Shown one piece after another: positions 1 to 64,000 of a stretch of 64,000 bases of DNA. The translations under genes and the position numbers were made by a program. Source of the DNA: the human T2T-CHM13v2.0 reference genome, Homo sapiens. Each line of letters opens with the position of its first letter. Position 1 is the stretch's first letter. Below the pieces are notes generated by a model, which had not been told where the DNA came from, searched no databases, and saw nothing but the letters and a program-made list of their open reading frames with translations. The stretch is from the NCBI RefSeq assembly GCF_009914755.1, contig NC_060925.1. One strand, given 5' to 3'.

Positions 1-417
1 AAAAAGAGAGGAGTTACACAGCAACTAATAAACAAGTAACAAAATGGCAGTAGTAGGACCTTACCAATCAATAATAACACTGAATGTAAGTGGGCTAAAT
101 TCTCCAATTAAAAGACACAGAGTGAGCTGGGCACAGTGATATGCACCTATAGTCCTGGCTGACTGGAAGGCTGAGAGGAGATAATAGCTTAGGCCCAGGA
201 ATAATAATAATAAAAAAAAGACATAGAGTGACTCAACAACATAAAAGTGTATACTGCATACAAGAAACTCACTTCACCTATAAAGGCTAACATAGACTGA
301 AAGTGAGGGAATGGAAAAAGATATTCCATAAAAATGAAAACCAAAAAAGAGCAGGAGAAGCTGTACCTATATCAGACAGAATAGACTTTAAGTTGAAAAT
401 TATAAAAAGAGACAAAG

Positions 418-520
418 GGGAGGCTGAGGCAGGAGAATAACTTGAACCTGGGAGGTAGAGGTTGCAGTGAGCCGAGATCATGACACTGCACTCCCGCCTG
501 GGCGACAGTGAGACTGTCTC

Positions 521-545
<25 letters not shown>
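418..545 (+). mobile_element. 5'-truncated Alu (right arm) with long poly(A)
   Basis: GGGAGGCTGAGGCAGGAGAA...GAGACTGTCTCAAAA; TSD-like AGACAAAG. Confidence 0.9.
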
Positions 546-551
<6 letters not shown>

Positions 552-1157
552 AGATGGTAATTATACAATGAAAAAAGAGTCAATTCAGCAAGAGGATCTA
601 ACAATAGTAAGTATATATGCACCCAACAATGGAGCACTCAAATATATAAAGCAAATATTAATAGATCTAAAGGGAGAGACAGACTTCAATACAGTAATAA
701 CAGAGGTCTTCAACCTCACTTTCAGGAATGGACAGATCTTCCAGGTAGAACATCAATAAAGAAAGATCAGAGTTAAACTACATACTAGACCATATGGACC
801 TAATAGACATTTATAGAACATTTCACTTGCTGCTGCAGAATACACATTCTTTTCATCAGCACATAAAACATTCTCCAGGACAGACCATATGTTAGCCACA
901 AAACAATTCTCAACAAATTTTAAAAAGTCAAAATCATGTGAAGTATTTATCTGACAACAGAATAAAAGTAGAGATCAGTAACAAGAGGAACTTTGGAAAC
1001 TGCACAAATACAGATATTAAACGACATGCTACTGAACAACCAATGAGGCAAGGAAGCAACTAAAAATAAAATTTAAAAATTTCTTGAAAAAATAAAAATG
1101 GAAATACAACATACTAGAACAATGGGATGCAGCAAAAGGAGTGCTAAGAGGGAAGTC

Positions 1158-1459
<302 letters not shown>

Positions 1460-2149
1460 CTATAGTAATAAACACCTCAATAAAAAGACTCCAAATAAAC
1501 AATCTAACAATGCACCTCAAGAAACTAGAAAAGCAAGAACCAACCTAAAAATTAGTAAAAGAAGTAATAAAGATCAAGCAGAAATAAATGAAATTGAGAA
1601 TAAAAAAATTACACAAGATCAACAAAAAAAGTTGTTTTTATTAAAAAAGATAAACAAAATCAACAAACCTTTAGTTAGACTAAGAAGCAAAGAGAAAAGA
1701 CTCAAATAAATAAAATCAGAGACAAAAAAGAAAACATTACAATTGATACCATAGAAATACAAAGGATCATTAGAGACTATTATGAACAGCTTTATGCCAA
1801 CAGCAGTAGAGAAACAGAAAACCTCAACAAACCAGTAATGGGTAACGAGATGGAAGCAGTCATAAAAAGTCTCCCATCACAGAAAAGCCCAGATCTGATG
1901 AATTTCCTGCTGAATTCTTTCAAACATTCAAAGAAGAACTAATATCAATTATACTCAAACTATTTCACAACATTGGAGAGGAGGGAATACTTCCAAACTC
2001 ATTCTATGAGGCCAACATTACCCAGATACCAAAACCAGACACATACATAATAAAAACAACACATTAAACCATCAACAAGCTCACAGAGGTAGGATGCCCA
2101 AATCCTGGCCAAAATATAACATGTAAATGGGGGTGTGTGAAAGAGTATG

Positions 2150-2669
2150 CAGTTGGCCCTCTGTATCCATGCATTCCACATCTGTGGATTTAATCAACTG
2201 TGAGTCAAAAATATTCAGAAAAAAAAAGATGGACGGTTCCATCTATACTGAACATGTACAGGCTTTTTTCTTGTCATTATTCCCTCAACGGTACAGTTTT
2301 AACAATTTACACATTTACATTGCAGAAAGTATTATAAGTAACCTAGATATGATTTAAGGTATACAGGAGATGTGCATAGGTTACATGCAAATACCACACC
2401 ATTTTAACTTTTTTGCTTTTTAGAGACAGGGTCTCACTCTATCACCTAGGCTGGAGTGCAGAGGTGCAATCAGCACATCCTTGATCTCCCTGATTCAAGG
2501 GATCCTCATGCCTCAGCCTCTTGAGTAGCTGGGAATACAGGGACATGCCACCATGCCTGGCTAATTTTTTATTACACCATTTTTTATCAGGACCTTCTGT
2601 ATCCATGGTTTTGGTAATGGAGGGGGAGGTTCCTGGAACCAATCTTCCATGGGTGCTGAGGGACAACTG
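2150..2669. mobile_element. MER2-like (Tigger) DNA transposon with an inserted minus-strand Alu monomer (~2408-2570)
   Basis: CAGTTGGCCCTCTGTATCCATG ... CATGGGTGCTGAGGGACAACTG termini; Alu TSD ACACCATTTT. Confidence 0.8.
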
Positions 2670-3045
2670 TGTATGCATGCATGTGTAGGGGATAGGTAAT
2701 AACAAAGAAGAACAAGGAAGATGGGGTAACTTTCCTTGTTTTTTTCAGAAAGGGTAAAAATTTAGTGTTGTATTTCCTCCTTGGATGATTCTTTTGTTTT
2801 ATATTTGTTATATTAGAGATTACATTATAATATATATTCAAAGTCTGAAAATGTTTGGTAACAATTCCACATTGCTTTATGGGAAGCTTATTTTGTTTTT
2901 AAGATATTTTTCATTGTAACATGACAGTTTTTTACTGATGATCCAATTCCACTGTAAATGCACGCATATAGATGGGTGCACACAGATTCTAAACTTATTT
3001 TAGGCCAACTATACGATATGCTTGTTAACATTTACAGAAAATTGG

Positions 3046-3335
3046 CCAGGCATGGTGGTTCTTGTCTGTAATCCAAAAGCTTTGAGCGGTCATGCGGGGA
3101 GGATTGCTTCAGGCCAGGAGTTTGAGACAAGCTGGGCAACATAGCGAGACCCCCATCTCCACAAAAGTAAAAAAAAAAATTGCCCAGTAGTCTCAGCTAC
3201 TCAGGAGGCTGAGATGGGAGGATGGCTTGAGCCCAGGAGGTTGGGGCCACAGTGAGCGATGATCACACCACTATACTCCAGCCTGGGTGACAGAGCAAGA
3301 CTCTCTCTCTCTCTCAAAGTAAAAGAAAAAAAAAA
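3046..3335 (+). mobile_element. AluJ
   Basis: Diverged Alu dimer with a (CT)n/A tail. Confidence 0.88.
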
Positions 3336-3442
3336 TTACAGGGTATAAGAAAAATAAATAATATTACTTCTATTAAATATGGTGATTAAAATTTTCTTTG
3401 ATCATTTTTAGAAAGTTTTCATGGACATTCTGTGATATCCTA

Positions 3443-3658
<216 letters not shown>

Positions 3659-3988
3659 TCAATGACTACTTACCATTTGGACTAACAATCTTATTGAATC
3701 ACAATCTGGAATTCCAGAGAAACAAAACATTATGAAGGAAGAGAAATTAATTGTTCAATTTGCTTGATTTATTAAAGCAGAAAGCAAATCATGATCCAAT
3801 ATTGTCTCTTTAGTATACTCATTAATACAACCTGTTGACCAGAGTATCTTTTGTTGGCCAAAAAATACAGTACATTAAATCCTTTCATTATTTAAATTTC
3901 AAAACAAATGGAATCTCTGAGATGCTATATGTTCCTACCATGTTTTCTTCTAAAAGAAGAGGCATACAAAGACCAGTGTATTATTTTA

Positions 3989-4273
<285 letters not shown>

Positions 4274-4527
4274 TCAAGGCTGTAAGCAAAAGTCGACTTT
4301 TTAATTAATATAATACCTATCATGTATTCTGCTTAAAACTTTACTTACAAATCACGTTTCATGAGTAGGAAGTTATTTAAATAAAGTAAACTATAATTTT
4401 GAAACACTGCATGTTTGGTACCAAACCAAACATGGTACTAGAGGTAGGTACTAAAAGAAATGGTATTAAAAGTACCATTTTAGGATATTTCTTGAGGGTA
4501 CTTTATTATCTTCTAGAATGTTAGCAT

Positions 4528-4828
4528 TTTTTTTTTTTTTTTGAGACAGGGTCTCACTTTGTTACCCAGGCTAGAGTGCCTTGGCACAATCATGGTTCAC
4601 TGCAGCCTTGACTTCTTGGGCTCAAGCAATCCTCCTGCCTCAGCCACCTGAGTAGCCGGGACCACAAGTGTGCACCACCACATCCAGCTAATTAAAAATT
4701 TTTTTTTTTGTAGAGGCAGGGTCCCACTATGTTGCCCAGGCTGCTCTCGAACTCCTGGGCTCAAGTGATCCTCGCACCTCAGCTTCCCAAAGTGTTAAGG
4801 TTACAGGTGCAAGCCACTATGCCTTGGC
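4528..4828 (-). mobile_element. AluJ
   Basis: Poly(T)-GAGACAGGGTCTCAC...; Alu consensus. Confidence 0.9.
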
Positions 4829-5284
4829 AAATGCTAGAATTTTAATAAACATGTATTACTGTATAATCAGAAAAAAATTTAAAAGGGTGTCAAACGCAAC
4901 TCTTACTATTCTGAGGAAACTAAATATTGAACTTAAATGCTTAATTATAAAGCAGCGTAAACACTATAAAATAAAAACATAGAAAAATATTCTCATTGTA
5001 TCTACATATAAGTCCTGTATGTGGCTCTCAGGGATACAACCTGCTAGGCTTTCAAACTATTTTTATATACTATATGTACAAAAACATATCATGGCTGGGC
5101 ATAGTGGCTTATGCCTATAATCTCAGCACTTGTATAAATAATATAAATATAGCAGCAAAGCACAGAGAGCTAGCAGGGGGCTTGGTAAGGAAAATATACC
5201 TTTAAAGCTTTAAAAAAAATTCTTAATTTTCTACTTCTTTACTACTAATTTTAAAAAGTAAAACTAATCAAAGAGATTATTTTA

Positions 5285-5551
<267 letters not shown>

Positions 5552-6891
5552 TTAAATACTGAGATGCTTAAGCTATACCAGGTTTTGAAAGCAAAAATAA
5601 TTTTTCTGTCATGACAAAATGTCTAACTTTTTAAATAAAATAAGATGCTCTAAAAGTAGGGAGATAAAAAAGGAAGCGGAAATATCTTCATCTAATACTT
5701 AAAATTTAAAGAAATTATCTGGAAATACCTTTGAAAATATTTTCCCTGACTACATAATTCATATACTGTATGAATATTTATATCTAATATAAAAGAAATA
5801 TTTATTCTTTAAAAAGGGAGACACTGATAATCCCCTCAAAATCTTATTTGAAATACAGTATCATGGAATATTGTTCAAGTTCTTATAGCCATAATAAAAC
5901 TGACCACACAAAATGATTAAAGTTTTTAGGAATCTTATGTTTATGTAGAACTTGAAACTGATGATTTTATGGAATTCCAACAATGGTGTTTGGTTTACTA
6001 CCAGGCCAGTGGAAGATAACTTTTCATTTAATAAATTTTGGGATGTTGTGAATGCCTTGAGGGGTGGGAGGGCTTTGTAAGTATACCACGCTTTTTAAAA
6101 GAGGGATTTATTTCTGACAAGTGGTGTATGCTAAAGGAGTTCACTATTTGCCAATGTCAGTTTTATGTATCTGTTAAAAAAAAAAGGTTGAAAAAGAGTC
6201 TCAAAATTAGCATGTTTGAAGTCCTGAAAGAACAAATTATAATTTGTGTATTAAGCCACTTTAAGCTGTCTTACACACAACTAAAACACAAAGCTGGTTT
6301 TACATAATTAATATGACAAACAAAAGTCACAACTAGATGACATCAGTCCACTGCACACAATTTAACTGATGTTAGGAATTCAGAATAAAGTGAATTTTTA
6401 CTAGTTCAGTTGGATGGAATATGGTGTTACAACCCCACAGTTTCAAGTTTCAAGTGTAATCCTTTTTCAGACAAATACATTTTGACGGACTGATGGATTT
6501 TAAAGAACAATGTGATAGTACAGACAAATTTTGAATATCAAAAAATGACCAGAAAATTCAGAAATAATAATCTGATTGTTGATTGTGATTCTGGAAGTCC
6601 TTAACTCTGTTCACGAGGGAAACTGATACACTGATAGAACATTAATACAAAGCTATATCAGAATAACCACTTATCATTCTATCCTGACATCTTTCCTCAC
6701 AATTAAAAACAACTTCCCAATAACAGTCAATACATTCAAAGACAGCTTAGATGAAGATCAACTACATATATTAAATAGGGAATAAATAAGATTCTTAATT
6801 TCTTATATCTATATTACTTCCACATTAAAGTAACATGATGGTATCACAAAGTCAATAGCTTTCTATAATCAGAGTTACAAAATTTGAGTTA

Positions 6892-7017
<126 letters not shown>

Positions 7018-8365
7018 CTAGGAGAAAGATATTGAACAGTTCTAGTAATTATAAGGCAGTGATTTTGTTTTTTAAATCTTATATTTATGCCCAAACTTTC
7101 ACTACCCCAAATTTCAAAGGGAAGCTCTATATTTAAGATGTTTTAGTGTACATATATTAAATCTCAAGTTGCGTTGTTAAGTAATATACAATCAACTTCA
7201 TGTCATGCCAAATATGACATAAATGACAAAAATCCAGGCTGAGAATAAAACAACTAGAAGGCAACTGCTACTTAACAGAATAGCCAAATCAAAACAGAAA
7301 CAAAGATAAAGCTATTTACCAATAAGAAGAGTTTGAATATGCCTATACTATATAGGCATAAACGAAAAGCAGAGGTTATTGTCATGTCAATAACAAAAGC
7401 TGCCAAAAACTTAGTTATACCTTAATTATTGCATTTGTGCATGGCAGGCAGAATCTATAGGCCCTGCTAGATGAATACAGTACCCACCCTTCCCTACCTC
7501 CCTCTCCCCACCCCCATAGATATTTAAGATTCTTCATAACCAGTCCCAAAATATCTCTTCATGCCTAAAGTAGCAACTATCAGAAGTTAAAGGTCATATT
7601 TATCCTTTCATATTAGCACATTAAGTTGGGTTTTAATTAATGAGATTAAATAGTTCAAAAAGTAGGCTGAGAATGTGGGATAAGACAAATATCCGATCAT
7701 AACACAATAACCTCTGCGTGTTTGTGGAGGAGAAATGGGCTTAGAGGGTGGCTCAAGATGTTGGTCAGGCCTATAATGAAGTAACTACCAGGAAACAATA
7801 AAGAAAGTGACTGTAAGAGGCCAGAACCCAGGACAAGCATAACCTGCTCCAGTTCTGCCTATGATTACCCAGGCTAGCAGCTAGCTTGTTTTCTTCCCCA
7901 TTATTCAACAGTCTCCCAAAGCCTGAACTGGTTTCTTCCTTCCCTTTAGTCAGTCCTAGAAGACCTATAACTTTTGTTACTGGGTTTTCTAGCATTCTTT
8001 ATAAAATTCACAGCTTCATACATGATTCAGAAGTACCATTAAAAAAAAGAAAATCAAGAAGACATTTTGCATTATGCTGGTTTCCCAATTTTGTTGTTCT
8101 ATGATTTAGGATAAGAAGAAAGATGGCATAAAAATGAGAAGAACCGTGTGGGTTATGACCCTTTCTACTACAGATTTCTCAATATGCCTCTCTAGATGCC
8201 CACTTTGTCATCATCATGTCATCTCTAATAACAGAGACTTTACCCTGAGCAAAATGAGAGCCAATTAGCATTGTCAGTAGAATGGAAGACACAATTAAAA
8301 GTCACAAAGGCTTTTCTGTTCTACAATAACTCAATAAAGTGTTTTAAAAACGGACTGCAACAGAA

Positions 8366-8419
8366 ATCACTATTCACTAAATTCTCCCATGTATCACTAT
8401 TCACTGAATTCTCCCATGT
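8366..8419. repeat. 27-bp tandem duplication (1 mismatch)
   Basis: ATCACTATTCACT(A/G)AATTCTCCCATGT x2. Confidence 0.9.
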
Positions 8420-8420
8420 A

Positions 8421-9480
8421 TGTAGCTATAAAATAATAAGAAATATACATATTGGTCTATGGCCCCAGTACCTGACACAGAGTTCCTATAATTTCTTGAA
8501 CAATGGGGGTGCTAGGAGTTTCTTTTGTTCTAGTGTTTGGTCTCTGTCCTAGTTCATCAGTCAGAGCTCTTAATCCCTTTGTAGACAGAGGTGCTAGGAG
8601 AACCTTTTGTTCTAACATTTGGTCTTTGACCCCCCATTTCTGATGGGGAGCTTCTAAGACCTCTGTAATTTCCTGGGTGATAGAAGCTTCTTTTTTTCTA
8701 ATGAGGCCACTCATGGCAGGCTCCTGGAGAGCTTCAGAATAAGGGGGTGGTTACCAGTGGAACCAACCATGTATTTGAGGATTGAAACTTTTAGCCCAAC
8801 CCCTGACCTCTGGGGAGCCAAGAGGAGCTGGAAGACTGAGTTGATCACCAATGGCCAATGATGTAATCAATCATGCTTATATAATGAAGCTTCCATCAAC
8901 ACCCAAAAGGACAAGGGTTGGAAGAGCTTCTGGATAGCTGAACGTGTAGAGGTTCCTGAATAGTGGCTTGCCAGGAGAGGGAATGGAAGCTCTGCAACCC
9001 TTCCCATATGATTTACTCTATGCACCTCTTCCACTTGGCTGTTGATCTCTACCCTCTGTAATATCCTTTATAATAAATGGGTAAACGTTCAAGTAAAACG
9101 TTTCCCTGAGTTCTGTGAGCTGGTCTAGCAAATTCATCAACCGCAAAGAGGGGGTCATAGTAACCCTAATTTATAGCTAGACAGTCAGAAATATAGCTGA
9201 CAACCAACTACTTGTGACTGGTACCTGAAGTAGGTAGAAGTCTTGTGGGACTGAGCTCTTAACCTGTCGTGATGATCTCATGCTATCTCCAGGTAGATGG
9301 TGTCAGAATCGAACTGAATTAGAGAATAACCAGCTGGTGTTAGCTGGAGAATCTGCCAAAGAAATTGACTGGTGTGTGGGAAAAAAAAAAAAAACCCTAC
9401 ATCTAGTGGCAGAAGTGTCGAGTGACTGTGTAAGAGAAAAGAAAAAACCTGTGATACAGTTTTTTCTTACATTTTCACAG
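8421..9480 (+). mobile_element. MER21-family ERVL-type LTR
   Basis: Internal tandem GGTGCTAGGAG..TTTTGTTCTA..TTTGGTCT units, GTTGATCACCAATGGCCAATGA, AATAAA at ~9072; family recalled from consensus. Confidence 0.75.
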
Positions 9481-9769
9481 TAGCATTATTTTAGATGCTG
9501 TGAATTATAAAAATCAAGTATTTGGTAAGGTTCCTACTTGAAGGAGCTTAAAAGACCTAAAGAAAAAAAAGTCGGGGAAGCTATGATTAACATACATGAA
9601 ATAATTAGAAAATAAGTAGTCATTAACTATCCAGTTTTGATTGAAAGTAGAGTAGGAGTTCAGAGTTATCCATGGGGATCGAAGCATTATGTAAGAATTT
9701 GTGGAGTTAGGACTTGAATAGCATTATGAGGGGTTTGGATAGGAGGAGTGGGAGTAAAAGAAATCACCA

Positions 9770-10783
<1,014 letters not shown>

Positions 10784-10977
10784 AATATTAATTTTTTTTT
10801 TTTTTTTAAAGAGACAACAGGAACTTCTATCTGAAAATAAAGAAAGGGATAAACAATAAAAATGTGAAAAGAAGACTTCAGCCTCTCATGTTTGGGGGAA
10901 ATAGGAAAATAAAGATTTTCTTAAGAAGGATGTATTATAGCTACTAGCAGGAAAGTTCGTGTATTATATACACTTAC

Positions 10978-11042
10978 TTGTTTTTTGGTTGCAGGGTATT
11001 TAATATCAAGAATTAATTCCTTTATTTCTGTTTCAACCAAAT
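10978..11042 (-). CDS. RAB3GAP2: RAB3GAP2 exon 17 (65 bp): DLVETEIKELILDIKYPATKKQ
   Basis: ATAG|AT acceptor, CAA|GTAAGT donor. Confidence 0.96.
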
Positions 11043-11338
11043 CTATAAAGAAAAAAATAATCAAAGTAAAATTTTAATTTTTATAACAGTGAAACATTAT
11101 TCTGAAAGAAAATGAACATATCTGTACTATCAGTGAGTCTAAAGGATTTTTGGGTTCTCTCACATTAATGTTTTCTTGTTATGAATTATAACACCCTCTA
11201 GATGGCACACTTCAGCCTTACAGAGCAATTCCAATAAGCTCATCCATGCATTATTTTGATTGCTCCATTCAGAATATTTTATTGATTTAAAAGATGATAG
11301 AACAATATGCTTTATTATTTGTATGAGAGAATACCTAC

Positions 11339-11421
11339 CAAGATTGGGAGATTTTGTTTTCAGTAAGGCTGCTAGTTTCTTCACTAGGTGCATATCCTTG
11401 GCTCGTTCACTCTTCTTATCA
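11339..11421 (-). CDS. RAB3GAP2: RAB3GAP2 exon 16 (83 bp): [28 protein letters not shown]
   Basis: ORF track 11160..11492; TTTAG|T acceptor, TTG|GTAGGT donor. Confidence 0.96.
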
Positions 11422-11650
11422 CTAAACCAATAAATATAACAAATTATTACAGAATGTGAAATTATTTTCTTTCTAATTCTGACACACTCCAACTTTTTTT
11501 TCCTTTATATATTTCCTATTTAACTTTAAAGATATCAGTCTAAAGACAAAGGAAACAACAAAATAGCAACTACAAAAGAGAGTACAACAAACCTAGGAAC
11601 TAGGAAAAGTTAGCAGAGGAGCGTCAATCAGCAACACTGGACACACCTTA

Positions 11651-12007
<357 letters not shown>

Positions 12008-12341
12008 TCAGGCCCCTGTTTCAATGGCAAACAAAGCATTCACCTCACTTATGACTAGGGCAAAAGGAACCTTTCCTTTTGAGCCTTCCCAGCATAAGTA
12101 AGGGACAAACATTAGCAACAAGCTAACTTTAATTCAGCAGTCTATCATGGCATTTTTAATTTTTTTTTTTTGTTATTAAATACTTAAGTACATGCCAGGC
12201 ACTCACAGGAAAAACCACAATAAAGAATATTGTAATTCTCAAACTTGTAATCTAATAAGCAGCTTTAGTAAAGCTTTATTTTAATAAAAGCATTCCTATA
12301 TTTCATTTTGTAACCAGCACAATGCCAGCATTTGCAGCTTA

Positions 12342-12560
<219 letters not shown>

Positions 12561-12636
12561 TTAGAGACAGAGGTAAAGGGAAGTTAATTACTTAATCTAG
12601 GTTCCATAGTAGCCTCCTGAAGTACTCTGGAATAGT

Positions 12637-12658
12637 GGGGGTGGGGGTGGGGGTGGGG
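12637..12658 (+). other. G-quadruplex-forming motif G5TG5TG5TG4
   Basis: Four G-runs with single-T loops. Confidence 0.75.
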
Positions 12659-12798
12659 TAAGAAAAGCTATAAAAGTATATTTTTTATTATGGAATATCT
12701 TAAATAAAAAATGATAATAAATAATAACCAGTCTATCACCCAGCCTTATCAAATCTTACTATTTTGCTATATTTACTTCTGACCACTTTTTCTCTTTA

Positions 12799-13103
<305 letters not shown>

Positions 13104-14464
13104 AGAGAAAAGATTATAGATATAATTGAAGCCACCTGATTACCCCTCCTGCTCTCATTCCCTTCCCTTCCCACACAAGCCTTTTGGTGACATGCAGATA
13201 GAAAATATGGGTTACAGGACGATGGGAGGAAGCTCTTGCATGGGAGACGTAGCTGATGCTATTTTCCATTTTAGGGTGGTCCCTCACATAGGCAATTGAT
13301 CCTTCTTTCCAAGGACACAATGGAAAGAAAAACTGGCTGTACTAGCTGCAGACAGGCAATGATGCAAGGAATAAGATTGCCATAGTGGATTTGGAGCAGT
13401 CAGTACAGCTTCGTCTTCGTATTTTAGAAAAGTCTTGCTGAGAACATACCTTTGATATTGTTTCAGAAGACAAACACCAAGGAGAAATGATGTATCTGCA
13501 GTATTAAAACTATTTCTACAGATACTGAGACATGTAGTAGGTAAAGACTGCCTCTGTCTATCACTGCAGGAGTTCTTTGGCAAGAAGGTGATAGTGGCTT
13601 CAATCTGGTCCAGAGTAATTGAATGACCTCAATCCATTCATTATTCCTCACATTTTACAGGATAGACAAGATTGCACCATAAATTGTGGTCTATGCTGAC
13701 ATGTTACTATTCCAGATGATTCTAAATAATGTAATCATCCCTTCTTTCTTAGTCAGGGAGATATTATTCACAATGTGCCTAGTTAAAAGATATTTTCAAG
13801 TCTCCCTTATAGTTAGATGAGGCCATGTCACTAAGTCCTGGCTAATGTAGATAATGGTTGAAGGGACTTCGGGGAATATCTTCAAAGTAGATTGACTCAG
13901 TTGCCAGGAGAAGCCTTCTTCCTTTCTGCTTCCTTCCCGGAATGCAGATAAGAGGGCTGTCTATGAGAACCTTGAGTGGGGAAGCTACAAGGAAGAAGAC
14001 TGGGTTCCTGAAGATACTGTGGTCTGTTACTCAGGTCTGTTAATAATAGCTGAAGGAAACTCCTAAGTGACATACTTATTGACACACCAGGTGGATTGAC
14101 CCAAGCATATGGATATAAAAGTCAAGTCAGTGAAGATGGGTTTTGCTATCTTAAATCTGAAAGACTTGGCATTATAGATTTGGGGAGAACATTTGGCTCA
14201 AGAATGGCTTTGTGAAGGGGAATAAATGTAGCAGGGGCAAGAAACTGAACTCAGAAATTGACAATAACAGTGAGAATTGAAAGAAAGTGCAAAAGGCAAA
14301 GGTTAAACATGGCTATGAGGTGATCAAACCTAAAAGATGTATCAACTGACTACTGGACCAAGTGGTTGCTGATCTGAGTTCATGTCAAAAAAAGAAAATG
14401 TAAACATGAAGAATTAAACAGAGTTATCATCCAGAAGCTGAAGGATGATAACATTGCTCAACTA

Positions 14465-14680
<216 letters not shown>

Positions 14681-15650
14681 TCAAATCACATTCCAGTTCA
14701 GAAACATATAACAGAATAACGAAATGCATAAATGAAATAGGCTGAATCTGTTTTTATATAAAGAAATATGAATTTTACCTGGATTAATAGTTAATTTATT
14801 AATCACAACTGACATTTGTAATATAAAATACATAAAAGAAATAAAACCACAGTCCTATGTAGGTTTTCAATAGATACCCACAACCCTATACCTTTAGAGA
14901 ATATAAAGTATAACTATATTTGATTAAAAGGCATGTCACAGAAAACAATGTCCTCACCATCAACTAAATTTTAGAATATGCTCCCACACAGGCATCTTTT
15001 GTCTATTTTAAATTCTTCTTCTTAATCTTTCTCTTTTTTGCAAGATATGACATCCTGCTGACACCAATCTGCCTGAAGCAAAAACCTTCCTTTTTCTAAA
15101 TAGTTATCTCTAAACTTCTGTTGTTCTATAATCAACCTCATTAGAATTGTGAGTAAAATAAAAGTAAAGAAGTACTAAAAGAGAACTAGGAAAGCTCATT
15201 TAGAGAAAAGTCCCTGAAACAAAGGTGCCCAACCTTTGTTACATCTATTAGAGACGCACAGGGCCATGTGACTAATTTATTGACTCTTGATATTAGGAAA
15301 TGTGATATGTTACAATGTATTTTTTAAAAAGATGAAAAAAAACTTAGAAGCTATACTTCGATAAATTTTAATAATTAGTTGGCTCTTCTTAGGTGAAGAA
15401 CATCCATAAAGAGGAGGTGTTCTATTTCCCTTCATGGTGGTACTTTATATTAGGTAATAAAAAATGATTTTAAAACAAAACCAAACATTAGAAAACATGC
15501 TCCTATCTAAAAAATAATAATGAAAAAAAAAAGCAACAAAAATCATGCTCCCTCCACCAAAAAAAACTCACCAATATACTAACACATTCTAAAGCACTAC
15601 TGAAGTAAACAAGGAAGCACAGGACAGGAGTCTGTTTAAAGAGTGCCTGA

Positions 15651-15967
<317 letters not shown>

Positions 15968-16352
15968 AGGATGACTTTTTTAAAAAGAAATCACTAAGTA
16001 CTTTTAAAGTTTATACAACTTAGTAACAAACTATCTAAACTTTTAAAAGAAATTTAACAGCTATCACTGAATTAATTCTCCTACAACTAAGCTAAGTTTA
16101 TTTGTTAAAAAGCACACTCAAGAAATACATCTTGAATACCTAGTATATAACAGGGATAAAGCTGTGAACAAAACAGGTAAGAATCACTCTTCACATGGAG
16201 TTTTACATTCTAGTGGGAAAAGAAATTCCACTGTAATGGCTTTCAGAAGTTCCAAAGACAAGATCAGCAAATCAACCAAGCACACGGAAAGACCATACAT
16301 TTAACAGTACCTTTCTAAAAGGACTAAAATTTGGGAAGCATGACAGACTTGC

Positions 16353-16442
16353 CTTACAGCTAATGGGGTAGCTGGCTCAACCTTCGGCTTTTGCTTTTGG
16401 ACAGCTTCTTCTTCGTGCTTACTTTTCCAACCAAGCCAACCA
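16353..16442 (-). CDS. RAB3GAP2: RAB3GAP2 exon 12 (90 bp): [29 protein letters not shown](R); GC donor
   Basis: TTCAG|T acceptor; the frame into exon 13 requires the AAG|GCAAGT (GC-AG) donor. Confidence 0.93.
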
Positions 16443-16571
16443 CTGAAAAGAAAGAAAACTTAGAATATAAAACTGAGCTTCCAGGGTTTTAAAGTGCAAA
16501 CTATCAAAATATAAGTTAAAAGCAAGCTAGATACAAATGAGATATTTGTTATTTTAATTGTTAAGTAATTA

Positions 16572-16682
<111 letters not shown>

Positions 16683-17521
16683 TTAGTAGCTTACAAAGAA
16701 ACAAACATACTTTCTAAATAAAGCTTACTTTAAAATGCTTTGAAAAGTTGTAAAGGCTGGACTAGCAACTCAGCTTCTTTCAGAGTACAGTAAAAAGTTT
16801 ATTTTAGGCGTAATATGAGAAAAAGTTTTAACTCTATAGTTTAAAAATAAAATCACAATTAGTCTATTTTACCATTAGAATTTCTCTCTTTAAATTGTAA
16901 TTTCATTCAAATAAATTTTAAACTAGGACATTAAGATTACATTATTCTAGCTGGACTATGGATTTCACACCTACACATAACTGGCTCCTTTCTCTCTTTA
17001 AATATATATATATGCACACACATATACACACACACATTTTTATAAAAGTAAAAAGATATTTTGGACAATTCTGAGAAGCATGCTTTTTAAGTGAGAAACA
17101 AGAGCTGCCAAATCTAACACTCAACTTTCCACTATTTTAGGAAGCAATTTTCACCACTTATAACAAGTATAGTTGGCAGCTTGTTCTGTCTTTACAACTC
17201 CTCATTTACTCAAATCCCTAGTGGGCTGGCATCATTAACAAGCCTGAGCTCCTGACTATTGCACCAATATTTAAAGACATCTCAGCTATCAAAGAACTCA
17301 GGGCTTCAGAAACAAAGAATTTCCTTTTATACTGATGGTAGTACCTTTTCAGTTAATCTAAAGAATTTAGAAGAAAGCTAGTTGAGATTAATTTTAGTTT
17401 CAATTGAAATTTAGAAATGTAAACTGCTTAATCTTCTAAGGCTAAGCAAGTTACCATATCCAATTTGTAGACAAATTGTAAAATCAAGAGCAGCCTTACT
17501 CATGATCATTGATAAAACTCA

Positions 17522-17734
<213 letters not shown>

Positions 17735-17825
17735 TCAGTTCCATTCTAAGATGCTAAATGTTTAGTTTTATTTAATAACCAAAAGTCATTTTAAAAGCTA
17801 CAAAGTCAACATCAGAAAATATTCT

Positions 17826-18126
17826 GCCAGGCATGGTGGCTCACTCCTATAATCCCAGCACTCCGGAGGCCAAGGCAGTTGGATCACTTGAGGTCAAGAG
17901 TTTGAAATCAGCCTGGCCAACATGGTGAAACCCCGCCTCTACTAAATATACAAAAATTAGCCATGCATGGTGGTGGGTGCCTGTAATCTTAGCTACTTGG
18001 GAGGCTGGGGCAGGAGAATTGCTTGAACCTGGGAGGTGGAGGTTGCAGTAAGCTGAGGTCGCACCAACTGCACTCCAGCCTGGGCAACAGGGCGAGACCC
18101 CATCTCAAAAAAATAATAATAATAAA
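17826..18126 (+). mobile_element. AluS
   Basis: Full Alu dimer, (AAT)n tail. Confidence 0.93.
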
Positions 18127-18262
18127 TATTAAAATTTCCATCTATAATTTCCATAATCTATAGAATATCATAAAAACAAAATTTAATTTTTTGAACAGAT
18201 ATGAAACTCAGAGGTACCAGAAGTATACAGTCCACTTATATCCCCAAATACCAATTCACTTC

Positions 18263-18566
<304 letters not shown>

Positions 18567-20139
18567 TAGGCGTGTGCTGCTGTGCCTGACCTTACTAAAT
18601 TTCATATACATATATTTCAGGCCTCCCCTTTGCCTGAAAACTGTCAAAAAATGCATTCGTCCTTAAGACGTGTCCTAGGAAAGGAAATTCTTTGAGTGAG
18701 TTCATACGCAAGCCATTCACTGGCTTTATAGGAATTAAAGTGATCAAACAAATCCTTGGACTATTTTTTAAACTCCCCTCCCACCTCCTAGACCATTATA
18801 AAAGATCAGAACACCTATCTCATAGTCATGAATGAATCCATGATTCAGTATACAAAATGTTTTCACTACATTACAAAATTTGCTTAAGTTTTGCCTGACT
18901 CCACCAAAACACGATCAAAGGGCAAACTGTATGGCACATAAATTGAAATTTAAGTTTTAAAACAGCTTCTTTTTAAACTCCCATGCAATATACATGGGAG
19001 TATAAATTACTACACAGTAATCCAGAGGACAATTTTGCAATAGATATGCAATTTTTTTAAAGGATTCTAATTTATTGTAAGGAAATGGCTGATCAATCCT
19101 TTCCATCCTTGCTACCAATGATGTTTTCCTTCCTATAACTTAAATCATCTATTTTCAATGTCACACTTTAGATCCTGTCATCAGCAACTGTAGATTCTTT
19201 GTATTTTTGATTTCAAGCTTACCACACTTAGACCACCACCTCCTAGCTTTCCATCTCAATTACTCCAGAAACTCCCTGCAGTAATTTCACAATTTCGAGT
19301 TTAAACTAATTAATCCTACTATTTTTTCCACTATTTATCAAGTACCTCTTGGGATCACTTCCCTTTCCATCCAGCTTAGCTTTGTGTTCCATCATCATCA
19401 CTTTCTTGCAAATATCCACAACCTCCCTACACTCGTTTCCCCCTACACACATACTCCTCTGGCTAAATCTTAATCTTGGTTGACCTAAACTTTCTGCATT
19501 CTCTGCTCTTGAAGCAAAATAGCTGATCATTGCTAAGAAAAACAATACCTCTGGGTTTCAAAGTAAGAACCACAAACAAATGGACATAAAGCTTGGTCCA
19601 AAATCCTTCTGACCTCCTCAACCCTTCCTTCCCATCCTCGATCCTTTGAAATCTATTTGTTGAAGCAACAAGGCTGTTTGAGACTAATTTCCCACAGTCT
19701 ACAGCTGACCACATTCCTATAGTATTATTTAAAGTGTTTTTCTGCCCTTTATATTGCTACACATTGGTACTGAATTTAGGGGGCTTTTATCTTTCGAGTC
19801 ACTGATTTTAGCACTATTTTTCATTAACTTAAGGTGGTATGGCTTATTTACATCTCTCTTTCTCGCCCTATATCCTTCCAAAATATTTGTATCTCAACGT
19901 TTTATTAAATTCACTGTTTTTATTATTAGGAATGATATAAGCATTACTCACTGCTGAGACATGCTACTTACTGTAATTACATTTCCTTGGCTGTGCATTC
20001 TTTTTTTTCTGGAGTTATTATTACCTTGTCATTTAGAATTTTCCCTGAGCGTCTGAGGCCTTCCCACACTTTGAAAGACATCAAAGTCCCTCTCAATATA
20101 AGTTTCCATAAAGTCAAACTCATTGGATAATTTTCTAGG

Positions 20140-21765
20140 CCTAGTAGAGTGACTAATGAAGGCCTCTTTGACAATGTGATATATAAGGAGACCTGAGTGA
20201 AGAGAGGGAGAAAGCCATGTGACTAGCTAAAGTTTTCCAGGCAGAGGGAGCAGTAATTCTAAATGCTCTAGAGTAGGAATATGCTTGCTGTGTCTGAGGA
20301 ACACAAAGGAGATCTACATGATGAAACACAATGAACAGGGAGGGGAACCCTACAGGAGACAGTGTCAGAGGTACCATAAGCCAGATAAAGTTGGGCCTTG
20401 TATGTCACGGTAAGGAGCAACCAGAAGAAGAAAGATGATGTAGAAAAAAAAAGGAGGAGCAAGTTTGACAGGAGGAAATTACTCGATTTTGGATATGTTA
20501 AGTTTGACATCTAGGTAGAAATTATTCAGTAGGGAGCTGGAGAAATGAGTATGAGGCTTCAGCAAGAGGTCAGGACTCCATAAAAATGGAGATACTGGGA
20601 ATCTATTTCTTATGCTCCTTGTTTGTGATTTTAGACAGCAGGGGGTGAAAATATTTATTCTTAAGACTATATTAATTTGGCTTTCATCCTCACCATTCTA
20701 CTGTAACTTTCATATCAAAAGTCAGTAAGTAAATAACTCCATGTTGTCAAATCCAATGGACCTTCTTCTTTTCTTGAACTCTACGAAACATTCCACAGTA
20801 AACCACTCCCTCTCAAATTTATATGTACATTCCCAGCTTCCTCCCTGAACTTCTGACTCTCATGTCCAATTCGTATACTTGATACCTCTACTTGAATGTT
20901 TAACTGTGTCAGAAGTTAACCTGTAAAAACGTAACTCTTTATTTGACTACCTTAAATCTCTTCCTCTCCTCCTCCTTATTCTCATTTCAGTAAACAGTCT
21001 CATCATCCAGCCCGTTGCTCAAACTTAAAAATTAAGAAACCCTTAATTCTTTCCTTCCTCTTGTTTCTCAAAACCATCCCTGAGCAAGTACAAAAGGTAT
21101 CTCAAATCTGTCTACTTCCTTCCAACTCCACTGCCTCCACCATAAAGCCATCATTCTCTCTTGGGTGAATTATTGCAATAACTGGTCTCCTTGCTTTCTT
21201 CTACAAGCATCTCTCTACCCAGCAAACAGGGAGATATGTTTAAATGTAATCCCCTACTTAGAATCCATCAGTGACATCCACTGCATTTAGAATAAAATCG
21301 GATCTCCTTATCCCTACGTGATCTAACCCCAGTCTGCATCTCCAACCTAACCTTGTCCTGTTTTCCCCTCACTCTTTACAGTCAAGTCACACCAACCCCC
21401 TTTCTGTTTCTTGAACACTCTGAGGTCTTCAAGGCTCCCAGGCCTATATCCCTGATGCTCCTCTACCTAGAATGCTCTTCCTACACCTCTTTCCATAGCT
21501 GGCTCCTTCTCATCCTTCAAGTCTCAGTCTGAATGTCATGTCCTTGGAGAGGCCTTTCCTCACTAGTCTACCTAAAGCACCCTCTTCCTTTACTCTCTAC
21601 CATAACCTACTTATTTTCTTCATGATGCCCACTAAGAGTTTGATATTCATTTAGTTTATTGTTTGTCTCCCCATCACCAAAACGTAAGCTTTATCAGGGT
21701 GGGGTCCTATCTTGTATTTCTAGCACAAATATTAATAGGTACTCATTTATTTGTTGAATAAATTA
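20140..21765. mobile_element. L2 fragments in both orientations
   Basis: GAGACCTGAGTGAAGAGAGGGAG..., CATTTAGAATAAAATC, CTAGAATGCTCTTC, terminal ATTTGTTGAATAAAT are L2 motifs. Confidence 0.7.
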
Positions 21766-21812
21766 ACCAGACCTCTACATAAAGATGTACATACAATAAC
21801 GTTTATTGTACC

Positions 21813-21894
21813 TTTTTTCATTTTGTAGGCTGGGGATAAATGAATAGAATAATAGTTTCTATCCAATCATTTTCCCTAGCCAGTTTCAATGTTC
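21813..21894 (-). ncRNA. MIR664A: pre-miR-664a, snoRNA-derived (5p arm 21861-21884, 3p arm 21824-21846)
   Basis: Minus strand contains UAUUCAUUUAUCCCCAGCCUACA (miR-664a-3p) and ACUGGCUAGGGAAAAUGAUUGGAU (5p), which form the 3' hairpin of SNORA36B. Confidence 0.93.
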
Positions 21895-21951
21895 CAAAGT
21901 TTAATTAACAGAGCAGGGAAGCTACCCTGAACTGAACTTAACACTTTGGAA
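21821..21951 (-). ncRNA. SNORA36B: H/ACA box snoRNA SNORA36B (ACA36B) in RAB3GAP2 intron 9
   Basis: 131 nt. Minus strand reads TTCCAAAGTGTTAAGTTCAG...CTTTGGAA (5' hairpin closed by TTCCAAAG/CTTTGGAA), then a second hairpin and an ACA box 3 nt from the end; matches the recalled SNORA36 family sequence. Confidence 0.95.
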
Positions 21952-22492
21952 TTTTGCAGCATTTTTATGCTAGCAAAAAAGTAGACACACTGAAATGTTT
22001 ACCAATAGGTTTTTATTACAGAGTATTCCATGTAAGAGCTATGCAGTAAATAGAAAGATGGCCTGTGTGTCAGATATCCTTAGCCTCTTTAGAGTCACTC
22101 TCCTTCCTCTTCTCCTTGCTCTTTCTCTCCCAGTGTCCAGTTTGCATAGAATGAGTAGAACTTGACCAAGTGAACAAACACAGAGGAGGCATTCTAGCCC
22201 ACATGCACATAGATCTAGGGATAAAAGTGTATGGTGTGCTGGAGAAACAATAAGTGTGTCCTCCTCTGCTCCCACTACAGCTGGTCCCCTTGTCTGTTAC
22301 AATTACTATGTTGTAGTATTGTAGCCATTCTCATGTGTTTCTTCTAACCAGGCTCCTAGACTCACACTTTCAGACAACAGAGAAGCATGTCTTTACATCT
22401 CTATACCCTCAGTACCTAACACAGTAAGCTCTCTTATAGTGGCTGCAAGAAGAAATCTGCTTTTATCTATATTTTACTAGTTTAAAGGTTAC

Positions 22493-22620
22493 TTTTTTTT
22501 TTAAGCGATGGGGTCTCGCTATATTGCCCAGGTTGGTCTTGAACTCTTGGGCTCAAGAGATCCTCCTACCTCAGCCTTCTGAGTAGCTGAGATTACAGGT
22601 GCAAGCCACCACACTTGACC
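22493..22620 (-). mobile_element. FLAM Alu monomer
   Basis: Monomer length; TSD AAGGTTAC. Confidence 0.85.
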
Positions 22621-22742
22621 AAGGTTACATTTTTAAGACTGATTTATATGGTCATTATATAGACCAAATTTGTCTGTAGAAAAATTAGTCAAACAGTGAG
22701 TGACTTAAAACTGTACAATACTGTGGCTGAGGGCATAATTAA

Positions 22743-23075
<333 letters not shown>

Positions 23076-23150
23076 TAAAGATATATGCCTATGATGATCT
23101 GAATCTGAACTAACTTCCAGATGTCTCACTAAAGGCAATGCATTTTTTCA

Positions 23151-23495
<345 letters not shown>

Positions 23496-23539
23496 TCAAT
23501 AAAAAGTGTAAGAAGTAAATTCCAAGAGAATTTGAATTA

Positions 23540-23701
<162 letters not shown>

Positions 23702-23835
23702 TTACAAAAAAACATTAAAACCATACTAATTTGTTATTCTAAAATTTCAGCTAATAATGACACAAAGTAATGAAAACAAGGCATAAGGTGAGATTTATTC
23801 ACACCAAGACAATGCACGTAAAATGCAAACATTTA

Positions 23836-24315
<480 letters not shown>

Positions 24316-24867
24316 CTAGGGATAGGAATCAGTGCTTTACTGATAGAAAAACTAAAAACCTGATATACTTGGCAGAGCACACACACAGCAAGGTCTCTAA
24401 CCTAGGTAACTGAGGCCAGACTTGATAGAAAGATATGTAAAAAGCAACAGCACTGTCAAAAAAATGAATGAAATGCCAATCTTTAACCTCAGTCCCTTCA
24501 CCTAGTGAGTAAGAAAAGGAAAAGCAACAGTTACATCTCTTGCCATAGATTCATGTACATCCCATGAAATCAGTAAACTCCCATGCTACATATTAGAATA
24601 TTGCTGAGTTCTGGCTGTTTATTCAGGAAAGTGAAAAATAATAATAAAGAAAAAATATAACCTCTAAATATTGCAGATTGACAGTACGGCCAAGAAAAGA
24701 TAATTTTCTTATATGCTGAAATAAACATCACAATTTATGGCTAAGTAACCAGAACTCTTTTTATAGCAACTTACAACCCAAGGGCACTAAGTGGCTTAAT
24801 TCCTTACTTCCCAGGAGACAAATGGCTTTATGGTCTTATATACAACAAACAAACAGAAATTCAAAAA

Positions 24868-26373
24868 TGGTGAAAAATTAAATTGCTGATGATACCAATT
24901 ATAAAATTATTGTCTATTTCTAGTTTATTAATAAACTTCTTACCCACAGGAAATTGCCTTTTGGCATATATATTAATGGTGAGTATTTTAAATGTTCTCA
25001 AGATAGTGAAGCTTATGGTGGGTTAAATTTAAATAATTTAAAAGATTATGAAAATAGGTATAAAAATTTAAACTAATTGTAAAAAAAGAACCACATAGCC
25101 AAGACTTCCTTATTTTACCAATCATATCAACCTGCTAACAAAGACAGAAAAAAATTTTTATTGCAATATAAGATGCTGCATTTAGACTAGATTTAGAAAT
25201 AATTTCAGATCCCAATTTTACAGTTGTTAAAATATGGAAAAGAAAAGTCTTATAATCAGTGAAAATATGAGTAGTGGCGCTGACTTCCCCTTTTCTTCTG
25301 GGATTGAGTAGAGGAGACTTAGTGGCCCCAAAACAAAGTTTAACTCCTAAATGGTTGAGACGGCTTCCTGAAAACATAGGCTAATTAGGATATGTTTACT
25401 GCTTCATAAAATTGTTTCTAAACCTAGTCTAAATCCAGCATCTCATATTGCAATCAAAAATTTTTCTCTGTCTTTTTTAGCAGGTTGGTATGATTGGCAA
25501 AAATTCTGATGTCTTGGCTATGTGGTTCTTTTCTAGTAAATGCTTTTTTACTAGGTCAGAATTTGTTTAAATTTTTATACCTATTTTCAGAATCTTTTAA
25601 ATTATTTAAATTTAGCCAACCATAAGCTTCATTATCTTGAGAACATTTAAAATACTCATCATTAATCTATATATCAAAAGGCAATTTTCCGTAGGTAAGA
25701 AGTCCATTAATTTAATAAACTAGAAATAGACAATTATTTTATATTCGGTATTATCAGCCATTTAATTTTTCACCAAAGTTAAACTTTGTTTTGGGGCCAT
25801 TAAGGCTCCTCTACTCAATCCCAAAAGAAAAGGGGAAGTTAGTGCTACTAATATTTTCACTGATTTTTTTTTATTATATTTTAAGTTTTAGGGTACATGT
25901 GCACAATGTGCAGGATTGTTACATATGTATACATGTGCCATATTGGTGCGCTGCACCCATTAACCTAATCATTTAGCATTAGGTATATCTCCTAATGCTA
26001 TCCCTCCCCCCTCCCCCCACCCCACAACAGTCCCCGGAGTGTGATGTTCCCCTTCCTGTGTCCATGTGTTCTCATTGTTCAATTCCCACCTATGAGTGAG
26101 AACATGCAGTGTTTGGTTTTTTGTCCTTGCGATAGTTTGCTGAGAATGGTTTCCAGTTTCATTCATGTCCCTACAAAGGACATGAACTCATCATTTTTTA
26201 TGGCTGCATAGTATTCCATGGTGTATATGTGCCATATTTTCTTAATCCAGTCTATCATTGTTGTCTATTGTTGTTGGACATTTGGGTTGGTTCCAAGTCT
26301 TTGCTATTGTATTTTCACTGATTTTAAGACTCTTCCATATTTTCACAACTCTGAAATTGAGATCTGAAAATTG
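24868..26373. repeat. Local inverted, circularly permuted duplication: copy at 24868-25345, source at 25408-26373 (source carries a later L1 insertion)
   Basis: 24868-25205 is the reverse complement of 25408-25775; 25200-25345 is the reverse complement of 25777-25865 plus 26326-26373; about 88-90% identity by eye. Confidence 0.92.
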
Positions 26374-26469
26374 ATGGTGTGTCTTTCACTGGCAACAGTT
26401 TTTCTTCTTAGTGGTACATAAAACAATAGTGTATCTTACAATCAATGGCATGTTGAATTTGATGAAATA
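25851..26469. mobile_element. MER104-like (TcMar-Tc2) non-autonomous DNA transposon, split by the L1PA
   Basis: TATTTTCACTGATTTTAAGAC...TTCTTAGTGGTACATAAAACAATAGTGTATCTTACAATCAATGGC...GATGAAATA with inverted termini; family assignment from memory. Confidence 0.7.
25864..26309 (-). mobile_element. 5'-truncated L1PA 3' end
   Basis: Canonical L1PA 3'UTR (TTAAGTTTTAGGGTACATGTGCACAATGTGCAGG...); TSD TATTTTCACTGATTTT at 25852 and 26310. Confidence 0.93.
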
Positions 26470-27158
26470 TCTCTTCCAAAAGATGTAACAACATCAGAAT
26501 GTAAACTATAGGTAGTAAAAGTAAGAATTCTTGATTATTTGGGCAGTTTTCATCCCTAAGTCACAAAATGTCATTGCCCATATATATATTAAGTTTAGGC
26601 CTCTACCTTTTCTCCATTCTGAGTGTTCTGAGTTAGCAAAAAGCAGCTCATGTTGACTCCCTGCTGGGTCCTGCCTACAGTGATATCTGTAGGATCTTGC
26701 ATCTCCCTTGCACACAGTCATAGCTTTATTCTCAGGGAGGATGGAAGCAATGTAGAGTCATCAGATTTTAGGATGCTGGCCTTGATCAGCTGCTGATCTA
26801 GTGAAAATCTGGTACCTCAGCCACATGCAACTAAATTCTTTACCCCATTGTTGGTTGTCAATACTAGGGTTGGTTGTCAATGTTGGTTGCAAATCTAGCT
26901 AGCCAAGACATACTGCTGAATTCGTGAAGAAAGCCCGGTGTTCCTGTGCTGACCACACTCTCCAAAGGCAACGTGTGAAGAGTGTTTATGTTTTAGCTCA
27001 TCTCTACCTTACTAAGCAATCTACTCAACATGCTCCCCTTTCTCTACAGAAGGCAGGTTTTTCCCATAAATCTAGTTCAGAAGGCCTTTTTTATTTAGAA
27101 GACATACTTAATTCCATAAGCAGGTGAAATTAAATAAAACAAACATTAACAGAGGTTA

Positions 27159-27281
<123 letters not shown>

Positions 27282-28904
27282 CTATTTAAGAAATAAAAAA
27301 AAAAAGTTCTTGAATAGATAAATAAGCTTATCTACTTTTTATTATACTGAATTTCACGAATAATGTAACATAACCACCCAACACCCAAAGCAATATCAGG
27401 CAGAAGAACAGTAAAAATAGATAAAAAATTAATTTGAGAGTGCCTTTTTGCCAAAGACCTAAAATTCTTTTCAAATATAACCTTTTGTGTATGGTGAATA
27501 ATTATCTCAAAGATGCTGAGAGTAAATAAAGAATTACAATTTCATAAAAAGTAAATATACTCATTGCACAGATACAAACAGTATGTAAAAACAGAAGAAA
27601 ACTCACCTGAAATCCCAGACACGTCTCAATACACATCCCCAAATATATTCATACACATTTGCATAAGGCTATAGCACATATAGTATCCTAACATGTTTTT
27701 TACTACTCAATAGTATGTCAATGATATTTTTCCATTTCAATAAGTGAACAAATCATTTTTTGTTGTGGCTGCACAGTCTTTCATTATATGTACCCGATTT
27801 TACTTAACCAGTTCATATTGACGGACATTCAGTTTGGCCTCCTGCTTCCACTCTTGCTCTCTACAATCCATGCTCCACACAGCCAGTGTGCTCTTGGTGA
27901 GACATAGCAGATCAAACCAATCTCCTGATTAAAACTCTTCAATGACTCTCTTCTGCATTTAGAATAAAACCTGAACTCATTAACCATGGCTGCAACATCT
28001 GGCAAATATGAGAGGTCATCATTACCCTCAGACCTTTGCATGTGCTTGGATCTTCTCCTCTCAGATCTTCACCTGCCTAATTGTTCCTGTCATTCAGGTT
28101 TCAGTTCAAATGTTAGTTACCCAGAGAGGCTGCTCCTGAACCTCCATCTCAAACAACATACATATTCTCTTGGCACATTACTATCTTATCAACATGACTT
28201 CCTTAACAGCACCTATCAGAGATTGGAATCACCTTGATATCTCTAGCTGCTTACTGTTGGTTTCCCTCTACCATCCCCAAACTGTAAGCCCCATGAAAGC
28301 AGGAACCTTGTATGCCTGTTACACCAATGAATCCTCAGGGATTAGAAATGAACTGGGCAAATAATAGGCAGTAAAGAATATTTATGAATTAACATATTTT
28401 CATCATTATAAACATCACTGCAATAAACATTCTTCTGTCTATATCTTTTCATGTTAGTAAGATATTACTTTAGTGTAAATTCCTTCAAGTGGGTCTGTTG
28501 GGTCATACAGTATTCACAATTTTCATTCTCATATATATTAAGTTGCCTCAAAGAGTACCTATCAACTTATATTTCCACCAACAATACATGAGAGTGACTG
28601 TTTCTCTATATTGTCATCAAAAGTTTGTTAATCTTTATCTTTGCCAATCCAAAAGGTGAAAAGTTATCTCATTATATTTTCTTATAGTTCTTAGATTGTT
28701 ATTAAGGCTCAAAATTTTCTTATATGCTTTTGGGCCAATTTCTTCTCTTGACATCTGCTTTGCTCCTTTTTCTACTGGACTGTCAGGCTGTTTCTCTTTT
28801 TAAAGAAGACTTCAGGGCCACAGGGGCATAAACCAGTGGGGAAGGGACATGGCATGTGTTCTCACATGACAAGTTCACAAGACTAAGCATGCATGGCCCA
28901 GTGA

Positions 28905-29558
28905 TCACAGCAGCAGGGAGAGAGCCTCCTCACTGACTTTGGGGAGCTAGAAAACAGAAAAGACCTAATCACTAGCAAGTTAGTTTCTCCAAAACCAGGT
29001 AGTCTTCCTGAAGAAAACACTAATACAAACACCATTGGCCCCAAATCTGTAGACACTGTGCTAGATGACAGAGAAGATCTTTTTACAGAAGCTATTATAC
29101 AAAAGAAATTTCTTTGAAATTCCAGGAGATTTTTCCTCTCTTTCGAATCCTCTCCTGAAACGAATGACCTGCTGTCACCCGTACTACACTCATTGCTCCT
29201 AGAGCTGAATTAGAGGAAATGTGCTTCTGTGATCTCTGACAAATCTGGGAGTATATTAAAAAGAAGCAAATAGAAGATATTTTTGATATATAAATTGACG
29301 TGTCAGATCCAGAGCTGTTTAACGTAGCATACAGAGTAACAACAAAGACTTCCTTCTTGATAAAAATTTTGAGATGATTTTCTTGCTTTGTACAGCAAAT
29401 AGCAAGGAAATATTTAAATGTTAGTTATATTTTTCCACCAGTTCTAAAAAAGAGTATTACAGACATGACCAAATTTAACGTATTTTAAAAAGCTTCGTCA
29501 TCCAGTCAATTTTTAGAAAAATGAAAAACATCTCTGGAAAGTTATTTTCAGTTCACAG
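28905..29558 (+). pseudogene. SNX2P1: SNX2 processed pseudogene (N-terminus and PX domain only), antisense in intron 7
   Basis: Intronless, decayed peptides VLDDREDLFTEA, TTLIAPR, DIFDI*IDVSDPE, AYRVTTKTS and KYLNVSYIFPPVLKKSITDMTK are colinear with SNX2; stops, frameshifts and deletions present. Confidence 0.88.
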
Positions 29559-29938
29559 ATTATCTTCTTTGATTTCCAGCTGTTCCTTGTTTCCTTTAAT
29601 AGTTCAATTTCTCCTATCTCCTTACGATGAGTATTATTAGTTACTAAGACTTAAGTCTTCAGCCTGCAGTTTTATTTTCCTACACTCTTTACTTGAAAGA
29701 ATTCATTCATTATCTATGACTTCAACCATCGTGTCCAATCTAGTCTCTGTGCCTATACAACAGTTTTGTATCATTACATGATATCAGTAACTTGATTTTA
29801 TTTCCTACCATCGCCTCAAACTCAACATGTGCAAAACCTCATTTAATAACATTTACTGCCAATGTAGTCCCCTATTCCAACTTTGACAATGGCATTCCTC
29901 AGGATAAGTATCTTAGAGACATCTTTAGCTCATTTTAA

Positions 29939-30379
<441 letters not shown>

Positions 30380-31656
30380 TGACTTAAAAAACCAGATAAC
30401 TAGCCTCCCTAATTCCAGTTTATCCTGAAGAAAGAAATCTTCAATATTCCTTTGATTATTTCACTTCCTTCTCATAAATCTTTAGGAGTTTCTCTCATTT
30501 CCTGAATCAACTCTCATTTTTCACTTGGCTTTTGAATTTATGCAAAATTTGGCCACTCTGCTTATTTGACAGTTTCTCATTACTTTATAACATAAGTTTC
30601 TTTGTTGTTGCATATATAGTTCTACATTCGAATCTTCTCTCAAATCTTCTCCTGATTACCTGAAACACTTTCCCCTCTTTTCTATTACCTAATTAAATTC
30701 TATACCCATTATTCAAGGTTTAATGCAAATCTCGCCTCATCAATGAAATTTTCTTATTTTCCTGGTCCAAATTGAACTCCTCTTTCTCTAAGCTTGTACA
30801 GACTGTATTCTGTCCAAATAAATTACCAATAAATTAGGTATTGCTTTATATTACTGATTAATTCATCCATAGATATTATTAGATTTTAATCCTAGTCTCT
30901 CCTACGAGATAGTTAAGATTCTTTCACAGCTCCAGTCCATCTCCCATGCAAATTAAATTAACAAATGCATACAGTATATACATCTGTTCACTTGAAATCT
31001 TTTGGAGGCCAAGTAGTACAACAAAGGGAAGGCATATTACATAGTTTTGACTATGCACTCCGCAAAACAAATAAAAGCATATTGGTTTAAATGGCCCTAC
31101 AATTATTTTTTGACTAAGACAACCAAAATGTTACAAGGCACCTAAGAAGTTAGAGCCTTGGATACTAAACAGCATTATTTTCTCAGTTGAAATCTTCAAT
31201 GAATATATGTATTTTCCACTATGAACAAAAGCTTAGTAACCCCTTTTCTGAGAAACAGTTAAGTACAAGGTAGTATCACTAGTAACAAGGCCAAATTTTT
31301 TTTCTTTTACTCTGGGTAATTTTGGCACCTAAATCCAAATAAAACAAGATATAAGGTTATAAAATATCATATTTTTGCCTTCCCATTATTAAATTCTAAA
31401 AATAAGAAATTTTCTTGGCTTCTAACTAAAGGGTTTTACTTTGTTGTAGAATGAAACATATAATATTTCATTAAATAAGTAAAAGCAAGACTGGTATTCT
31501 TTACTCAGCTACAAATAGATTATATTTCTAGACTATGATAGCAGAGCTAACTAACTGTGCCACAAGACAAAGATCTCTTTTAAGTTTCTACCTAAAAAAG
31601 AGGAGAGAAACTGCTTCAAAATAATGCCACTGTTACTGTTGGAACACAATTTTTTA

Positions 31657-31764
<108 letters not shown>

Positions 31765-32069
31765 CTAGGAGGAAGCACAGAGAAGGGCCCTGCTTGTTTT
31801 CTTACCAATATACCTTAGCAGGTATGGCCAGGCAAAGAGTACCATTTCCCCAACAGTTTTCCAGAGATACCAGGTACACTCTTTTCAGAATACAGCTCCT
31901 CTTCTCTGTATCTTCTACCAGAACTTGCCACGGCCTATCCCGGCCTCTACCCCCATAAAGAATCAACTACACATTTTCAGGCAGCAGGTAATAAAGTCAC
32001 AAACAGTATAAAGGTGATGCATAACCAGATATTGCAGTCAACTAGTGTTTTCCAGCTGTTGAAAACTCA

Positions 32070-32183
<114 letters not shown>

Positions 32184-32229
32184 TCATAAATCAAAGCAAA
32201 GAAAACAGATGACTCTTATTTATCCTTAC

Positions 32230-32277
32230 CTCTTTTGGCTTGCTAGTGGGATACATAGAGCACTGGTTACACATTCC
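32230..32277 (-). CDS. RAB3GAP2: RAB3GAP2 exon 5 (48 bp): ECVTSALCIPLASQK(R)
   Basis: TTTTAG|G acceptor, GAG|GTAAGG donor; followed by a 78-nt intron. Confidence 0.95.
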
Positions 32278-33774
32278 CTAAAAACAAAAACAAAATCATA
32301 TGCTTACCCACTGAACTTACCAATTACTTTTATTTCTCTATAATTGGATGTTAAAGGATAATAACTGGAAGATGACTTCTGTGAACCAGTTTTATTTGAT
32401 GCATAAGTAAAAATACAGTAAAACTCCACCACTGGTAAGGTCCATAAAATTCATTCACACAAAATGTAATGCCACATGCATTTGAGGTTAATAAAAAACA
32501 GAATTTTTCACTCTGTATTGTCATGAAAAACATGAAAGTACAGAAAGCAAAACTTTACTTACACAACTGACTGTATACACAACTGAGCAAAGCTCAAATG
32601 ATCCCCACGCAGCCATTTCCTACTATCTCTCTCTCTCTCCTCTGCTTCAGCTAAGAACTTCAGCCTGCCTCTTGTTTGAGATCAGGAGCTGGGCAAATGG
32701 TTGAGGAACTGCCAGTCACGTTACATGCAAACTGTATTTCTGCAGGGTACATTATTTTAGGAACTTATGTATTTCAACTTGCTGGGTTTTCTTTTCTATT
32801 TTGCAGAAACTGCTCTGATCATCTATTTCTAAGCACATGTTAGGTGTGATGTTATATAAAAAAGATATATTTTTTTTCTGACATGTAGACTTGAAATATT
32901 TGTCAGGAGCTCAGAAACTAAGTCTCAAAATCAAAACAACTCCTACCCACTGACTTTTGTTAAATCTGTCAAACCTGAGGATCATCACCAGCTTATCCAA
33001 AAAACTATAAACACTTCCATGCCATACATCATACTAGGTAATCAATGAACAAAATTCATCTTCGTGTTTGTTCACTGTTTTTAAAGTATTATGTTTGCTT
33101 TGCATTTCTGACAGAGATCAAATGTCTTTAAAACACTTAGACTAAATGGCGTAAGGAGAAATATTACCATTTATTTTGATGATAGAGAATATTTCAAATA
33201 TCTACAATGTTCCAGGCATGTTCTAGGCACTTCCACTTGGTTGTCTTTTATCTGAATTCAAAGTATGAAGGATTTTCTTACTCATTCTGATCAGACAGTT
33301 TTGAGTCATAAAGATTTAATTGAAAACCAGTTTTGGGCTCAAGTTCTAAGCTAGCAGCTCCATCATGTCACCATACTGGATATCATGGTTACAAAAGCTT
33401 TACTGGGTCAGCAGGAAACTAATGTACCAACTTGCATTTCTTAAGTGTTTATGAGTTTTAAGAATTAATGTAGTACTGTACCCTTCAAGTATAAGCCCAA
33501 TATCAGCAAAGCAGAGAAGACAATGATTGCCCTTGACTTTTTCAATGAATAAAATTAGTAATGGAGAACAGAGGGAAAAGACAAAATGTAAAAAGGATTT
33601 TACGAGATTCTTTTTGAATTCTTCCTTAAATCTTCCAACAGAATTTTTTAAAAACATAATTACACGATATATAAAATTTGCTGATTGAATCATTCTCTAC
33701 AACCTATAAAGTTAGGATACATATACATTTACTAAACATTTCAAATAATGAAATTTCTTTCTTATTCTAAAAAA

Positions 33775-34063
33775 TTTTTTTTTTTAAGAGACAGGGTGTC
33801 ACTCTGTTGCACTGGCTGGAATGCAGGGCATGATCATAGCTCACTGCAGCCTCAAACTCCTGGGTTCAAGCAATCCTCCTGCCTCAGCCTCCCGAGTAGC
33901 TGGGACTACAGGTGTGCGCATCACATCCAGCTAATTTTTAAATTTTTTGTAAAGACAGAGTCTTACTATGTTGCCCAGGGTGGTCTCGAACTCCTGGGCT
34001 CAAATGATCTTCCTGCCTTGGCTTCCCAAAGTGCTAGGATTACAGATGTGAACCACTGCACCC
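33775..34063 (-). mobile_element. AluJ
   Basis: Alu dimer; TSD TCAAATAATGAAA. Confidence 0.9.
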
Positions 34064-34161
34064 AATCAAATAATGAAACTTTTTAATAGATTCACCTACA
34101 AGTCAAATAATTTCATACATACATGTAACACACAGAGAAACAAAAATTAACTGGCACCTAC

Positions 34162-34243
34162 CCTTCTTCGACATTTAAGGAACCACTCCAGCCAACAGCA
34201 AATTGCATTTCTTCCTTTCCTTTATCACTATATTTCCATTTTG
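34162..34243 (-). CDS. RAB3GAP2: RAB3GAP2 exon 4 (82 bp): [26 protein letters not shown](G)
   Basis: TACAG|CA acceptor, AGG|GTAGGT donor; phases match the flanking exons. Confidence 0.96.
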
Positions 34244-34912
34244 CTGTAAGAATTAAGATATCATATAAAATAATTTTAGCTATAATACACTAAAAGAGTA
34301 ATTTATAAATTTTGCTCTTTCCCCTTAGAATATGATTACAAAATTTAACAGTTGTGTATTAACTGACTTGGGTCTTTTTTATAGGTAAATATAAGATAAA
34401 CATGTTTATAAGATTCTTATAATACACCTAGTCTCCTGGCCTTCAGCCTCTCCTTCCCCCAATTCAACCTGTATAATGTTGTCATAGTTCTTGTAGAATA
34501 AAGTTATTAACTCCTATGCCCACCCTGCCTAGTTTAAGACTACTTTTATCATCAGATGACGGAGAAAATTTTTCTACTAGATCTTTGCTACTTGAGGGTA
34601 ACTTTGCTTTGTAAGACCATTCTAGACACATTTTACACACAATCTTACTTTGATCAGTAAGGTTTGGAGATCTATAAGATATGAAAAAAACCTCAATTTT
34701 AATCTTCAACAAAAAATTATGAGTTAAAATGCTATGCCCCAAACAGAAATCCATAATATTATGAGTTTTCAAATTAGAGTTGAAAATCACCTCATTCACA
34801 TTGTTACTAAGAAAAGGTCAATGACCTTTTTAGCTCTGACTGTCCCTTGCAAGAATTGAGCAATGCACAGTACTGCCCCTGAGGTACCATATGGAGAGCA
34901 CTAAGGTAGCTA

Positions 34913-35266
<354 letters not shown>

Positions 35267-35528
35267 CTACAATTACTGCATATGCAAAAATACCAAGAGT
35301 ATTCAAACTCAGCTTGCCTGTCTCAAGGGGTGAGAGGGAAGAAAAAAAAGAAAAGGAAATATTTCCAATTCTCATACAGTTTCATAATATTCCTTATCAA
35401 AACATGCCAAAGATGGCTGACAAACAAAATACCCACTATAAACAAATCTTCAGTTTTGAATATTAATGCAAAAAATTTAAATATAAACAAATATAAACTA
35501 GCAAGGCATTAAAAGAATGTCACATAGT

Positions 35529-35829
<301 letters not shown>

Positions 35830-35989
35830 TCACTCCAGGAATTCAGCATTAGGAAATTTAGTGAATAATCCTATTTACAAAGAGATAGCTAGACAGCAAA
35901 GAAAAAAAATGTGATGTTTATTATGGTTATAGGATCTATAAAAGCATCTGATATAACGTTATGCTTCTTTCTTTTTATTTGGCCTACAG

Positions 35990-36219
35990 GTGTTTTCTCT
36001 TTTTCATTAGACGTTTATGTATTGTATAGGTAAATCCCCATGGTTAAAAATTCAACAGCTATAAAAAGGTGTTCTTTGAAAAATCTCTTATACTCCTGTA
36101 CTCTAGCCATCTAGTTGTTAACTCTAGAGACAATGCAATCAGTTCTTATGTGTATTTCCAGAGATACTTTATGCACATTTACTACCCTTTTCCTCCCTTT
36201 TTCTTACAAGAATAGTAGC

Positions 36220-36256
<37 letters not shown>

Positions 36257-37070
36257 TTCTATACTTTGCTTTTTTCTCTTAACATATTCATTAGACTTCA
36301 TTCCACTTCCACATGAAGTTTCTTTATTGTTTTTAATGTCTGCATAGTATTCCATTTTATGGATGCACTATAATTTATTTAACCAGTTCCCGATATGCGT
36401 GGACATTTGTATTGCTTACCATCTTTTGCTGTTACCAACTATGCTGCAATAAATAGGTTTATAAATTCCTCAGTTTGTGTGGAAGTGTATCAGTAAGCTA
36501 AATTCCCAGAAGTAAAATTGCTGGGTCAAAGGGAATGTGTATTAGTAAATTTGCTGAATATTCCCAAACTGTGCCCCACACATGTTGTATTAATTTGTAA
36601 TTCCATCAGCAATTTTTGAAAGTGCTTGCTTTTTCACAGGCATTTCAAAAAATATTTTAATGGCGGATCTCTGTCAATTTAATAGGTAAAATGTAGTATC
36701 TCAATATGCTTTTAAACTACATTTTTCTTATTAATGAGAATTTAGGCATTTTCTCATATACTTAAGAAAATTTCTCATTTTTATATAAAGGAAAGGAACA
36801 AATTGCATAATTTTCTATGAATAGTTTGTTCCCTTCCTTTGTAGATTTCCTGTTGGGTTGATGCTCTTTTTCTAATTGCTTTGTATACACTCTTTACATA
36901 CAAAAAGAAAAACAAAATTGGCCCTTTGAACATAAGTGATGCAAATAGTTTTTCCTATTTGTGATGGCTTAAGTTTTTCCATGTAGAAATTTTTTATTGT
37001 CATGTGGCTAAATTATCCATCTATTCTCTTACAGCTTCTGGGTTTGATGTCATGTAGACTCCTACCTTAC
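35990..37070 (-). mobile_element. Ancient L1ME-type fragment containing a (TA)n microsatellite (36222-36255)
   Basis: GCATAGTATTCCATTTTATGGATGCAC, AATTGCTGGGTCAAAGGG are L1M 3' motifs on the minus strand. Confidence 0.7.
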
Positions 37071-39740
37071 TCAGCCCTACCTAATGTCTTTTAGATTCAA
37101 TTATTGAAAAGGGGAGGGAAAGGGAGGGGAAAGCTATGCAGGTTAATTTCCTTTTATAAAAAAATTATAATTTCATGCTTTTTAAAAACTTGTAATAAGC
37201 ATGCATTACAAGCATTATAAAATTTAAAAGATTTTAGAAACAGAAAATCATCCTAGTCAGAAATGTTACAGTAGTATCATATTTCCAGGAATAAATTATT
37301 TCTTGCTGGGATACCATCAAAGAAATGTTTAAAACACAAAAAAAATATGGGTTACAGGGAATCTTTAGAAATACCCCAAAATGAGCCTGAAACCTCTGGG
37401 ACAGTCATGCAATTATTTTTCTTTTGCAATGGGATATTAGGAAACAAACAGATTTGGAACTTTTTTCTCAAGCAAAATAAGCTAAGGAGGCTGCACCATC
37501 TCCCGAAAGATAGGGAGAACATAACATTGGCAAAATCTCATTTTATTAAAGCTCTACTTTTCTTAAGGAATTCTGTATCTAGCTTGTTGTTTTTAATGTT
37601 TGTTTTTCTACAGATAAATTAGAAAATTATCCCCCAAAGATAAAAGTTATGAAGGTAAAACTTAGTTGTAATTAAATTTTTCCCTGGTTCCACAACTTCT
37701 GCTGTAGGATAGTCTTTGTTTACCCAACACATCACTCCTCATGATGGCTTGCTGTAAGCTGAGGACAACATTACCCGATGGTTTCCTCCAACAACTGAGA
37801 CTCCAATTATACCAACTGTGAGGCACAGGACCTTCTAAGTGATTAGAGATCCACTTTCAGGTAGGAGCTTAGAAGAGGACAGCTTATATAGGAATATTAT
37901 TTAGGCATTGCTTTTGATAAGAAATTAGGAGGGTCCAAAACTCTTTGATTGGTCTCTGACTCTTATCCTAAAATCTCCATCTCAATGCAATAAAAAAGAA
38001 TCAATATAATGCTTCAGGAAAGGAATACAGCCCTTATTTGGGCATGTTCTCAAAAAAATTTGTTTTAATAATTGAGCATCTATACAAATAGATTCCTTCC
38101 TCTTATCACACTTCCAAAACTATGTTTAATCAGTAAATCCTAAAAATATTATAAAAGTTGCTTTTCTTTTTTTTTTCAATAAAGAATATTGTTCCTATGT
38201 TTCTGTCCCATGTTTTCAAAATAATGCCACTAACAAGGATTAGATCTGATGTTTATGTGCACAGAAAAGACAAAGAGTCAAAGATGGAAGACATTTAGAG
38301 GCCAACTGGTCCAAATTCTAATTTTATAATAAAGAAAATGGAGTCTCGGAGAGGTTAAGGGATGTGCTCCAGCCATAGAATTAGTGTCAGAGCCCAAACT
38401 AAAATCTAGGCTTCCTAATTCCTAATTCAGGTGGTCTTTCCACTCTATCACCCTGCTCATCTCTGTGGGTAGCTGTACTAGCTCTTTGGAAGCTTGTCTT
38501 TACTTGAGATTTGACTCTAATCTCATATTCAGTGAAAACCCTTTTCTCCAAAAGAACTACTGTATTGTCACTTTATTCCGGCCTAATCTTTCTGTAGTTC
38601 TTTGAGTCGATTTACAGCTACAAGATGACCACTGTATTTGAATATGTGAGCCAGAGTATTCTTGAGGTATTTCTTCAAGAACTCCTTTAAAAATACTTTC
38701 CCTCTCCTTTCTGTTTTTCCATCAGAAGTTCCAGTTCCTCTGGCAAACCCATCCTATCCTGACTCCTAACCTTCTTTCAAACTTACTGCAATTAAAAGTC
38801 TTACTACTCCCTGCTACCTGTTTATTCTGTGACTGCATTTCTCCCACACTAGATGAGACGCCCTCTGTTGGCAAAGCCTATGGCTTATATTATTTTTCAC
38901 CTCCACATGTAGCACAGTCCACTAATAGAATATAGGAGTAAATAACAGCATTCCCTATCTCTTAAATAATATATTATCTATTCTTACACCTGAAACTGTA
39001 TAACAATGAACAATCAACCTAAAGCTAGTATATTCAGTCCTTAGTAATGTTTTTTCTTAAGTAATACTAAGATTTAATAGTTCAAGATTCTGGCTGACAT
39101 ATTCATGGTAAGTACAAGTTAAAGAGATATAAGAACAGAATACCACTGTATCATAGTCTTCTTAGTTGGGCCTAAAACTCGGTGTCAGATTATGATCAAG
39201 CTGCTGCTACCCCAACAAATGGACTATAAGTGATCTCAGAAGCAAACATGAATTTTGTCCCAAAAGGACTACCCATGACAAAAGCATTGGAAATAGATGT
39301 CACTTGCTTGGAAGCAAATTCAGAAAAATGATTCCATAATCAATTATGATATCCCTAACCTGCTTAGCCATCTTATACATGTACATTTTTATTTACATGA
39401 AACTTGAGAATAAAACTTGATGTGGATTTTTATTCCGGTTTCATCCACTGAAGATGGGGGAATAAAGAAGCAAAAAGCCAAAATCTTCCATCATTCTTTA
39501 CTGCAGTTTATTTTCTATGTCCTTTCTACTTCTCCAACTTTCTCTGTTACTGTGGTACTAAAAATATATCCTCCCAGTTTGCCATGGTAAAGTTGGATAT
39601 GTACAACTGAGCATTACATATTATAAAAATAGGTTAGAAAATACGATAATATTATTATATCATCATTAGAGTTTGAAGTGCCATAAAATTCTAGATCTAA
39701 ACTTTTAGTTGTGCTTCTCAAGAATGATGCTAACTTGTCA

Positions 39741-40030
39741 CATCATTCTGAGCAAACTATCGCAAGGACAGAAAACCAAACACTGCACATTCTCACTCAT
39801 AGATGGGAATTGAACAATGAGAACACTTGGACACAGGGTGGGGAACATCACACACCAGGGCCTGTCGTGGGGTGTGGAGTCAGGGGAGGGATAGCATTAG
39901 GAGATATATCTAATGTAAATGACGAGTTAATGGGTGCAGCACACCAAAATGGCACATGTATACATATGTAACAAACCTGCACGTTGTGCACATGTACCCT
40001 AGAACTTAAAGTATAATTTAAAAAAAAAAA
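39741..40030 (+). mobile_element. 5'-truncated L1PA 3' end
   Basis: L1PA 3'UTR ending TACCCTAGAACTTAAAGTATAAT-poly(A); ~20-22 bp TSD AGAA(T/C)GATGCTAACTTGTCACA. Confidence 0.95.
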
Positions 40031-41479
40031 AGAACGATGCTAACTTGTCACAAAATGCAATGGTGTTGTGCTCTTAATACAAGCTCCACAAGCTCTTTGG
40101 ATCCACAACCACACGGGGGAGCAGCTGTATACCTATTCCAACTGCAAGCTCCTGGTCACATGTAATTCTAAAGTAACTTCTTTGTGACTAAGGCACAGTA
40201 TTCAACATATCAGATTCAATACAAGGACAAAAAGCCTCTAATGACAATAACCCAAACCAAATAATATCCTTAAAATTATAAAGAGGTAAAAATGTATTGT
40301 TTTAAGCTTAGCTATAATATTTTGCCCCCAGCCAGAGTAAATTTTACCATATTATGAAGCAAATTCAAAACAGAAAACTGCTGGAGGTGTGGATGGGAGA
40401 AATCCTCAGGTAAATCAAATTTCTTTTAATAAATCTACAAATTAAGAAACTGTAGTACTAAGTGCAAGACAATGTAAGCAAAGATCCTAGAACTGCTTGT
40501 CTGTACAGATCAACAATCTCCTTCTTACACATGTCATAATCCTCTTGAAGCCAACTGACAGGATGATTCAATCTTAACAGAAACAGAAGGAACTACAGGG
40601 ATCATTTGAGTGAAATTCCTCCTTTTCCAGAAAAGAAATCAAGCTCTAAAAAGAATAAGTGGATTTTCACTAACCATGCCAATACTATAGATAATACATT
40701 TAAAGCAACATACATTCACACAGTCCCTGGACAATTTACAGAGGAACTCTGGTCCTTCACTTCTAAAATCAGGGGTCTGAGGAAGAATGAGGAAATGGCC
40801 TGTGGGTCAGAATCCATGAGAAAGACTAGACCCTCGATGTTCTCATATCTCTCTCTCTCTGCTTTAATGTATCCTGTACAACACTGCCACAGTATTGCTC
40901 CAGAAGGGCTGCAGAAATACAAACCAAGAATAAAGAGTGTGAGTCCATCTGAAGTGACTCCAGTGCCAGATTTTTCAGGGAAGTCTCAAGTCTAAGCACA
41001 AATAACTTGATGAAAATATTGGTATAGTGGAGATTAGGAAATGCCCTCTCTAGGCTGGATCACAATGAGCTAGTATTAGGTTTTACAACAAAATATGATT
41101 TCCAGCGCCAGTTCCAGAAAGCTCAGGCAAGAAATAGGGCTGTAAACAACAATGCTCTGGGAAGCCTAATAGAGCATCAGCACACATTCAGTGGCTGACA
41201 AGATGCAAGCTCATCATTTTGTTTTGTGTCATAAGGGCATTTGCCTACTAATTAGCGTTTTGGAAAACTTCCCCAATAATGGGGCCCACAGTCTCTAACA
41301 CTGCCCCTTTGAAGCTAGTGATCCAAAAATAATATCATTTGACAAGGTAATTTCCCAAGCCACGCCTGAAATGTAAAACAAAAAAAGCACCTCACTGCTT
41401 AAAGGTGCTCCACCAGGGACCTTGGGTTTTCCACCAAAACTTGCCTCCCCCACCCTGTTACTAAAGTTGACACTGAATT

Positions 41480-42795
41480 TGCCTGCAGTCTCCCCCATCA
41501 TCGTCGTTGTGGTGGCTGTGCTAAGCTCCATGGCTCTGAGAGCCAGCCCGTCCCTTCCCTGCCACTGTGAAGTGGGTGTTCAGAGAGTCTCGCTCCTGGA
41601 ACGCAGGTGAGTGGAGTCCCCGAAGATCCGCACAAAATAGCCCAGCCAGTTCCAGCAATTATGAAAAAGTCCAGGCTCTCAGACCGCTGACCCTGATAAG
41701 TAGAAGTCCTTGGTGCCACCTGGTATTCCAGTGGCTCAGTCCATGTGCATCATCACGAGTAGGATCCAGCTTGCTGCTGAAAAGGCCTCTGTCCCGTTTG
41801 TGGATAAGACAGTGCAGCCCAACCATGGGACAGCTTTAGGAGGCAAAAGCTGAAGATGGATTTTTTGTACCTGGCTGATATGGTTTGGCTGTGTCCCCAC
41901 TCAAATTTCATTTTGAATTGTAATTCCCACAATTCCCACGTGTTGTGGGAAGAAGCCGGTGGGAGGTAACTGAATTATGGAGGTGGGTCTCTCCTGCCCT
42001 GTTCTGATAGTGAATGAGTCTCACAAGTTCCGATGGTTTTAAAAAGGGGAGTTTCCCTGCACAAGCTCTCTTCTCTTGTCTGTCGCCATGTGAGACATGG
42101 CTTTCACCTTCCACCATGATTGTGAGGCCTCCCCAGCCACGTGGAAGTGTAAGTCCAATAAACCTCTTTCTTTTGTAAATTGCCCAGTCTCAGGTATGTC
42201 TTTATCAGCAGCATGAAAATGGACTAACACACTGGCCTACGTGGAGAGAGCACCCTGGCTTCTTCTGAGGGCTGCTGCTGGGCTAGGTGCACCATTACCA
42301 CTTGAGTATCTTGAAAATAGCTGGCAGTTTTCAGTTATTATACCACAACCGCTTCTCACAGACATATTAGTGCATCTGAGACTGGGTTTATTTCTTCATA
42401 TACTGGAAACTTTTGTTTTCTTAGAATAGAAAATTATCATACAGGGTTTTATTTCGAGTTTTTCTTTTTATGCACTGTCCTCATGGCTATATTCTCCAGG
42501 GAACTTGTTCTTTTGGAAATCATATTTAATGAAGATATTTCCATATTGAAGTGAGGTGGGTGTGGTGTTAAAGTAAAAAGGAAGGAGATGAAATATTTAT
42601 TCTGCATTACGTTTGAAGTGTTAGATGGCTAAGTATTAAAAGCAACCAAATTAAATCCCCCAAATTAAAGCAATCAGAACACCTGCTTCACTAGATTTTG
42701 CCAGCTGCCAATCATGTTGGACTGAGCTAATCTGTTCCTCTTTCTGACACTACTATGGTAAATAACAATAAAACTTGCTTTTATAAAGGCAAAAA
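41480..42795 (+). pseudogene. GABARAPL2 (GATE-16/ATG8 family) processed pseudogene with 5'UTR, CDS (41567-42268, interrupted by an LTR) and 3'UTR; antisense in intron 2
   Basis: GTG-KWVF..LERR*VESPKIRTK..GSQTADPDK*KSLVPPGIPVAQSMCIITSRIQLAAEKASVPFVDKTV..MGQL*E..EDGF..AY..GESTxGF* parallels GABARAPL2 (MKWMFKEDHSLEHR...GENTFGF); no introns; AATAAA at 42767 followed by an A-rich/(AATG)n tail. Confidence 0.9.
41876..42231 (+). mobile_element. THE1 (THE1A-like) MaLR solo LTR inserted in the GABARAPL2 pseudogene
   Basis: TGATATGGTTTGGCTGTGTCCCCAC...GGACTAACACA, 356 bp, TG..CA ends, 5-bp TSD CTGGC (41871-41875 / 42232-42236). Confidence 0.93.
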
Positions 42796-44309
42796 TGAAT
42801 GAATGAATGAATGCACCTATAAAACATAATCCTAGTTGTTGAGGGGAGGGAATCTATAATTATATTTTAGTATGGCCTAAACTTCAAGAATTTTTTTTGA
42901 ATTAAGACCAGTAAAAAAGTTTTCTTAATCTACAAAAATACAGAAGCCACTAATGTGCATTATGGAAAGGAATTCTTTCTAAACAACGCAATATGGGATA
43001 GAGCATATACTTTAAAAATTTTCTTTCTTTTGATTTTAAGCACACAATGCAGGCAGACAATAAAATTGTAGTAATTAAATCAGTCTTTCAACTATAGCTG
43101 GCATTATAGGGACTGGTAATTACTGGGTAAACACAGTGGCCAGTGTTTTTTGGTTTTTCAGCTATTGTAGTACTTACGTAGTCACTGAAGTAGCCAGGAG
43201 TGGTTTTTCAAAGCTTTCAACTTTAGTACGATAAGTCCATCATTTGCAATTTATGTTGTTACTGTCATTTTGCTAACTTTCACAGATATTTACACATTTT
43301 AGTGGTACCAGTAAGATCCAGTGTAATCTAAGGGCTGTCAGCACATTCTCTGTAATTCTCAGCAGCTTTCTGCCTAAGCCATAGAAATAAAATATTCATC
43401 TATACTTTTAAAGCAAGACACATAGTGCTTCAGCAATTTTGAAACACAAAAAGAAAGTAAACATCACTATATTACTAGTTACTAAGGATTTTTTCTTTTT
43501 TTTTCTATTCTGCTACTAACTATAAAATGCTCAATATTTTTCAAACTTTCTTTTTTTAGATAGCAGAACTTTGTACTCCCAAACAAAATTTTTTACAAAA
43601 ATTCAATATATGAAATAGATAAAAGCACAAATGAGGAAGCTACACAGCACCTCTGTAGAACCCTAGAGCTCTCTCACACATAGCATGAAAAGTACTAGTC
43701 TAGGCCACATTTCAGATCAGAGACTAAAATTCTCAAATGAAAGATCCTGAGATCTTTTCAACATAAGGAAAGACATGAACTCTTTCTAAATTTGATTTGA
43801 AGGGGCCCAAAGGAATTCTCACAAATAAATTAATCACAAAAAAACTATAACTTCAATCTCAATTTTAAAAATTACCTTTCTTTCTAGCATTAGAGGAACT
43901 TAACTCTAACTCAGTAACTCTTATTTACTTCAACTGTCAATTCAAGTAGGATTAATTCTGCCATTTATTCTTCAATTGTATATATAATATGATCTCATTT
44001 TCATAAAATGTTCTTTGTGCCCATTCATCTGCCCACTCAACCTTCTATTCATATAGTGCCAAAGAAAAACCCCCAAAAACCCCTTTATTTGTGTAGAGCC
44101 ATGCAGAACCCCTGAAAGTTAATAATGATGATCATTTTTAGATGTTAGGGATGGGTTATTTTATTATTTTTATTTTTCTGTAATACTTGAATTTTCTATA
44201 ATAAACATGTGTCAAATATATTTTATTACTCATACAAAATTCATTTCATAAACAATTACAATGGAACTCCAAAACTAAATGTATACTTCTCTATTGCCTG
44301 AACAACTGT

Positions 44310-44478
44310 TTATTTGCTTTGTTTTGTTTTTGTTTTTTTGAGTCAGCGTCTCGCTCTGACGCCCAGGCTGGAGTGCAGTGCAATGGTGCAATCACAGCTC
44401 ACTGCAGCCTCTACCTCCTGGGCTCAAGCAATCCTCCCACCTCAGCCCCTGAGTAGGTGGGACTATAGGCAGGCACAT
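44310..44478 (-). mobile_element. Partial Alu (right arm)
   Basis: GAGTCAGCGTCTCGCTCTGACGCCCAGGCTGGAGTGCAG. Confidence 0.85.
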
Positions 44479-45145
44479 GTCACTTTGTCTGACCACAACT
44501 GTTTAATACTACATACTAAATCTAGGTGTCATGGAGTAAAAGAAAGTGACAAAAAAATTCCTGCTCAGAAACTATCATCTAGTTGGATAAACAATACTAG
44601 TAAATAAGAAATAACTCTCACTCAATATAAATCAGAATAGATTTAATAGCTAAAGTAAGTGCAATGAACCTTAAACTGCTATTGGAGTTTAGAAAAAAAA
44701 TAAGATAATGGTATGCGTTCCCCAAAAGAATTATAAGTGAAAAACATATGAAAGAATGACAAACTTTACCCATTAATTTAAAATATAGATTAAAACACTG
44801 AAATGGCATTTTACGTTGATCTGGTTTAGCAAAGACTAAAGTATGATAACATACTAGGAGTCAACAATTTCAAATACCTGAGAACAGCAAGAGAAAAGCG
44901 CATTCATCTCTCACAGTCTTGTTTCCCAATACAATATTTGTTAAAAACATGGGTGGAGAGAAATATTTCACTTAAAAAAAAAAAACAATAGCACACAGCC
45001 AATGATAATAAGCAACTGGCTCAGAGCTGTTTTTATTTCTGTAAACAACAAGTAAAGAAAGGTACTCTCATACACTGCTATTTGGAATACAAATTGGCTA
45101 GCCCTTTAGAAGCACCATGCAACAATTTCTGTCAAAATGTAAAAT

Positions 45146-45307
45146 CCAGCCTGGGCAACATGGTAAGACCCCATCTGTAAAAAAAAAAAAACTGAAAAAT
45201 TAGAGGCCTGGGAGGTCGAGGCTGAAGTGAGCCATGATCGTGCCACTGCACTCCAACCTGGGTGACAAAGCAAGACCCTATCTCAAAAAAAAAAAAAAAA
45301 AAAAAAA
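45146..45307 (+). mobile_element. Partial, internally deleted AluJ
   Basis: CCAGCCTGGGCAACATGG...GAGGCTGAAGTGAGCCATGATCG...poly(A). Confidence 0.85.
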
Positions 45308-45349
45308 GAGGAAAATGTATATATCTTTTGAATTTATTCTGATGGAATA

Positions 45350-45570
45350 AGGCTAGCTAACATTTATTGAGCACTTACTATGCTCCAGGTACTATTCTAA
45401 GCATATATCATTTAATCCTCATGGCAATACTATGAGTTTGGTATTGTTATCAATATCACTTTAGAAATGAGGTAACTGAACTTAGAAAAGTTAAATAACT
45501 TGCCCAGGGTTTCATAATTAGTAAGTGGCAGAGTTGGGACAGAAATTCAGGCAGTCGGACTCTCAATTAT
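45350..45570. mobile_element. MIR
   Basis: CATTTATTGAGCACTTACTATG, AGAAATGAGGTAACTGAACTTAGAAAAGTTAAATAACTTGCCCAGG core. Confidence 0.8.
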
Positions 45571-46701
45571 GACACTATGTGCCAACATGAAACCAAAGAT
45601 GAATGGCAGACATAAAGGTACTTATTGCAGCATTGCTCATTATAGGAAAAAAGAAAAGAAAAAGGGCAAAGGAAAACTAGATGCCCTTCAGCAGAAGCGT
45701 GATTAAATAAATCACAGTACAGCTATACAATAAAATAGTATTCCTTGAAAAGAATGAAATAATTTACATATATGGAAAAACCTCCAAATTACATTAAATA
45801 GAAAAAGCAAGGAGTAGAATAATGTGTAAAATTAAAGTCTATTTGGTCTCTAGGTAAACAGGGTAAATTAAACACATGAATTTTACTCTCAGTCTCCCTA
45901 GCACCAGTAAGAACAACAGTAAAAGAATTCTTTTTAAAGGCAAAACCAGTAAGGACAAAAAAACTTTCCTCCAAAAAACAAATGAACAAAATCAAGGAGA
46001 AAAGGCACAAAATGTGAGAGCTAGAAAACAAAGGAACAGGTGGTCACTGAGTTTACAGTTCCTAGAAAGCTAACTCCTAAACTGATGGAGAAGAAAGCTG
46101 AGAAGCTGCCCTAGTTGCATTGCAAAATCACCAGCAGCCTTAGGAATTGGCACCAGGTCCCCCTAGAAGTAAAGGTATGGATGGGGCTAAAAGCAGGAGG
46201 CTTGGTTGCAAGTGTGTTTAACCAGTAGTCAGGTCCCAGGCTCCCTTTCCCCACACCACCCAGCCAGATCCCTGGTAGAAGACCAGAGGCCCCAATCACC
46301 AAACCAAAACTCACTTAACAGAAGCTACTCTGCAGGAATGCCTAAGGAGCGCAGATTTGAACTAAAATTAACAGTTATAAACAAGAGAAAGGAAAAGGTG
46401 CAGCTGACTACATGGAGCTTAAGCATTTAGGCATAAATAATGCCACAGAGACCAAGCCTAGACAACTTGTTGCTCTGGCCAAAGATCCAAGAAGAACTTA
46501 AATTAACTTTTGTTTCCTGGCAATTACTTAGCTGCACTTTTCACAACAGCAAATCACTTCACCAAACTCTACTAAAATTAAATTAATGATCTTATAGATC
46601 AAATGCTCTGAAGGTCAAGAAGTTTTGGAGAACAAAATGGGGAAAAGGCAAAAAAGACAGACTGGGAGGGTTACATTAAGAGCCATGGGCTAAATAAACC
46701 A

Positions 46702-46908
46702 AGGTCTCTCAATATCAGCGCTATTGACATCTGGGGCCAGAAAATCCTTTGTTCTGTGCATTGAAAGATGCTTAGCAGAATTATTGGCCTCTACTCACTA
46801 GATGCACCCCCCTCAAGCTGTGAAAGCCAAAAATGTCTCTAGATGATGCCAAATCATTGCTAAATATCCACTGAGGAGGCAAAAATCACCCATGGTTGAG
46901 AATCACTA
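46702..46908. mobile_element. MER20 (hAT-Charlie)
   Basis: CTATTGACATCTGGGGCCAG...CCAAAAATGTCTCTAGA...GGTTGAGAATCACT. Confidence 0.8.
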
Positions 46909-47871
46909 GGCTAGACTAAGCTTGTATTAATGTAGAGAGGAAGATCTTCAGCAAAATGAGTGTTTCTAACAATCCAAAGTCCAAAGTCCTAATAAGAAAC
47001 AGCCTAATGAGGAGACCCTTGCCCAGCCTCAGAGGATAACCTAGGGCATATCCTTATGGTGTAAGTGTTCTTCTTCCGCCTCTGGTCAGTCTGATGCTCA
47101 TGTCTCCTGTGTGGCAGGTGGCATGAGAGTCTACTGAAAATAATGAAATAAGGCAAAACATTTTCCAGTATCATCCCAGATTATTAATGTTCTAGGAATC
47201 TCCAATCAGGTCGTGCTATATTCCACTTCTCAGCCTGTAAACAAACAATTCTCTGGGGCCTCCATCTGACCAGCACCCTGTTAATCTGCTAAATCATAAT
47301 TGCCTCTCTAAACTGTTATAACAGTTTCTGTAAAACAGATGGAGCACATTTCAAAGGCTCTTTTGAATGGAAATTTTCCATGCTGCCTACCTTAACTGAA
47401 GACCTTGACCCAGAACCTTCCTGTGATTCCTGATCCAGTAACCACTACCCATTTACCACCTATTAACCACTAGCTGTTTACTATTGAGCAAATCCCCAAG
47501 TCTATACTTCCTACCATTGGCCTTAATACACCAATGAAGGAAAGTCCATTAAATCAGTCTTGCCATGAAATTAAATTAAGCCTTTCAAGCTTCTTCCCAA
47601 ACTGCCTCAATTCCCTTTACAGCATAAGGCTGAACAAAATATTCTCCTCTAATTACTTCTTTCTCATAGCAAAAAAATTGTAATACCAACTAAAAGCCTT
47701 TATAATACTCTTAAAAAAAAAAAAACCAGCAAAGCTATTTACTATTTGTTATAGGATCATCAGTCAGCAGATGGCATCTACCTTCTTTTCCAATGTCCCC
47801 AAGCCAGCCACTATCTTGTCATCATGTCACTTAAAATCAAGTTAGTATAGAGGAAGATCTTTGTTTTACCT

Positions 47872-47912
47872 TTTCTTCTATCCCAATCCATCTTTCTTCT
47901 ATCCCAATCCAT
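47872..47912. repeat. ~21-bp tandem duplication
   Basis: TTTCTTCTATCCCAATCCAT x2. Confidence 0.9.
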
Positions 47913-48024
47913 TTTAAAAGTTTGTTCTGCTTGCCTTTTCAGTCTCTTATTGTATTTACTTATAGGCAAGTTGAAATTCCTTAACCTTACTTTTGTCACT
48001 TGCCCAATTCAGTACACTTGCCAA

Positions 48025-48426
48025 TGTACTGACTTGTGTCCCCTTGCCCCCACCCCAATTCATATGTTGATGCCTTAACCCTAAAGTGACTGTACTTGGT
48101 TGGACATAGGGCCTTTAAGGAGGTAATTTAGGTTAAATGCAAATGAGCTCATAAGAGTTGGATAGGACTGGTGTCCTCATAAGAGGAAGAGACACCAGAA
48201 CTCACTCTTTCCCTCCCAGCATGTGTACATAGAAGAAAGGCCAAATGAGGACACAGCAAGAAAGCAGTTGTCTGCAAGCCAGGAAGAAAGGCCTCACCAG
48301 AAATCAGCCCCGATGGCACCTTGATCTTAGACTTCTAGTCTCCAGAACTGCGAAAAAATAAGTTTTTGTTGTTTAAGTCACCTAGCGTGTGGTACACTGT
48401 TATGGCAGCCTGAGCAGATGAATACA
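48025..48426 (+). mobile_element. MaLR LTR (MLT1A/MSTD-like)
   Basis: GGGCCTTTAAGGAGGTAATT, TGGCACCTTGATCTTAGACTTCTAGTCTCCAGAACTG, ends GAATACA. Confidence 0.82.
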
Positions 48427-48699
48427 GACATGAAATAGCTATAGCAGAAAGATGTTGGTCTTCTGTCACAGAAACTATTTAAAGCTCCTAAGCCTACCAG
48501 TGTCATAGATGTACACTTCCTTGGACATAGTTGGCTACGGCCGATAGTGTATATTAAAATATGCTTTCTTCACTAAGCCATTATTATAGCTAACACCTAT
48601 AAATCAGAATCAGAATCAACCTAGAGTCAGAAAAAAAGAGGCTTTCTCCTTTCCTAAAAAAGCCTTGTCCAGATCCCAGTACTGTCACTCTGAACATAA

Positions 48700-49331
<632 letters not shown>

Positions 49332-50585
49332 CTCTATAATTGTTTTTATAATTATAACGCCTTGACACACTGTAAGTTGACTTCAAGACATTCCACTTCT
49401 TCCAAACCTGGTTCCTTCTTTAATGTGGATAAGACTCAGACTCTCAGAGGAGGTAGGTTTTGAGCTTGGTATCTGTTCCTAATAAGAGAGAGTAAAAGGT
49501 TCTCTTTCCACTCCTTTACATTCTAACTAGGCAACTAGAGCATATACTTTTACATTTCACACATCTGCCAAAATTTATTCTAATTCTTGCCTCTGGAGCT
49601 GGTTATAGTTCTGGAGTTGTTCATAATCATAGATGGTAGTAGAAATAAGAGTCTCTTACTTCAGCTGAGTAGATTTCTAATAGTCCTGGTATAAAACATT
49701 TTGCTCAGCAAAACTTCATAATAGTGCTATATATGGAAAGTTCTGGTTGATGCTGCTGTTCAAGGGAGAGGTCACAGTCCTTACCCTGACCATAGTGCCG
49801 TTTTTGTTCCCACCCACCAGTCTCCTTTAGCAAAGATGTCTTTTAAGGAAAGGATCCAAATTCAAAGAGGCTCTCTTGAACAACCAGGATAACTTGAACA
49901 ACTAGATAACCTCTGAACTTCATTGTACCTGCCTACCTTTACTGTCACCCAAATGCATTCTCCCTCACCATGTACACATGACCCATGACAAGGTACAGGG
50001 GTTCAAAAATGGATAATAAGAACAGCTAGAAATAATTGGTACACCCAAAATGGTTGTGAATGAGGTCTATCAACAATTTTCACTTGCTGTGTTTGTCAAG
50101 TCACAGTATGAGCAAATCTATCAAGACAAAGAACACCAAGCTACTCTCATCCATTAGGGCCATTTGTAAATATTCCGATTTTATCCAAATGAAGAAATGT
50201 TCTACATGTCAGTATTTTTATGTGTTTTTAGAATGAGTAGAAGCATCTTTCAGCTTTTAACTACATTGTTTAAAAGATCCTTACATTTATCCCTGGAGAT
50301 CCCTCGATTTAGGTTATCCCTAGATTTAGTATATCCTTGCTGAAAAAAGAAGACATGCTTTACAGGTCAGATATAAAGGAAATGTGTTAACACTTATGCA
50401 TTCTAACTATGCTATCATTGTCCACGTCACTCAGAATCAGCTGCAATAGTGGCACATCAAAATGAAATACTGCAAAATAAAGAGGCACACGACCCTCATG
50501 AGTATGAGAAATACAGCTAATTAAGAAGAAAATAAAAGAATAATATAGCTAATTAAGAAAAAAATACAAGGAAAACTAACTGCAT

Positions 50586-50714
50586 CTATTCCACAGAGCA
50601 GCCAAGGTGAGCTTGAAAAACCAGAAATCAGATAATGTGGTTTCTGATCATGTTTAGAATAAATTCCAAATTTATAAAGCCTTATATCAGGCCTACTTGC
50701 TTCTCTGACCCCAT
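50586..50714 (+). repeat. ~130-bp dispersed direct copy of 52334-52462
   Basis: CTATTCCA(C/T)AGAGCAGCCAAGGTGAGCT...CAGAAATCAG...TTTAGAATAAA...CCAAATT...TTCTCTG.CCCCAT shared. Confidence 0.8.
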
Positions 50715-51759
50715 TGCATAGCACATTTTCCTTCTTTTCTACTCATTAGGTTATAATGCCATAAAGCGGCACACCCTTAGGAAGGCACATTTTAGATGAG
50801 CCAAAAAGCAAGTCTGTGGCACATTATGACTAAACTAACCCAATTAATACTATCAGGGAAGAATTAGTAGATATCTTTAAGGACAACTTGCCTCACACAC
50901 AAATGCCTAACTATGTCATTCACAAATATTAACAAAAATCCATTACAGAAAAAGCCAAGTATGTATCAGTGGGCTCATTAAGATGTGGCCATCTGGGTCT
51001 GAAATATTATACTATAGCTCAGCACCAGCACTATTCTATATATGTAATAATAACTGTCACACTGGAACCTCTTCTGAAATTATAAATGCATGTGTCCACT
51101 TTAGTATGCAATGCCTGTGAGGTTTATTCCAGAAAACCTCAAACTTACTTGGAAGTCTCTTACGTTATTCATAGTGGTAACTTAGCTACATGATTTCAGA
51201 AAGCAAATACTAAAAGTCTACCAAATAGCACATGTAAGGTAAGTGCCATTTACACTATCTCTTTCTGGGAAATTCTCCAAGCACATCCCTTTCTGAAAGG
51301 TTACTTTCCTAGAATCATGAAGAATCTCCAAGCTTGTTTACACAAACCCCCTCCTTTCCTTCCCTCCCCTCCTCATTCTTGCCATAGCGAATTAAACTGC
51401 TGATGAATGCCTGACCAGGAGGCAGCAATAATATAGCTGCTGATGTCCCATGAAGTGGCCTGGTGTAAACAGTATGTCCCCCTCCCCAAATATCCTATAT
51501 TAGGTTGTAATCCACAGACTCAGTAAAATCTTCACATGAGCTCTGAATGTGAAACAAAGAAGGAGAAATAATCTAAGACAACCACAAACAAGAGACATAG
51601 CAAAAGCCATGCAATAGTTTAAATCCGGAGTAAGCAGCAACCAGTCAGTCTTAGGAAAAGCAGAATAGCTGAGGCTCCATTTTGACATAGCATTAGAAAG
51701 AGGACCAGGTGTTGTTCGCGGAGGTGCTGCAGTAACCAAATTCCCTGAGCTGCATTTTA

Positions 51760-52770
51760 TCCTATTCAACACATCCTAATTCTCCTAGAGGTCTTCTGAA
51801 ATGGTTTCCTGTTCTTAATCTCCTCATGGAGTTTTTCCATACATCTCTATTACATGAGCATATCTCTACTTCTTAGCACATGATGCTCTCTGATTTCTCT
51901 GCCAAAGCTGTTCTTTTCCTCATCCTCCCCAACTGGGTATGACACAACATCCCTCCAGTTATTCAAGCCAAATATCTGGCAGGGTTTTTTAAAAACTTCT
52001 TATTATGGATATTTAAAAATATTAACAAAAGTAAAGAGAATGGCATCTATTACTCACCTTTTGAGAATATCAACCTTTCAACAATCGTGTTTTATCTATT
52101 TCACACCACACCCCAGATCAAAGAATTTATTATTGATTTATCACCTTCCTCTCATCCTTCATAACCAGCTCACTGGAAAGTCTTATCATTACCTCTGAAA
52201 ATTATCCAGAATTCATCCATTTCTCATCTTCACTAATACCACCTTAATCAAAGCCACAATCATCTCTCAACTAAGCTACTGCAACAGCCTTGTAATTGGT
52301 CTTCCTGCTTCTACTTTTGCTCCCTACTTCAACCTATTCCATAGAGCAGCCAAGGTGAGCTGTCAAAGTCAGAAATCAGGTAAGTGTGGTTTTCCATTGC
52401 ATTTAGAATAAACACCAAATTCACAAAGCTTGACATCTGGCCTGCTTTCTTCTCTGCCCCATCTTGGAACAGTCTCAGTCCTGCTACATCACACTGGCCT
52501 TCTTTATGTCCCTTCAAACTCTCAAGCCCATTCCTGCCTTGAGACTTTGCATGAGCTGCTGCCCTGGCCTAGAATCCTGTCAGATTCTCATGTTGTTGAC
52601 TCCCTGTTGCCTTTTAGATCTCAGTTTAACTGTCACAGCCTCTGAAAAAACTTCCTTAACCACCCAATCTATAGCAGTCACTTGCTATCACATTACCATT
52701 TGAATTATTTTTCATCCATCTTTCTTTTTTATGTCTCCCTCTCATAGAGTGTAAGCTCCCAGAAATAGGA
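51760..52770. mobile_element. L2 fragment
   Basis: ATTCATCCATTTCTCATCTTCAC, TACTGCAACAGCCTTGTAATTGGTCT, CATTTAGAATAAA, GTAAGCTCCC are L2 motifs. Confidence 0.7.
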
Positions 52771-53330
52771 CTGTAAGAAGACCTATCTAATATTCATTCT
52801 TCTTTCTTAAAAAAAAAATCCTGATTTTGTTCAGGTATCAACTCCTTCCGTGTGGCCATGGGCCTCAGGAGAAGCTGACCCTCTTATCCTCTAACTCCAG
52901 GGAATAATATGATTCAACAATGAATATCTCATATCCCTTGCCAGTGATTAGTTCAGAAATGAGCATGTGGCCCAATCCTGGCCAAGAAGACATAAGGAAA
53001 AGTTTGCTAGAGACGTCTAAGAAAGTAGCTCCCTAACTCCTGAAAGAGTCATGAAAAGCCCAAGTCTTTTTCTCCCTCTACCCATTAATGAAGAAACATG
53101 TTGTCCACACTACATCTGTGAATGAAACAGGCATTAGGATGAAGCCAACACTGCATATACAAAGTAGACAGAATGAAATAACTTGACATATTTGAATTGC
53201 CTGATCAACCAACCCAGGATTCCATTCTATCTTTGGACTTCCTTCTATGTAAGCGAATAAATTTTCTTCATATTTAAGCCAATTAAAGTTAGATTTTTTT
53301 ATTACTCATATGTGAAAATATACTAACATA
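52770..53330 (+). mobile_element. Old MLT1-type LTR
   Basis: GCCAGTGATTAGTTCAGAAATGAGCATGTGGCCCAATCCTGGCCAAG..., TTTAAGCCAATTAAAGTTAGATTTT. Confidence 0.65.
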
Positions 53331-53495
53331 TATAGGAACTTTGTCTGCCTTGTTCCTTGCTATACTCCCAGCATCTAGAAAAATGCGTAGAATATGGTAG
53401 GTACAGCAAATATTTGAGTGAATAGTGAAAGAATATAAAAGAATAATTTATGAAAGATAAAGAATCCTAAAACAATTATTCTCCATTTAGCCCAC

Positions 53496-53894
53496 TGCTA
53501 TGGTTTGAATGTGCCCCCAAAAAACATGTGTTGAAAGTTTAATCCCCAATGCAACAGTGTTGGGAAATGGGGCCTAATGAGAGGTAATTAGGTCATGAGA
53601 GCAGAGTGAATAGATTAAGGACGTTAATGAGGGAGTAGGTTCCTTATTGTGGGAGTGAATTTGTTATAAAAAGAGGAGTATTGGCCCATGTTTTCTTCCC
53701 TCCCACCCTCTCCACCAGCCTCTGGTCCTATCACCTTCACCGTATTATGATGCAGCAAGAAGGCTCTTGCCAGATGCTGGCCCCTGATCCTGGACTTCCC
53801 AACATCCAGAACTGTGAGCCAATCAATTTCTGTTCATTATGAACTACCCAGTCTCAGGTATTCTGTTATAGCAACACCAAGTGAACGAAGACAC
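53496..53894 (+). mobile_element. MST-family MaLR LTR (MSTB/MSTC-like)
   Basis: TGCTATGGTTTGAATGTGCCCCC...TACCCAGTCTCAGGTATTCTGTTATAGCAAC...AAGACA; TSD CCC(A/G)C. Confidence 0.88.
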
Positions 53895-54048
53895 CCGCTT
53901 TAGCTACAATGTCATTAAGTTCCTTAAGAAGAGGTATCTAGTTAAGTACTAATAAGTAAGCACAAAAATATTCTTGACATCGAATTTAAAATGTCAGCTT
54001 GACAGGGAAATATGTCACCATCATTACAAAAGGAAAATGCCACTATCA

Positions 54049-54249
<201 letters not shown>

Positions 54250-54978
54250 TTAAGAAAGAAAATAAGGGTAAACTGTGTTATACCAGGATTTTGCTATATG
54301 TAATAACAATCAGAAAATATTTGACCTACTGAATTTCTAAATTTATATATTAGCAAAATTGTGTGCAAGTTATTAGTGAAATTGTGTGTGAGTTATCTGG
54401 ATCTTAAGATATTGGACATCAAGTTAATTCACATTCAAATCAAGCTGCAAAGGTGACGTTTTAAAAATCTAAAAATGACAAATGTTTATTACTCAAGATA
54501 CTGGACAAATATACACGGTGATAAAAAAAACACCTAAAATTTCACAGATGTCTTAAAAAAGTAACTTGCTTTTTGATAAGACTAATCATCAATGGAAAAT
54601 AAAACTGAATTTTGAAACAAGACAAACCTACTATTCTGCACCCTTTTCTGATATTCTGTGATTTCTTATATGTTGGATCGTCCTCTCAGAGGAAAATAAG
54701 ACGGTCAACAACAATGCAACAAGGAATGTAAAAGCCCAGATAGGTTTGGACAGTATGTTCCCTTACAAGGTCCAGGTGACTGGTTTTTACATAGTCATCT
54801 TTTAATTTATCAGAAGAGAAAAAGCTATCATTTTTGAACAACTACTCTGAGACAAGCATGAGATACTTTGTATGCATTAATAAAGTACAAATAAAACTTT
54901 AGGCCCCAGAATCACGCTGCCTAAGTTTTATTTGAACTTTATCATCTTTAAAAATTTAATTTGAGGCAATACATATAA

Positions 54979-55281
<303 letters not shown>

Positions 55282-57403
55282 TGAGGTAATACATATAAAG
55301 TATTGAATGCTTGTTCAAATCCTGATCTAGCACTTACTGTCTCTGTGACCTAGTGCAAATTACCCATCTAAACTTTAGTTTTTAATCATAAAGGCATGGA
55401 AAACATGACTACCTCTATCTGGTAGGGTTGTTGTAAGGACTTACACCAGATAGCATACTAAAGTCCTCAGTGCCTGACACATACCAAGTTCTCAATGCTG
55501 GTCAAGGTTTAGCTAAATAAAATATTATATTTAAGCAATCAGCTTTAAAATTCTGGGGGGAAAACAATTTAAAAGATGGGACTGATCCTGATGGCTTACA
55601 GCAGGAAGCAAATAGATTCACTTATATACGAGGTTTTAAAGGTTGCTGAAATCAATTACATACAGATGATTAAAGAATTTGTTATAGTCTAGTACTTGGA
55701 GTCATTGTTCAATTAGCTTTGTAGTAACAGTCTAATCTTCTGTACTTAAATGCCAAATAATTACTTCCTAATAGGTATATATTAAGTCCTAAAATAGCAC
55801 TATCATTTGATTAACATTGCACAATTTATAGAAGAGTTCCATATACAAGTCAATTAGCAATTTAACAAATACTCTATTAAACACCATGTGGCAAATCCTG
55901 TAGTAGGAGCTGAGAAAAGTACAAACATACTCCTTGCCCTTGAAGAATTCATGATCTACTGTAGAAGGCAGACAAACATGGAACCATAATATATGGTGAG
56001 TGCAGTAATGGACTACTAATGGGAACTTGGATGAGAAAGTAAGAGATGGGGAAAAAAATACAATGAATAGTTAACTTAAACTCAGTCCTTAAAAAGTAGC
56101 TAGAAAGGCTAGGGGAAAAAGTCAACATGAATGAAAGAGGCAGAAAGATGCAATGTATATGACGACTAACATGTATTAAACATTTCTGTATGCCTAAATG
56201 CTTTATAGACATTATTAGTTCATTTAAACATCACAGGATCCTTTATTGTCCCTATTTTACAATGAGAAAACAGATTTCTTGGAGAGTTTAAGTAGTTCGA
56301 CCAAAATCACACAGGAGTAAGTGGCAGAGTACAGTGTGAGTTCAGGTCTGAGTTCCAAAACCCATGCTCCTAAGTATTAGACTACATGTACTCCTACTAT
56401 GCCTCATGAAGGGTAAGATTAGGGAAAAGTGGAGTTTACAGTTAAGGCCAAAAGTAAGAAGGTTCTTATTTAAAAATAGAAACATTCCCTTGATATTGCA
56501 ATTTAGAGATATTTTTAACTTGGAAAATTAGCTTGTTTTTTGGCGATTTAATTCAATTAAGCAATCTCTTTATTTTGCTAATTTTTCCATTGCACCAGAA
56601 ACAATTGTCTTATTGTGAGTTTAAGGCAGGCAACAAGGCTATCCCATTTAAAGTTTCAGAATATGTATTATCTCTTACATTAGAAAGCAAAGAATCTAAA
56701 AGAGCTTATTACTATAAAGTTCATGATTCAATTTTTAAATTGCTATAAAAATAATGTATATATCAAATTACCACAATCTCGAAAAGACCATGCAGAATTT
56801 AGACTCTTCAGGAAGGCTGTAATCATTCATGCATTCAACAAACACATCTTTTATGTTCTGGGAACTGTGCTAAGTGCTGGAAATATAAAAGCAAATAAGC
56901 CTTCAAAGAGCTTAGTTTGTGTACATAACCTCTGTTGAATGTGTATAAAATAAACTATAAAAAGTGTGTTATTTCTCCTCCATATTGGTATAAAAAGTAC
57001 CTGACTCAATTCACAAATGACTCATATAAGCAAATAGAAGACAGCAGTAATTTGGATTTCCTACCCCTGCAGAGACCCAGTATCTCTCTATGCCACAATT
57101 CAGAACCTCCAAGAAAAGAAAGACCTTGAGAAATACTTTATACAAGATATTTAGGTTTATGAAGGTTTACCCATTCTCAATGCCCCTGACTGGAAAGCTT
57201 CTTTCAACAAAAAGGAAAGAGAATTTAATTGGGCATCTTCTATTATCATAGGAATACATTTTTCCCAACCAAGTCAAGATAAAGGAAGGTGAAACAGCAC
57301 TATTATTCAGCTAAGTTTAAGATATTTTTTGTAGGTTGCTCTAGAAGACTAAGCCTATTTATAATACTATGAGAGAATGCATTCCAAATTATAGTCACCT
57401 TAA

Positions 57404-57756
<353 letters not shown>

Positions 57757-59089
57757 CTTGTGGCTATTTCTACTCAGTGCCAGTGATTTAATTTTTGTGG
57801 CCTCCTATGTCCTATTGAAAATCATTTGAGAATATTTGCAAGGAGGTAGTGGACAGCAATTTTCAGCTATTAAAAAGTGTTAGAAACCCAGCACTTTACC
57901 AAAGTTATTTCTTACGCCTTCAGGTTAGGCAAGCAGGTCAAGCACATTCTTTAGAAAAAAAAAAAAAGGTATATATTGAGAAAATAGCTGATGAATGTCT
58001 AATAAAATTGCCATTCATGTAAAGAATTCTGTTCAGGCACGGTACTTCCTTCTGGTAACCTTTCCAAGAAGGATGGTATTCTTTAATCAATATCATTAGT
58101 ATTTTTTAATTGATCATTGGTCAAGAATGTAGGTAGCCAAAGCAATGTTCAACATAACTTTGAGAACTATGTACTGTTTTAGGTTAATATGGAATATTAC
58201 TATAAGGCCTTGAGGTTCACAAACTCTACGTCATCATGAAGAAATAAGACTGATTTGCCTAATTTATTATCAATTACTTCCAAAAAAGCTAAAAATGGCT
58301 CACCATGATTGTTTCTTAGAAGAATAAATAGATCAATATCTTTTATAAGACAGGGTAATTTGAAAGCCCTAAGCTCTGGTATAACTTAAAAAGGCAAATC
58401 AATTTAACAAAAGGTATCATGGAATTAAGGACACCAGGACAGCCAACTTCTTTAGGACAGTCTAGATCCAGTGTAAAGATTCCAAACATTCCACCAATCA
58501 CCAAATCCCATAGCCAGAGCTATGTGGCTCTCATTTCCGTGAAAGACTAGACTACAAATTATACGGCAATTTAAACAGTTACTTTCCCTATTTATTAAAT
58601 AAGTAGCAACCACCCAATCTCCAAAAAGCAATTCTGTAAATGACACTGTTATCAACTGCCTATGTCTTTCGTTTTACTGTAGTCCAATCTAACAAAATTG
58701 GTCAGAAAATTAAGAAAACAGCATTCACATTAATTGTCTTCATAAAACCAGCGTTATAGTTTCTCCTGCAGATCCCCCCTTGATGGGTAGGCCTTAAAAC
58801 CTTTACAATGAAGAAATTAAAATAATGAGTTAGGGATGACTGAAGTTTTAGAGATGGCTCTACTCTCAGAGATTCTGTTTCAGGAGGTCTGCAATGGATA
58901 CAGGAATCTCTATTTAACAACTTTTCCCACCCTAAAAATTTGAGGCAGATGGTGCATGCATGGATCACCTAAAGGATAAACCTAAGTGCTGGTCTAATTT
59001 AATCCTAAATATTGTTTTCCTTTGCCTGTCATCACTCTTCTATTCTTTCACTCCAGTTGGACTGTTCATTCACTGGTATGCAATCTTGA

Positions 59090-59645
<556 letters not shown>

Positions 59646-60451
59646 TAGAACATCAACTCAATCTCAGGTTTAACTGAGTTGTCAGGTTGCACTGGATTGG
59701 TTGCCCAGTTTTACCTTCTAAAGAGTTATATGATCTTGGGCAATTTATTTAATTTCTTACTGCCTCGGCTTCCTCTTCAGCAAAAATGGAGTTAAAAACT
59801 GCACCTATCTCACAGAGTTGTTATAGTTAAAATATGCAAAGCACTTTTACAGTGCCTGGCACATAGACACCCTTAATAGCTGTTATAATTACCACTCTCC
59901 AAATACAACATTCTCTCTTACTCTCTGCCTTTGCCTATCCTACACCCATTAACTAAATGCCTCCTAAGTGACTCTACCTCTCCAAATCCAACTTCTCCAA
60001 ACTAAGGTTAATCCTTTATGAAGTTTTCTTGCATCCACCAATGATCTTTCCCTCTTGTGAAACTACAGCATTTGACTGTGTTTCTTATTCAGAACTTAAT
60101 TATATACTGTTTTGGGTCATTTGCTGCATTGTTAGTTAACATGTACTTATCTAACATAAATGTACACCCTGTCTACACAACTATTAGGCTCTTACAGGGC
60201 AGAGAACGTGTATCCTGTGTATGTGCACACACATACACATACATAAAAGTATCATAAGTACTTAATAAATATTTGCTAAACGAATAGTAATTGAAAATGA
60301 CATTCTTACTCAAATCCTTCCGCATATACCCCCATAAAAGCAGCTGTATTTAAATTAATATTTTATAATATAATGAACAAATCAGTGGTTGTTTCTAAAC
60401 CTTTTGCATTTCAAAAGAAATACAACAAATACAAAAGATTATGTTTTATAA

Positions 60452-60829
<378 letters not shown>

Positions 60830-63800
60830 TAACATTACAATATTAATAATTTTTTTCTATTCCATCCCATTTTAATTAGTGAGAAAAAATAATTAAAAAG
60901 CACAATTTCTTAGCTTTAGTTTTGATTATGAAATAATAGGAATAGTATAGTATTTTGTTTGAATTCAAGTCTAAGAGGCAGAATTTGATTAAACCTGAAG
61001 ATCTTCTAAAAACCTAGTTCAGAGTAGATGGCTTGATATGCATTAAAGGATTTTTATATTTCACACACACACGTGCACACACAATGTATTTTTCAACATT
61101 TCAGAACAAAATTTGTATCATTACTAACAAAACATCCTACATCAATAATGGAAAACCAATTTGCTCAATTACATGGGACTTTCAACAACCTGATTTCATG
61201 GTAGGGATAGAAGAAATAATTATAAAAGCCATTGAGTTCCCAAATAAACACCATGCCATTTTGAAGATTAAAAAAAAAAAAAAAAAAGAACACCACATCA
61301 TTCTTGTGTCTGTAGTCTATTATGCAAATATTCTTTTTGCCAACAGTGACTAAAACAGGTTACACTAAAAACAGTTCAAGAATAGCAAATATTGCTTACT
61401 GGAGAAATCTAAAAATAGATGATGAGAATGCTTCTCAGGTCTTGTTACTTTCATGCTACGATTCACATCCATAGGAGACGTTTAGGAGATGTTGTTCCTA
61501 AAGTGGCCATGTTACAACTGTATTACATCAGGACAGCGTTCCAGCAATAAGGAAAATATTTCAGATTCATGTTTGTAACTGAGCTTTCTCAGCTCATTTG
61601 TTGTACAATTTGATAAAATAGCATTTCTGGGAATATAAGATATTTCTACTTTGTTTTAAATCTTTAATCTTTTTTTTCCTCAATCCCTTCTTAAGGGGTG
61701 AACTTCCTTTAAAATTTATTCTGTTTACATTCTTATCCATTTTTTTCCTTAAAATTCACAGAAAATCAAAGATTGCATTAAAGATTTCATTTGGGTCTTT
61801 CAAGAAATTTGTCATCTTAAAATATTTTGTTTGTCCACCTCAGTTGCTGAAATTTTCTTTCACTCTGGTTTATACCACATCTTGAATCATACCCTTTCTC
61901 TAAATAAGATTAATAAGCTGATCTCCAACCAACTTACATGATATGAAGAGAAATAAAGAGGAGCGAGATAAAGTTACAAATAATAGTAACAAAAAAGCAA
62001 CTGCATCCTCATTGATTAGTAACCTGACTTTTCAATCTTTAACTTTTTTTTTATACCTATCACTGAACAGGACTATTTGAACTATTAATATCTAGAATAA
62101 TCGGTAACATAACCATAAACTCCTGTTCTTACCCTCACCAAGTTAAATGTTTTGACTGAATAAATAAAACCAATGACTTCAAAATGTAAAATGTAACCAC
62201 AATTCCCTTCTGAAGAGAATTTTTTCCTTGAAGAGATTAGATTTTACTAGTATGAAAAACCTGTTATGTCTCTCATTTGATAAATGAAACCTTCAAACCA
62301 TACAGAAAACATATTTTAATCAATCATCAAAAAAATTATAGATGTCTTGTTTAGGGGTATTTCCATTCAATGAATTATTCTAACAACAGAAGCTTAAATA
62401 AGAAATTCAACTTCTGCTTTCCACAGCTCTATTTAATTCCCAAAATACATTATCCTAATTTGCTTCTGAACAGTCTGTCCTCATAAACTGAGTGTATGTT
62501 TTTTTTCATTTAACAAGAACCTGAAGCTAGAAAGGAAATTGAATTCTAGAAGTGGGCAATTGATTTGACAGTATTTGCTTTTTCCAATATGAGTATGTCA
62601 AGTTCAAATACTAAATGAGAAACTGAAAACATTAAATGTTAGGAAAAGGAAAATTTAATTTAGTTTCTGTGGTCTAATAAAAGATCTTAGTACAGAAGTA
62701 AATTCATTTCCGTTCTTCTGAGATGAGAAAAAAACAGAGATAATGTACTTGCTTCTATAAAAAGTAAGAACCTCTACAACCTATGACTTGTAAATAATTT
62801 AGGGGATTCAGCAAATTTTACTTGGCTCTACTTGGCCAAGGCAAGAAAAGCATCACCCAGCAGTACAAAGCTAAAAGACAAAAGAAAAGTCTAAAGAATA
62901 GAGAAGCTGCCTCTTATATTCCTATACATCGGAATTATTAATTTTTTCCATCTCTAGGGAAATGGAAAATAGGAAAATAAATTTCATATTAGCATGAAAT
63001 TTCATATTAGCAAGAAATACTAATTTGAAAATAAATTTCATATTAGTCACTTAGTCACTTACCAAAGGGTTATATTACAAACATTAAAAATGTACATGTC
63101 TATTATAATTCTGTTTTTTTAACAACTTCATATTTATATATTATTTATTTTTTATATCCAAAACAACAGAAAAAGTTAAGCATGTCTAAAAAGGTGAAGA
63201 AGGCTGCAACATTATGAAATGTAGGTAAAGGTATGCAAAAATTGCTAACTAAAGGTAATTTCTGCATGTTCTAGAGAAACCAATTCTATATTTTCCTTCC
63301 TTAACCTACTCTACTATTTGAGTACTGTCCCTGAGAAATCTCCTTATATTTAAATTAAATCCTTCCTAAACCAGCCTAATTTTGCTATTACTGTTTTTCT
63401 TCAAAGTACACACAGAGAAAGTCTGATAATAATTTTAACAATATCACATGATAACATGGAATATTTTGGTTCCATAGTAAAGAAAAAATTGTAGATAGCA
63501 TATTTATCATTGTTTTATTTCATAGTTAGCATTCCTAAAACAAGGACAAACATCCAACTCAGACACAATCCAACACACAATAGACATTTGTTCGTTATTA
63601 AGTTCCTACTACAAATCATCTGTGTACCAATGCTGGGGATATAAGAAATATATTACTCATTCCCTGGCCTAAAGTGGTGTATAATTTAGTGCACAATATA
63701 GAGACATCAACAGACAAATGCAACACAAGGCTGATATTACCAAAAAAAAAACTGGAAACTAGGGAAAAAAGTTAGCCACATACATTGAAATGAAGGTTTC

Positions 63801-64000
63801 CGTGCAATTAATACAGATACAAGCCATTATTCTTTCACAGCTCCGTATTATACCACTGTGTCAATGTAGCATAACTTAATCAACCTTCTAGTATCAGGTA
63901 TTGTTTTTAACTTTTTTGCAGTTATAAGCACTTCCTTGTAACATGAAACTGTATACTGATTTTTTGACTTTACAAACTGTTTCCAACCTTGCTAAACAAC

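What the first reader, a model, noticed from the sequence alone, without database searches (positions are those of the whole stretch)
24868..26373. Circularly permuted inverted duplication: candidate fossil of a ~500-bp DNA circle re-integrated next to its source
Seen in sequence: the source 25408-26373 (A' = 25408-25775, B' = 25777-26373 without the later L1) is bounded by the same 7-mer AAAATTG (25408-25414 and 26367-26373). About 60 bp upstream lies an inverted copy (24868-25345). A simple inversion would give the order B-A, but the copy reads A-B. The copy's internal A/B junction (reverse complement GATCTG-AAATTA-TTTCTAAA) fuses the source's right end to its left end through that microhomology. 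The copy's two outer ends (...AAAGTTTAACT | TGGTGAAAAATT...) rejoin to give the contiguous source sequence AAAGTTTAACTTTGGTGAAAAATT, missing only 1 nt. AAATGGT occurs at both insertion flanks. The source must be the right-hand segment, because its MER104 continues intact past 26373. Inference: the segment was circularised via microhomology (as known for microDNA/eccDNA), opened at one point and inserted in inverted orientation, or was copied exactly once around a circle. It post-dates MER104 and pre-dates the L1PA, which the copy lacks; divergence is about 10%.
Basis: partly seen in the sequence, partly recalled or inferred. Interest (0 to 1): 0.85.

Follow-up and report, generated by a model that had tools for sequence, protein, structure and literature searches.

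The report
Inverted, circularly permuted 0.5-kb intronic duplication
An old, apparently neutral 478-base copy of neighbouring intron DNA sits upside-down 62 bases from its source with its two halves swapped, the pattern expected if the source was copied once round a closed loop; this kind of event is already described in humans.

Summary
Window 24868-25345 is the reverse complement of 25409-25775 (A, 309/338 identical) followed by that of 25777-25867 plus 26326-26369 (B, 124/135). A simple inversion would give B then A. The copy's outer ends map to 25775 and 25777. Its inner junction fuses the source's two ends, which both carry AAAATTG (chance 0.00035). A and B occur nowhere else in the window or genome. 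The right-hand segment is the donor: an old interspersed repeat runs straight through its right end in 5 of 19 other genomic copies. A later L1 splits the donor; the copy keeps the empty site.

Best reading (0.55): one event copied a closed ~501-base template once round and placed it at a staggered break. A free DNA circle and a loop closed in place during template switching cannot be separated. The 62-base distance and the retained donor favour the second.

Permuted duplications through circular intermediates are published for human segmental duplications and polymorphic insertions. This is therefore a new member of a known kind, unusual in being sub-kilobase, inverted and beside its donor. 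No function is evident. Primate orthologues were not available.

The parts
24865..24871 (+). Left copy of the 7-nt flank repeat AAATGGT. Its last 4 nt (TGGT) are also the first 4 nt of the inserted copy, which makes a 4-nt microhomology with the donor's ACCA at 25772-25775.
   Evidence: Read. A microhomology of 4 nt or more at a random breakpoint has P of about 0.022.
24868..25205 (-). Derived copy, segment A: reverse complement of donor 25409-25775.
   Evidence: 309 of 338 aligned pairs identical.
25200..25205 (.). Inner junction of the copy. The donor's right end (26367-26373) is fused to its left end (25408-25414) through one degraded copy of the 7-mer.
25203..25345 (-). Derived copy, segment B: reverse complement of donor 25777-25867 plus 26326-26369. 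It carries the L1-empty site and a truncated piece of the old repeat.
   Evidence: 124 of 135 identical.
25346..25348 (+). 3-nt filler (CCT) between the copy's end and the right flank repeat.
25349..25355 (+). Right copy of the flank repeat AAATGGT, a likely 7-bp target-site duplication.
   Evidence: The chance of such a shared 7-mer is 0.032.
25346..25407 (+). 62-nt spacer between copy and donor. It is unique sequence and presumed ancestral.
25408..25775 (+). Donor segment A'. It begins with AAAATTG (25408-25414).
25777..25867 (+). Donor segment B', the part before the L1.
25868..26310 (-). Later L1 3'-end fragment of 443 nt, with a T-run at its left end on the + strand. It has a 16-nt target duplication at 25852-25867 and 26310-26325 and is absent from the copy.
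26326..26373 (+). Donor segment B', the part after the L1. It ends with AAAATTG (26367-26373).
25846..26479. Old interspersed repeat, about 176 nt once the L1 and its second 16-nt target-site copy are taken out (the alignment spans 184 columns, gaps included). It runs uninterrupted through the donor's right boundary.
   Evidence: One search listed 40 matches, one of them the query itself. In some searches, 5 of 19 fetched loci align across 26369/26373 and 2 of them also cross the L1-empty site.

Best explanation
This is a neutral structural fossil of one duplication event in a RAB3GAP2 intron.

A stretch of about 508 nt (25408-26373 without the later L1) behaved as a topologically closed unit of about 501 nt. 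Its two ends were joined at the 7-nt direct repeat AAAATTG. One unit-length copy, opened between 25775 and 25777, was laid down in inverted orientation at a staggered break 62 nt upstream. That left three marks: a 7-bp flank repeat (AAATGGT), a 4-nt microhomology (TGGT/ACCA) at one outer junction, and a 3-nt filler (CCT) at the other.

Shown here:
- the permuted anatomy;
- all three junctions at single-nucleotide level;
- that the right-hand segment is the donor;
- that A and B have the same age;
- that the event came after the old repeat and before the L1.

Inferred:
- **The closed template.** It could be a free covalent circle, cut once and joined in. It could instead be a loop closed in place: a 3' end primed on ACCA copies A' leftwards, slips back to the upstream AAAATTG, copies B' and halts 1 nt short of its own starting duplex. 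I cannot separate these two routes. I lean slightly to the in-place route, because the copy lies 62 nt from a donor that was kept.
- **The age.** From JC distance 0.090 between the copies, using recalled primate substitution rates and no tool result, the event is roughly 30-45 million years old.

No function is evident. A by-product is a hairpin of about 340 bp in the pre-mRNA.
For: - **Permuted order and identity:**
- **Outer ends adjacent in the donor,** 1 nt missing.
- **7-nt microhomology at the closing junction,** P = 0.00035 for a random breakpoint pair.
- **One event:** A and B are equally diverged, 29 of 338 against 11 of 135 differences, Fisher p = 1.0.
[quoted passage not shown]
- **Donor polarity:** 5 of 19 copies of the old repeat align straight across 26369/26373, with 30-31 of 40 matches before it (20 of 24 aligned positions in the fifth locus, L012) and 27-35 of 40 after it. 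The left copy carries only the truncated piece, at 92% to the donor against 71-75% among the five family copies that cross the boundary.
- **Order of events:** the L1-empty site is kept in the copy.
- **Published criteria:** two parallel diagonals, donor ends fused inside the derivative, derivative ends adjacent in the donor, only microhomology or short indels at the junctions (PMC7450558 Results and Discussion; PMC7188851 parts 1-3 of 4 of the text).
Against: - No physical circle can be shown from sequence.
- No outgroup was available, so three things are inferred and not seen: the empty site, the original length of the microhomology, and whether AAATGGT is a true target duplication.
- The flank repeat is only moderately unlikely by chance (P = 0.032).
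- A free circle gives no reason to land 62 nt from its donor.
[quoted passage not shown] An inverted case like this one is the exception there.
- The finding was picked out of very many windows because it looks like this, so a rare coincidence among ordinary template-switch events is not negligible.
Confidence: 0.55

Rival explanations
1. Serial template switching (FoSTeS/MMBIR type) on ordinary linear templates. A nascent end leaves at AAATGGT and primes on the opposite strand at ACCA. It copies A', jumps to the upstream AAAATTG, copies B', and returns 7 nt behind its point of departure. The adjacency of the start and stop points is a coincidence.
For: All junctions carry microhomology (4 nt and 7 nt) or a short filler. 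The template lies within 1 kb and is copied inverted. The donor is kept. Chicote et al. note that junction features cannot separate NHEJ from MMBIR/FoSTeS.
Against: The stop at 25777 lies 1 nt from the start at 25775. If the endpoints were independent over a few hundred to a thousand bases, this would be expected in well under 1 in 100 events (my estimate, not a tool result).
Confidence: 0.25
2. A multi-step history. Either the donor was tandemly duplicated, an inverted duplication copied across the tandem junction, and the tandem array then collapsed. Or there were two separate inverted insertions, placed exactly side by side.
For: Takahashi and Innan list tandem duplication plus deletion as the typical false positive for this pattern.
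Against: There is no third partial copy of A or B in the window or the genome. The old repeat shows that the donor's right boundary is ancestral sequence and not a deletion scar. A and B are equally diverged. Both versions still need the unit-length coincidence on top of extra events.
Confidence: 0.07
3. Retro-copy of a circular RNA cut from the RAB3GAP2 intron transcript, inserted by L1 machinery.
For: The copy's + strand is the sense of the RAB3GAP2 transcript. The copy is flanked by a 7-nt repeat next to an A-run.
Against: No AG...GT pair is found in any of the 8 possible junction registers on either strand, and there is no poly(A) at either end of the copy. A retro-copy has no reason to land 62 nt from its source.
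Confidence: 0.03
4. A and B are parts of an interspersed repeat family that naturally occurs in both orders.
For: The last ~66 nt of B belong to an old repeat.
Against: Searches of the whole assembly with the copy and with the spacer plus A' plus the start of B' found only these two loci, 1 candidate region each. The same tool found 69-86% identical copies of the old repeat. The two B segments are 92% alike, against 71-75% among the five family copies that cross the boundary.
Confidence: 0.01

Closest known systems
Circular-DNA-mediated segmental duplication pairs in the human genome (Chicote et al. 2020, PMC7450558; abstract, Results and Discussion read)
   Same: The block order changes from A-B to B-A. 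The donor's ends are fused inside the derivative and the derivative's ends are adjacent in the donor. Junctions show only microhomology or short indels. The donor is retained. The authors also propose a replicative interaction between donor and acceptor.
   Different: Those donors are 22 kb to 3.9 Mb and lie 0.09-58 Mb from the copy or on another chromosome, with closing microhomology of 0-2 nt. Here the unit is about 0.5 kb, lies 62 nt away, is inverted, and closes on 7 nt.
eccDNA-mediated duplications among human segmental duplications (Takahashi and Innan 2020, PMC7188851; parts 1-3 of 4 of the text read)
   Same: The diagnostic is the same: two parallel lines in a dot plot. The same false-positive test applies: no extra flanking copy.
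   Different: They report three cases of about 20-130 kb, drawn from catalogues limited to more than 1 kb. Donor polarity was mostly unresolved there. Here it is resolved by an old repeat that spans the donor's end.
Polymorphic AB->BA insertions in 1000 Genomes long-read data (Zhang et al., bioRxiv 10.64898/2026.09.03.749254; abstract, sections 7 and 29, and term-search passages read)
   Same: Source spans are small (at most 5 kb). The permutation is cyclic, terminal microhomology is enriched, and the source and insertion are strongly biased to the same chromosome.
   Different: [quoted passage not shown] This one is old, apparently fixed and inverted. Their supplementary table of cases could not be opened, so I cannot say how close any of them lies to its source.
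Serial translocation through circular intermediates in cattle (colour sidedness). I know it only as cited and described in PMC7188851 and PMC7450558; the paper itself was not read.
   Same: A permuted copy marks a circular intermediate, with microhomology at the closing junction.
   Different: It is large, interchromosomal, and linked to a phenotype.
microDNA (short extrachromosomal circles). Its properties here are recalled, not from any call.
   Same: Sub-kilobase size and short direct repeats at the ends of the source.
   Different: By recall, microDNA is mostly 200-400 nt and comes from GC-rich, genic 5' regions. This unit is about 501 nt and 28% G+C.

Membership tests
Duplication through a circular intermediate (A-B to B-A class) | The derived copy is a cyclic permutation of the donor (two parallel diagonals). 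| tested here: met
Duplication through a circular intermediate (A-B to B-A class) | The donor's two ends are fused inside the derived copy, with only microhomology or a short indel. | tested here: met
   A 7-nt AAAATTG sits at both donor ends and one copy sits at the junction 25200-25205.
Duplication through a circular intermediate (A-B to B-A class) | The derived copy's outer ends are adjacent in the donor. | tested here: met
   25775 and 25777, with 1 nt missing.
Duplication through a circular intermediate (A-B to B-A class) | No extra flanking partial copy exists, which excludes tandem duplication plus deletion. | tested here: met
   The old repeat is continuous across the donor's end.
Duplication through a circular intermediate (A-B to B-A class) | An empty acceptor site is seen in an outgroup species. 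| not testable with these tools
   No primate genomes are held. The left flank has no paralogue that could stand in.
Duplication through a circular intermediate (A-B to B-A class) | A covalently closed circle existed physically. | not testable with these tools
   Sequence cannot tell a free circle from a loop closed in place.
microDNA (features recalled) | Length about 200-400 nt. | tested here: not met
   The unit is about 501 nt.
microDNA (features recalled) | Origin in GC-rich sequence. | tested here: not met
   28% G+C.
microDNA (features recalled) | Short direct repeats at the ends of the source. | tested here: met
   AAAATTG occurs twice.
FoSTeS/MMBIR complex rearrangement | Junctions with microhomology or short templated or untemplated fillers; nearby template; possible inversion. 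| tested here: met
   4-nt and 7-nt microhomology, a 3-nt filler, and a template within 1 kb. No feature separates this class from the circular one.
Interspersed repeat copy | Many dispersed genomic copies. | tested here: not met
circRNA-derived retro-copy | Junction at canonical splice sites; poly(A) or L1-type insertion marks. | tested here: not met
L1 twin-priming inversion | One part of the insert is inverted relative to the other. | tested here: not met
   Both segments have the same orientation relative to the donor.

The most novel reading that the evidence does not exclude
This could be the visible tip of an unrecognised local mutation class. Sub-kilobase stretches would be closed on themselves at a few bases of direct repeat during replication or break repair. 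They would then be copied exactly once round, leaving inverted, cyclically permuted duplicates within about 100 nt of a retained donor.

Such events fall below the size and identity thresholds of segmental-duplication catalogues, and old ones are absent from polymorphic variant sets. Each event creates a long intronic double-stranded RNA hairpin at a stroke.
Probability: 0.2. Interest if true: 0.6.

Novelty: new member of a known kind. Interest (0 to 1): 0.3.

Why it matters
On its own this is a neutral scar in an intron. Its value is as an unusually clean specimen. All three junctions are readable to the nucleotide, and donor polarity is fixed by an independent marker: an old repeat that runs through the donor's end. 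The size, about 0.5 kb, is far below anything in the segmental-duplication studies. Inversion and the 62-nt distance also set it apart from the published population set, where 79 of 80 cases are in direct orientation.

A genome-wide scan for such small permuted copies could test how they arise. A spike of outer-end gaps at zero would be direct sequence evidence that closed templates are used in the human germline at this scale. It would also help decide between free circles and in-place loops.

A side effect worth a look is the hairpin of about 340 bp that the two copies form in the RAB3GAP2 pre-mRNA.

Tried and rejected
- **A paralogue of the left flank**, which could have served as an empty site, was sought. 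The flank is unique in the genome.
- **Rfam** has nothing inside the finding. Its only matches, at 24000-24219, are weak and look Alu-related (my reading, not tested).
- **The apparent extension of segment A** into the left flank (24850-24867, part of pair I2) is at chance level: 5.5% of random 17-mers of the window score as well.
- **A canonical back-splice origin** is rejected.
- **L1 twin priming** is rejected, because both segments share one orientation.
- **Tandem duplication plus deletion** is rejected.
- **Literature.** Four searches found no report of this locus and no report of a sub-kilobase inverted permuted copy beside its donor. Subscription journals are largely outside that library, and the preprint's supplementary table is closed.
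- **Repeat names.** MER104 and L1PA could not be checked, because no repeat library is held. The L1 piece's nearest genomic copies are 93% identical (39 of 39 non-self matches listed). That fits an insertion younger than the duplication but does not name a subfamily.
- **Cross-species dating** could not be done, because no primate genomes are held.

Full report
**1. The observation**

The region 24600-26700 was read directly and scanned for repeats. The scan returned nine inverted pairs that tile two blocks. Pairwise alignment with the L1 removed by coordinates gives two segments:

- Left 24868-25205 is the reverse complement of 25409-25775 (segment A), 320 of 354 aligned pairs identical by local alignment.
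- Left 25203-25345 is the reverse complement of 25777-25867 plus 26326-26369 (segment B), 124 of 135 identical.

A global realignment gives 309 of 338 for A and 124 of 135 for B. The left block therefore reads rcA then rcB. A plain inversion of A-B would read rcB then rcA.

- AAAATTG sits at 25408-25414 and at 26367-26373.
- The copy's inner junction (25200-25205) holds a single degraded copy of that 7-mer.
- The copy's outer ends correspond to 25775 and 25777, so one base is missing.
- AAATGGT lies at 24865-24871, overlapping the copy's first four bases, and at 25349-25355, after a 3-nt CCT.

The L1 piece is 443 nt (25868-26310) with a 16-nt target duplication. The copy aligns straight through the empty site. 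Sizes are: spacer 62 nt, donor without the L1 508 nt, closed unit 501 nt, copy 478 nt.

**2. More than chance?**

| Feature | Chance estimate | Source |
|---|---|---|
| Microhomology of 7 nt or more at a random breakpoint pair with the same offset in this window | 0.00035 | |
| Microhomology of 4 nt or more | about 0.022 | |
| Shared 7-mer within 8 nt of both ends of a random 478-nt interval | 0.032 | |

The closing junction is therefore clearly non-random, and the flank repeat only moderately so. If the endpoints were independent, outer ends adjacent within 1 nt would be expected in well under 1 in 100 two-segment events. That figure is my estimate and not a tool result.

**3. What the sequence is, and which copy is the donor**

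The assembly that holds the window can be searched. A query with the copy, and a query with the spacer plus A' plus the start of B', each found only this locus, one candidate region each. The left flank is also unique. A sensitive BLAST of each segment against the 64-kb window found no third partial copy. A and the first part of B are thus single-copy DNA and not a repeat family.

The tail of B is different. A query from 26314 to 26700 found 40 matches, 39 besides the query itself, to an old interspersed repeat at 69-86% identity. Against the 19 loci fetched, the repeat spans 25846-26479 once the L1 is taken out. Five of the 19 loci align as one block across the donor's right boundary. In those five, matches before the boundary are 30-31 of 40 in four loci and 20 of 24 aligned positions in the fifth (L012). 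Matches after it are 27-35 of 40. Two of them also continue across the L1-empty site.

This means the B'-to-flank junction on the right is ancestral sequence. The name MER104 could not be checked.

**4. One event, and its place in time**

A and B are equally diverged: 29 of 338 against 11 of 135 differences, Fisher p = 1.0. Pooled divergence is 8.5% and the JC distance is 0.090.

- The copy carries part of the old repeat at 92% identity to the donor, against 71-75% among the five family copies that cross the boundary. The event therefore post-dates the repeat.
- The copy has the L1-empty site, so the event pre-dates the L1.
- The L1's nearest genomic relatives are 93% identical (39 of 39 non-self matches listed).

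With recalled primate substitution rates, 0.045 substitutions per site per lineage suggests roughly 30-45 million years. This is an inference and needs orthologues.

**5. Explanations excluded**

- **Interspersed repeat in natural order:** excluded.
- **Tandem duplication of the donor followed by deletion.** This is the typical false positive named by Takahashi and Innan. It is excluded because there is no extra flanking copy and the donor's right boundary is not a deletion scar.
- **Back-spliced circular RNA copied back into DNA:** there is no AG...GT in any of the eight junction registers on either strand and no poly(A) at either end.
- **L1 twin priming:** both segments share one orientation.
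- **Known RNA family:** Rfam has nothing inside the finding.

**6. How it most likely arose**

The product is what a single pass round a closed template of about 501 nt gives. Two physical routes fit.

- **Route A, free circle.** A copy of the segment is circularised at the 7-nt direct repeat and cut once between 25775 and 25777. It is then joined into a staggered break, using TGGT/ACCA at one end and leaving a 3-nt filler at the other.
- **Route B, loop closed in place.** A 3' end ending in AAATGGT, at a stalled fork or a break, anneals by TGGT to ACCA (25772-25775) on the opposite template and copies A' leftwards. Its end (the complement of AAAATTG) slips back to the upstream AAAATTG and copies B' leftwards. 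It halts at 25777 on meeting the duplex it began with, then returns 7 nt behind its departure point.

Route B needs no free circle. It explains the inversion, the 62-nt distance, the retained donor and the 1-nt shortfall together. Route A gives no reason for landing next to the donor. Neither route can be shown from sequence. I give the closed-template reading as a whole 0.55 and lean slightly to Route B within it.

The main rival is serial template switching on linear templates with chance adjacency, which I put at 0.25. It gains some weight because this locus was selected from many windows for looking this way.

**7. Comparison with what is known**

The signature is published in three human data sets.

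- **Chicote et al.** (PMC7450558; abstract, Results and Discussion read) describe 24 human segmental-duplication cluster pairs with the A-B to B-A change. Sixteen have resolved polarity. Donors are 22 kb to 3.9 Mb and lie at least 0.09 Mb away, with 0-2 nt of closing microhomology. The authors discuss a replicative interaction with the acceptor.
- **Takahashi and Innan** (PMC7188851; parts 1-3 of 4 of the text read) report three cases of about 20-130 kb.
- **A 2026 preprint** (10.64898/2026.09.03.749254; abstract, sections 7 and 29, and term-search passages read) reports 82 polymorphic AB->BA insertions with source spans of at most 5 kb.

All three cite or echo the cattle case, which I know only through them.

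The present locus meets every sequence criterion of this class that I could test. It differs in being about 0.5 kb, inverted, 62 nt from its donor, closed on 7 nt, and old. Against microDNA, whose features I recall and did not retrieve, the flanking direct repeats fit, but the length (about 501 nt) and the 28% G+C do not.

**8. Function**

None is evident. There are no annotated elements here in the hub's table and no RNA family.

The two copies would fold the RAB3GAP2 pre-mRNA into a long hairpin. The minus strand of 24860-25800 folds at -445 kcal/mol, against -174 ± 8 for 20 shuffles (z = -34). Whether this hairpin forms or is edited in cells is untested.

**9. Verdict**

This is a new member of a known kind with an unusual geometry. 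Its interest is modest unless a genome-wide scan shows that it belongs to a class.

Noticed in passing
window 25531-25558 (donor) against 25070-25105 (copy): The donor holds a small perfect palindrome with 8-nt arms and a 6-nt loop. The copy lacks it through two nearby indels of 14 and 8 nt. This looks like a short template-switch mutation cluster in one copy after the duplication. Which copy changed needs an outgroup.
   Followed up: partly
window 24868-25775, minus strand (RAB3GAP2 pre-mRNA): The two A arms fold into a hairpin of about 340 bp that is about 91% paired (-445 kcal/mol, z = -34 against 20 shuffles). The B arms would pair across it as a pseudoknot. It is a possible ADAR substrate that is not built from Alu elements; this is untested.
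   Followed up: partly
window 25846-26479: An old interspersed repeat of about 176 nt once the L1 and its second 16-nt target-site copy are removed, with 39 other genomic matches listed at 69-86% identity. Most matches cover only its last ~85 nt (26385-26470).
   Followed up: partly
window 25868-26310: The L1 3'-end fragment on the minus strand is about 11 nt longer than its nearest relatives: 443 nt against 429-433 nt in all 39 listed non-self matches, each 93% identical. A small internal duplication near 26260-26280 looks like the cause.
   Followed up: no
window 25372-25397: A short imperfect palindrome lies in the spacer between copy and donor (26 nt, 85% self-complementary).
   Followed up: no
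window 24000-24219: Weak SRP-RNA and mir-1268/3135/1285 matches, all below their gathering scores. They fall within the stretch the hub lists as masked repeat (23929-24257) and look Alu-related to me, which I did not test.
   Followed up: no
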